From Neoconidiobolus thromboides FSU 785 (taxonomy: Eukaryota > Fungi > Entomophthoromycota): a stretch of 64,000 nt of DNA. The notes beneath the pieces are model-generated. The model made no database searches. It saw only the letters and a list, made by a program, of their open reading frames with translations, and was not told where the DNA came from. Both the position numbers and the translations under genes were made by a program. Below, in pieces: positions 1 to 64,000 of this stretch (its first letter is position 1; the number at the start of each line of letters is the position of its first letter). Location: contig MU626288.1 in NCBI GenBank assembly GCA_025603075.1, forward strand, positions 1 through 64,000, written 5' to 3'.

Positions 1-2037
1 AATCTGGTACTCAGTGATTGGATTCAAAAACAGTCATTGTCTAGTTGACTACACTGTAAGTTGAAAGGTCTTAGTTTATGTGATTAAGATAGACTTGAGT
101 TATGAAGAGTAGCATGTAATAGGCTACAGACTATATAAGACAAACAGGATAAATAATACTGATGTAAAATCTACGTAAAATACTATTAAGTAAACTTATT
201 GACTTTATTAAATGTTTGAGATATCAAGGAATAATTCAGTTAAAGAGCCTCGAGCTATTATGTTTTTGAATCTCTTTTATACTCCGATAAGTATAGATAT
301 CAAGACAAGAGGATAATATTCTTTGAGATGAAGATAGAAATTCTCATAGCAAATCAAAATAAGAGCATGGGATTAATTGTCTCTGAGCTCAAGAGCACAA
401 CAGCTTAGGCGATTATTATGCTATACTCAATCATGGAGCTGATAAAGTGATGTTTCATAGATAAGTACTTTTGTTTTTTTGAAAAATTTGGTTCTGAAAA
501 CTAGATAAAAAAATGAAATCGATTTGGACATCTCTGTTTTATTTGTATATTTAAGAAACAAGTTTAACTCAAGTTAAAACCGATTTTGACAACTTAATTT
601 TAATCCTGGATGATTTAAGAACACAAAAACGATCCAAGTCATAAAGCTGAGAAGCCATAACCATAACTCTAGAGCAAGCAAGGAGAGTTAATAAAGTTGG
701 ATTATTAACAGAGTAAAGTATCTTTGATCTAGGGTTGCCAGGACTTGGGCGCCAGGAAACATAGCCAATTTTTTATCTCAATTATCTATGTCATAGATAA
801 AGTTGTGAAGGGGATATTGGGATTGTTTTCCTCGAAATTTGTTTGTAAAACTTTCATAGTCATTATATTCAAATGTGTAGATTCAACAATAATCTCTTTA
901 AAATCATCAGAAATCTTGTAAATTATACTTTTAATATTTTCAATTTCTGTAAGTCCTTGAAGCTTTTAAGTACATTCGAAGTTAAAAAATGTTGAATTTT
1001 ACATTTCACTATTTTATACTATTAAAGTCAATAATCAATTATAAAAAAATTAGAAAAAATTAGAAATCCACATTTAAAATAACGGAAAGAGTTGATGTAC
1101 GCATCTTAGTATAATTCCAGCCTTTTATACTAATCACCTTTACTTAGCTTTGAATGGTTGGAAAATTTACTTGCAGTATGACACATGTAGAAGGACTCAT
1201 GGCCTCAACCCCAAAATTATACTGGTATGAGTAGCTTCTGAAAGCGATAATATTATTTGAACCTATACTTGAAATTCTTTAGAAAGAATCTAGCTACTTT
1301 TCTATATTCCAAAAAATTGAGTAATCCTATTTTAAAAAAATGAATTATTTAGATAAATGCTAATCTTTTATAAAAAATATTTGATTTCATATAAAAAGGG
1401 ATATTTTCTATTGTAAAATTGAGATTCCTGGATCATTATCAAATGAGGAAGATAGACTAATAATTGTTATACAATAATGTATATTAAATATAATAAAGTC
1501 AATCCGTTAAAAACTTTAAGTTAGTTTTTATTATACTCTAAAATTACATTGTTTTAGATATTAGATTGCTTTGAGGAACTGATATTCCTTTGGAAGTAAT
1601 TAGGTTTATTCTAATTACAAAAGCAATTATAATTCTAAGTTAAAGAGAGCTATCAACTATATATATTGATATTAAACTAAGTAGTATTTACTACATCAGA
1701 TAGGTATGTATGGGCATAATACCTAATCAGCATACAATTCTGATTGTATATATTAGCATTTTTTAAAAATCTCATCAAGAGAACTTATGTAAAAGTTACT
1801 GTAATATAATTAAACTATATGAAGTAATTAATATAATCTCGTTCAAAAGTAACTTTTATTTTGAATTTTTGTTAAAAAATAATGAAAAAGTAAAAAAAAG
1901 GCAATATATACAATACATTCAGAAATGTATCGGAGATAACATTATTAATATACTTGTATTAATAATGAAAATAGTAATGAAATATTAGACAATTTTAATA
2001 AATATCAATAAATCATTAAATTAAGACCATTTAATCC

Positions 2038-2119
2038 ATATGGAGATGTGTTTTTGTGTTTAAGAATATTGCTAACAAATTTTCCATTTAAATAGTGCTT
2101 AGAAGAAACACCCCTATAT
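2038..2119 (-). repeat. Dispersed fold-back (MITE-like) repeat, copy A, internally shortened
   Basis: ATATGGAGATGTGTTTTTGTGTTTAAGAATATTGCTAACAAATTTTCCATTTAAATAGTGCTTAGAAG...CACCCCTATAT is the reverse complement of the family core seen at 26587, 35976, 55107 and 59095. Confidence 0.8.
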
Positions 2120-2262
2120 ATTTGAAGAATGAATTTTGCTATCATAGTAATCAATTTAAGATTGAATCCAAAATATAGTGAATAATTTGAAACTTTATTA
2201 AATCATGTTAGAATCCATATCATAATACAAGCTAAGCCATTAGTTAAATAATTTTTATTAAC

Positions 2263-3018
2263 TTAATCGTCTCTTCTTTTTCTTTTTTGTAATGATTTAT
2301 CGGAAGAGGTTGATTCATCGGAATCAGAATTCTTTGAATCGGATCGACCTCTTAACTCTTCCTTTTCTTTTGAATCTGGATTTGAATCTGAGTCTGAGTC
2401 TGAGTCTGAGTCTGAATCTGAACTATCACTAATAATTCAATTAATAAAAAAAGTGATGAAAAAACAATTTATTGTCTATTACCTCATATTTACTAGAATT
2501 TTTCTTTTAATATCATCTGTGGTTATTTTATTGGGCCTATTTGAATAGGAGCTATTACAAAATTCAAATAACAAATCATCTGAATAACTTACTTTTGAAC
2601 CTCTTCTTCTTTTTGTGGATCATCTGGCAATTCTACTAATTCTGGTTTTTCTAGTTGTTTTGTTCGAGATGGTCGATATAAATATTTATGTTCTTTTTTA
2701 CATTCATAAGACTATTAAGTTAGATATTAATCTCCATATTCCCTTTACTAGTGTAAAATAAAGTCAACTTACCCAATGTCCATATTCATTACATCTCTAT
2801 CGTTTTCATATTTAATAAAGTTTATACTACAGATTTATTTGATATTGGCTTACTTGGCACCTTTGAGTACTATTATTATTACCACCAGAGCCACCAGTAT
2901 TGCCTCGTAACTTTTTATAATATCTACAGTGTTAAAATTAATTTATTATGAATTAGAGGACTTTTTAAATATGTCATTACTGTACAGAGGGTAATTCTTT
3001 ACGATTATAATTTGACAT
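2263..3018 (-). CDS. ZCCHC10: ZCCHC10-like zinc-knuckle protein with Ser/Asp-rich, basic C-terminus (multi-exon, absent from the ORF track)
   Basis: Spliced reading gives [63 protein letters not shown]. C-x2-C-x4-H-x4-C followed by YxxRPSRT is the ZCCHC10 signature. GT-AG introns join in frame, and the protein ends (SD)n...LQKRKRRDD*. Confidence 0.85.
2387..2422 (+). repeat. (TCTGAG/A)6 coding microsatellite giving the Ser-Asp dipeptide run
   Basis: Directly visible tandem hexamers inside the last exon of the zinc-knuckle gene. Confidence 0.9.
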
Positions 3019-3217
3019 TGGTGTTTATAAAGAAGATTAAATTTTAATAAAATTTGCTTATTTTTTTTTACAAATGCTTCATATTTTCTGCAAAAAATAG
3101 TCTTGAATTTTTTAAAAAAAATGCTATATAAATTGTCACTAAATTAAAATAAAAAAACTTCATATTCTTTTTTAATAAAAATTTATTTGATATGACTCAA
3201 ATTCTCAAAAAATACCA

Positions 3218-4300
3218 CTAATCCTTTTCAGCCATACGTTGTAAATGTTCAGTAATTTCTTCAGTAGATAAGACATGAAATTTCTTGCTACTTTTATCAG
3301 CCACTCCAATTTCAATTTCATTAGCTTTAAAATCGATAGCTAAAACGGAGGATAAGGTATTAATAGCCAACTAAAAAAAGAAGATAATAATAAGTCAATT
3401 AATTGGTCAATAAATGTATCTAAATAGTAGAATTGTTTTACCTCAATAGTTTCTTCTTCATCAAGTTCTTTTTCTTTTTTTAATTTTTTTTCCAAATAAT
3501 TAATCACATCTTGTTGTTTAGTACCAGCACCACTTGCTTTATAAGCTATGTAATAACCAGCTGGATCGACTTTAAAAAGTTGGGGGCCAAGCTCTTCATC
3601 CATGCCAACAATCATCATTGCTTATTATTTTAAAAAAATCAATTTTCATCATTATAAAACTATTAAATAAAAAGCTAAAAAACTTACAAACACCTAATGG
3701 TCTCATATAAGCATGTTGTGTATAAATTTGATTTTTACTAGCCATACGTTTAGCTAATAAATCTGGACTTATTTCATATCCAAACTTATAGCGAAAGTTA
3801 GCAGCTTCTTGACGTGCTTGAGTTATTTGTGCCCGAGCATCAGCTATTAAACAAAATAAGTAAACAATAGCTCATTGGCTAATTCCCTAATAAAAAGTGT
3901 TTAACCTACCAATTAATCCAGTCATAACACAACCAATAGTTGGTGTAATTTGAAAGATATGGGTAACAGAAGAAGGATCCATAAGCTTATCCTAAAAGAA
4001 ATGAATCATTATGAATAATCTATTAAAAACTTTATAATTTTTTCTATAACTTACAGGTATTTTTTTTTGAGTTATAATAACAGCACTATCTTTACCACGA
4101 ATAGCTACTGAAGTCATATTGGAATTAGCTATGGCTTTAAAAGCATATTCTAAATCAAGGAGAAATATTAATTATTATTCATAGATTATAAGTCTTATTA
4201 TTATATTTCTGTTATTAATTGGGTATTTACCAACTTGATAAAGTCTCCCTTCTGGAGAAAAAATAGTAATATGGCGATCATATCCTGCACTTCGACTCAT
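3218..4300 (-). CDS. SCL1: 20S proteasome subunit alpha type-6 / alpha1 (multi-exon)
   Basis: Starts [23 protein letters not shown] (alpha-subunit N-terminal signature). Continues ...[62 protein letters not shown], and ends ERMAEKD*. Confidence 0.95.
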
Positions 4301-4590
4301 CTTTTATCCTTTTATTTTAACTAAAATTTTGAAAGCTTGGTTGAATGTTTTTATTTTCTATTCATTTGATTACGTTGCCTACTATTTAAATGCAAAATTT
4401 AATGATCAAATGAAACCAAAGTAAGTTGAAATCCTTTGAATTGATGGAATTTGATTGGTTTTAAAAGCTTAAAAAGTTGCAGCTTAGTTAGCATAGTATT
4501 AGACCTACTCTTAAAGCTGTAATAAAAAGTTAAAAGCTCATTTTCTAATTCAAAAGCAACTTTTTTTTAAAAATAAATCAATCAAAAAAG
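4301..4590. promoter_or_regulatory. 290-bp bidirectional promoter shared by SCL1 and RPN10, with a CCAAT box (TGATTGG 4452-4458)
   Basis: Divergent ATGs at 4300 (-) and 4591 (+). Promoter function is inferred from this geometry. Confidence 0.7.
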
Positions 4591-5972
4591 ATGGTCTTAG
4601 AAGCAACCATGATAGTGTAAATAGAATAAATAGTAACATGAAAGATAAGTTATTAATCATATTTTCCAAATAAAAAAAAGGTTAGACAACTCCGAATGGA
4701 TGAGGAATGGAGATTTTACACCAACTCGTTTAGAAGCACAAGCTGATACTTTAAACATATTATTTCGTAGTAAAACAGGATCAAATCCAGAAAATACTGT
4801 TGGGGTATTATCAATGGCTAATAAAGGGTAATAAAAATATAATTGATTTCTATATTCTATATTAAAAAACAATTTATTATTATTCGAGTAGCCCAGAAGT
4901 ATTAGTCACCCTTACCACTGAGTTAGGAAAAGTATTATCAGCTGTTCATCGAATGAAGTTAGGTGGGCAAGCTAATTTTACAACTGGTGTACAAGTGGCT
5001 CAATTGGCTTTAAAACATCGACAAAATAAAAATCAAAGACAAAGGATTGTGGTATTTACTGGTAGTCCTATTTATGAAAATGAAAAAGAATTGGTTAAAC
5101 TTGGTAAAAAATTAAAAAAAAATAATGTGGCTGTAGATGTTATTAATTTTGGGGAAGTCGATAACAATACTCCTAAACTACAAGCTTTTATTGAAGCGGT
5201 TAATTCATCTGCTAATAGGTAAATAGATATATGATTTTTGGATGAAAAACAGTGTTAATCAGTTTCTGTTTTATATATAGCAATTTATTAACTGTTTACC
5301 CTGGAGCTGAACTTTTATCCGATGCAGTACTTGCTTCTCCTATTATCCCAGAAGATGGATCAGGTGTTGTTAGATCTAGTAATGATAATTTCGAATTTGG
5401 CGTGGATCCAAGTGTCGATCCAGAATTAGCAATGGTAAGTTTTTGATACGATGAATATAATCTAATGTAATAATGATAATATTAATTGAATATTTTATTA
5501 CAGGCCCTTCGTATTTCACTTGAAGAAGAAAGAGCAAGACAAGAAAGTTTAAATGCCAATAATCCAAATAAATCAGAAGAAAGTAAAGAAGCACCAGCTC
5601 AATCTACTTCAGCTCCTCAAGAAGAAGTAAGATAAAAACAACATTTTAAAAAAAAAGTATTTTTTTATTAAATAATATAATTAGTTTATGGAATACGATG
5701 AAGAAGCAGAACTCAAACAAGCATTAGCTATGTCCTTGCAAATGATGGAAGAAGAAGTAAGCTCAACTTTATAATTTATCTTATAAATAATATTAATCTT
5801 TTTTATATAGGGAGATAATCAACCTAGTGGTGGTGCTGAACTTGATGACATTAAAGATTTACCAGGTGTTGATATTGAAGATCCAAAAGTACAAGAAGCT
5901 ATGGGATTATTAAAAGACTATGATGGTAATGATAAAGATAAGAAAAAGAAGGACAATGAAATGGAGGATTAA
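4591..5972 (+). CDS. RPN10: 26S proteasome regulatory subunit Rpn10 (vWA + UIM; multi-exon)
   Basis: [49 protein letters not shown], and UIMs [26 protein letters not shown] and [13 protein letters not shown]. Confidence 0.95.
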
Positions 5973-6043
5973 AGTAGTAGTATGAATTTATTTTAGCATT
6001 ATTATTATTATGTTTATATTTTATTTATTTATTATTTTATTTT

Positions 6044-7150
6044 TTATTTATAAATAAACTTAACGTTAGGTTCATTCATTAATAATTTATCCATTTCTAT
6101 GGGGGAATAATTAAATTCGGTACATATTTCATCATAATGATGTTTTCCGTTAAGATATCTAAATAAATAGAATTAATATCAATAATATATTATTATGTAT
6201 TAAACTATTTGATATATATTATTAAACTTACTTTTTGATGTTATTTGGTAATACAAATTTTGATTCTTGTTGTAATATAGGAAATTTATGTATTCGATAA
6301 ATTAATTTATTAATTATACCAAAGGTTATGAATCGTCTAATTGTGCAAAATACATCAATTATTATTATTGTTATATAGCACAAGTATTTACCTAACATCT
6401 AAATTTAAACATTCTACTTGATTAATTTGAATCCATTGTAGTAATGTTTCTCCAGGTCTTAAAGCACAATATAAAGATAATAATTTACTAAAATTGGGTG
6501 TAGGTAAATCTAAATCTAAATCAAGAAATGAATATAAATTATTAATACCATTTTGCCAATAATAGAGTGAATAATATTATTACTCATTCCAGCTACATAT
6601 TTAATACATTCTTTTTGTAAATAAATATCTTCAATTAAATTTTTTAAATTTGGATTAACAGAATATCGATTGGAATACTATTGATAAAAAAAACAATTTA
6701 GTAATCCATATATGTCCCATTTTATCTTATTCTATTAATATATAAAATACTAAATATTAATTACTTGAAATATATCAATCATAATAATACAACCATAATA
6801 GCTAATAGAATAAATAAATAAATAAAAACAAACAAAATATTCTACTTACATTAAATGTTCCAATGATTTCATGACTAATAAAGGTTCCGTATCGCATAGT
6901 AATGTAATTTTTTTGACATGATTAATACCATTAATAAATGGTAATATCTAATATACCAATATTAAACAAATATATAATTATAATAATAATAACTTACTTT
7001 CTTAATCGAAATATCCCAAGTATCATCCGCTAATTGATTTAAATCGGCTAATGGAGAAGGTACATCACACATTTTAAATGTTTTTGGTTTATTATAACTT
7101 GGAAATAATTTTAAATTAATTATACCCATAGTAACTAAACAATACAAATA

Positions 7151-7183
<33 letters not shown>

Positions 7184-7720
7184 GCTACATAAAGTAATCC
7201 TACTTTCACACATACTATTTAAATCTTCTAAGATATGTTCCAGTGCTGGTAATAGTGCATGTTTTTTTTTCAAGTCGGACAGTACTTCTTCTTCTATCTG
7301 AAAAGTAAATTATTTAAACCCAAGTCTACTTTTCCACGTTCCCTTTTTTTAACTTACCTCCAACCCTTTTAATACCAATCCCATCTTACCAATAATAGGT
7401 TCAAAACTTTTAACTTCATCTTTTCCATTAAATACCCAACACAGATTAAACATTAATGCATTTCTTTCATATTTCCTATTTTTAATTGTTATTGGATACC
7501 CTATAATTTTATAGTTGGAACAATTCACTGTTATTAAATGTTCATTTAATTCACTTTTGGGGATAATGTAATCTGAGATTAACTCAAAATCAAATAATTT
7601 GGAAGCTCCAGAAATACTGTTTTCTGGGATTTCGTATACTACTTTGGGACCTTGGATTGGGTGAAATTCACAATAGAACAAAGCTAATAACCGAGGGAAG
7701 CCTCGATCACTGGGTTGCAT
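6044..7720 (-). CDS. NPR2: Nitrogen permease regulator 2 / NPRL2 (GATOR1-SEACIT subunit; multi-exon)
   Basis: N-terminal longin-type segment LFYCEFHPIQGPKVVYEIP...YERNALMFNLCWVF, then IINLKLFP, WDISIKKILPFINGINHVKKI, and C-terminal YLNGKHHYDEICTEF. Confidence 0.92.
7151..7181 (+). repeat. (ATA)n microsatellite inside an NPR2 intron
   Basis: About 10 perfect ATA units visible. Confidence 0.9.
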
Positions 7721-7900
7721 CTTTTTTAAATTTGATTTCTATTTAATTTTTAGTTGAAGTTCGTTAACTTTATTGAAATAATTTAATGTGTTAAAATGAA
7801 TTTTTTGGTGGCTTTTTATATAGAATAAAATTCAACGTCAAATTATGAGGTTTAAAATAAAAAATAATTAAAACAGTTTTCAACTTGAATTTATTTAATA

Positions 7901-10125
7901 ATGAAAAAAACTCCATCTCAAAGAAAATCGGTTATTCATCCATTAGAGCAAAAAGAAGATGATATAAAGGAATCAGTGATAGCAATTAAGCATATAAACT
8001 CAACTAGTTTTGGTAATAAAATCATTGAATGGATAAAAAAAGAAAGCGAAGTTTTTAGTAAAGATATTTTACATCTGTTAAAGTTAAAAAAAGTAAGTTA
8101 AAATATTATTATGAATATTTTATATCGTACAATTAAAATTTATTTAGGCTTCTTTAATTCTACCAATATGTGATTATGATATTTTATTACAAAGAAATAC
8201 CATTGAAGATTATATTTTATTAACTACCGATTTTATTAAGTTAACTCCATTTACCTCACTTTCTTTTTTAACTATGTTTATTAATGAGTAATTTATTTAT
8301 TATATTTATTTTATTTTATTTTATTTAGTATTTATTTAATAAATAGCACCAAATTATTTACAATAAAAAGCGATAAATTATCTAGTAAAGAAATTGTACC
8401 TTATTTTATGAACAATAAACTAGAGTAAGTCAAAGGTCTTCTATTTTTTGTTTTTAAAGATGATACTAACATTACTCAACTCATTTGATTAGTTTCAAAG
8501 GCATAGAAATTGTAGATAAATTTGAACAAGTACTATTTGATAATATAGCATGTAATATAATTATAGTCAATAATTTATTAACTATTATTGAACCATGGCC
8601 ACCTATATTGAATACTATTAATGATGTGTTTATGTTTTACAATCCATTAAAATTAGCTAATGAACAATATCAATTAACTTTAGATTATGGGGAAAAGTAA
8701 GTTTACACTTATAGTAATAACATATTATTACTACTACTGTTTTATTTGTGTTTTATATTTATATTTATATTTATATTTATCATATCATTAGATTAAATGA
8801 ATTATTTAAAAAAGAAGACATTAAATTAACCGAATTAATGCACCAATTACATAATTATTATGATCAATTATATAATTTATTTAATAATAATCCATTATCT
8901 TCTAAAAATCTGTTTCATGAATTGGAAGTTTATTTGTGTAATAATTATTATAATAAGTAATATTAATATGTATTTGTTTCTGCTTTATATTAAATTAATT
9001 TTAATATTTAATAAGGTTGTTTCAACCGGATGACAGTGGCGATATTTTATTAGATTCACAATTCCAACAACAATTAGCTGTTATAAAAAAAGATAATATA
9101 ATTTTGACAAAATTAAGAACAAATTGTAATACAGAAATAGAAGACGATCTTCTTAAAGATTTAATAACTGAATTAACTACAATAACATTATTGAAAACAC
9201 CCAGTTCAAAGTTAAAATTGTTAATCAATTTTAACAATAAATTATCAAATAATTCATCTATGGATATGATTTTACCAAAAATCATTTATTCATTAACATA
9301 TTTAAAAGAAGAAATATATTTAATATCAAATATTAGATTTATACAAAGGTAATATTGATATTTTAATGATAGGAATGTATATTTTATTATTTAGATTTCA
9401 TCCCAATTTAGATGGAGTAGCTACTTATTGTTTAACTAATATATTAGCTTCAATTACGTATATTGAATCTTTAGCAAAAGAGAATAATACTATTGAGAAG
9501 TAAGTTCCACTAATTTATTAATTTGTCGTAATTTATTATAAATTTATTATAATTTAGTAAATTTAGTGATAATAAAACTATGGATAATTCAATGTTATCT
9601 TCCTTAAAAACATTATCAGGTATACCAATGGAATTAACAGGGGAAGGAGTTAAAGCAATTGTCAATGTAGTTGATAAGTAAATACTATTTTAAACTGATA
9701 TTATAAATGTTGTTATTAATTGTTTTTTTTCATATTAGGACTTTTAGTAAATTTTGGTATCCAACAACGATAACAACAACAGAGACAGTAGATAATAATA
9801 ATAATAATAATAATTTAATAATTTCAAAGGAATTAAATAAACCAACAATTGAAGATAATAATATAAATAATATAAATAACAATAATAATAATAATGAGTG
9901 AGTTTTAATTTTAATTAAAAGAAATTTTTTATAAAGTTTGTTAGTTTATCAAGTGAAATAGCCCAATTTCAAACATATAATAAATCATTTAAAGAACTGT
10001 CCATTTTAGAGTTGGAAGGTAACTAGAGTTTAATATTTGAAATAGTAATTTATTAACTGGACTACTATTAATCTTTAGAACTTTATAATAATTATCATAA
10101 ATTATTAACTTTAATAAATAAATAA
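7901..10125 (+). CDS. VPS9-domain protein (Rab5-family GEF-like; multi-exon)
   Basis: VPS9-like core TPSSKLKLL...SSMDMILPKIIYSL...LISNIRFIQRFHPNLDGVATYCLTNILASITYIE, plus a C-terminal FKELSILELEELYNNY segment typical of fungal VPS9-family proteins. N-terminal exons are less certain. Confidence 0.72.
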
Positions 10126-10165
10126 AGTTTAAATTGTTATATTAATAAATATAAATTTCTCATAT

Positions 10166-10270
10166 ATATGAAGGTGTGTTTTTTGTGTTTAAGAATTTTA
10201 TTAACAATTTTTTTGCTCAAATAACACTTAAGAGGTGGAAAAAGTGATGAAGTTAAAAAACATCTACATG
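10166..10270 (-). repeat. Dispersed fold-back repeat, copy B
   Basis: GAAGGTGTGTTTTTTGTGTTTAAGAATTTTATTAACAA...CTCAAATAACACTTAAGAGGTGGAAAAAGTGATGAAGTTAAAAAACATCTACATG matches the reverse complement of the family core. Confidence 0.85.
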
Positions 10271-10405
10271 TTATAATTCTATAATCAATTTAAAATTAAA
10301 ATAATTTATTACTAAAAAGAGAGAAATTCGAAAATAGAAATAGAAAGGTATAGAAATGAAAAAAACTTAGTAACCCACTGTCAACGCCTTGGCCTATAGA
10401 ACAAC

Positions 10406-11591
10406 TTAGATTGTAAACTGTTGAATGGATTTAAAATAAAAAGGTAATAATCCAGGTAAATTCAAATGTAATTCAGGATATAACAACTTAGCTTTGGTTG
10501 CAAACTTACTTGATACGCCTGAACAGCCCAATACATTTAATACTTTTAATTTATTACAATTAGCTAATATATAAAATAAAGAAGTATCCGTAATACATTG
10601 ACAATATGATAAAGATAATACTTCTAATTGATTACAATGATTAGCAATAGCCACAACCGAGTAGTCGGAAATTTGAGCACAATTAGTTAAATCTAAATAA
10701 ATTAATTGTTGACAATTTTTAGCTAATTCAATAAAACCAAAATCAGTTAATTGAGAATTCCAAGACAAGGATAATTTTTTTAATAATTTACAATGTTTAA
10801 CTAATTTAGTTAATACAATATCACTACGATTGCCACCTGCTAAATTGAGATATTGGAGTTTTAATAAGTAAGGCAATACTCGTTGTAAATCATAATTTTT
10901 TAATCCTTTACAAAATCCTAAATCTAAATGTTTTAATTCACTACCTAATAAAGGGATTAAATTTGCTAAATGTTGGCTTAATATGGGATTATTTCGATGC
11001 ATTTCATCCAATTGAGTAAGATCTAATATACTCACCAATTTAAAATTACTTGTAGACTTCAAGGAGGTAGAAAGTAAATGAAGTGAATTTAAATCTTTAA
11101 ATTTTGGTTTTCTATAAAGTAAAGGCGTGGCTAAAGAATACCAATATTTACATACTAAACTACTTTTGGCTAAATGATACGGTGTTGATATTAAATAAAT
11201 AAATATATTTTCTAAGATTTCGGGTGGCAATGGGAGTTCATTTTTGGCATAATTTGTTATTGGTATAGTATTAACACAAGCTATTGAACTACTTGTTGTC
11301 AATCTCGTTTCTAATTTGACTTCTTTTTTATGTACTATTGGTTCCGTTTTTTTAAAATTGAATTCTACCTATAATAATGTTAAATTAGCTTTGTTTGATC
11401 ATTATCAATTAATTCAATGCTTGAATATTTACCTGTAAATCATCCTTACTTTTTGTCTTTTTCAAGCTCAATTTGTTACTATCATTCTCTTTATTACCCT
11501 TGTCATTATTATTAAATAAACATAATTCATTAACACTTTTGCTTTTAACTTCAAGTTCTATATCTTTAAATTGTTTAATTTTATCACTCAT
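10406..11591 (-). CDS. F-box / cysteine-containing LRR protein (FBXL/AMN1-like), 2 exons (11433-11591, 10406-11368), about 373 aa
   Basis: F-box LPPEILENIFIYL...LVCKYWY and LRR-CC repeats (LDLTNCAQISD, LSLSYCQCITD, LNVLGCSGVS). The 60-aa ORF at 11409-11591 is exon 1, joined in frame by a 64-nt GT-AG intron. Confidence 0.88.
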
Positions 11592-13464
11592 TACTGTAGA
11601 ATTAATATTAGTAGTATTGATATTCTCTCTTTCTTTTAAAAAAATTAGAAAATCAAATTAAAACTAAAATTTAGAACCTTTTATTTTTATAACTAATTTT
11701 ATTCTGATCCCAGTATCTCAACTTCTTCCTCATTGGAGCAATCCATTTTTAGTCATTCTCCTAGTGAACAAGATTTATTAAGCATAAAAGCTAAATTAGT
11801 GATTTGTTCTGCTACTTTTTTTATGCAATTGGTTTTAAAGCTGGTACATCTCTATTTGGACTAAAGTAGCAATTCATTTAAGAATAATGTTTCACTAAAA
11901 TTATAAAGACAAACAAACTAACGGTAGAAACCAAGAGACAAATAGTTGAATCTAAAAGTTATTGCAAATTAAGTTGGAATAAAAGCGAAATAACTATACT
12001 TGCTTTAATAAATTTAATTACACACATCCACCACTTAATTTTTTTGATAAAATAAAAGATAATCCCCCTTCAGTTACCTGGTTTTATTGTTGACACTATC
12101 ATTAGAGTATGAGGTAAATAAAAAAGTGTTAAGCTATTAAAATAAAAGAGTATATTAAAATTATTATTTTTAAAGTGCTTTTTAACTCAGAAATAATCCA
12201 TTAAATATTATATTCACTTGAACATTTTAAGTTTCTAAATCTTATTTTAAACTCTATTTTAAAACAAAAAAGCCTAATTATTTTATAAATTTATTTAAAT
12301 TTAATTTGTTTTATATATAGTAGGACAAGTGTAAATATATTAAGTTTCAAACTATCTTTTAAACATGTATTAAATTAACTACAATTTTAATGTAAGTATA
12401 TTAAAATCTAGAAACTGATAATATTACTTTTTTATTTTCGTGTATGTTGAGACTGCTTTTTTAAATATTGTTTACTTTTAAATTAATATAGAAATTATAA
12501 AAAAACTTAATAACTGAGCTTTGGGCAACTTAGATTGTACTAAATTATCAGCTGATAGTTTGACCATTCCTTTTAATTTTGAAATTTCAATAATTCAATT
12601 ATATAAAACTATTCAAAATGAAATAAAAACTTGAACAAAGTTTATCAAAAACAGATACGCTGGTAAAGAAACCTTTAAAATTTCAGCAATTTTTTACTAA
12701 GCTCTTTTCAATTCCCACTTTCATAAGTCATCATAAATTACCCCACATTTTATATTTAATTTCTGTTTCCTATACTAATAAAGTGCATTTGAAAATTGAT
12801 GTTATTAAAATGATTTTTTTAAGAAAATCTTAAGAGTATAAAAATTGCTATTCTGTTAATTAATATTTTTTTATTCTTAAGGTCTAATATGATAGATCTT
12901 TTTAATAACGTTAGGGCTATTAGTCTGTTAAATTTAAAAAAAACTCTAAAAATACATTAGTGTCAATATAAAGAAAATAAATAGAGGACACTTTGAAGAT
13001 AATGTAATAGTAATATAGTTTTGTAAAATAATAGATTTTACTTAGTATACCCCCATTCCTTCAAATTTTGAAGAAATACAAATGTTGTTTTAAAGTCTTT
13101 AGTTTCTTCGTCTAAAAGAGAGAAAGTTAAGATAGGATGAAATAATGATTGTGAGTCAAATGTAGGGTTTTAAAAGAAATGGGCTAAACGATGTCATTGG
13201 ATTTATTAGCGTTTATTTAACTTTTGTTTTACAAATGTTATTATTAATAAAATGAAGTAATTTCAATTTTCAATTCCCAACTTAAATTTTCCTTTAATTG
13301 ATCTTAAAAAAATGATCAATCTCCAATCTTGTTCAATTTTTAATCAATTTATTTTGAACAAATTCAATAAAAAAGTTCACTTTTTATTCAATTTCTAACT
13401 TTCCAAAAATAAAATGGTATTAGGTAACTATAACTAGCAGTAATAATTTAACAGCAATTAAGAA

Positions 13465-15927
13465 ATGGACTTAGATCGTTATCAAAACAAAAGAAAAAAG
13501 CGACTACGTGGTGCAGCTGCTATTAATCCTTTTGAAGCAGCTGAAATCCAAAATGAAGTATTAGATAATTCTACAACAAATAAAATTTTAGCTATTGATG
13601 GTCAAGAATCTACAAGTACAGATGCTAAGTTTATACTACCTCAATTATCACAACAGGATACTGTTTTAGAAAAAGCAGATGAGGGAGTGGAGAAAAACGA
13701 GAGTATAGAAGGCAGAAAAGTGAATTTAAGTCCGACTATTACAGCTATTTTAACTGCAAGAAGAAGAACGAAAGAGGTCTCATTTACAGAAGATAAAAGG
13801 GATAGTTTAAATTTAAGTACCAGAAAAGGTAATTACAATTGAGTTTTAGGTAAAATTGATTTAAGTTTTATTATTTAGATAACTCTATTAGCTTAACGGA
13901 TAATTCACTAAATGCCAGTGGAATTTTAAAAAGAAATTTAGAGCATAATAATGATATATCAGTATCTTCTATTTCTTATATGAATCATGACACCTTAAAA
14001 TATATAATTTCTAATACTTCAAAAAATAATAAGGAAAATAGTTATAATGAATTAAATGAAATAATTAAAAGTATGAGTAGTGTGGAATTAAGGAATTCGG
14101 AAGTAAATTAAATTTAGTTTTTAATAAAGCAAAATACTAATGTTTTACCAAAGCATGGCTCAAGTACCGTACCAGCGGATTTAGATGAATTTTTTGATAA
14201 TGTTAATAATGAGCGTAAAAAAGTAAATTAAAATAAGACAAGTATTATTATTTAATACTTAATTATTATTCATAGGAAATAAGTAATATAGTTGAAGAAG
14301 ATGTAGTAATTGATAACAATGAAACAATGGATATAAGTAATATATCGAAAGGTAAAATAGAATTTATGTTGATGATATTTATTTACTTATTATAATATAA
14401 TAGAAGAATTAGATAAAGTATTATATAAAATGTCCGAAAAATCAATATCTCCATGGGAAATTGATTCGGATGAAGAAGAAAAGATAAGATTAAGTATATC
14501 TAAACATCGATCTGAAGATAATGAGATATCTAAAGATCAGATGGAATTTAAAAATCAATTTAATAATAAGAAGAATTATCCAGTTAAATTAAATCCACCA
14601 AAATTTCAAAATCCTAAAAGAATTGATGAAGAAAAAGATGAATTTAGTTCAAGTTCCAATTCGAATAAAAGACAGCAAACAAATAAAAATAATAATAAAG
14701 AAAAGAAGAAAGATAACGAAATTAAGGACAGTTTACTTATAATAAAAAAAGTAGATAATATCATTGACAAAAACAACTCAATAATAAATAATAAAGACCG
14801 ATCATTTGAAATTAAATCTTCAAAAGAAAAAACAGATAATGATAATTGGAAAAATAAAACCATATCATCAGAAGAAAATAATTCATTCTATGAAGATAAT
14901 AATATACAAACAGATAGTAGTCAAAGTAGATTACCAATAATAAATAAGCAACCTATAAAGGTTATTAAACCATTAAATAAAGAAGTAATTAAACTAAAAG
15001 AAAGAGGAGAGATAATAAAACAAAAAGAGTTATTATCGAAAAGGATTAAAGATAGTTTAAAAGATGTAACTATTCCTTTGAAAAATAAGTCATCTTCATC
15101 AAAATCTCAAGCAGATATTGTAAGTCATGAATTGTTACAAGTTATTAATCAATATTGGTAATCAATATGTTTACATTAAGTATTCTTTATTTATTAATAT
15201 TTATTATTTTAGTATGGAAAATAATTTTAACTCCGATTTAATAAAAGATATCAATTTATTTAAAGGGGCATTTGAAACTGGAATAATTGAAATGGAACAA
15301 CAACAAATGGAATATTCTACATTAACAAAAGAGTTAATGATAATTCGAAAAGAACAAAATGAATTAAGACAAGAACTATTGAATTTAAGGCAAGAATCTT
15401 GTAATATAAATAATGAAATTAATAAAACATTAAAATTACATCATCAATCTCAAATAAATCAATTGGTAAGGGAATATCAATTTAATAATTTATCACTTAC
15501 TTTAATTTTAATTTTGTTAGAAAATGGAAGAATCACATGATTATGTTAATCAATTAAAAAAATTTCAATATTTACAAAAAAAACAAGATGAAAAAGATAT
15601 CAATAATGATAATAATGATATCACATTGTTTAATCAAACTTGGGTAAGTTATTGTGTTTTTGTATATGAAAAAACATATTTAGTTTTTTTTAAATAGTTA
15701 AATTTAAATTCGGATTTAGCTATTTTAAGACAACGTTTAGGTTTAAATCCTTTGCCTGGTGTTAAGGGTAAGTATTTAATTTTATGATATCATATTATTT
15801 TTTTATTGAAATCTAATATTATTTAGATGATATTATAGATAATAATAATAGTGAAGCTATAATAACTCATTCAACAATACAAGAATTACAAAAATTAAAC
15901 GATGAATTAGATAGGCTTTTATCTTAA
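13465..15927 (+). CDS. Hypothetical protein: low-complexity N/K/S-rich middle, C-terminal coiled coil, about 9 exons
   Basis: Successive GT-AG introns link the ORF pieces at 13465, 14430 and 15127 in frame up to TAA 15925-15927. No family recognised. Contains KEVSF and GILK motifs. Confidence 0.7.
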
Positions 15928-16360
15928 AAATCAATTGATTTGAATTTAACATAAAAAATATTGAAGTCAAACTTTAACATTTATGTTTTTAACATAAAGT
16001 TAGATATAAGGTATTGATCCGTGTTTAGTTTTTTTAAAATATTAGTAAATCAAAGAATAAGAGGTTGTTTATTATTAGTATTATTGAATCACAATTCTAC
16101 TATTCATATTTATTGTTATAGTTTATTTTATTTAAATTTTAATAATTCATTACTATTTTATTCTAATAAAGTGTTTACATAAAAATATCTAAATCAATTG
16201 TTAGTAAATAATTAATACTTTGATTTCAAATTAATTATAAGATTAATAATTCTATAATAACATAAAGCTAAATTATTTAGTTTATTTAATTCAAATAATA
16301 AAGATAAAAAAAGATTAATTTAAGTATTACATTAGATAAACAAATTAAATCATATAATAT

Positions 16361-17401
16361 TTAATTAATTTTTCTAACATTACTAGAAGTCTTCTTTAGT
16401 TTTTGATCAGTATTGTTTAAATCTTGATCCACTTGATTTAATAATTGATTATGATATTCTAATTCATTTCCAATTTCGCTGCCAATTTTATGTTGTCTTT
16501 TTAAAATATCTGAAAACTGATTTAAATATAAATTTTGTTCTTCCATTTTATTTTTTTGTAATTGTAATAATCCTTCATTGTCTAATGCTTTAGTTTCTTT
16601 AGTTTCCGTTATATTCTTACCAAATTTTCTTTTAGATATTGGCTTATTAAACAACTCTCCTCTATCACTTTGTACTGAACTTCTACCACTAGTTGGATTG
16701 GAGTTTTCTCTAGCTGAAGTACGTTGTATTAATTTGTTTAACACTGATTTTTCATCTTCTAATTTTGATAAAATATCTCTTCTTCTTAATTCTTCACCAG
16801 GAGTTAACTGAGTTTTACTTTGAGTTAAAGTTTTATCTAATTCATTAATATTAGCTGTTAAAGTCATACATAATTTTCTAGCTTGAGCTGTTAATTGATG
16901 AGCTAAACTTAAATCTTTATCATTAAAACATTGCTCTCTTTTTGTAATTATACTTCTAATTTCAATAGCTATATTTTGTGTGTTTTTTAATTCTTTTAAC
17001 CAACCTTCCGAAGATATGTTATTATCTAAGTTATTATTGTTTTTTGAAATAGGTACTAATAAAAACTCATTAAATAAATTGGATTCTCTCCAAGCTGGAT
17101 TACTACATAATAAAATGCCTCTTAGATAAACTTCAATACCAATTTGACGATCTTCTACAAAAGCAGGGTCTGCAAAACTAATACATGTAAACCAAGAGCT
17201 TTTTCCTGGTAATTGTTCTGGTAATGGTGATCTGATCTTTTTTAATTTTAAATCTAATTCATAGAACTCAGAATATCGATGTTTAACTTTCCAACTTCTT
17301 ACATTTGTTTTGATTTCAATAATATATTCAATATGTTGGCTAGGTAAATTGATTAATTCCGCTCCAATAACGCTAACGTTTTTAATAATATCATGGCTCA
17401 T
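16361..17401 (-). CDS. VAM7: PX-domain Qc-SNARE (Vam7-like), intronless
   Basis: N-terminal PX domain (YIIEI...VKHRYSEFYEL...LPGK...EDRQIGIEVYL) and C-terminal SNARE motif EEQNLYLNQFSDILKRQHKIGSEIGNELEYHNQLL with no TM anchor. Confidence 0.9.
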   Translation of the reverse strand: MSHDIIKNVSVIGAELINLPSQHIEYIIEIKTNVRSWKVKHRYSEFYELDLKLKKIRSPLPEQLPGKSSWFTCISFADPAFVEDRQIGIEVYLRGILLCSNPAWRESNLFNEFLLVPISKNNNNLDNNISSEGWLKELKNTQNIAIEIRSIITKREQCFNDKDLSLAHQLTAQARKLCMTLTANINELDKTLTQSKTQLTPGEELRRRDILSKLEDEKSVLNKLIQRTSARENSNPTSGRSSVQSDRGELFNKPISKRKFGKNITETKETKALDNEGLLQLQKNKMEEQNLYLNQFSDILKRQHKIGSEIGNELEYHNQLLNQVDQDLNNTDQKLKKTSSNVRKIN

Positions 17402-18429
17402 CGTTAAAATAGTTGGAAATTTTAAAAAAATAACTAAATTTGAAAACTAAAGCAATTTATAAGCTAAAGAATGACATCATTTTGACGGAGATTTAATCTA
17501 TTTTCCTAGCTTTTGTATTAATTTGGATTTTATAAATATTATCTTCAATAGGTTTCTTGAAACTTTATAACAGTCAAGATTTTACTGCTGCTTAATAGTA
17601 TTTATCAAATACTCTAAAAATAATGTGTTTGTTATTTTCCATAAAGCAGAATAATTTTCATGAGATATAGTTTAGCTTTTTCCTCATAATTAATATGTTC
17701 AAAGCTCCAATTTTCAATTAAAAAACTAATCTTTATTTTTAATTAAAAGTAAGATTATATTATAAGTACACAATACAAGCCTTTTTATGCTTTATTTTTC
17801 ATTTCTTTACATCATTTACTTTGATTATTTTTAAAATAAAATTTCAGCAACTTTAAAAGACTTAATAGAAACTTAACAGGAACATTTTTGGGGCTATAAG
17901 GAAGAACTTACAGCTAATGCAACTCTTTTATGATCTATTTGACTATTAATTTATGAAAAAAAATTATGTCAAAATTCAGCCAAGTATAAGAAATAGGTTC
18001 TAAAGAAATTCGCTATATATAATCTACTTATAAAAATTAGCGCTAAAAAAATCGCAAAAGTGTTGTAACAGGCTATATCTTACCATCAACTTAAAATTTC
18101 GTTTCATTCAAAAAGGTTTCAATGCATTCGGTTTTAAAAAGGAAGTTTAATCTATTAAGCTTGATTGAACTTTTAGCTTTCATTTTTAAATATTAACATC
18201 AATTCTTTTCTTAAACTCGGTTGAATTGAAGACAGATAAGGGCTTCAACTTCAATTATATTGTACAAAAAGAATTCGACCATTTATTTAATATTAGGTAG
18301 GAAGGGAATTGAAATGGATTAAAAGAATTCGTTTTAGATAGTATGTCCTCAATTATCTAAAGCTAAGAGCTTAAGTTAAATAGACTGTATCAATAAGTTG
18401 AATAAAAGCAACTATCTTGAATTTTGAAT

Positions 18430-20075
18430 GGATACTTTTATATTAAATTCAGGTTAGAATATCAAATAGAGTAAGAAAAAAAAAGTCAAGATTAAGGAAT
18501 TAATATCGTTCGAAGCTATAATAAAACTAATGAACAAATTAAAAACGAATTAATAAGATTAATAATTAAACAAGGAGTTTCTATAAAAGAAGCAGTAAAG
18601 CGATTATCAATCAATTATTATACTACAGGGATCATAATATCTCAAGGAAAAAGAAATTAAGAAAAGCAATAAAGTTAGGTGAAATCAATATTGAAAAAGA
18701 TGAAAAATTAAAAAAGTTTGCCGACAAATGTAATAAAAAAATCGACAAGTTGAATAAAAGAAAATTAAGTTAGTAAATAGACAAAATGTATATAAAAGAT
18801 TCAGATAAACTATTGTTTATTAGTTATGGTAACTCACTTAGTACTCTTTTACAAGAAAAAGTAAAATAAAAAAATTGTAAGTGCAATAAACTGTTATAAT
18901 GAAACTTGGATGAATTAAGTATCTAGTAAGAAGATGAATTTAGCAAATAAGAAGATAGTAAATTTAATACACAGCAGGACTATGACTTTGGTGCCTTGAG
19001 AGATAGTGAATTAAGTAGCCTTGAAGATGGCGAAACAAGCATACAGGAGGAGAATGAAACAAGTAAAGTCAAAAACCTTCAAAAAAAATGGTAAGATAAA
19101 TAATTTATTATCACTATTCAAGGATCAAGAAATGTTTACATGATGTATTGGGGCAATTACCAGATAACAATAGTAATATAAATGTGATTCTTTAGAAGAG
19201 AGAAAAGATCTAACAAGGATGCAGAATTGGGAAACAAAAGGATAAGTAATTGTTTGATTTTAATGGGACGAGCTATAATAGAAGTCGAAAAGATTATTGA
19301 GGAGAATCATAAATATACTTTAGACCAAATACAAATAATACGTATGATCGAATATGGGTTAAAGTGAAGCTAACTTTAATAAGTGATACATCAAAATCAT
19401 TAAGAATCATGATTAATAACTCAAACAATATTACAGATAAAATAAATGAAGGATCCATAGTATCTAAAAGAGCAAGATATTTAAATATTTTATGAAAAAT
19501 TGCTTTAGAGATATTGATAAATGTTTATTTATTTATCAACCAGGATTCAATTTTTGTTTAAAAAAACTAACTGAGCAATTAATTGGTGAAATGAATATAT
19601 TCCAACTATAAAAGATAAAAGTCAAACTTTAATATTGGGAATATCTTGAAAAGAGACTGTACATTCTATTATACCAGGTGAAATTCATAAAAGCTTTACT
19701 CTTATTAATTTAACTATAAAATTAGCTATTGTTTTAGATGAAGACCAGAAGGTATAAGAACCTCACATAATTTTGGATAATACTAGAATAGATAATAGAT
19801 CAAGTAAAACTATTTTTAAGTGGTACTAAGGATCAATTACATTTTTTAGCACCTTATTCTTGTATATTAAATCCAAAACATCTTTTTTCTTGTATTAAGA
19901 AATTTATTAGGAGTTATTTATTGTGAAATTCAAATGGATCTCAAACTATTGATGTTGATTTAAAAGATATTATTAGACATACAGTTCTAACAGTAAACAA
20001 ATAGGATTCCATAGAACATTTCGAATATATGGTAAAGAATATATTGTTAGCTTTGTATAAAGTTTTATTTGAGCA
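18430..20075 (+). pseudogene. Decayed paralog of the downstream Tc1/mariner-derived gene
   Basis: Fragments with stops and frameshifts align to the 777-aa ORF: SYNKTNEQIKNELIRLIIKQGVSIKEAVKRLSINY, IEVEKIIEENHKYTLDQIQ, DKINEGSIVSKRA, KDKSQTLILGIS*, IILDNTR, LSGTKDQLHFLAPYSCILNPKH. Boundaries are approximate. Confidence 0.9.
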
Positions 20076-20869
20076 ACTTAAATTTGAGCAAATAAATTAT
20101 GAAATAATTTTAGTCTATGCTTTACAAAACGTTGATAGCTTTGTTGTGATTTCTTATTATTTTGTACTGATTAAGCTTAAAATTGAAATATCTTTTTAGT
20201 TTTTTGATTACTATAGTAATTATTTCAATTAGAAAAGCTAAAATATTTTATAGTATTTTAATTTAAAAAAGAAAAAGAATGGATATGTATTTGTACTGAA
20301 TTTGTTATAAAAGGCAACTTTTATCTATAAAGAAGGACTTCAGTTTTATAAAATAGTTGATTTTAAATAATTTTTTTTGGAATTTTTTTTATTTAGAGGA
20401 TAGTTGCAGGTTTCCTATACCTTTTCACTTATTCAGTTTATTTACCTTCTACTTGCTTTCAAAAATGAACTACTTGGGAATTTATCTTCAAAGGTTTTTA
20501 AAAAATTGCAGATTTCATGCTAAAACGCAACTTAAAAATGAACAGCACATTAGAAAGTAGAAATTTATTTTATAAATAAATTCCAGTTTTAAAAATATTA
20601 ACTTTAGTTTTTTTTAAACGTAATTGAATTAAGGACTGGGCGGACTTTTAATGTCAATAAAACTTATATAAGAAGAACTTAAATATATATTTCAAGATCA
20701 GGTAAGATGGAAGCTAGATTGAATAAATTTAGTCCTTTTTAGATTAAATTCTAACAACTATGAAACTAAACCTTTTGATCAGATGTTTTCAAGCAATAAA
20801 ATAAATATTTATTTTAATCTAAGCAAGCTGTATTATATTTTAATTTTAACTATTTAATTTTAGATCCCA

Positions 20870-23203
20870 ATGTCAAATGAAATAACAGATCTAAATAATA
20901 TGCTAGGAGATTATGGGGGTCAAAACAATGGTAAAATGAACAGCGAAGCTGAACAAAAGCTATTTGATTTAGTAACTAATCAAGGAATGTCAATAAAAGA
21001 AGCATCTGAGCGGTTGTGTATTGGTTATAGCGCTGCTTATTATAGTGTTACTCAAGAGAGAATGAGGCTGAAAAAAGTTTTAAGTGTATTAGAAGCAAGC
21101 GCAAAAAAAGATGACAGCCTTATGGAATCCCCAGTTAAGCCTTATAATAAAAAAAACAATAAGAGCAATGAGTGTTTATCAGGATTGGTAATTAGTCAAG
21201 GTATGCCAATAAAAGAAACAGGGGAAAAGGTATTTATCGGCCATTCGAAAACATATCATAAAGTTAAGAAAGGAAGGAAGAGATTAAAAAAGGGCGTAGA
21301 TTTAGGGGAATTAGGTACACAAAAAGATAAAAAACCAGAAGAAACACTTGCTAGGTTTTATAATAGAACAGAATATGAGGTTAAAGAGGATCTGTTAAAG
21401 CTAATGATTAAAAAAGGAAAATCTATAAAAGAAGCATCAGAGGAGCTGTCTATTAGCTATGCTACTGCAGAGGATATTGCTTTACAAGCAAAAAAGAACT
21501 TAGTGGAACTTGTAGCTTTAGGAAAAATCGATTTGGAGAATCGTGTTAATTTAAAAAGGTTTCTTGGTCAAATGCGTAATGAAATAGTTGTCAATAATAA
21601 TAACAATAATAAATTATCGAGGCTATTTAATGAAAAAGGAAACTCTACAAACGAAACAGTAGAAAAGTTGTTTATTTATAATAAAGCTGAAGGTAATTAC
21701 GAATACAACCAAAAAGAGAATTTAAATGCAGAAAAAGTAAGCAATCGAAATAGTAAAGTAATAGGTGCTCAGAAAAATGATGAATCAAATTTACGAAAAG
21801 AAAATGAAATAATTGTAATTGATGATGATGAAATAATTGTAATAAATGATGATGATATAAGTTTTCAAGAAATCCAAGAAATAAATAAAACTAGATATAC
21901 AAATATCAAGAAAGATTTCGGAGTAGATACACAAAAAGACAACGAAATAATTGTAATAGAGGATGATGAATCAATTTCAATAGAGGATGATAAGCTAAGT
22001 TTTCATGAAATTAAAGGAAAAAATGGAATCAAAGATCCTCAAAAGGATAGTAGAATCGATCAAATTAATATTAATAGCTCAATTTTACCAACCAAGAATC
22101 AAAAAATAGTTATAAAGGATGTATCAGAGCAGTTGCTAGTTAATTTCAATGGAATAAATAAAATTATATATCCTCAAAAGGAAGGTAGCATAGATGATAT
22201 CAACATAAATAATTTAATGGTCCCAATTGAAAATCAAAAAGTAGCTATAAAAGATGCATTGGAACAGTCGTCTGCCATCTTCAAAGAAACAAAGGTGACT
22301 ATTTGGAATGAAAAAAAAACTAATACAGAGATAAAGACAGAAAATAAAATAGTGACTGATTATTCAGTTTTAATGGAGCAGGCTACTTTAGAAATTGAAA
22401 AAATTATTGAGGAGAATTGTAAATATACTTTAGATCAATTACAAATGATATTGTATAATCGAATAGGGGTTAAATTGGAGTTGGCTTCAATAAGTAATGC
22501 ATTGGAGTCACTAAAAGTAATATTTAGGGGGTCAAGTTGTGTTTTGGACAAAATAAATGAAGAGTTTATTGTATCTAAAAGAGCTGAATATGCTATGCAT
22601 TTTATTCAACATTGTTTTAACCATATCGATGAATGTATATTCATTCATGAATCTGGGTTTGATTTTCATTTAAACAAAACAACTGAACAATCAATTGGCG
22701 AAGCGAACATACCTGTAGCTATTCCAACTATGAAAGATAGAAGCCAAACTTTAATATTAGCAATTTCTCGAAAAGGAGTTGTACATTACACTTTTTCTGA
22801 TGAAATGCGTAAAAGCGTTAATTTTACTAAATTTATTATAGGGCTAATTACTATCCTCGATAAAGATCAAAGTATGCATGGGTTTCATATAATATTAGAT
22901 GATACTAGGGTTCATGGTGCTGAGATAGCAAAAAAGATTTTAAGTGGCACTAAGCATCAGCTACATTTTTTAGCACCTTATTCCTATATGTTGAATCCTT
23001 CAGAACTGTTTTTTTCATTTATTAAAGGATTTATCAGGACTTGTTTATCCTCAAATTTGGATATATCCCAAGATATAGCAATTGATGTAAAAGATGTTAT
23101 TGATTATGCGATTTCAACAGTTAGTAAATTAGATTGCATAGAATATTTTGATCATATGATGAAGAATATATTATTAGCTTTACAAAGAGTTCCTTTTGAC
23201 TAA
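20870..23203 (+). CDS. Tc1/mariner (IS630/DDE_3-type) transposase-derived protein, intact 777 aa, first catalytic Asp replaced by His
   Basis: C-terminal CIFIHESGFDFHL (canonical IFIDESGF), IILDDTRVH, and FLAPYSYMLNPSE with exactly 34 residues between the second D and the E. Three N-terminal repeats of QG(M/K)xIKE(A/T)xExxxIxY. No TIRs found. Confidence 0.85.
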   Translation: MSNEITDLNNMLGDYGGQNNGKMNSEAEQKLFDLVTNQGMSIKEASERLCIGYSAAYYSVTQERMRLKKVLSVLEASAKKDDSLMESPVKPYNKKNNKSNECLSGLVISQGMPIKETGEKVFIGHSKTYHKVKKGRKRLKKGVDLGELGTQKDKKPEETLARFYNRTEYEVKEDLLKLMIKKGKSIKEASEELSISYATAEDIALQAKKNLVELVALGKIDLENRVNLKRFLGQMRNEIVVNNNNNNKLSRLFNEKGNSTNETVEKLFIYNKAEGNYEYNQKENLNAEKVSNRNSKVIGAQKNDESNLRKENEIIVIDDDEIIVINDDDISFQEIQEINKTRYTNIKKDFGVDTQKDNEIIVIEDDESISIEDDKLSFHEIKGKNGIKDPQKDSRIDQININSSILPTKNQKIVIKDVSEQLLVNFNGINKIIYPQKEGSIDDININNLMVPIENQKVAIKDALEQSSAIFKETKVTIWNEKKTNTEIKTENKIVTDYSVLMEQATLEIEKIIEENCKYTLDQLQMILYNRIGVKLELASISNALESLKVIFRGSSCVLDKINEEFIVSKRAEYAMHFIQHCFNHIDECIFIHESGFDFHLNKTTEQSIGEANIPVAIPTMKDRSQTLILAISRKGVVHYTFSDEMRKSVNFTKFIIGLITILDKDQSMHGFHIILDDTRVHGAEIAKKILSGTKHQLHFLAPYSYMLNPSELFFSFIKGFIRTCLSSNLDISQDIAIDVKDVIDYAISTVSKLDCIEYFDHMMKNILLALQRVPFD

Positions 23204-23492
23204 ACCAAAATTGCAAGCATAATAAAAACATCCCAAAGTATTTTTAGTCTATAGTGATGTTAAAAGATATATAACTTTTTATAACTCTTATTATATATGT
23301 TAACTTGAATGTTTTAGCAATAATAAATTATATTATTTGGTTAACATCACAATTACTCTACATATAATATTTGGCGTAATTTATAAAATATTGATCTAGT
23401 ATTATAGCTTTTTTATTCTCTTGTTTTCATTAAGTTATCCTTTAATTTTAATTTGTTATAACTGTTCTTACAAGTCATACTCTTTCAATAAC

Positions 23493-23590
23493 ATATGTCG
23501 GTGTTTTTTTGATTTCATTATTTTTCCATTTTTTAAGTGCTATTTGAGTAGAATAATTGCTAGTAAAATCTTAAAAATACATCTCCATAT
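23493..23590 (+). repeat. Dispersed fold-back repeat, copy C
   Basis: ATATGTCGGTGTTTTTTTGATTTCATTATTTTTCCATTTTTTAAGTGCTATTTGAGTAGAA...AATACATCTCCATAT. Confidence 0.88.
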
Positions 23591-24102
23591 GTCTTATTTC
23601 TACAAAGCAACGTATTTCCATAAAATAACAGGAAACTTTAGTTTGATCGTTTTCAATAAAACAATTCCTCGCTAGAGAAAGTTTGTATCTATAAATTTGG
23701 CCAACTTCAATTTTTTTAACCGAGAACGTTTTAATTTATAAATTAGAACTTAAGTTCGGCTATGCTACACTTGGCTTCATCTTTTGTTTTATTTCTTAAT
23801 AACTTTTTATTCATCCATTAATTGGAAACGTTAATCAATTTAGAAATTTAGTGAATATTTTAAATGAATTTTCAGCTGAAGATAAGCGAATTGGTTCTAG
23901 GAAATGCTATAGCATACTAAAAACATTAACTATTAGAACAAAAAAAATGAGCTGTCTTTAACAGAAATATTGAATCATCATCCAATTTTTTTTGCTAAGC
24001 ATTTTTTACGACAATATAGGCCAATCAAATGCACTCGGTAATCAACTAAAAGTCAGTTATTTTTAAAAAGCAATTTCATTTTAAAACTTGTAATCAAAAC
24101 AG

Positions 24103-26329
24103 ATGAGTGGGAGTTTTTTTGGATTTGATACAGCGCTTCCAAAGGGAGGCGGTAGACAAAAAAGTAAAGGAAAAAAAGCAGAGTATGGTGTGCCATTAGA
24201 CGACGATTTATTTGCGATTGATGCTTTAAACGATCAAACTTTTGGTAGCTCTTCATTAGAGAACATTGGTATTAAATTCAATTAAAGTTTGTTTTTTAAC
24301 CTAACATAGTTTAGATAAGGATTTTGATTTTACTGCAAGTAACAAATTGATACCTGAAAGGCCCCTTCCTCCCCAGAATAAGAGAGCTCCACCTGGATTT
24401 AAACCAACTAACGCTATTAAACCGGCTCCAGGGTTGAGTAAGCCTATGGAGATGTGGAACGAGCCAAATGTTCCTGGCCCTGCTTTTGGAGTTAATATTT
24501 CATTAGATGATCTTTTTGGTTCCCCAGCTCCAACCCATGAAGCTCCAGTTTATCTAAAAAAAGTGGATTGGGAAAGTATTAAGCTAGAAAGAAGAAAAGC
24601 AAGGTTATTGAAAGAAGAAAAGATGGTAATTATATTATATTAATAATTGTTTAAAAAAGTTAAATAAAAGACAGGCGAAAGAAGCTAAGTTCATGTGTCA
24701 AAATGATAAGGATTTTGTACTTAGGGTTCAACTTTCACAGTTAGTTTCTAACTCGGATTCTTTAAAAGTGGATGATTTTTATTTCGAAATGCTTAATTCA
24801 TTTACTGGAACTATTGGAAACATTAACGATAAAGGTAATGAGCAAGGGAATAATGGGCGAGGCCATAAAAATAATGAACTGCAAAAGATGCAGAAACAAT
24901 TAGCTAAGGTGGTAGCTGACACTAAAAGAAGACAAGAAAACTCAAAGAAGGGATTAGAAAATGCACTTGGAAAAGTAGCTCAAAAATCAAGCCGCAACCC
25001 TAAAATGGTCTTGCAAGTAAATCATCAGCGATCACCTTCAGAAGGATTAAGTTCAGGCTTGGATATTTTAAATGGTTCTGGTGCAAATACTCAGGTAATT
25101 AACTTAAAACTAAACTGAGCTATTTTTAATAAATAATTAGCGCCCAGCCTCTCTAGGACGCATTACCAACTTGCCATATCGCTCATCCTTTGTTTCACAA
25201 ACGCCATTAGAACGAAAGAAAACTGCATTATTAATTGAAAAGATGTACGTTTATTTACTTGAAATTGAACAATTGGCACGTAATCGACCTATTTTGAAGT
25301 ATGGGACAAATGAAGAAAGAGCTAAGCTTGACGAATGGTAAAGCTATTTTTGAGTCTAAATTTAAGCTAATGTTTATTTTTAATTTAGGGCTAGAAACTT
25401 TGAGTCCGTTTGTATCGATCTTTGGGAAACTTTTGGTATCGGGGATGAAGGGTAATTCTAGTTTATTTATTATTATTATTTTATTTATTTGAATAGAAAC
25501 TCATATTCCATCGTTCATTTTTTAAACTCAGCTAAGGGCAAAAAGCTTATTTTAAGATATGGGAGGTTAATGTCAAGGGATCACACTTTGAACTTTATTT
25601 CAGTTTTGCTTACCCATTTTGAAGACTTGAATGTAGTCAAGAATGGAATATGTCCACCGAAGGGTCGATTACCTCCTATTGTTACAGATGAAATTGAACT
25701 TTTTCTTTCATCCGTGCTACCATTAGTTATGGCCTATATAAGTGAAGCTCCACTTGTAATTGTTAATGGATTACTTTCTATTTTAATGGAAAAGAATAAT
25801 GTGGTTGCTATTTCACGTTCTAAAGTTGGTTTAGCCTTTTTGACCATTTTCTTGACCCGAATTGAAGTACTCAGACAATCAGGAGGAAGTTTTATTGGAA
25901 TGATGGCACCATCGCCTGAAGTGCCATTAGCTAGAAGGTTATAATTTAAAATTCTAAAATAACCAATTATTAATTATTTTATTATAGCTCTGAATTATTC
26001 TCGAATTTATTTAATTCACTACAAAATCATTTTCTGGCCATTTTTCCATCACTCATGTCTCAAATTGATGATTTATACGCTTGGCAGTTTCTGGCTTCTC
26101 TTTCAGTAGGCCTTAATCTTGATCAACAGCATACCCTCGTGTTGGAACTTCGGTAATTTTAAGCTAGATTTTTAATTCACCATTTAATCTTTTTAGTGAT
26201 AAAGTTATTGAGCAAATCACTCTTGCCTCTCGTGGCCATTTACCTAGTGATGTTGCAGCTACTAAAATTACCAATGTTAATCTGTTTTTGCATGCCCTCG
26301 GATTGGATGCTTCTCAAGTTAATGTTTAG
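24103..26329 (+). CDS. PAT1: Decapping activator / topoisomerase II-associated protein Pat1 (multi-exon)
   Basis: N-terminal FFGFDTALP and DALNDQTFG, middle DKDFVLRVQLSQLV...DDFYF and ENALGKV...SRNPKMVLQV, and C-terminal helical domain KGKKLILRY...LFMHALGLDASQVNV*. Confidence 0.92.
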
Positions 26330-26586
26330 TTTTGAGTTTTGCCAAATTAATTTTTTTAGATTAAAAGTAAGCTCTTTGTCAATTGTTATTGCATTGAAAA
26401 TCTTTTTTAAATATAAATATAAATTTTTGTCATTTTACAGTTAAATCTAATATAAAGTAGCTGTTTTTTAGTGTTAAAATTCTATTAGAGAGAAATTTTG
26501 GAGTAAATTTTTTGATTTTTATAAAGTTTGCAGTAATACAATGAAATCAAACTTCGTTATTATTTAATTCTCAAATTCTATACTTG

Positions 26587-26690
26587 ATATGGGGTGCTTT
26601 TTTTGATTTCATTACTTCTCCGTTTTTTAAGCGCTATTTGAGTAGAAAGATTGTTAGTAAAATTGTTAAACAAAAAATACATCCTCATAT
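26587..26690 (+). repeat. Dispersed fold-back repeat, copy D
   Basis: ATATGGGGTGCTTTTTTTGATTTCATTACTTCTCCGTTTTTTAAGCGCTATTTGAGTAGAAAGATTGTTAGTAAAATTG...AATACATCCTCATAT. Confidence 0.9.
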
Positions 26691-27009
26691 ATTATCTAGG
26701 TACTTAAATTTTAAACTATAAATAAAATTAATTAATATGAAATTATAAATGCTAATTCATTTACAAGATAATTGCTTTTGCAGCAATATTATTGCTAAAG
26801 TTTAATTAGGTAAGTTTTAAATTTTCTACAGAAATGTTATATAAGATAGTGAAAGAAATTACACTATAAATTAGCCCATTTTAAAGCTTTCAGCTAACTG
26901 CTTATACTGAAGGAAGGCAAAGGTACCTAGGAGTCGACTTTTCGATCAATTTTAATATAAAATACTATTATTTAAATATTTCGTTCTCATTTCTTTTTAT
27001 ACAAAATCA

Positions 27010-28500
27010 TCAAAGCTCAAGATCATTATCCATATCAGAATAAATTGTAATAGCCTTATTATAAGCATCTCTGTGTTTAGATATTATATCTGCATGGTCA
27101 ATATCTTCAGTTTCTACCTCTACTATATCTGGACTTAACTCTAAAAAGCATTCTATAAGTTCTTCATCTACAAACGAGTTACCAAAGCGAAAAGTTTTTA
27201 AGGACATTTTTGTACTGGATATTTCTTTTAGCCTTCTAGCTATGTGTTCTAAATCTAAGTCATCTTCAGCCATTGTATTTGTTACATCTAAATGTTCAAC
27301 AGAAGTTAAATGTAGCCTTAAAAAGTAAATGAATTCTATTCCTATTTTTTCATCTCCATTTCTGAAAGTAAACATTTTTAAATTACAACTTGTCCTTGCT
27401 TTTTTAGGCCTTTTGGATAAATTCACAAAATATTCATCATTTAAATTGCATTGATTAATTACTAATTTATCTAGATTTGGAAGTCGAGTGAAACAGTGAG
27501 TAATTAAGTCTATGTTGAATCCATCACAATTTTCTAAATATAGCTGTCTAAGATTGGGGAACTTTTGGGAATTAAATGTATATTCTACATCCATATTCAT
27601 AAAACACATTGTGATTGATTCCATGGGATAGTTCATATGATTTAAAAGATGCGGCATACGATTTCCATCATCACTAAGTCCTTCAACTCCAAACAATTTA
27701 AACTCATTTAAACTGGGTATATTACTCGCTTTTAACTTTAATTTATGAGCTGCCCTTGATAAACTTCCGATATTACCAATCGAAAGGGACTCTAATTTTG
27801 GTAATGGTGTATCTAAACACATTACAGCACTTTCTACAAAAAAATCACCTAAAAGTTCTAAATCCATTAAATTAGTAAACTTTGATAGTAATGACCGCAT
27901 TAAACTAGCATCTACAGTAGTGAGTCGGCTAAGGTGAAGCACGACAAGCGCATCAGGTACAAAATATAATAATTCATTCAAATAACTGGCATTGATACAC
28001 ATACGCTGTATTTTCAGCGTATCTAAATTTGGGAAGTTAGGTATCTGTGCTAAGTCTTCTGGAGGTTCATCATCAAATGGAGAACCAATATCAAGATGCT
28101 CTAGAGTTGGACCATATGTTGAGTAAACGGCATCTAGAATCTCATTAACATTGCATTCGTCTAAAACAACCATTGTAGCGTTCATACATTTACTAAATAC
28201 ATAAACATAAAACTCAGTACTTTGACATGTGTTAATTGTTATTGTTTTAACTATATTACCAAAAGTAGTTAAATTGTTATCCAGTTCGTCCATATCTCCC
28301 CTTAGCCAGTCATCAGTCAAATCTTCTAAAAAACTAACAAAGATTTGCCAAGAAAAGGCTTGACTTAGGTCCATCAATCTTATCCGGTCTGAAGTTGGCA
28401 AATATTCCACGATACTTTTTATAACATTATCATTGTATTTATTTATCTCTTTCTTAGGCCCATATACTCTTTTTTTTGTTATATGCTTATTATCCATCAT
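27010..28500 (-). CDS. Divergent F-box-like / LRR (RNI-like) protein, intronless, 496 aa
   Basis: Degenerate F-box-like segment NDNVIKSIVEYLPTSDRIRLMDLSQAF followed by LxxLxL repeats (LEHLDI, LDTLKI, LMDLEL, LESLSI, LRQLYL, LDKLVI). Confidence 0.6.
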   Translation of the reverse strand: MMDNKHITKKRVYGPKKEINKYNDNVIKSIVEYLPTSDRIRLMDLSQAFSWQIFVSFLEDLTDDWLRGDMDELDNNLTTFGNIVKTITINTCQSTEFYVYVFSKCMNATMVVLDECNVNEILDAVYSTYGPTLEHLDIGSPFDDEPPEDLAQIPNFPNLDTLKIQRMCINASYLNELLYFVPDALVVLHLSRLTTVDASLMRSLLSKFTNLMDLELLGDFFVESAVMCLDTPLPKLESLSIGNIGSLSRAAHKLKLKASNIPSLNEFKLFGVEGLSDDGNRMPHLLNHMNYPMESITMCFMNMDVEYTFNSQKFPNLRQLYLENCDGFNIDLITHCFTRLPNLDKLVINQCNLNDEYFVNLSKRPKKARTSCNLKMFTFRNGDEKIGIEFIYFLRLHLTSVEHLDVTNTMAEDDLDLEHIARRLKEISSTKMSLKTFRFGNSFVDEELIECFLELSPDIVEVETEDIDHADIISKHRDAYNKAITIYSDMDNDLEL

Positions 28501-29608
28501 TTGAAATTTAATATAAAATAGTTGCTATCAATTACTGTTATTTTCTATTACTAGCTAGTAGGTCAATACTAAATTTTGAGTTTTGGTTGAATCAAAGTCA
28601 GCTAGCATTTTACATTTTTTTTGCATTAATTCATTTGCTAACTTTTTAAAAAAATGGACAAATTATTATGGGAGTTGTTGACGTTGATTGACTACTGTAG
28701 TCACTAATTAATTAGCTATTCAGTAATTTTTTTACTGGTATTAAGTTTTTTGTATCTATGAATGTTCTCATAAAATCATATATATATAAATTGGGCAACT
28801 ATCTAATGTTATACGAAATATATGGCCCACCTATGCTTGAAATAACTTTTGATATTGAGAGACTCAAAAATTATATTTTATAATAAAATACCACAATTAG
28901 ATGAGCAATATTCATATCAAACTAATGACAAACAATATATCAATATAACGATAAGCATATAAATAAAAAGGCAAATAAGAGCAAATGTCTAATAGGTTGG
29001 GCCCAATGTAAGTAGTGGAATTAGATGCCAAAATCAAACAAAAAGCACTTTGAGTGTAGGTCTATTTTTACAGGAATATCGTAAAATATCGCATTTTTAC
29101 TGATATTAAATAGTTATTTTTTCTAACTTTAACATAAAAAATAAGCTTAGGCAGGTTACTAAGCCTTAGATAAATAAGAATACTAAAAGATGTTTTGATT
29201 AGAAATATTAATAACTTTAGATGAAAATACGTATTACAGTCTATATAATGAAACATCTCTAAAATAGATCTTTTGAGTTAACCTTTTATTTCAAGAAAAT
29301 GTCACAAAGTTCATTTGTTTAACAGAACAGATGGAAATATAAATTTGAAAGTAAATTTTGAATTTAGCATAAATATAGAATAAACATTTATTCAAATACA
29401 TGCTTGAGTATAATAGTTCACTATTATTAAAACAAAAAAGTGATTATATTAACATTGAAATATGAATATAGTGTATCCAAAATAAAAAATACAAGGCATT
29501 AATATGATACTTTTTACGATAAAATAGTATCAGCATACAAGCTTAGAATAAATTAGTTAAATTAGTTAAATAATAAAATGTTCATATATTAAATCATAAA
29601 ATTAATCT

Positions 29609-30352
29609 TTATTCATACTTTTCTACTTTACAACTGGCATTGAAGCTAGCAGTAACATAGTCGCCTTTAAAGGATTCTTGAATGGTGTTATAATGAGCTT
29701 TGTCTTTAACATATAAATCAATTTGACCAGCACCGAAAGACCAAGATACATCAACAACTTTGAAACAACCATTGTGTGTTTTACCGTTTGGTAATTTCAA
29801 TCCGTCAAATTCGTTAATATGAACTAAAGTACCTGTAGGATAGTCGTTGTTAGCAAGAGAAGTGTAAATTTCAAGAGGATCTCCTTTTGACCCTATTGGC
29901 TCTGATTTGATAAAACAGTCACAAGCTTGATCTCCACAATTGATGAATTGCCCATCCCTTAAAACACCACTACCTTCTAAATGTACAGTTTCCCAATACT
30001 CGTTAGATACTTTGGCAAGCGTACCTTTAGTACTACAATCTGGGATAGCTTTCTCTTCTCCCAATGTAAAATCTTTTTCGTCAGTAATCCAATAGTATGT
30101 AAATTTAGTTGAAGTACCAGCTCCACCCAAATTACCGCCCTTTGATCTACCATCTTCTTCAGCTACCTTGTTCTCTTCTTCGCCACTTGCTGGGATATTT
30201 GGTAATTCAACTGAGTCTTCATTGGTAATTTTGATCCCAGCTGAAGTAGAATCGAGAGAAGCTTCTAACTCGGTTTCTTCAAGAGGTAAGGAAAGAACAC
30301 CACTCATAAAGGCAGCAACGAACAAAGGGTAAAATAATTGATTAAATTTCAT
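29609..30352 (-). CDS. Secreted 3D-domain (MltA/double-psi-barrel-like) protein, intronless, 247 aa
   Basis: Signal peptide MKFNQLFYPLFVAAFMSGVLSLP, an acidic linker, then FTYYW...LEGSG...GDPLEIYTSLANNDYPTGTLVHI...CFKVVDVSWSFGAGQIDLYV resembling the 3D motif. Six Cys in the mature part. Confidence 0.65.
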   Translation of the reverse strand: MKFNQLFYPLFVAAFMSGVLSLPLEETELEASLDSTSAGIKITNEDSVELPNIPASGEEENKVAEEDGRSKGGNLGGAGTSTKFTYYWITDEKDFTLGEEKAIPDCSTKGTLAKVSNEYWETVHLEGSGVLRDGQFINCGDQACDCFIKSEPIGSKGDPLEIYTSLANNDYPTGTLVHINEFDGLKLPNGKTHNGCFKVVDVSWSFGAGQIDLYVKDKAHYNTIQESFKGDYVTASFNASCKVEKYE

Positions 30353-31439
30353 TATAACTTATTTATCAAAAATAAAGTAAATTTTTTAAAGTATAGTTTG
30401 ATAGCTACACATTGTTTTTATAGTTATTTTATTATTTTAGAGATGTTATAATGTTCCATTTTTATATTTTAATTTATTAGTTTATTATTTCCTTGGCTTT
30501 CAATTTATTATATGTTCTGTGACACTGATTGTTTTTAAAAATATACTTTATTGGTAATTATTTTGGCTATTTGGAATTCTGGTTTTTCTACAGATGTTTA
30601 TAAATTTTTAGGAAAAATATACAGCTATCTCTATTTTGCATTTGTAAATATTATAAATATTATAATAGTGTTCATTTATCGATTTTGTAATTTAATTCAA
30701 AAAAAGATGGTATTTAATATAACCTATCAAACAATAATACTAAAGGAATGTATATAAGATTTAGTAAATTATATTTCAATAAGTCAAATTAAATATTATC
30801 AAGCTTTTAAAAGCACTTTAGATCTAAGATTATAGCAATTTATTATGAACTTATTAGCTGAACTTAATTACATTTTTAGAACAACTTTGATTTTTTTATT
30901 CCATGTTTGATTGTTTAATTAATTCCTATTATAATATTTTAATCCTATTTATCATACATTAGATAATGTTAAAACACGATAATATTCATGATAAGAGTAT
31001 TTTTTTAGTTTTATTTGTTGAAAGTGGCTTTTCAATTTCAATACTTAAACTATTAAATTCCAAAATACCTACTGGAAACTAAAATATTTGTTTACTATAA
31101 TCTTATCAGAAGAACTATTGGGAATTTGTTTAATTATGGTATAATTTAATACATTTAATTTAAAGGTAAATGTATTAAATTTAAAGTATCTTATGAAGGA
31201 AACAAAAAGCTGGGGGAGTTCTAGCCTTAAACCCCAAGAAGGTTATTTGTAATAGTGTTGCGAATGTTTTTTATCAATACTTTGTTCAATTTTAAGCGAC
31301 TTAAATTTTAAATAAAACAGCCTGAATGTTTTTTTTGATATTAATAATTAAAAATGATATTTGATAAATAAATTAATCATGAAAGTAATATCCCACATTT
31401 GATAATGGTATACGAATAAAACATGTTTATTAAATATAA

Positions 31440-32256
31440 CTAATAACTAGATTTAATAGTGGAAACCATAATACCATCCTTAATAGAAAGTCCATGACCT
31501 TCCATTAAAAATTCATGAATTTCAGAGTCAAACTTTGGGTGATTATTAACATGCTTAATGTATTCTGGGGCTCCTGGATAGATAACATTGTCTGCAATAA
31601 TAACGGAATTATTGGCAAATAGCTTGGAATTGTCTGCTAAATTAAAGTCACTGACATAAGCTGACTTAATATGATCAATAAAAAATAAATCAATGGTAGT
31701 AATATTATGGTCTTTTTGGAGTTTAGGCAAGACTGTTGCTAAATCTCCGTTAAGCACTGTAATTTTGTTTTCTAAACCTGCAAATTTGATTACCTAATAG
31801 TATGATATTAGTTACATACTGGCTATATTATAAATACTTACTCTTTCCATTACGGATACAAGTATGGAATCATACTCAACAGAATAAAAATGGGCACTGG
31901 GATCATTTTTAATTAAATTTCCCATATAAATGGAACTGTAACCAATATAGCCTCCTAACTCAACTAATACCTAAAATTGTGAATTAAACTCATATTTTTT
32001 ATACAACTATTATAATTACTTTGGGTTTTCTCTGTTCAATATTTTGTTTTAAAATAGTCCCTTTTTTATCACCAACAATCATAATAGGCTCATGTTCATA
32101 AAAATAATCTTCAAAAGCTTTAAGCACGGACTCTGGATTTCCTTTAACTGCAGTGGAAAATATGTAATTAATTACGTTTTTTACTTCTATAAAATCACAT
32201 TTATTAACTATAATATTTTATTGCTATTAATAATTACTCTTATAATCGATATCCAT
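31440..32256 (-). CDS. COMT: Catechol O-methyltransferase-like protein, paralog 1 (4 exons)
   Basis: GNPESVLKAFEDY...MIVGDKKG, SAM motif LVELGGYIGYS, metal and catalytic motifs FFIDHIK and IIADNVIYPGAP. Confidence 0.9.
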
Positions 32257-32292
32257 TTTTTATTTTATTCAAAAGTAATTTATTTTCGTCCT

Positions 32293-32304
32293 TTTATATA
32301 CTTT
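32293..32304 (-). promoter_or_regulatory. TATA-like element upstream of COMT paralog 1
   Basis: AAAGTATATAAA on the minus strand about 40 nt upstream of the ATG. An identical 12-mer sits at the equivalent position for paralog 2 (34581-34592). Confidence 0.5.
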
Positions 32305-32878
32305 TTATGAGCTATTAAGCCGAGAGTAATTTTTAACTTTGATGTCAAAACTAAATGCGAAATGCCATTATCGGTATTTCGGAATTTTCTAATCTGATAA
32401 AGTTTATTTATTAAAAGTTGAAGTCTTAAATGACGAAAATTTCTTTTATAGAATTATCAGTATTAAATACTTTTTTATTCTAATTACATCACTAGAATTA
32501 ATAGCATATGAGTATTCATTGGATTGTCTTTAAAAAGTATATTTTTAATGAGTTTATAAAACCGCTTTATTGTCACTTAAAATATTATTTTTAAAGCATA
32601 TCTCCAGCTCATCTTAGTTAAATCATTGAGTCATAAAGCAAAGTATTTAATAGTCATTGAAATTAGTAACTTAAATGTTAAAATTTCCAAGAGTACCTTA
32701 TACTATTACTTTAATTAATTTTATATAGATACCCCTAGTCAATTACATACATTACTTTAATAATTTAGCATATTTAAGCCTTATAGATCAAATCCACTGT
32801 TTTAGCTCTGGTAATATATAACCCATTACGGATACTCCTTCTAATTCTAAGCTTTTATTATTTAAAAATACAGACTAG

Positions 32879-32984
32879 TATTGGGGACGTTTTTTTTTGC
32901 TTCATTACTTTTTCCATCTTTTAAGCGTTGTTTACATGGAAAAATTATTAGTAAAATTATTAAATACAAAAATACATCCCCATT
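32879..32984 (+). repeat. Dispersed fold-back repeat, copy E (between the COMT paralogs)
   Basis: TATTGGGGACGTTTTTTTTTGCTTCATTACTTTTTCCATCTTTTAAGCGTTGTTTACATGGAAAAATTATTAGTAAAATTATTAAATACAAAAATACATCCCCAT. Confidence 0.88.
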
Positions 32985-33745
32985 ACTATTTTTATTCTAG
33001 TGTGTAAGAATTAATCTTTGCCCAAAAAACAAGGGATGACCAAAATTTTCCCAAACTGGGTTTCATTTAAAAGATCAAAAAATAAAGTTCATGACTAGGC
33101 TTTTGTGAATCAAGTCATTGTTGAAAACTGGTATTAGACATCAAATGACCTGGGTCACTAAATCACATCTACCCTGCTACCTTTTCAAATTTTGACTTGG
33201 AATTAACATAGATAATAATTAAAATAGTTTTTTTAATAAAGAAGGCATGAGTATTTCTCTCATACTATTTATGCTTAATTTACTATTTTCATGATAAACT
33301 GAGACTGGGAAAAAGTTGTACCTTGGGTTTAAATTAATCCATATACACATTTATAAATTTTAGTTGAATTAAAAAGTAGGCACACTCTTTCTGTCAGGAT
33401 CAAAAAGCTTATAGAAATTAGTGATTTGAAGGATTGTACTAGTCTTATAGGCAGCCTCTAAGCTCGTTTTAACCATATATATAATAACAAATACTGTCAA
33501 AGTAAAAGTAATTGTAGTTTTTTTTAACAAATTTCAGTCTAATAGAGCTTGAAGCAATTGATTTACTTTGAATTTTACTTTTGAAGTTTTGTTATAAAAA
33601 TCTTCCCTATTTTCAATTAGTTGTCATTATTACAACTTTACATAAAAGGTGTAGTATATAACTTAACTGTTTTCAGAAGCAGTTATTTAAATAAAAACTC
33701 AAATACAATAAGTACTAAGCTATAATATAACACAACCTTTTTTTA

Positions 33746-34550
33746 TTAAACCTTGACTTTAGTAACCATTATACCATCAGTATGAACATGACCTTTAGCC
33801 TCAAGTAAGAACTCATAGGTTTTTGACTCAAAATCTTGATGGTTACTAACATATTCAACATAATCTGGAGCACCTGGCCATATAACATTATCAGCAATAA
33901 TAATTGAATTTGAATGAAATAATTTAGCTTCGTTGGCTAATTTAAAGTCATTGAGATACTCAGTTTTGATATGATCCAAGAAAAATAGGTCTACTTTTTC
34001 AACTTTATGTACCTCTTTAAGTTCGGATAATACTGCTTTTAAGTTTCCACTAAGTACAGTGACTTTATCTTGTAATCCAGCAAATTTGAGTACCTATAAG
34101 AGATCAACACCTATAAATAAAATTAAATAGTAGTTTACTTTTTCCATCACACATACAAGGATAGGGTCAAATTCTACAGAGTAAAAATGAGCGCCTGGGA
34201 TATCCTTTATTAATTGAGCCATAAAGATAGCACTGTAACCAATATAGCCACCTAGTTCTAAGATGACCTATAATCATTTATTGTTAAATCAGTATAATTC
34301 GAACTTAGTTATTACCTTTGGCTGTTTAGCTTGAATATGCTCTTTTAAAATACTACCCTTTTTTTCGCCAACGATCATGATATGCTCCGTTTGGTAGAAA
34401 TAAGATTCAAAAGCCTTAATAACTGACTCTGGATTACCTTCAGTTGCATGACTGAAGATATGTTTTAATACATTTTGAACTTCTAAATAAACTTATTAGG
34501 TTTGGATTTTGAAAAATTTAGCAATAATTACGTTTATAGTTAATATCCAT
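33746..34550 (-). CDS. COMT: Catechol O-methyltransferase-like protein, paralog 2 (4 exons)
   Basis: Same exon layout as paralog 1. GNPESVIKAFESY...MIVGEKKG, LELGGYIGYS, FLDHIKTEY, IIADNVIWPGAP. Confidence 0.9.
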
Positions 34551-35975
34551 TTTTTGTAAAATACTATGACTATTTGCTAGTTTATATACTTTTAATTTTT
34601 TGGCATTTTATTTTTATTCTAATGACCTTCAAAAGTGATATCATCAAATGCAATATTATGTTATCCTTTGAGCATATTATTTTAAGTCAATTACTAATCT
34701 AGCTTTACACCGTTTAATTACCTTCACTCACTCTTAAATAATACAGTAAATGCGATCAAAAATTTAGTTAATTTAAAAAACCCAATCTCATAATTTATTA
34801 AAGACATATCAGAAATATGGGGCAATACTGTAGACTTTGACAATAATAAATAGAACATCTTTATATACTTGTAATGGAGCTATGGAAATATTTATATTTT
34901 TTCTATGAAGCCACATATAGTAAGTTTGAATTCTGTATATTCTGTTACCCAAATAACCTATTTTAGGATTAATTATAGTTTTTTATTTTTGCTTTTGAAA
35001 ATTTATTGTGATTACTAATATATTTATATTACATATTTTGAAGCAATTGGGATCATGAATTGAAACACCATAGCAAATTATGAAAATGCTTTTAGATTAA
35101 TTTTGTTTATTTACATTAATAACTTATATAACAATAAAAGTTTACTTTATTTATAATTGTATTTTATAAAATTATAGAAAAATTGAATTTCATGTAATAA
35201 TTGTTTAAGACAAACTCATTATTTAATAATACAATAACTTCGAAGTGTTAAGTTGCTCATTAAACTATATTTGAATTTATTTAAATTATGTTAATAGAAA
35301 CATTAAGGATTAAAATTCAATATACGTTCTAGGTATATCAAATAAATAATTTTCAAAATTTTATTACACTGCAAACAAAGAAACATAAGCTATGTGCTTT
35401 GAATTTTCTTAGTTTTGTATAACATTGTACATAGATTACACTTTTTATTCAACAAAAGATTTAATTATTTAGGATAACAAAACCCAGTTCAGAGGGAGGA
35501 AATGAGAATCAATAAAAGAAAATCATGTATGAAAGGCTCTTATTGGAGCGGACAAGGGGAACGGGATTAGAAGAGAAGGCAGAAGGGGCAAGCACCCTTC
35601 ACCTCATGAAAAAGTTAATTTCCTTTAGCCCACTGGCACCAATTTAACATAAAAGATTTAGGTTCAGTTTTTTGGGATCCCTGTGCTACTACAAGTACTC
35701 TTCATTCAGGAGTTAATTTCTAGGTTTTTACCAGAATTTGGTCAATATGATTTAATAAAGAGCTTAAAACAAAGTTTATTGTATCACAAAAGCTATTTAA
35801 ATTAAATTTATTACAAAAAGTTTAAAAGTCAAAATGCTCTAACATTTCATGATAGTAAAGTATCACTGTTACTTTTAATCTTTAATTTTTTAAACTCAAA
35901 AGCCAAAGAATTGCTAGAAACTAATATTAATAAAATTTATACCTTCTAATTTCATAGTTTGCCTTTCAGCCCACT

Positions 35976-36081
35976 ATATGGGAGTGTTTTTTTGGCTTCA
36001 TTATTTTTTCCATTTTTTGAGCGCTATTCAAGCGGAAAATTTGTTAGTAAAATTCTTAAATACAAAAATACATCCCCATAT
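35976..36081 (+). repeat. Dispersed fold-back repeat, copy F
   Basis: ATATGGGAGTGTTTTTTTGGCTTCATTATTTTTTCCATTTTTTGAGCGCTATTCAAGCGGAAAATTTGTTAGTAAAATTCTTAAATACAAAAATACATCCCCATAT. Confidence 0.9.
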
Positions 36082-37217
36082 TCTTATTTTGATCTTGAAT
36101 TTACTTTTAACTTCCATCTCTTACATTCTAATCTTACCTAAATGTAACTTCTACTGATAAAACAATCGTGAATTATCGACTTCTTCAAGCTCTCATATTT
36201 TATTTTGGTAAAATCACTATGATGATGGATAAAGGTGAGCCTATATTATCAACTTTTTAGTATTTTTATATACTTAGATAAATTACGAAATGAAAAGGTA
36301 CTATAAAATTAGCATCATGGACTGCTTTTTATCCGTCACTACATTAAATGGCTTAAAGTATAGTATTTTCTGAGAAATTTTCATACAAATAATAAATGTT
36401 GTGAACTACAAACTGTGAACTGCCCTTGTCTCACTTAAAATGCTACATAAAATGACATGCCTTTAAAAATGGTAATGTAACTAGTAAAATTTTACTATTG
36501 TTAAAAAATGTTGACTATAATGTTGCTGCTTTCTATCAAATAAATAATGTGTACTACAGTATATTAAAAAATAGGTTTAGGATGTACATTAAAGGACAAG
36601 AATAGCATATTAGTAAAAAAAACATGAAAGTTATTTAAATCATCTGAAAATTATTCAAGGTTTAAATACGATTACAAATAAATCACTTAAATTTTCAAAC
36701 GTATAGGAAAAGCAATAATATCTACTGTAGATTTACTATAGCTCCACCATGATTTAACTTGCGATACCTTTTGAAATTTATTGACTATTTATTAAGATTT
36801 TTTAGAGCCCAATTCAAAATTTTTTAATAAAATTTTAAAAATAGTTTCTTCTTAAATGAACAGTTATATAGGCCTTAATAGAGCTGCAGCGGCTGGAATG
36901 ATGAACCATCACAATTTTAAATTAAAATTTGACTATTCTGGTCTTGGTTTCTTTAAATTTGTGTTAACTTATTTTTATGAGATTAATTCCAATTTTAGAA
37001 TAAAAAATTCAACTCATATTCAATCAAAATCGACAATTTTGAACAGGTGTTCGAAGTACTGGTAATTAATTCTTCAATCTAAAAAGTTCAATACAATTCT
37101 TGTAATAGCAAAAGATGCACAATAAAACCCAATTCACCAAAATTATACTATATAATTAGCCATTAACATCCAACTTAACTTTAATTTTAATTTACCAAGT
37201 TAATTTTTATTAAAGCC

Positions 37218-38456
37218 ATGAATAAACTCATTGCTCTACTTGCTGCATCTTTAGTATCTTCTTTTATTGTTGACCAACCAAACGTCAAATGGCCAACTTA
37301 TGATACTACTCCAGTAAAATTCTTTGGGCATCGTGGAATAAAAGCTCAGCAACCTGAGCATACCGTCGGCAGTTACTGGCTTGCAGCTATCAACGGGGAT
37401 GACTACATCGAACCTGATCTTGTACTCACTAAAGATGGCGTTCCAGTTTGCTATCACGATCTTTACATCAGAGACGGTACTGATGTTGAGCAACACCCAG
37501 AATTCGCTCACCTTCGTCGTAATTATACTGGTATGTTAGATGGGCATAATACTACCATCAGCAATGAGTTTTTCATCTCTGACTTTACTTTAGCAGAATT
37601 AAGAAAACTCCGTGTAGTTCAAAAGAAAACTGGAGTACGCCCTCAATTCTATAACCAACTCTTTAGAATCCCCACTTTCCAAGAGTTTATTGACAATGCC
37701 AATTTATTAGCTTACAAGCTTGGTTACCCTATCAATATCGTTCCAGAGCTTAAGCATTCAAACTATCATGCTAATTTATACCCAAACATCCCCCACTACT
37801 TTGAGAACAAAGCCCTTGATATCCTTAAGCAAAACGGATACCCTCTTAAAGCTTCTGATCCATCTAACTGTATTGCTAAGATAGAGACCAAAGTCCCTAA
37901 AGTCCCAGGAAAATGCGCTGAAAAGGAACAAAAGCCAGTAAAATGTGGTAAAGTAGCCATCCAAAGTTTCGATTTTGAAACTATCAAATATTTAAACACC
38001 AAAGTAGATAAAAAATTAGTTGATCTTGTTATGTTAGTTGATGATGATGTTGAGCTTTACACTTACAAAAAACTAGATGAAATTAGTCAACATGCTACTT
38101 GGTTTAGTCCATGGAAAGAGTTCATTTACGTTGGTGTAGAAAATGAACTTAAAGGACGTAATGTGACTTATGATCAAGTTAAAGTTGAGAAACTTGGTGG
38201 TATCGTTCCTGGTAAACAAATTATTTCGGAATGTCATAAACGTGGTCTTAGAGTTGTCTTATATACTTTCTATGACTCTAGAGAAACTTCTTATCGTGGT
38301 TGTTCTGTTAAATGTGAGCCCGAGAATGCTAGAGATGAATATCGCTTCTACTTTGATTTAGGAGTTGATGGTTTATTTGTTGAAAATGCTAACGAAGCTA
38401 TTCAAATGCGTACCGAATATAGCACTGAACTCCGCCTCAATGTTACTCGTCATTAG
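37218..38456 (+). CDS. Secreted glycerophosphodiester phosphodiesterase, GlpQ-type, intronless, 412 aa
   Basis: Signal peptide MNKLIALLAASLVSS. Catalytic motifs GHRG...PEHT, YIEPDLVLTKDGVPVCYHD, PELK and IQSFD, with C-terminal LGVDGLFVE. Confidence 0.92.
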   Translation: MNKLIALLAASLVSSFIVDQPNVKWPTYDTTPVKFFGHRGIKAQQPEHTVGSYWLAAINGDDYIEPDLVLTKDGVPVCYHDLYIRDGTDVEQHPEFAHLRRNYTGMLDGHNTTISNEFFISDFTLAELRKLRVVQKKTGVRPQFYNQLFRIPTFQEFIDNANLLAYKLGYPINIVPELKHSNYHANLYPNIPHYFENKALDILKQNGYPLKASDPSNCIAKIETKVPKVPGKCAEKEQKPVKCGKVAIQSFDFETIKYLNTKVDKKLVDLVMLVDDDVELYTYKKLDEISQHATWFSPWKEFIYVGVENELKGRNVTYDQVKVEKLGGIVPGKQIISECHKRGLRVVLYTFYDSRETSYRGCSVKCEPENARDEYRFYFDLGVDGLFVENANEAIQMRTEYSTELRLNVTRH

Positions 38457-38955
38457 ATTAGAATATAATACTTAATTAATAAATGTTTATTTTATTGTAA
38501 ACTTTAATTATGACATAAGATACTATACTCAATTTTATGTTTATGAATGTTTTAATAAAAAATAATAGTATAAGCTACTCCCTTTATTGTTAATTGTTAT
38601 GATAAATTAAGAAATATAAAGTTATTATAATTAATAAATATGCAAAAACTAATCACGATTTAAATAAAATAATACATAACTCAAAGATGTTACTTTATTT
38701 TAAAAAATACTATGATATTGAAATATTCATATTTTTCATATTATAATATAATAATTTGAACAATAGAATCTATTAATCCGACTATAAAATTACAATAACA
38801 AAGTACTTTTTAACAAACCGAAATACACATAGGGTTCCATAAAAGTAGTAAAGGCTAAAATTTATCAAAAAATGAAAACTAAATTTAGCTAAACATAAAA
38901 AGCAGATTTACCAAAAAAACAAAAATATAAGTATTTAAAGTTCAAAAATAAAAAA

Positions 38956-41900
38956 TTACTCCTCATTACCCCTACTACCCAAAATTAACGCTTGAAGCCA
39001 AAAGTGGAACACCGAATTTGAATCTTTACTGTTTGCTTCTTCATCAAAACTATTCTCTCTAATCTCTATGGATGAAGAGTCTATACGGTGAGCCCGATTT
39101 TCATTTATTCTTCCTTTCTTAGTATTATTCCTACTCAAAATATTTTTTTCTTGAGGATCAGATAGCGATTCCTTCTTACTCTCATCTGAAGTTATGAAAG
39201 TCAAGAGATAAGCAACAATATAATACACGACCATCATATACATTGGTGTCATGTCACTCTTTTCTTCTTTTGCTAAGGAAGATTCTTTGATCTTATTACC
39301 ACTCGACAATGGACTTAGTTCTGATTTTCCTAATACATTTGAAGTATATAAATCCCCAATTTTGAATCGATTTGAAAAATATTCACTATTTTCATTGTTT
39401 ACTAAAAAAATTAATATACTTTCAATAAAATAGAACTAACAAATATTTAATACCTTTGACCTTGATTTCGTTAGTATCATTTTCTGGATTTCGAGCTTCA
39501 TTAGAAGGCTCTTCAACTATTGGGGAAACCAATAAGGAAGATGCTAAAGTTGGAGTCGATATCAAATTTTCACCATCGATTAAATCGCTAAATGAAACCT
39601 GTCTAATTACCCTTGAGTTACGATTTTTATTTTTTCTATTCCTAAAAGACCCAGTATTATTTGGACTCATTGTAGACAATGAAATAGGTCTTGGTAATGG
39701 TGCCAAGTCATTACGTTTATTACTAGTAGTAGAAGAAGGTGTATTCGACCTAGAAGTTGAATTATCTGGTTGTTCAGTCGATGATAAAGAGCTGTTTGAT
39801 GACATTTTGCTTAATTGTGTACTTTTAGTGAACGTATTAGAGTGTTCCACTTGGCTTGATAATGAATGATAAGAATTCGTAGATGAATGGGATGTGCTTA
39901 AGAAAGGAGCTGAAAGATCTTCCTTAATTTCTTCATCTACTGTTTTTAATTCTTTATTAGATTCCACAGTTTCTTGTTCTAAAATTAAAAGTTAAAAACC
40001 CAAATATATGAAGTTAGACTACTTACTTTGTTCTTTTTCTTTTTCTTCAACTTTAATTTCATTATCATTGCTTGTTTCAACCAATATATCTGGGGTCTGA
40101 CCTTTCCTTTGTTCAATTATAATATCGGGAACCTCACTAGATTTTTCTTTCTCGATTTCGACATTCAACTTTTTATTTGCTTCATCAAACTCGAATTGTG
40201 GCATTAAATTTTGGCTTCTCATTTCGGCTTCTTCTGAAAGGGATCTAGACATTTCTGATAACTCAGTAGGAGAAAGAAAAGGACGATCATCGATAATGAC
40301 ATGCTGAATTGAAGCTCTTTGAAAAACGGGGAATGCTTTGTTTGGCCTATGCATCTCCATTTTATTTAAAAGTTCTTTTACATTAATTTGGCTAGATTTG
40401 ACATTTGCTTCAAGTCCAGGTATCTTTAAAAATCCAAACTTTAGCTTATCCCATTGTGACCATGTCTTTTCTATATTCCTTTTTAAATATTTGTTTTCTC
40501 TCTCTAATTCTTTCATTGCTTTTGCTGTCATCTTTTCATTAATTGGATTGAAATTATTTAATATAGTTAAATTATCTTGTGGTAATTCCAAGGGATTACC
40601 AATCTCTTCTTTTGGCGTATAATCCTCAACTTCGCGAGTTGAAGGTGGAATTGGAGCACTATTTGCTTCACTTAATGATTTTTGTAGATTTTCTACCAGA
40701 ATTTTCATCTGGTAATTTTCCTGTACTACTTCATCAAAGTTTTTAGCTACCGATTGGGCAATTTGAACATCTTTTTCAAGAGCAGCTATTCTTTTTTTCA
40801 TTGAATTTGCTTGTAAGATTAATGTTTGATATTCTAAATTCACTGCCCTCATTGCTTTTAATCCATTTTCCAACTCTTCGATTTTTAGTTTTTTAATCTC
40901 TGCTTCTTTTTTGTTGGAGTGAATTGCTTCCTCATATTGTTTCTTCTTTTGAAAGTATAATTTTTTATAATGATTTAAGCTTTCTTTATCATCCGCTTGT
41001 TCTTTTTCTAATATGCTAACTTTGGTTTGCTGTTTGTTAATAAATCCTTGTTGTTCGCTAGCTTCTTTTGTTTTTAAGTATAAATCCTGCTTTAGCTTTC
41101 GATTTTCTTTTTCCAGCTCTTTAATTTTATTATCCGACTCAGTAACCATTTCTGAGAGACTATCTTCAGTATACTCAAGTTTTTGACTTAAAAAGCTCGT
41201 TGCTTTTTTTATTTTCCTATGATCTTCTATACCGTTGAAACCACTATCATTCTTAATGATACTTATATCGAAAGATGGCGAACGTATAGGAACATACCCT
41301 GTATCATTATCCTTTTCAAATTTCTCATGCAATGATTTGATCGAACTTTTTTTCATTGATTTAAAACTAGTACTTCGATGTAACCTTCCAACATCTGGAT
41401 CAAAAGGAGATAGAGGGCGTTCTAAAGACCTTGGGTTCACTTCACTATTTAAAAATCTAGAGCTATTTTCTAAAGAGTTGAGGGGTGATTCTGGTCGTCG
41501 AAATCGACCTAAAGAAACGCCTAAGCTACTATCAGGTAATGGACAAAACTTGGCTTTTTCGGATAAGATGGACGAACGTCTTTGTTTTCCTTTGATCGGC
41601 ATACTAAAAAAAGTTTTTAGCTCTGATTTACCATTTGTTTGAAAGTCTCCACTGACTATTTTGTTAATTAAATCTAAGGTGTCTAAGGCATTTAGCTTCA
41701 ATGTCGGATGTTCGTTTGAAAACCTTCTTAGTTGGGTATAATGGTTGTTATCAAGTAGCTTTTTGGTTTTATTTATTTCTTCAAACGTGTTTAAAATTAG
41801 TTGAATATTTAATTCTTGACCTGAATCGATATTATTCTTTTTGAATATATATGTAACAGAATCTAATAAATTGGCCTTTTCATAGTTTAGTAATGGAGTT

Positions 41901-42285
41901 CATTAATTTGTATATTTGATTACCATAATTTAAGATAAAAAAGAATAAAAATGTTAAACTTAAAATGACCTCACCCCTAAAATTAAGATTTTAATTGAAT
42001 CAAAAAAGGGGGTATTAAAAATAGCAGTTATAATAAAAGTTGTTAAAAGTGAGATGGTTGATAATTAAGCTATTTAGTAATTGTTTACTATATTTAGGTT
42101 TAATTTTATAAAACCTATTATGAATAAGCTATTAATTTAAGCAAAATTAACTTCATAAAATAAACTATAAATAAGTTGTAGTATTTTTTGTTAATAAACT
42201 GGATAATCTTAATCTTAATTTTTATTAAATATGGGATTTTAATTTACCCTCTTAGGTACTGTAGCTCGACTTCATTTTTTACCAT
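38956..42285 (-). CDS. Long coiled-coil protein with a single C-terminal transmembrane segment (possible KASH/Kms1-like; multi-exon, 5' end tentative)
   Basis: ORFs 40019-41701, 39422-39967 and 38956-39309 join through GT-AG introns. Central heptad region, TM MYMMVVYYIVAYLLTFI, and a tail ending SVFHFWLQALILGSRGNEE*. The 5' exons upstream of about 41860 are uncertain. Confidence 0.6.
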
Positions 42286-42526
42286 TTTTGGAAAGTTATT
42301 AAGAATCCATTATAACATTTGATATCCATAAAACCCATAGCTGATATAAAATGTTGAATATAACAAAACAGCAAAAGTCAATATATTTTTTTATCACTTA
42401 GCCTTAAACACTATATATATTACTATGAACTTATAATAAACCCAATTCAATTTTATAAAATTTATTAACTTAGAATAAATTGTGAAACGACTTTTAAAAA
42501 AGCTACTAACTTAAAAAAACAAGAAA

Positions 42527-45500
42527 CTATGAAATAGTTAGTGAAGATAGATCTGTGAGGTCCAACTCATTTAAAATTTCACCACTAATTTCCTCTCCAT
42601 CTACTTCAGTAATTAAGTTAAATTCATTTTCACTCATTTCATTAGCCTCTCTTGGCTTATTAGCTTGGCTTTTTTGTGTCTGTAACGTGCTAATACGCTT
42701 TGAAACCTCTTCAGCCATCTTATTACTTCCATTTATAATACCATCCACCAAGTACTTTGAAATATCATTTTCAGGTGGATTTTCACTTGGATCCTTAAAT
42801 AAGAAAGTATTTGGGAACTCAATTTGTATCGCTCTTAATAAATGCTCATCCGACATAATCAATTTAGAAAATTCTTCAAAATTTAAAAAGGTTTGATTTG
42901 CAGTATCCTGTTGAGTTGAATCATCTTTCCCAGCTTCAAAGTCAATAAGATCGTTATTTGGACTTTCTCCTTTTTGATGAATCAACTGCATAGCTTCTTT
43001 AATAAATTTTCCAGTCCCAAACAATCCAATATCAGAATCCGAGTGTCTAAAGATGTACAAAAATAGTGAAGAAAATTGAATAATATCATCCGAACTAAGA
43101 AGCCCATCAGAATCCAAATCCACCGTTTCAAATAAAAGTTTACTACGTGGCATAACATCTTGATTGAGGATAGTATCCAGTCCACATATTACATCTGAAA
43201 ACGTAAGGTATCCTTTATTTTCACTATCCATAGTCTTAAATAATGCTCCAACAATAGACTGACGGTATAATGGCATCTGAGATCTCGCATCCATAAATCC
43301 ACTTTTCTTTTCTTCTTCTTCAGCAATACTATTTGTTCTTGAACTTCGTTGTGAAATTGGTGTATCAAGTTCGCACCAGGTAGTAGACTGGTCCAAAAAG
43401 GTTTCGAATTCTTCATAACCCATTAAATGACCAGAATGCTTCTTTGAGGAGTGTGGGGTTGATCTGTAAAAAATGGCGGTATGAAATTTATCATAGATAT
43501 TGGATAATGTTTTGGCACTAAAACTACCCCGAAAATCGAGATTCCTTATTGTTGTTTGTTTGCTGAATAATTCTATATTATGCACCACTTTCATCTGCTG
43601 ACTTTGTCTCAATTCTTGTATCTTGTTATTGTCTACTGATTTGAATTCGCGATAAGCTATAGTAATAAGTAAGGTATACTTTGTAATCGTTTTAACGCCT
43701 TTATCCCCAAACTCTTTATTGACAGGTTCTTCCAAAGACTGGAAATATTTCTTTAAAACTTCAACAAAGACACCATCATCCTCAGCTTCCATTAATTTAT
43801 CACCGTTGATTTTCAATACTGCTAATCCGATCTTAAAAAGTACTTGTGGACCATCCATAAAAAATAAATCCAAAACCCTTAATGCTACCAAAAGCGGCAT
43901 TGAATTTATAAATAAAGTAAGAAACCAAGGCAGCGAAACTAAGGAAAGAGTGATACCTTTTTTGGTTAGACTCGTATCCAAAATGGGCATAAGATCAGCC
44001 ACGAGATATTCAAAAACTGCCTGGTCCAAAAGGGCCCCATACATAGATGTAGAATAATAGGAAGGAAGCATAGTATCACACAAAGTAGTAAGGGTCCAAT
44101 AGGCTTGTTCTTCGCTGCAATAAATTAGTAACGCAGAAGCCACAATATTCATTGCTTGGCAATAACCAACCTCTGGGTTTTTCCACGAATAAGCAGTAAG
44201 TACATTTCTTAAAGAATCGATTCCATCTTTCATACGATAAGCTGAATATTCAGGAAGTGAACGATTTAAATCTTTTTCGATTTCGTCAGTAGCTTGAGAA
44301 ACTTGTCCTTGATGATCTTCAATTAACTTTTGATAAACTCCAGGATGGTTGAATCTTCTATAAACTGCACCCGAACACATTTCCCATATCTCTCCCCTTA
44401 AAATACCTGGTATCCCTACCCTTACTAATCGAACAAAATCGAACTTACGGATTAATGAGAAGTTATAACCATTTTTGGAAAAATAATCCTGCCAATGCGC
44501 TAACTTTTTGGCTTCTCTTGTGATCCCAAACTCTTCTGGAAATCCATATTTTAGTCCTAAAGCCCCCTCCCCATACCCACCTTGGCCTTTGTAATATCCT
44601 TCTGAAGTCAGTGTTCTTAAAAATGGCTTTAATCGCTTTACTATAAGTTTCTGTTTGATTAGCCTATCGTTTAAAGCTTTACAGAAGGCTTTGAAAGCTT
44701 CAGCATCAAGGTGATGGAAAGTAATATAAAAGGTAAGCTCATGATATGATAAAATCGACAAAGCATTGGTAATCGGTAACTCATTTCTTATTGTATGTAA
44801 ATTAACTTTACGTACTAAATAGAGTGGAAGTACCCAATAGCAAGGAGAGAGTAAACTTGTACCAATAAAAGTGATAAAAGAATCTGAAAGTGCTAAGATA
44901 CCTTTAACTTTAAAATTAGGGTCTTTAGGATGAGAAAATAATACTTGGGTTTCAGTATGTAATCCTTCGGTGGCTGGCAACCTAAATTTCATTTGAAATT
45001 CTTTATTACTCTTTTGTGTTAAGAAATTATTCCGTATTTCCATCCCCGAAGACTCCTTTTTAACTTCTGAAGAATCCGTTAGTGGGCTTATTATTGGCTG
45101 TGTATCTGTAGAATCATCATTAACACCCCTAATTGCCATACCTGGCAATGGGTCTAATGTAGCGTTCTTTAATACTCTTTCCATACTATTTTTTGTTAAT
45201 TGGCTTATCAATTCAAACGCCTAAAACAAGTATTACATTAATCCATCGTTTAGTATTTAAACTTTAATTTACCTCATCGCGAACAAAAAAATTACCAAAA
45301 TGATGCTAAAAATTTAAACTTTTAAAAAATTACGTAACTGAAATAATATAACTGTCTACCTTTGTTTGATCTTTAATGGTGATAGTGATTGGTGATGGTA
45401 ATGACAAAGTTTTCGCGGCACCAACTAAGTTTCCACTTGATTTTTCCAAATGAGCAATGTCTCTAAGTTCAATTTTCAATTTCATTTCCATGCCCAGCAT

Positions 45501-46332
45501 GTAAGAATAAAAACATAAATAATTTTCACTCATATACATCCACCCTTGGTATACCATCAGCCCCTTCTGATAGCCACATGAATAATCTATATACTCAAAT
45601 TAGTTGTTTGCTTAAAAAATTTTCTTAGTTTGTGTTGAATTATTCTTTTAATAAATGTCTATTTTTTGTTATTAATAAAAATATATTACAGCTAACTAAG
45701 TGTTCTGCGTTGGACATATTGAACGTTTGTCTAAAAGCTCTTAAAGCAGACCTTGCTTTAACATCAAGGGATTCATCTAAGGAGTCCCCATCTAATATAG
45801 TTTTACAAGTTTAGTTTAATTTAATATGGTTTAAAAATAATAAATAACAACAATATATGTAAATTAAACTTACCAGTAGCAGCTAAATACGATTTTATTT
45901 TAGTTTCCAAATATTTATAGCGTTCTGTGCTACCACTCATTGAATCAAATATAGGTACACAAAGTTCTAAGTAATTTTAAATCCCAATGATGAAATATCC
46001 TTTTTGTTAAATTACCTTCAAACCATTTCCAAGATTTCTCAATTTTTTGATAAGTGTCATCAACGGCTACCAAATAAGTTTCATTACTTAAATTATCCCT
46101 ATAAATTATCCTATATGGGTCAGGTTTTGTGTCTAACCTTTTTTGGACGGATTAAAACTTTAAATTATATATACTGATATTTTGATTACATATTCCTTAT
46201 AGTACCAACTACACTTTGGAATAATTTTGAAGGTTGGTCCAATTTAGTATGTTGTAATATAAAATAATCGTTTTTATTGATGTCACTCCATAAAGCACTA
46301 GCTTCCGAAATTAAAGTTGGTATTGTTAGCAT
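42527..46332 (-). CDS. GYP2: GRAM + TBC (Rab-GAP) + EF-hand protein, Gyp2/Mdr1 (TBC1D8/9) family
   Basis: N-terminal LWSDINKNDYFILQ...PYRII, GRAM VYQGWMYMSENYLCFYS, TBC motifs EIEKDLNRSLP and VGYCQAMN, and EF-like ETVDLDSDGLLSSDDI. Confidence 0.92.
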
Positions 46333-46689
46333 TTTGGATTCTTTTTGAGTATAAACTTTATAAAAATGATGATTTTTTTAAATTTTGAAATCACTATTAG
46401 TGATTTGGGCTATGGGCAATTCTAATTTGCTCCTTAATCTATTTTTATCATAGGCTACTATTAAATGTTATTTTACTGCTAATTTTATACATCAAAATTA
46501 ATTTCTAAAAAAAGCAATTTCAATTATTTAAACAGAATCATAATAAATGGTCTTAAGATAACACTAATTTCATTAAACGAAGCTTTAAATCTCAAAACAA
46601 TCAAAATATAAAAATAATTTTATTAAAATAAATCAAATGAGTTTATATTGCGAATAGATAAAAGCGACTAATGATACAACTAAGTCTAA

Positions 46690-49416
46690 TTATCTAACTA
46701 CTTTTTTAGCAGTGCCAATTTGACATGAGTTAACTTTAGTAGCAAACTGTAGCGAATAAAGCGATTCCATAAAGTTAGACTTTAAGGGTGAGATATTGAC
46801 AAACATAAGTGTTTTTGAATTACCACCTAACGAATTTTGTAGTAAATAAGTGAGTTTGCTATTCCTATAAGGGATATGCGAATTTTGCTGAGAAAGTGAA
46901 TAAATGACATCGGAAAGAGAAGACAAAGATTTGTTAATAGCTTGAGTTTCTTTAAGCCTATCACCAGTTGATCCGGATTTATTGAGTGATTCAGACCCTG
47001 CCAAATCTATAAGATTCAATACTCCTTCCGATTTTTCTTGGGTTAAAGTATTGTGCCCTGTCAATCGCATAGTAAAAACACTATGGCTTCTTGAGGATCT
47101 TTCATTACAATTTGTTGAGGCAACTGCCCTATTTTTGGATGCTTTGTTTAAAAGATTATGAACAGTTTTGGGATTGCTTACATTTACTATCAAAGTCAGT
47201 TGATTAAAATTTTAACATACAAATAAATTACCAATAGTTATATCAGTTACAACAGTTCTCCCATTTGATTCATGTTTAATATCATGCCTTTTGTTATCAT
47301 TGCTATTGGAACCCAATAAGTCATGTAAAGTTTCATTATAAATTTCTACAAATTGACATTCCATTTTATATTTCCATCCCTTTTCTTTTAACTCATCAGC
47401 TGAATCAAATATTTGCTGTACTGCTCTTGGGATCATTCCTTCGGTTTCAATGTCTGCATTTTCTGGTCCTTCCATAGTAAAAGTTTTTCCGCTCCCAGTT
47501 TGCCCATAGGCAAATATACAAACTGGATAACCATCAAGTGCAGATTGAATTAATTGAGAAATATCTTCAAAAACGGTTGCTTGCTTAGTAGATGGCCCAT
47601 AAACCTAAAATAGGATTTGAATTTTGATACAAATAATTAAGAAATTAAATTACCTTATCAAATTTAAAAGGATAAACTTTAGTAGTTGCTTTTGAAAGTG
47701 ATGATTCCTAATTGATTTTAATTATTATTCATGCAAATTTATAGTAATATAGTATTACTTACTTTAACTTGTTTTAATTCAATACATTTTTTATCCCCAT
47801 TGATATCCGTAAAATTCAAATGAGATTGCTCAGTAGATTGATTACATTCAGTGCCTATTAAAGTCAATTAACATATTAATTAAGCTATTATGTCTTTACC
47901 AACCGGGGGCCGAACTCTACAAAAAACACGAATATTTCCTTTGAGTTCCTATGAAAAAACTTAGTACAAGGAAGACTATTTATCGCTATTAAATTACTTG
48001 GATAGTGTTATGTAACTGACGTCTAACTGTCTCTTCTGATCTAAGTTTAGCTTCGAGTTCTTCGATTGCGCCTTTCAATCCTTCAATATCTTTATTTAAT
48101 TTACCAATCGTTTCCCCTTTATCTGAAGCTTCTTTTTGTGATGCCTAAATTATAATAAGCAATTATTTCTATTTATAAATTAGTATTTGCTTACTTCTAA
48201 TTGATTTTTTAGTACACGGTTATCAGATTCTAACGTTATATAAGAGGTTGCTTGATTTGAAATTGTATTCTAAATAATAAAAATGAGTTAAATATAACTT
48301 CTATATAAATAAGTATTTACTGTAAGATTGGTGTTTTCTTCAATTTTAGCCTTTAACTGGGATGATACATTTTGTAGCTCGTTGTTTAACATGGTCTTTT
48401 CTCTAGTAGTGAAGTCCAATTTTGAATTTAATGATTGTATTTCTAATTCATGAGCCGATTTAAGAGTTCGTATATTATCTTCATTTTTATTGCTCAAGCT
48501 CTATTTAATAGTTTAATAATAAAGATCATAAAATAAATGTGAAATTACTTTTAGTTCACTTTCTAAATCTGTTATTTGATGAAGAAGTCCACTATTTTCT
48601 TGTGTTTTGACCTGAACACTATTTTCTAAACTTTTTCTAAACTCTTCAAGCTGTACAACTATTTGATAAAATATTATTGAACATGGTTTTTATTAACTTT
48701 AAGATTATATTACTTTGATTCTGACTTTCCTCTAATTTTTTATTGACATCTGTTAAATTATCTTTTGAGTGCTTTACTTGATGCCTGAGATAACTTGTAT
48801 TTAATTCCATATCTTCCAACCTTCCCTATAAAACTACGTTAATATTGCTTAAAGATAGTTAAAAACAATCACTTTAATATCCCAAGCCGGCCTCTTTGGT
48901 CGCTTTGGTGGAGTGGTAGGGTTTGTCTCATTTTCTATTAATATCCTTCTAGTATCAACCCCCCTTCCAGATCCATTTGATAATAAAGAAGAATCGTGAT
49001 TTGACCTTGACATTGAAGTATTTCTTGAGACTGTAGGGTTTGCTTTAGCAACCCTACTTTTAATCATCATAGTAGGCTTTGGAGTTGCAGAAGGCGATTT
49101 ACGTATTAAAGGTTGTGGTCGATTGGTTTTGGTAGTTGATGGTATTGCACTATTGGTTACTGGTTTATAAACTGCCTTACTGGTAGCTCGAACGCCACCT
49201 CCAGCACCACTTCCTTTTTTTAGTGTAATTGGTTTGCTTTTTTCTTTGTTTTTGTCTTCTATTGTTTTTATAGCTTCAATTGCTTCAGTTTTTCTCTTTT
49301 TTAAACTTTCGGTATCTAAAAGATCTTGATTCACCTTTGTTGGTGGTCTTATTCGACTTTTCGATGACTGTTTCGTTAATTAGTATCATTTAAGATGTTT
49401 TTTATTTCTTTACCAT
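46690..49416 (-). CDS. KAR3: Kinesin-14 (Kar3/Ncd-like C-terminal motor; multi-exon)
   Basis: Basic N-terminal tail, coiled coil, neck [15 protein letters not shown]-loop [19 protein letters not shown] and DLAGSE at the C-terminus. The first exon appears to be the ATG alone. Confidence 0.93.
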
Positions 49417-49830
49417 TCTGAATGCTTAAAATATATTTTATATACAAAACAAGAAGTAAAGGGATGACTTAAATTATTTTTTTGTTCAAAGTTGAGATGG
49501 GATAAAATTGTAGCCAATTAATTTTGCTCATTTGTTCTAATTTTTCATTTAAGCCAATAATTAAAAAATTACAAAAACAGAGTGAAAATTTAGAATATTT
49601 CAATATTGGAATGATTTAACATCAAAAACTAACAACATAAAAGGTATAATGATAAAGTAAAATCGTATAGTATAGAGTTTATTTAGATGTACATAGCGCC
49701 ACAATTTACTGATGTCTTGATTTTTTGATAGCCTAAGTTTTGATAAATTTTAATGTCTAAATATTTTGATTAATATTATATAAGCAAGTAACTTTTAAAG
49801 CTTTACAAAATTGAATAAGTGCTTGAAATT

Positions 49831-51352
49831 TTAGGGCCAAAAATTTAAAGTTCCGTTATTAGGAGTATGTGGAATACCTAAAATCCTTTCAAACAAGTTA
49901 AATAATTCAATATTGCGAAATGGCTCTAACTCCTTTTTAAACTGTTTAAAGTAAGGACCAAAACCTATGAAAATTGAATGCATATCAATATCATTTTCAT
50001 TAAATCCATGAATCCCAGACATATGCCGTGGAGTCGAAAGATGTTTAACAGCTTTTTTAATACTAAAATAATATCCCTAAAACAATAAATAAATCAATAA
50101 AACAGAAAAGTATTTACCCGTTTAGGTATTAAAATTAACTCTGATATCCGTGAGTTATCTGATGGAAACAGTTGCTTTCTTTTAAATACTTTCACCAAAT
50201 CACTGAGTCTTTCTTCTTCTTTTTTTAATTGTTCATATATTACATCTATTGTTGTTTCATTAAACAAACTCAATCCAGCATATGGATACATGTGTATACT
50301 TTTAACTGTGTTGAGATCAATTACATCATCCAGATAAATAACATTTTTCCTTTCAATTTTACTCATCCCATGGTCACTCACGATAATAATGTTAACTTCA
50401 TCTAGCATGTTCTTTTTCTTAAGTCCATTAAATAAGCTCCCAATTGCTTTATCTACTTTTTTAATAGTTTTATCCAAAACAAAAGAATTAGATCCTAAAA
50501 GATGACCCACTGTATCTACTTCTGGAAAATAGCTTAATATTAGCCTTGGACGCAACTCTATTGGATTATCTAGTTTATCCAATATATTATTTATCTTACG
50601 ATTAGGCAGTATCAGTTTGTTATAAAGCTCCAAATAATCCGGTGAGCTATCCTCATATTTTATATCCGAGCCTGGCCACATTTGTACCATTGTTTTTATC
50701 CCATTTTTTTTAGCTGCCTTCCAAATCTATTGAAATATAACTAAAAGAATAGATTTATCAAATTAAAGTTACTGGTGTCCCTTTCCAAAACTCAGGATCT
50801 CTGATCGAGTCTTTGATACGTGTAGTAAATGTCTTTTTCAAGTCTGGGGCATAAAAGTCGTTGCCAACTATACCATGGTATTCTGGAAACAGTCCAGTTA
50901 CCATACTAAAGTGGTTAGGAAATGTTACAACCTAAAATTTAATATTATGAATAAACAAAGCATAAAAATTTTTTACTGGAAAGCAAGGGATCATATGTTT
51001 TGCTCTTATGCCTATATTGACTAACAAAATAAGTAATAGCATTTTAAAGACGGTAAAGCTAGCTTACTTAATTGGTTTAAGTTCGGAGTTATGTTTCGCT
51101 CCAAGTATTCATTGCGAAATCCGTCTAGAGATAAAAGTACAACCGTTTGGTTGTCTTTTTTAACTAGCGCTTCTTTTTCAACTGTAACTGTGACATCATT
51201 CTTAGAACTATATCCTTGTATCAGAAATATAAAAAAGAAAGATATTAGTAGCGTAAACAATAAGCAGAGTAATGGTATCTTTCTCTATAAAAATTAAATT
51301 TATAATTTAATATGATTTTATTTTAATGTAATTACACTTTAATTACTCTCAT
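49831..51352 (-). CDS. NPP1: Type I phosphodiesterase / nucleotide pyrophosphatase (NPP1/ENPP-like; multi-exon)
   Basis: N-terminal hydrophobic anchor, LLSLDGFR, catalytic-Thr motif [38 protein letters not shown] and HGF...MHSIFIGFGP. Confidence 0.9.
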
Positions 51353-52150
51353 TTTTTGTTAGTTAGCTGGCTACAATTGAAAGACATTTCACTTGTGTGA
51401 CTTTTAAAACTTTTATATTTCCAAGTGAACTGAAATCTACGTCTACTTCATTGAGTTTAATTGATTTTAACTTCACAATTTTTGCAAAAGCAAGCTTTTA
51501 CTTTTATTTATTTGCAAAACTCACCCACTATTTAAATTCACCTTAAGATAAAGTATAATCATTTAGCATTGCGATATGTCACCAACGAATTATATTAAAT
51601 CATGGAATAAACATAATTTTAGAATACTAATCACTACTTATCCATTGAATACCTCCGTTAATGCATTGGGAACAATCAATTTATATCCTTTTCTTAATTG
51701 GGAATTTACAATTTTATTTTTTAATCAACACTTTAGTAAAATTATACCGGTTAACGCTTATATTACATATAACTAGAATAACGAATAAGCTATCAAAAAA
51801 GTAACGGTAAAGTATCTGTAAATTGTTTATAGACCCTATTGTACAATAGGTTCTATTAAGTCTATCTTTGTTAAGCTTGAATAGTTTAATTTAGTTGATC
51901 TTATTAAATATAAAATGAGTAAACAAATTAAGTAAATAACATCTGCAATTACCCTTTAAAACCTATTATTAACCTTATAAATCTTATTAGCATATAGTAC
52001 TATTTTAAGTTAATAATATTATAGAGGAAAAATTCGGAAATTCAAAATTATTTATTATAATAAGGGATCAAGTTAAACCTTGGAGAATATCAATGTATCA
52101 AACACAGAAAATTAGCTAAAAAATTGAAAATTGTTAAAAAAATGAGTAAA

Positions 52151-53911
52151 TTATGTAAGAACAAGAACTGGAATTCCTATTGCTTTAAGTGTTATATCAA
52201 TAAGCGCAAGGCTTGTTTCCACCGACGTTTTAAACAATGGAATAGTTCGAAGGAAATAAAAAAGCTCAAGCCCTTCGTATATAAGCTTATCACATTCTTT
52301 AAGAAATTGGTAGTGACAGGCCAAAAATCGAATACAATTATAAACTGAAAATATACGATTATTGGAGTAAGGGAAAGGGCCTAGGCGTTGATTGTATTGA
52401 AATAGACGGGCAATACATTTTATACATGCCCTTATATCCTGTAAATCATCTACTTTAGAAACACTTCTCTTTAATTCATACAATGAAACATAAACAGAAT
52501 TACTTAATAATCCCACCGAATTTAAAATAACGTCTATCAAAGGTGTAAATTTTACATAGACATGACTCTTTTTAAGTTTATGTAAACGGTAGAAAGCTTT
52601 AAAGGTATACTCTTTAAGAACATCAAAATAAACTTGGATTTCTTTACAAAAATTCTGAGAAAAATGCTTCTTTTCCTCAATCTGCTTAAATAACTGGAAG
52701 ATGATATATAAATTTTTGGCCAAGTTATATCTAAACTCCCCCATAATCATCAATAGCTCATATTCTAATTTTTTATATACATCATGTTTATAATTTAAGC
52801 TTTTAGTCCATATATTAGAGTGATTGAAACAGCCACTGGAGCGTGGGTTACTATTAGTATCAAAATATAGAGCTGCTGAATAGGCTAGCTGTTTTTCTAG
52901 CTGTATATGAAATGGAAGTTTTCTACTTGGCTGAACGTGTAATCCAATAGCATGGCAAATCTTAATAATATCAAACAATAAATGGTTTGGAGGAGAATAA
53001 GGATGTCCACGAAGCCCGTTGGCTAAGATTAATAGTGTTTGAACCCATATTAAATTTGGATTCTTTATTAATTTGGTTATAATCCCGATTAATACTTCTT
53101 TCAATTGTTTTCCTAATGCCTTGACTTCTTCATTCTCTTCTATTAATGTTAGCCCAACTAATATTACAGCAGCTTTTACCAAAATGGATCGAGGTTTATT
53201 GCAAAAGTCGTCCATAGAAAATAATGGGAATACAATATTAACGTATTTAAAATAAGCAAATGTTGCTTTCCTTGTAATCGAATGATTAAGTATAAAACGA
53301 TTCATTGATGGTATTGATACTTCTAAGCTATTTGATGTTGGTAAGTTCATAGATCTTAAAAAGAAGAATATACCAGCTATTGGATCAATTTCATACATCC
53401 TACTTAGCTTTTCCTGACTTTTCAATATAACTAAGAAGGAGTAAATAGGGAACCTGCTAACTGTCATAGAGGCTATATCGAATTTGGGCATTTTTAATTT
53501 AAAGATAGGAGCTCTTAAAACGCTGCTATTGATCTCTTTTGAAATGAGTTGGGATAAATTTTCTTTAAACATCTCTTCTTCGACTTCTACTTTCACTTCC
53601 TTAGATATAAGCTGAGATAGGTTTTCTTTAATTATTTTACCTTCCATCTCTTTTTTCGCTCTTTCTTTTTTCTTACTATGCCTAGTTAATATCAAAGAGT
53701 TGAATATACAACTATAAAATTTATCATCTTGCTGCATAAAATGTTTTCGCTGTAATTTTCTTTCTCTTTTACACTCTAAACCTTTTGCAACACACAAAGA
53801 ACATTTTGGTAATTTTCTATCGCATCTCCTTTTAAATGTATGACAATTATCACATACTTGCATTCCCCCATTTGACTGATGTGTTAAAGATAAATTGAGA
53901 TTTGATTTCAT
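52151..53911 (-). CDS. Zn(II)2Cys6 fungal transcription factor with middle homology region, intronless, 586 aa
   Basis: CDNCHTFKRRCDRKLPKCSLCVAKGLEC binuclear cluster, and MHR-like YFKYVNIVFPLF...WVQTLLILA...CHAIGLH. Confidence 0.9.
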   Translation of the reverse strand: MKSNLNLSLTHQSNGGMQVCDNCHTFKRRCDRKLPKCSLCVAKGLECKRERKLQRKHFMQQDDKFYSCIFNSLILTRHSKKKERAKKEMEGKIIKENLSQLISKEVKVEVEEEMFKENLSQLISKEINSSVLRAPIFKLKMPKFDIASMTVSRFPIYSFLVILKSQEKLSRMYEIDPIAGIFFFLRSMNLPTSNSLEVSIPSMNRFILNHSITRKATFAYFKYVNIVFPLFSMDDFCNKPRSILVKAAVILVGLTLIEENEEVKALGKQLKEVLIGIITKLIKNPNLIWVQTLLILANGLRGHPYSPPNHLLFDIIKICHAIGLHVQPSRKLPFHIQLEKQLAYSAALYFDTNSNPRSSGCFNHSNIWTKSLNYKHDVYKKLEYELLMIMGEFRYNLAKNLYIIFQLFKQIEEKKHFSQNFCKEIQVYFDVLKEYTFKAFYRLHKLKKSHVYVKFTPLIDVILNSVGLLSNSVYVSLYELKRSVSKVDDLQDIRACIKCIARLFQYNQRLGPFPYSNNRIFSVYNCIRFLACHYQFLKECDKLIYEGLELFYFLRTIPLFKTSVETSLALIDITLKAIGIPVLVLT

Positions 53912-54709
53912 AAGAATAAAAAAGTAAAAATTTATAATGTCTAAAATCTGGTATATATGAATTTTCGGGTTACTACCGGATTTGCAGTGTTAAAACCTAT
54001 TGGAGGGTGATTCAGATAATGCTTTTATTTTATTGGACTATTTAAATGGTAAGTTTATTTTTAACCTTTTTCTGTATTAATAGGATAAATACTGGCTTAT
54101 TCTGATTAGATGTGTGATTAAGTATTGTTTTCTAATGTCACATTATATTGATTACCTTCGTTAAATACAATGAATACAATTTAACCAATTAAAACAAGAA
54201 GGGACTTAGTTTATCTTAACTATAATGATATCCTTCATAAAAGACTTTTTGTGTTTAGTTGCTATATAAAAGTCCTTAAAAGTATGTTAAAGAGCTACTT
54301 AATGATTCCATTTTTGATCATTTGTGTAATGTTAAGTTTGTCAAATACATTTCATTTGAATAATTTATGCTATTAACTTTATTCGATAACTCTGATTATA
54401 AGTGAATTAATTGAAAAATCTAGATTAATTAATTTTAAAAATCAAAAATTAAAAATTATTATCAACCAATATATATCATACATTGTATAATTAATTGTAT
54501 AATAGCATCAATCTATTCAAAGTAATCTTTGATTAACTATTATTTTATATTTATTAAACATATTATAGCAGATTATTTAATTCTAATCATAATTAGTAAA
54601 ATTAATCTTTTTCATCATCATTTATCTTTAAAAGCATAATATTAGTTATTTTAAGTAATTTTAACAAGTGTTCAACCATTTTTATTTTAGAAGTCACTAA
54701 ATGAAATTT

Positions 54710-54800
54710 ATGTTATACTTTTTAGTTTCATCACTTTTTCCATTTTTAAGTGCTATTGAGCGGAAAAAGTGTTATTGAACTTAAAGAAGATAACATATAC
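54710..54800 (+). repeat. Dispersed fold-back repeat, copy G (partial/degenerate)
   Basis: Core TTTCATCACTTTTTCCATTTTTAAGTGCTATTGAGCGGAAAAAG is retained, while the ends are eroded. Confidence 0.7.
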
Positions 54801-55106
54801 TATATGAATTGATTGTAAAAGTGTACCTTATTTTTGAAAAAATAAACTTTAGTAATATAATGTTTTTTGCTGCGCTATTTAGACAACAAATTTAATGACT
54901 CTTTCAAGTTAAATATATTGATAATAATTAATAATGTTGTTGTTCGATTCATATATTAAAATTATATATAAAAAGAGTCATAATTTATCTTAAAATCTAT
55001 CAAAAATAGTATTATATACAAGTTATAAATAAATCTTAACACAAGATTAGTGAAAAACTGTATATTATAAACTCAATGATATGCAAATTAATATTTAGTT
55101 AATAGC

Positions 55107-55209
55107 ATATGGAAGTGTTTTTTTTTCATTATTTTTTCCACTTTTTAAGCGCTATTTAAGTAGAAAGATTATTAATAAAATTCTTAAATACAAAAATACA
55201 TCCCCATAT
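55107..55209 (+). repeat. Dispersed fold-back repeat, copy H
   Basis: ATATGGAAGTGTTTTTTTTCATTATTTTTTCCACTTTTTAAGCGCTATTTAAGTAGAAAGATTATTAATAAAATTCTTAAATACAAAAATACATCCCCATAT. Confidence 0.9.
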
Positions 55210-56297
55210 TCAAAATTTCGATTTTACAATTACCTTAATTTCCAATATTATTAGTATAGAAGGATGTCTACTATTTAATTACCAATTATCTTAACAAATT
55301 TATATGCCAATAAATTAAATACTGTGATTATTAAGCTAATTATAATATCAAAAAAATATCATTATTAATATAATAATATTTTCATATTTAGATTGTCTAA
55401 AGCTATCAAATAAATCCAAATAGCAAAACGTATTAATGCTATTCTTCTTATAGCTTTTTTTTCAACTTTGTACACGTCTTATTTTCCAAGATAGATAAAT
55501 AATTTTAGCTCATGCTACCCCCTGTACCATATGAGTAGCTTATTACACATTTCACAACTTTTTTTATAAAAGAACGACCTCAATGTTTCTATAGATATAT
55601 AACTAATATAATAAAATGAATTTTTGGCTAGAAAAACTCAGTTACACTTTCTATCGCATTAGATATCCGTATTCTCAATGTCAATCTTTCGAACCTAGAT
55701 TAGAGTCCTTAGATACCCCCTTGTTTATACTTCAAAACTTCCACTCTAACTCATTTTTACTTTTTATATATTCTGTGGTTCTTTAGAATTTTACTACCCT
55801 AAATGAGCTTATATTATTGTAGTGACATGTAATCCGAAAAAAAGACAAAAAGGTTGTTTTAATTATATTCCATTTAAGCTATTCATTTTTTATTGTGAGT
55901 AACCACTTATTGTTTATATATATATTAATTGTTTGACTTATACTTTTAAGAATGTTCTTAAATTGTTTTTACATATAAAAAAGTACCCATACTATCCTTA
56001 TTTTGAAATTAAAAGTTATAATGTTTATATAAAATAAAGTGTACTTTATTTAGTTAAATTAAAATTTTTTTAAACATTGAGTCGCCTCAACCCATGATAA
56101 AGTTATATAAATATCTAAGCAAGCCAAGCCAACTTTGAATAATATTCAATAGGATGAAATGCAAATATTTACAAAGAAACTAAGAGATTTTGTATTTTTG
56201 CGTAAACAAATCTATAAAAAACAAAGAAACTGTATAATTTACTAAAAATAATTTCAGTAATTCTTTTTTATTTATTTGAACTTAAAGGATTTTAGAA

Positions 56298-59000
56298 ATG
56301 GGCTATGGAAATAAGTCATTCTCAAGTGTAGTAACACGTAGGGAAGGTGAAGAGTTAGCTGAATCACCTGCAAGTAAAACAAGCAAGCTTTACAACAACA
56401 GTAGTTCAAAGTTTAGCGACCATGATATCTCTCTTGCCGTTTCAAATACTGATGATAGATATGAAAAAAACAATCGATTACTCCATGATACATCACAAGA
56501 ACTATCATTTGTATTGTCAAATAATGATGATGAAAATGAGAAGCGTAATAGAAGGAAGCAGGCCTTAGAATTTAAAAAAGAAAAAAATAAAAGGCCTATA
56601 CTGTTACCTCAAGCGCATAAAAATAAACAAAACGAGGTTAATTCTGCCAACGAAGCCCCTCTCCCGGTGTTTACTAACTTATCCCCGGAAGAAATCAACA
56701 AAAGATATGAGCAGTGGATGAAAATAGCTGCAGATAATGTATCCTTTACTGAAATTGAAATGATAAAATATTAAAACGTTATTAGAAAATTAATACTACG
56801 AATACGTGGAACTTTGAGCTTATTGATTATTTCTCGAAAATCAACTATTTCAAGGATGGTAATTCAATTAATTTTCAAAAGGCTTCCTGTACTCTTGATG
56901 GCTGCGTAAAAATCTATACATCTCGTGTTGACTCTGTTGCTTCTGAAACTGGGATACTTTTAAATGGATTGGCTGAAAGCACTGGTATGCCGGTTATGTT
57001 TACATATGTTAAAATCACTCATCAATTTTAGCTAAACGTATTAAACAAATTGAGCAAGAACTCGAAGGTGGTAATGAAACAGGGAAAAAAAAAGTAAATT
57101 ATTTTAAAAAATATTTAACATATCTGAATTTCAAAGACTGCGAAATCAGAGCAGACTTTAGTAAAAGACTTTTCTTCAATTAATGTTAAAAGCTTCGACT
57201 CAGAATTTAGTGTTGATCCTCTATTTAGAAAAACTTGTGCCGATTTTGATGAAGGTGGCGCAAGAGGCCTCTTATTAAATCATTTAAGTATCCAAGGAGA
57301 TGGAAGACTTATATTTGATGCTAGTGATTGTTTAACTGAAGGCCCAGAACTTAAAGTAGAAATTTTACAACCTTCTAATGAAAAAAAGCTACTTTGTTTA
57401 AGTGGTCTTTTTGGTATTTGAGATATAATTAAATGGATTAAAACTAATATAGGTTTAGGCCAAGAATTCGATGATGAAAACTTAGTGTCAAAAGATATTT
57501 GCCCAGATCTAAAAAACTTCGATTATAACTCCCATACTGCTCTTGAGCTGCCCAATTATGATGACTATCCTGAAAACTCTGACGGTGAGATTGAAAATGA
57601 AGAACAAGATAGCTTTTTTATGGAACAAAATGAACTTTTTCACGATATAACTATGATGACTTTTGCTAAGCAAAATGGTGCTTTTGACGAAGAAGAGCTG
57701 GTTACAGATGATAAAATTAAGGAAGAAAATCAAGAAGAGGAAATTGAAAAGCCAGGGATTACACTTCTTGCCGAATCAGATAATATATATTCTTATTTTG
57801 ATCAGCGTGTTATGAAAAATTGGGCAGGTCCAGAGCACTGGAGATTAAAAAGAGAAGCAAAAAGTAAGCTAGAATTTATCATAAAGCCATTGTAATTGAC
57901 TTCATTAGCCAATAAAGAGCCAATCACTCAAGAGAAGAAGCCCAAGACTGAAAAAGTAGAATTTGAGTTTAATTTCCAAGAGCATGTAGACCCAATTAAC
58001 ATTGATGATTTTTTCGATTCTGGAAAAGGTTCAACCCTCTCTCGGAAACTTTATGATAAAAATTCAGGATTAAACACTCTACCTGAAGATCTGCAGCTCA
58101 ATTCTAAAACATTTTTTAGTTTGTTCACAAAGCCTACTTTTACGGTAACTATTTTATTTTACTTTATTTTGTTCTGATTTATTTTAGCTGAAACCTAAGA
58201 AACTAATTGACAACAAGAGTTCAGGAAACGAGTCTTATATTGGTTGGTTATTTTTTAAGTAAAGTTAATTTTATTAAATATATATAGTTATACCTGAAGA
58301 TAACGGAAATCATATAAATATTGATGGTTATGAAGATCATAGTACCCCTGGTCCTATGATGGATTTTGGTTCAGAGCATCCAACTGAAATCGAAGGTATT
58401 AATATAATAAGTTTACAAATGATAGATAGTAAAGTTTAAAGATCACAATATTCTGGATGGATTACAAGGAAGGGATGACTCCTTTGCTAGTTTAAATGAA
58501 GAATTACGAGATGAAGCAAATTTAAATATTGGTGCTCAAACTTTACCAGAGTTAAAGCGTATACAAGCTTTAAAAATTGATTACGCCAGAACTGCAAAAA
58601 GAGTGGATGTTAAGCTGCTTAAAGATAATATTTGGAAGATTATTGTAAGATGTAGTTTTTTAATTTAGATTTGCCTAATACTTTATAGAATGATGAAGGT
58701 CCAATTGATACCAAGGGTATTTTGGATAAAATTAATGAGGACAAAGATGAAATCTTAGATACTATATCTAAGCCTATAAACAGTTTAGCATTCTCCAAAG
58801 TTGTTAAAGATCTACCCTTAGCATATCCAAAAAAGAAGGCTAAAGATTTATCTGTCCCATTTTGTTTTATATGTCTTCTTCATTTAGCTAATGAGCATAA
58901 TTTGGAAATTGAAGCAGATTCTGATATGAAAGAGCTTATTATTAAAAAAGAGGAGGTAAAGGAGGAGGAAGAAGAAGGGGAAGAAGAGTACATGGAATAA
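56298..59000 (+). CDS. BRN1: Condensin I kleisin subunit Barren/Cnd2/CAP-H (multi-exon)
   Basis: YEQWMKIAADNKINTTNTWNFELIDYF, NFQKASCTLDGCVKIYTSRVDSVASET, VDPLFRKTCADFDEGGARGLLLN, NWAGPEHW, DLSVPFCFICLLHLANEHNL. Confidence 0.96.
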
Positions 59001-59094
59001 ACTTTAACCTTATTAAATTAAATTTTGAGCTTGTATAAATTATTTTAGAATTACTAGATAGACCAAAGTTTGAATTTATAACTTAGATGTTTAT

Positions 59095-59197
59095 ATATGG
59101 ATATTTTTTTATCTTCATTACTTTTTCCATTTTTAAGCACTATTTGAGTGGAAAGATTGTTAGCAAAATTCTTAAACGAAAAAATACATCCCTATAT
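59095..59197 (+). repeat. Dispersed fold-back repeat, copy I
   Basis: ATATGGATATTTTTTTATCTTCATTACTTTTTCCATTTTTAAGCACTATTTGAGTGGAAAGATTGTTAGCAAAATTCTTAAACGAAAAAATACATCCCTATAT. Confidence 0.9.
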
Positions 59198-59688
59198 TGC
59201 TCTTTAATTTTTAAAATTGCTTTAAAATTTTAGCTATTTAAATCTAATATAAAAATCAAATCAAGTCATCTAATGTTCAGTACTTGATCCTAGATTGATT
59301 TTGTACACTGTAAAATATGATAAATGTCAGTTTGCTTAGCTTTAACTTAAAGTTAATTAAATCAGAATATTGAATATAAGATGCGAAGTCTTTTATTATT
59401 TTAATAAAATATCAAGTATTTATAATAACTTAATATTAAATAAAATTTTAACCTTAAAAATAGTAATAAAAAATTAATGGCATTTTTGGATTTGGAATTT
59501 AAAAACTATTTCTATTTAAATAAGAGTAATGGAACTAAAGATTTATAAGGTAGGTATAATTGAAGCAAAATACTGTCTGTATGTAACATAGAAATATTTA
59601 AAGTTTTTTATTACATCATTGAAGCCCATTATTAATTTAAATTGTAAAGTTTAAATTGAACAAATATAAATAAATTAAAAGGTTGATT

Positions 59689-60819
59689 TTAATTTTCAAT
59701 TGTCAAGCTAAATCCAAACTTGTGAGCATCTTCAGAGAGCTTAGAGGTGTTAACTGAAGTCCCAACAATAGCTTTTACACCGGGTCTAAGGATGTGAGTA
59801 AGAGAAAGTCCAAGTTGACCAGCAGTATCAATTTTAGCCTAAATAGAGATATAAATTAATGGTATTACTAACATTTAAAAAAACCTACTTTGATTGCTGT
59901 GCTTTTATCAACAATATGTTTAGCACCAACTTCAATACCTACTGGTTTTTCTGATTGTACATTGTAGTGGACACGAGCACCAGCTTCAGTAGTTAAGCTG
60001 GTACGATGGAGGAAGCCAACAGTGAATTCATTTAATGTCTTATTACTAAAGAAAGCATTAGTAAAAATCCAGCTTAAATTATATAATATACCTTTGTATA
60101 GTGACAGCGTATTCTGGAGTAGCATAACCTACGGTAGCATTGTATTTGGATACAAAACCAGTCTTTAAGTTATATCCAGCTTCACCACCAAAGATATATC
60201 CGTTATGACTATAAAAATATTAACAAGTTACATGTTATTGAAAAAATATTACATATATACACCATCAGCGTTAAAGATAGGTCCGTTAAGGAGATCAGCA
60301 AAGAGACGGTTATGGTATTGATGAGTTTTATGAGAAACAGTAACTTGAGAGCTGAGTTCACTGGAAAAAAATGTTATTTTAGACTTTCAAACATTGTTAT
60401 CATAATTACTTAGTAGAAGGTGTTAAACGGTTATTTAATTCAACTTTTAAACCGTCTAAGATTTTGTTGTTAAGCTCTACTTTGAGACCAAGTACATTAG
60501 CAGTGTTTAAGGTATTAGTGATGTTAAGACCTAAATTTTCAGTCAGCTAATTAAATAGTCAATAAATAAACTATACCATTTTTATAATCATTGAATTGCA
60601 TCTTAAGCTCAGAGTTGATGATTCCATATTTAGGGGTTTGGTTTCCATTGACAGTGAAAACCTAATTCTGCTTAAAAATAATTATCAAATATATATAATA
60701 AAACTTACTACTCCATTACTAGCTACAGTTTTAAATTCAAGTTTGGCAGTAGAGATTGGGAAATCCTTGGTAAAGAGGTCGTTGACTCCTTTGGTGATAT
60801 CAGAATAGTGTACGGACAT
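59689..60819 (-). CDS. POR1: Mitochondrial outer-membrane porin (VDAC; multi-exon)
   Basis: MSVHYSDITKGVNDLFTKDFP...KLEFKTVASNGV, IEVGAKHIVDKSTAIKAKIDTAGQLGLSLTHILRPGVKAIVG...HKFGFSLTIEN*. Confidence 0.95.
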
Positions 60820-60888
60820 TTTTATTTCTAAAAGATAGTTTGTATAGAGTGTACTAGATTTCGAGGCTATAAATTATATTTTGCATAA

Positions 60889-60895
60889 CCAATCA
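60889..60895 (+). promoter_or_regulatory. CCAAT box in the VDAC promoter; a second ATTGG and a TGACGTAA (ATF/CRE-like, minus strand) lie nearby
   Basis: CCAATCA about 70 nt upstream of the POR1 ATG. Motif match only. Confidence 0.35.
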
Positions 60896-61698
60896 CATCT
60901 TATTTTATCTTTAATCGACTCACCATATACTTTTCTATCCTCTTTATTGGCTAGTTTCTACCATTTTAGTTTACGTCATGTTTACCTTATTCTTCATATT
61001 GTTTTTTAGTATTTTTTGCAGAAATTTTAAAATGTTAAATTTATTTTGCTTTTAGCAAGATATTCAACTACCTGTTATTTTATCTACAATGTCTAATATC
61101 CTACTCTTTTAGATAGCAACAAAATTTGACTTTCTGTTTCATATTTGTAAAAGTTTTATGTAGTGAATTTTTGATGATATGAATTGTTTAAAACAAAAAT
61201 CCCGGATAAATTATTATTTTTAAAGTTGTTCTTTTAAAAGTTACAATGTATATTAAATTGCATTTTTAGTTTTATTTATATATATTAAAAGTAAATAATA
61301 AAGTGTAACATTTGTTATAGAACTGAAAAAAACCACGTCTATTATACTTATAGTATTTTAGAAGTACTATTCGATCTTAATAAAAAATTTATTTTGAGAA
61401 GTTAATTATTTTAAAATATAGATTGTTGATTTTATGCTGTGAGTTAATTTATATAGATTGGTCGTTTTATAAATTAAATGTTACTAACCAATCAAGATTT
61501 TATTGATTATTCAACAGCACTCCAACTCATGAAACAATTAAATTACATAAACTAATCCCCAATATAAAATTAGCCTCTAGAGTGGTGGTTTTTAGTCAAA
61601 AAGTTTATTATATTTTTTCTATTTAAAAGTACTTAAAAATGGAAAAAATAATGAAACTAAAAAAATCTTATTTTCACTAACAAATAAATAAAATCACA

Positions 61699-61789
61699 AT
61701 ATAGGGAGATGTATTAAGAATTTTATTAATATTTTTTCACTCAAATAGTATTTAAAAAATAGGAAAAATGAAGCTAAAAGCCCCTTTAT
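61699..61789 (-). repeat. Dispersed fold-back repeat, copy J
   Basis: ATATAGGGAGATGTATTAAGAATTTTATTAATATTTTTTCACTCAAATAGTATTTAAAAAATAGGAAAAATGAAGCTAAAAGCCCCTTTAT is the reverse complement of the core with a deletion. Confidence 0.8.
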
Positions 61790-63294
61790 GTCGTTATTAA
61801 TTAAATTATATCATATTAAAATATGCAATTATAATAATAAAGTTAATTTAATTGTACTATTATCATTATATTTGTTTTTAATTATTTTAAATTAAAGTAA
61901 ATTTATTAATAAAATTATCAAATTAAAAGAATTATAGCTTTCTTTTTTAAAAAAATTAGAATTAAGATTAGAACTACAAAAAACAACTGATTTTTAGCTT
62001 AAAAAGTTTAAATTAAATATTAAAAAATACATATAATTTGTCTAAAACATACTATAATATATATAAATGGAATGAAAATAATACTAGTACATCTGAAAGT
62101 AGTACATAGTATCTTTATAGGTATATATGATATCTTCAAAAATATCATATTTAGCTTTAATAGCTAGCCTAGTTGTTATAATCACTTGTGATAGTTATAA
62201 AGCCCAAAGCTACTAACAAAGAGCTTAAACAAATAAAGTTGTTATCACTTATTAAATTCAAACGTATTTTTTACTTAGACAATGTACACCATTTCCCAAA
62301 ATGTATAAAACTCTGATAGTTAGCAATTCGAAGCAAGAAACTAAAAAAAACACTATAAATCTTGGTTGTGGATGTTTTACTTCAATGTTTTAAACATTTT
62401 TCAAAAAGGTATGGTCTTGCACTGAAAAAACTATGTTTGATCATAATGGATGACTAAAAAGTATAAATGAAAAATGAAAATGGTGCTATGTTAAAATCAT
62501 TTCATTAAAAAATCGCTAAATATAAATTATAGTTTAAATATTAAAGGATGAAAATAGATTGTTATTTACTTGAAATGAACACAAGTTTTTGAATTGTTAA
62601 TTGCTATGATTTTGCAAACTAATAAAAGAAGTAAAGTACTATCTGATAGGATATTAGCCTAATGTCTAGCTCCTATTTTAAAAATAAAATTTCAAATTAA
62701 CTTTCAATAAAAGAAAATTAGTACTTAACTCAAAAGCCGATAAAGATAATTTATGATTTAATAAATTTTATTTTTAACTTCTAAACTTAAAAAGTGACTT
62801 ACCAAATTTGTATAAATAAATTTATTAAAAATCGATTTTAGTTGAATCAAATTGCTTATTAGCATGACTCATCTTTAATATTATCAGATTAAATTCGATT
62901 ATGAAATCAGAAAGCTAGCTGTGATGGATAGCGGCCTTACTGGAAAGCTGGAGAATCTATAGATTTCTTTAGATTAAGAGAGAGCTGAGTACGATTGGTT
63001 AAAAACTGCAAAATTTTTAAATTTTAATTTATGTCCTTAATTATAAAAGTCCAAAGTTGTAAAACACACTTAAATACCAATCCTACTAGTAATCTACACT
63101 GTTTATTCGCTAACAATATAAAAAAGATTGACTATCCCATAATTTCAATCCCGACGCCTTTGTCCCGAAACGCGCAGCGCTCTAAGGATTTGGAGTAAAT
63201 TCCTATAAGTTATTGGCTGGTTTAGACTTCTATATAGAAATAATATTTCCTTTTATTTATTATAAAAAATCAAAAATACAACAGTCGATTGGTA

Positions 63295-64000
63295 ATGTTT
63301 TTCAGACCAATTGTTCGTAGCTTACCGCAAAAGACTGCCTCTAATCTCCATAGTGGTCAATTTGGGTTGAGCACCTTTATAAATTCCCAGCAAAGTTCTT
63401 ATAATAACCCTAATAACCCTCCCCATCAATACTATAATCAACACAACTTAACTTACTATCAAGATTACACCCCAAATAACTCTCGTCGCTACGCTACCTT
63501 AAATGATTCTTATCTATCTAACAACTTGAATCAAAGCTTTCGTCCTTATATTACTCCCTTTACTGAAGATCATCTAGATCTCGAATCTTTATCTAATGAA
63601 GAGTATGATGACTTTATAGCAAGAATAGACGAGGAAGTACATTATTGTGCAACTAAGGGCCTTAGACTTGACCATTGTTTAACTCAAGTAAAGTACATAA
63701 AATCCCGTAGGCTTTCTAATTACATGGATGCAGTGGTACTTGCTTGCTATAAATATAGTTTAACAAATGAAGCTGAGAATTTCATCACCGATATATATAA
63801 CGAGCACGGAATTGTTCCTGGTCAAAATAGTTACTACGTCTTGATGAAAATCTGCGCCGATAGGAGTTCTTGGGATGAATTATTCAAGTGGCTTGACATT
63901 TGTATCAATAAAGGAAAACTCAACTTCGCTTGGGATGAAATTTTGACAAAATTAATTAAAGCAGACCAACAAAATGTTCATCGTTCCATGAAGTTATTCC
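63295..64000 (+). CDS. Probable mitochondrial PPR-like protein, 5' part (runs off the window end)
   Basis: Open frame from ATG 63295 to the window end with no stop. Presequence-like start MFFRPIVRSLPQKT, then helical-repeat-like text ...IYNEHGIVPGQNSYYVLMKICADRSSWDELFKWL. Confidence 0.6.
   Translation, partial: MFFRPIVRSLPQKTASNLHSGQFGLSTFINSQQSSYNNPNNPPHQYYNQHNLTYYQDYTPNNSRRYATLNDSYLSNNLNQSFRPYITPFTEDHLDLESLSNEEYDDFIARIDEEVHYCATKGLRLDHCLTQVKYIKSRRLSNYMDAVVLACYKYSLTNEAENFITDIYNEHGIVPGQNSYYVLMKICADRSSWDELFKWLDICINKGKLNFAWDEILTKLIKADQQNVHRSMKLF

Follow-up and report, generated by a model that had tools for sequence, protein, structure and literature searches.

An intact Tc1-like transposase-derived gene with a His-Asp-Glu triad and an HTH array in Neoconidiobolus thromboides, a candidate for domestication

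An uninterrupted 2.3-kb open reading frame (ORF) in a 64-kb window of the Neoconidiobolus thromboides FSU 785 genome (the window being the whole stretch of DNA analysed, 64,000 nucleotides) raises the question of whether a Tc1-like transposase with a replaced catalytic acid has been recruited by its host, as an earlier note made from the sequence had proposed, or is simply the last undecayed copy of a transposon lineage. Domesticated Tc1/mariner transposases are few and are known mostly from animals and fission yeast; domestication here would add an early-diverging fungus that infects insects. A literature search for Tc1-type transposases in the Entomophthoromycotina found no papers.

Architecture and transposase homology

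The ORF runs without introns from ATG to TAA over 777 codons, in agreement with the earlier note, and is flanked on both sides by housekeeping genes, a PX-domain (Vam7-like) gene and PAT1, as had been read from the window (VAM7 and PAT1). The suggestion that it is undescribed also holds, as the 777-aa protein is missing from public protein sets and the public annotation of FSU 785 has no model for the ORF, an annotation gap that we flag here. The following features were delineated:

20870..23203, + strand: intact intronless ORF, 777 aa, ATG start and TAA stop; an HTH array and an acidic linker precede a complete Tc1-like transposase whose triad is H-D34-E
20936..21115, + strand: HTH unit 1 (aa 23-82), copy of the transposase's first (PAI-type) HTH (E=1.7e-25; three-helix model)
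21152..21331, + strand: HTH unit 2 (aa 95-154), followed by the basic stretch KKGRKRLKK (repeat profile, motif scan, model)
21368..21547, + strand: HTH unit 3 (aa 167-226; repeat profile, model; Pfam HTH_28 and Sigma70_r4_2 matches below threshold)
21590..21757, + strand: degenerate HTH unit 4 (aa 241-296; E=1.8e-11; repeat family D1)
21771..22024, + strand: acidic block, internally duplicated with a 138-nt period at 75% identity; three SUMO-interaction-like motifs, no Pfam match
22091..22231, + strand: degenerate HTH unit 5 (aa 408-454), merging into the transposase's own degenerate HTH1 (E=5.4e-12)
22187..22510, + strand: bipartite DNA-binding domain of paired type, native to the transposase part, with HTH1 at aa ~443-483 and HTH2 at aa ~498-547 (model helices; Pax6/Pax5/SB PAI profile matches)
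22517..23200, + strand: RNase-H-fold catalytic domain (aa ~550-777; model and Foldseek)
22646..22648, + strand: CAT, encoding His593 where the first catalytic Asp would stand, in strand beta-1 of the model (translation, alignments, model)
22898..22900, + strand: GAT, Asp677, second catalytic residue, kept (translation, alignment)
23003..23005, + strand: GAA, Glu712, third catalytic residue, kept; 34 residues lie between D677 and E712

A canonical DD34E transposase of the Tc1-like group is the source of the gene. Residues 440-777 align end to end with the ~340-position profile of this group at 33-36% identity, and an HMM built from 79 canonical relatives scores 218 bits with hmm positions 13-340 aligned to aa 440-776. 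Matches were also obtained to Pfam DDE_3 (E=5.7e-10, 39.7 bits against a cut-off of 28.6), to the NCBIfam IS630 transposase (E=3.5e-15) and, in a PDB profile search, to SB100X (E=3e-14) and Mos1 (E=1e-12), while the profile of the bipartite HTH additionally matches Pax6, Pax5 and SB PAI. The C-terminal third had been described as a DDE domain; DDE_3 is indeed present, but the homologous part extends over 43% of the protein and comprises a whole transposase including the bipartite HTH. An AF2 model of this part (pLDDT 83.7) places HTH helices at model positions 14-54 and 69-118 (pLDDT 71-94), and Foldseek matched it with probability 1.00 to Mos1 (4u7b, E=3e-11), SETMAR (3k9j, TM 0.79, rmsd 3.5 A) and Sleeping Beauty (SB; 5cr4), so that the HMM and structure searches suggested in the earlier note bear out both the Tc1/IS630 homology and the RNase-H fold. 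Tested against the hallmarks of the IS630-Tc1-mariner family, the protein has the homology, the paired-type bipartite HTH and the RNase-H-like fold but lacks a full D-D-E triad. Like Sleeping Beauty (5cr4) and Mos1 (3hos/4u7b), it has the bipartite HTH, the fold, the 34-residue D2-E3 spacing and the hallmark residues of DD34E Tc1-like enzymes; unlike them, it has His for D1 and a 440-aa N-terminal extension, lacks TIRs and a TA duplication, and has no young copies.

The N-terminal extension (aa 1-440) consists of the acidic block and of five copies of the first HTH of the transposase, three of them good and two degenerate, an unusual architecture in which a transposase's HTH has been amplified into an array. 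Three HTH-like repeats had been noticed in the long N-terminal half, and these were recovered as units 1-3, spaced on an exact 72-aa (216-nt) period; the two degenerate units are additional. Alignment of the HTH unit profile with the transposase profile by hhalign (positions 15-55) gave 96.7% probability and E=3e-10. Each unit is modelled as a three-helix module (pLDDT 74-89); the three-unit array model has low overall confidence (pLDDT 62) and found no significant fold match in a Foldseek/PDB search, and an ESM Atlas search returned only sub-threshold transposase-HTH leads. The 8vd6 "CAP repeat" was considered as a solved tandem-HTH analogue and rejected, as it is a de novo designed protein. 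A motif scan located the three SUMO-interaction-like motifs of the acidic block at aa 314 (IIVIDDDE), 322 (IIVINDDD) and 360 (IIVIEDDES). No SETMAR-type fusion to a host-derived domain is present, since the 440 N-terminal residues are copies of the protein's own HTH1 and an acidic block without a Pfam family.

The histidine at the first catalytic position

Three independent alignments (MAFFT, HMM and PDB-profile) put H593 opposite the first catalytic Asp, which corresponds to the D153 block "SDETKI" of Sleeping Beauty and to "CIFIDESGF" in the nearest relatives, where the target reads "CIFIHESGF". The His, Asp and Glu codons (CAT 22646-22648, D codon 22898, E codon 23003) and the DD34E spacing fall exactly where the earlier note had put them. 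A D-D34-E triad is found in 108 of ~125 external relatives and H-D-E in none of them. Apart from this position, D2, E3 and almost every residue that active relatives share invariantly are preserved in the target.

Within the genome the target belongs to a six-member family, of which it is the one intact copy, the other five being old decayed siblings. The D1-position residue is His in five copies and Tyr in the sixth, a tandem sibling. In a FastTree phylogeny, the only tree method used, the H-D-E clade is monophyletic (SH-like support 100%) and arises on a long stem (0.89) from within the canonical D-D-E sequences, its members being paralogs from this one genome. Judged from these residues, the His is ancestral to the whole family and not a private lesion of one recruited gene; the family therefore multiplied after the D-to-H change.

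A conserved replacement of this kind would fit an altered active site equally as well as a dead one, and H-D-E could be a working site, a metal-dependent nuclease or transposase with, for example, a His that binds Mn2+, which may nick DNA or move MITEs. No motif of the family is better conserved than the beta-1 block "IFIHESGF", D677, E712 and their spacing are retained, the model shows an intact fold in which the three residues occupy their canonical places, and the multiplication of the family after the change points the same way. Other RNase-H-fold nucleases do use a catalytic His (Argonaute DEDH, UvrC DDH), although not at the D1 position. Against this, to our knowledge every DDE transposase and integrase tested has been inactivated by replacement of the first Asp, the H-D-E combination is absent from the external relatives, and there is no copy with TIRs, no DDE_3 ORF bounded by MITE TIRs and no recent copy; we consider a working site improbable. 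The earlier note took it as established that strand transfer is abolished once a DDE acid is lost; this holds for replacement by Ala or Asn but is only inferred for His.

Copy history and selective constraint

The tandem sibling lies upstream of the target in the window:

18475..20073, + strand: tandem decayed sibling of the same architecture, ~70% identical in nucleotides over the DDE part, disrupted by frameshifts and at least 8 stops, with Tyr where the target has His593

The nearest sibling is ~65-70% identical to the target in nucleotides (dS about 1), two siblings (on C103 and C38) have few stops, and no young, near-identical copies of the target were found in the assembly. A genome-wide copy-number check, which the earlier note had named as one that could refute domestication, found no near-identical dispersed copies with TIRs and no sibling with an intact Asp. 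The absence of TIRs and of a TA duplication was likewise confirmed, both around the ORF, where only low-identity AT-rich inverted matches occur nearby, and among the six copies, which have no shared non-coding termini; the sole non-coding homology that they share consists of unrelated MITEs. A ~108-nt repeat near all siblings was considered as the TIRs of the family and rejected, as it is a genome-wide Stowaway-type MITE that brackets no DDE_3 ORF. This MITE is present in about 2,300 candidate copies genome-wide, seven of them within the window, and is inserted within two of the decayed siblings. Its copies are 80-90% identical to each other, which argues against a recent burst.

Several measures show that the reading frame has been constrained. 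Pairwise dN/dS between the target and its siblings (pairs with a YN00 estimate) is 0.27-0.46, not near 1 as neutral decay would have it in the earlier note, the values being rough because dS is saturated at 1-2. In neutral simulations the probability that a 777-codon ORF stays open by chance is P=0.036 at 2% substitution and P<=0.0005 at 5%. Tajima's relative rate test of the target against the tandem pseudogene gave 22 versus 58 changes (chi2=16.2), the target having evolved 2.6 times more slowly. The siblings on C103 and C38, in contrast, evolved no faster than the target, so until recently constraint was not unique to the target copy.

No ortholog with the target's architecture was found among 1.84 billion representatives or 5.8 billion clusters, sets that need not include close relatives. 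A word-based search with the whole protein matched nothing, the target itself included; the DDE part gave one match at 28% identity, and the HTH region matched only one paralog from the same genome. Cross-species conservation was therefore not seen. The nearest relatives are unnamed ~350-aa proteins (P0003 and P0005-P0011) from Logan/JGI/ENA contigs.

These observations bear on whether the gene was ever recruited. The target may instead be an undomesticated relic: its old, low-copy Tc1-like lineage would have been under constraint in the past, through copies that still spread or were mobilised in trans, and the target, as its one copy not yet decayed, would now be heading for decay without any host function. 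Six dispersed copies with a common architecture and an ancestral His are what a transposon lineage would leave, the slow siblings on C103 and C38 are expected if they split from a constrained "master" and decayed afterwards, the gene is unannotated and without a detected ortholog, and the ~2,300 candidate Tc1/mariner-type MITEs show that such transposition once ran in this lineage. It is harder to reconcile with a frame free of stops and frameshifts when even the nearest sibling is so divergent (P<0.001 after 5% neutral change), with the faster evolution of the tandem copy, or with the lack of TIRs, TSD, shared termini and young copies. Chance survival is also hard to invoke when the same intact but triad-defective state recurs in ~21 other old paralogs with dN/dS of about 0.2-0.4. 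We regard a relic as possible but doubtful. In the explanation that we favour, the target is a genuine protein-coding gene maintained by selection, the one member still intact in an old, lineage-specific family whose ancestor was a canonical DD34E Tc1-like transposase.

Domestication, proposed function and the genomic setting

Six criteria have been set out for domestication: homology to TE proteins; absence of TIRs and TSDs with low copy number; an intact and constrained coding sequence; distant syntenic orthologs; monophyly; and expression or function (PMC13548663). The target shows the homology, the lack of TIRs and TSDs at low copy number, the intact coding capacity with constraint, and a distinct monophyletic clade, the last among same-genome paralogs only (criteria of PMC13548663). 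Domestication, as put forward in the earlier note, is thus partly supported: the transposase origin, the intact frame, the missing TIRs and TSD, the status as only open copy and the constraint speak for it, whereas a His ancestral to the family and the lack of an ortholog among the representatives speak against it.

The reading that we favour, at roughly even confidence for the whole, is of a selected gene, last intact member of its family, that no longer transposes and encodes a multivalent DNA-binding and chromatin-adaptor protein. Catalysis has, we infer, been lost, and transposition by this protein has most likely ceased. Its probable role is to bind DNA in a multivalent, sequence-specific manner and to act as an adaptor to chromatin, with a presumed benefit to the host. 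Its three to five extra HTH1 copies, together with the original paired-type bipartite HTH, would bind DNA, for which sites resembling transposon ends are the obvious candidates, among them the TIRs of the candidate Stowaway-type MITEs. The RNase-H-fold domain, with its altered and conserved H-D-E pocket, may serve as a dimerisation and DNA-clamp module, and the acidic SIM-like motifs might recruit SUMOylated partners.

A close known parallel is SETMAR/Metnase, an Hsmar1 mariner transposase with a SET domain, which likewise has a single intact copy, one replaced catalytic residue and decayed siblings, and whose transposase domain is the compact structure that matches the target best. In SETMAR, however, the changed residue is the third (DDN) and not the first, a host SET domain was gained whereas the target gained only copies of its own HTH, and the gene is conserved across anthropoid primates whereas the target has no known ortholog. 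As the single intact Hsmar1 copy, SETMAR retains TIR binding at dispersed MITE/TIR sites (PMC9062482), and comparable TIR binding is the model that we propose, by analogy, for the target. CENP-B, Abp1-Cbh1-Cbh2 and TIGD proteins are also ITm-superfamily transposases turned into DNA-binding chromatin proteins, in which the HTH was retained and the catalytic domain degenerated, and domestication of pogo-derived CENP-B-like proteins has happened repeatedly, fungi included (PMC4231638); in contrast to the target, they belong to the pogo, DDE_1 branch, have no HTH array, are conserved across species and have demonstrated functions. Drosophila offers Tc1/mariner-derived genes formed by a catalytic-domain route (CG14478) and by a DNA-binding-module route (CG4570/cag/toy) (PMC13548663). 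Both routes stand side by side in this fungal genome, the target having retained both modules and its DDE-less HTH-array paralogs the DNA-binding one alone; CG14478, however, has an intact DDE and orthologs across 43 species (PMC13548663), whereas the fungal genes come from one genome and have an altered triad. The Paramecium PiggyMac-like (PgmL) paralogs are similarly a transposase-derived family kept by selection (PMC6143343), but belong to the piggyBac superfamily and work beside Pgm in programmed DNA elimination, whereas no full-triad Tc1-like ORF was found in the fungus.

The genome-wide pattern outweighs the single gene: many old, selected Tc1-like genes, none with a full triad, occur beside HTH arrays and an abundant MITE. 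Counting the target, ~22 intact Tc1-like ORFs were found, spread over several clades, with at least seven independent triad losses. The dead-triad paralogs have dN/dS of 0.2-0.42, indicative of purifying selection, and the replacement residue can itself be conserved (Asn in nine of the ten members of one clade). A TIR search around four N-D-E paralogs gave weak AT-rich matches only. The HTH unit also builds DDE-less array proteins with five to seven copies of the transposase HTH each.

One special case of exaptation with a defined role would be a transposition repressor, a dead transposase kept for binding transposon ends or for poisoning active multimers and so curbing Tc1-like or MITE mobility. 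Precedents for repression include a dominant-negative inactive mariner transposase and the P-element KP repressor. Purifying selection on so many triad-defective ORFs, the very abundant Tc1/mariner-type MITE and the DNA-binding modules, kept and amplified, are consistent with such a role, but the assembly holds no full-triad active transposase to repress, the divergence of the MITE copies indicates no recent burst, and no link to the MITE TIR was seen for any of these Tc1-like proteins, no DDE_3 ORF being bracketed by the MITE; we consider a repressor improbable. It is also conceivable, if unlikely, that N. thromboides has converted its whole Tc1-like complement, with the DDE-less arrays, into a selected non-catalytic or altered-site system, a DNA-binding network on the candidate MITEs for defence or regulation, with the target as the one member uniting the two modules, HTH array and DDE. 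The genome provides a natural system for asking why inactive transposases persist, be it for repression, DNA-binding networks or chromatin roles, and whether H-D-E, with its unusual conserved His, has chemistry. Further decayed Tc1-like fragments turned up in the genome-wide triad survey.

Catalytic domain and annotation of the target gene

The target, a Tc1/IS630-type transposase-derived gene, is uninterrupted from ATG to TAA, and re-reading of the sequence returned exactly the coordinates proposed in the earlier note for the ORF and its His, Asp and Glu codons. The neighbours named there also lie beside it, as a Vam7-like gene and PAT1. No part of the window appeared to be human-derived.

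Target gene and neighbours
20870-23203, + strand: target ORF, 777 aa
22646-22648, + strand: CAT, His593, within 'CIFIHESGF', first catalytic position (D1)
22898, + strand: GAT, D677, second catalytic position (D2)
23003, + strand: GAA, E712, third catalytic position (E3), 34 residues from D677
16361-17401, - strand: PX-domain (Vam7-like) gene
from ~24.3 kb, + strand: PAT1 gene, multi-exon

The protein matches Pfam DDE_3 (aa 610-720, E=5.7e-10, exceeding the gathering score) and the NCBIfam IS630-family transposase (aa 502-723, E=3.5e-15). Three independent alignments agree in matching H593 to the first catalytic Asp. They are a MAFFT alignment with ~125 external relatives (D-D34-E in 108, the nearest reading 'CIFIDESGF'), an HMM made from 79 canonical relatives, and a PDB profile search that lines this position up with the block around the first catalytic Asp in Sleeping Beauty SB100X (5cr4, E=3e-14). 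In an AlphaFold2 model of aa 430-777 (pLDDT 83.7, 79-sequence alignment), His593 lies within a beta-strand, D677 right behind a strand and E712 on a helix. The PDB structures that this model resembles most are Mos1 transpososome chains (E=3e-11), SETMAR's transposase domain (TM 0.79, rmsd 3.5 A) and the catalytic domain of Sleeping Beauty. As had been stated, no TIRs or TA duplication bracket the ORF.

The suggestion that the protein might be undescribed was borne out: the 777-aa product is missing from the public protein collection, in which this contig is represented by just two fragments of it (aa 1-81 and aa 583-719), and this leaves the gene unannotated. Repeat masking ahead of gene calling may have hidden the ORF; other, paralogous ORFs in the assembly are identical to NCBI proteins of Neoconidiobolus thromboides FSU 785 (e.g. 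K502DRAFT_324936).

The N-terminal extension

Canonical-transposase HMM positions 13-340 align to target aa 440-776, so that the C-terminal 43% of the protein amounts to a whole Tc1-like transposase: a degenerate HTH1 is followed by HTH2, which models well, and by the catalytic domain. The DDE domain of the earlier note is thus present, but what it took for a C-terminal third is this longer, complete transposase. Ahead of it lies a 440-aa N-terminal extension, in which the three HTH-like repeats already noticed were recovered as well-formed units.

Features of the extension
aa 23-82, 95-154, 167-226: good HTH units, exact 72-aa period
aa 241-296, 408-454: degenerate HTH units
aa 314, 322, 360: SUMO-interaction-like (SIM-like) motifs in an internally duplicated acidic block

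Profile-profile comparison places the HTH unit on transposase profile positions 15-55 (96.7% probability, E=3e-10), and P0003, the closest canonical relative, has a single unit at its N-terminus; the array is therefore the product of repeated copying of the PAI-type HTH that the transposase itself carries. Modelling of aa 20-235, with modest confidence only (pLDDT 62), gives the same three-helix module in each unit. phmmer, run exhaustively against 1.84 billion representatives, returned 792 hits; outside the genome, the best of these are ordinary ~350-aa Tc1-like proteins at 33-36% identity on Logan, JGI and ENA contigs. No hit outside the genome combined the HTH array with a DDE domain, in agreement with word searches, and the N-terminal region matched same-genome paralogs only.

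Sibling copies and selective constraint

The 24.6 Mb genome contains five further copies with the target architecture, all carrying stops and frameshifts: one in tandem immediately upstream of the target (18475-20073) and one on each of contigs C103, C38, C20 and C25. They share 37-47% protein identity with the target (56-65% identity across aligned codons; best blastn matches 65-70%) and have His at D1, except for the tandem copy (Tyr); they are not the near-identical, TIR-bearing copies with an intact Asp that the earlier note had set against domestication. The D-to-H change therefore predates the family's copies and is ancestral rather than a private lesion. A FastTree phylogeny, for which alone the C103 sibling was read through with X at stops, recovered the H-D-E members as a single clade (support 100%) that branches on a long stem (0.89) from within canonical external D-D-E transposases. 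The public model of the C103 sibling (G000:C103:69.4-71.1 kb; KAI9294113.1, 316 aa) appears spliced around in-frame stops of the pseudogene and is probably an annotation artefact.

Between target and siblings dN/dS is 0.27-0.46, not near 1, at saturated dS (~1-2). When neutral change was simulated at the base composition of the window, the 777-codon frame stayed open in 3.6% of runs at 2% substitution and 0.05% at 5%; the target diverges from its nearest sibling by >30%. With C103 as outgroup, 22 amino-acid changes are unique to the target and 58 to the tandem copy, a pseudogene (chi2=16.2). There is thus good support for selection to keep the coding capacity, acting at the level of either the host or the element lineage. 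Since C103 and C38 evolved at no higher rate than the target, constraint probably acted on several copies until fairly recent times. That the target is the last, non-domesticated survivor of an old element lineage is a minority reading that we consider unlikely. A still-active, altered H-D-E site would fit the strongly conserved active-site block, D2 and E3, but the lack of TIRs and of young copies makes it improbable; a dedicated transposition repressor seems to us very doubtful.

Our best reading, to which we give even odds, is that the target is a protein of transposase origin that has been exapted and is impaired in catalysis. Multivalent DNA binding would be provided by the HTH array and the original paired-type domain, the RNase-H-fold domain would serve in dimerisation and as a DNA clamp, and the acidic SIM-like motifs would recruit partners. 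Such a protein would be alike in logic to SETMAR, a single surviving mariner transposase with TIR binding kept (PMC9062482), and to the pogo-derived CENP-B/Abp1 proteins (PMC4231638). Of the six criteria for transposase domestication laid out in PMC13548663, numbers 1, 2, 3 and 5 apply to the target, and to this extent the earlier domestication reading stands. Domesticated Tc1/mariner transposases are already a known kind; the target is new in its host lineage (Entomophthoromycotina, for which a literature search turned up nothing), its self-derived HTH array and its conserved His at D1.

Triad-defective paralogs, DDE-less arrays and MITEs

Searches with Pfam DDE_3 and with the canonical profile converge on the same ~22 intact Tc1-like ORFs (343-555 aa), many in tandem clusters without TIRs (e.g. 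C225, C162, C96).

Intact Tc1-like ORFs by contig (loci L021-L047)
C225: 6 copies in 27 kb
C162: 3 copies
C96: 2 copies
Also on C3, C1, C18, C39, C52, C271, C618, C185, C629, C364

In an HMM-based alignment none of the ~22 has a complete D-D-E triad, the patterns being N-D-E (9), N-N-E, D-N-E (6), D-N-D, G-D-E, C-S-E, D-G-E and H-D-E. These defects span at least three separate clades in the tree, with different residues hit inside clades, a distribution that implies at least seven independent losses. Among intact N-D-E paralogs dN/dS is 0.2-0.42 (dS 0.7-1.25), and the replacement residue is itself conserved. That so many paralogs across the genome are under selection yet triad-defective is a more surprising result than the target itself.

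The genome also has at least 65 HTH unit matches. Five intact DDE-less proteins are built from 5-7 tandem units each, and several decayed arrays are present as well. No relatives of the DDE-less proteins were found outside the genome; they are annotated only as hypothetical (KAI9295604.1, KAI9291595.1, K502DRAFT_324936).

Intact DDE-less HTH arrays (72-aa period)
L005:1426-2739 (C99)
L007:940-3210 (C269, - strand)
L016:1108-3126 (C58)
L020:583-1764 (C101)
G000:C29:28.4-29.8 kb

A Stowaway-type MITE of ~108 nt, with TIRs of 14-15 nt (5'-GGGGATGTTTTTTT ... ACATCCCC-3') and a TA at either end, is represented by 2,321 first-look candidates across the genome (identity 80-92%). Its TIRs do not enclose any DDE_3 ORF, and no autonomous partner was found. 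The second of seven copies in the window lies 290 nt past the target stop codon.

MITE copies in the window
2039-2118
23494-23589
26588-26689
32880-32984
35977-36080
55108-55208
59094-59196

MITEs have also inserted in two siblings, at most ~10 codons past the catalytic Glu motif (C20, L050:7818-7913; C38, L049:6960-7064) and in opposite orientations, reflecting either independent hits at nearly one spot or an insertion hot spot.
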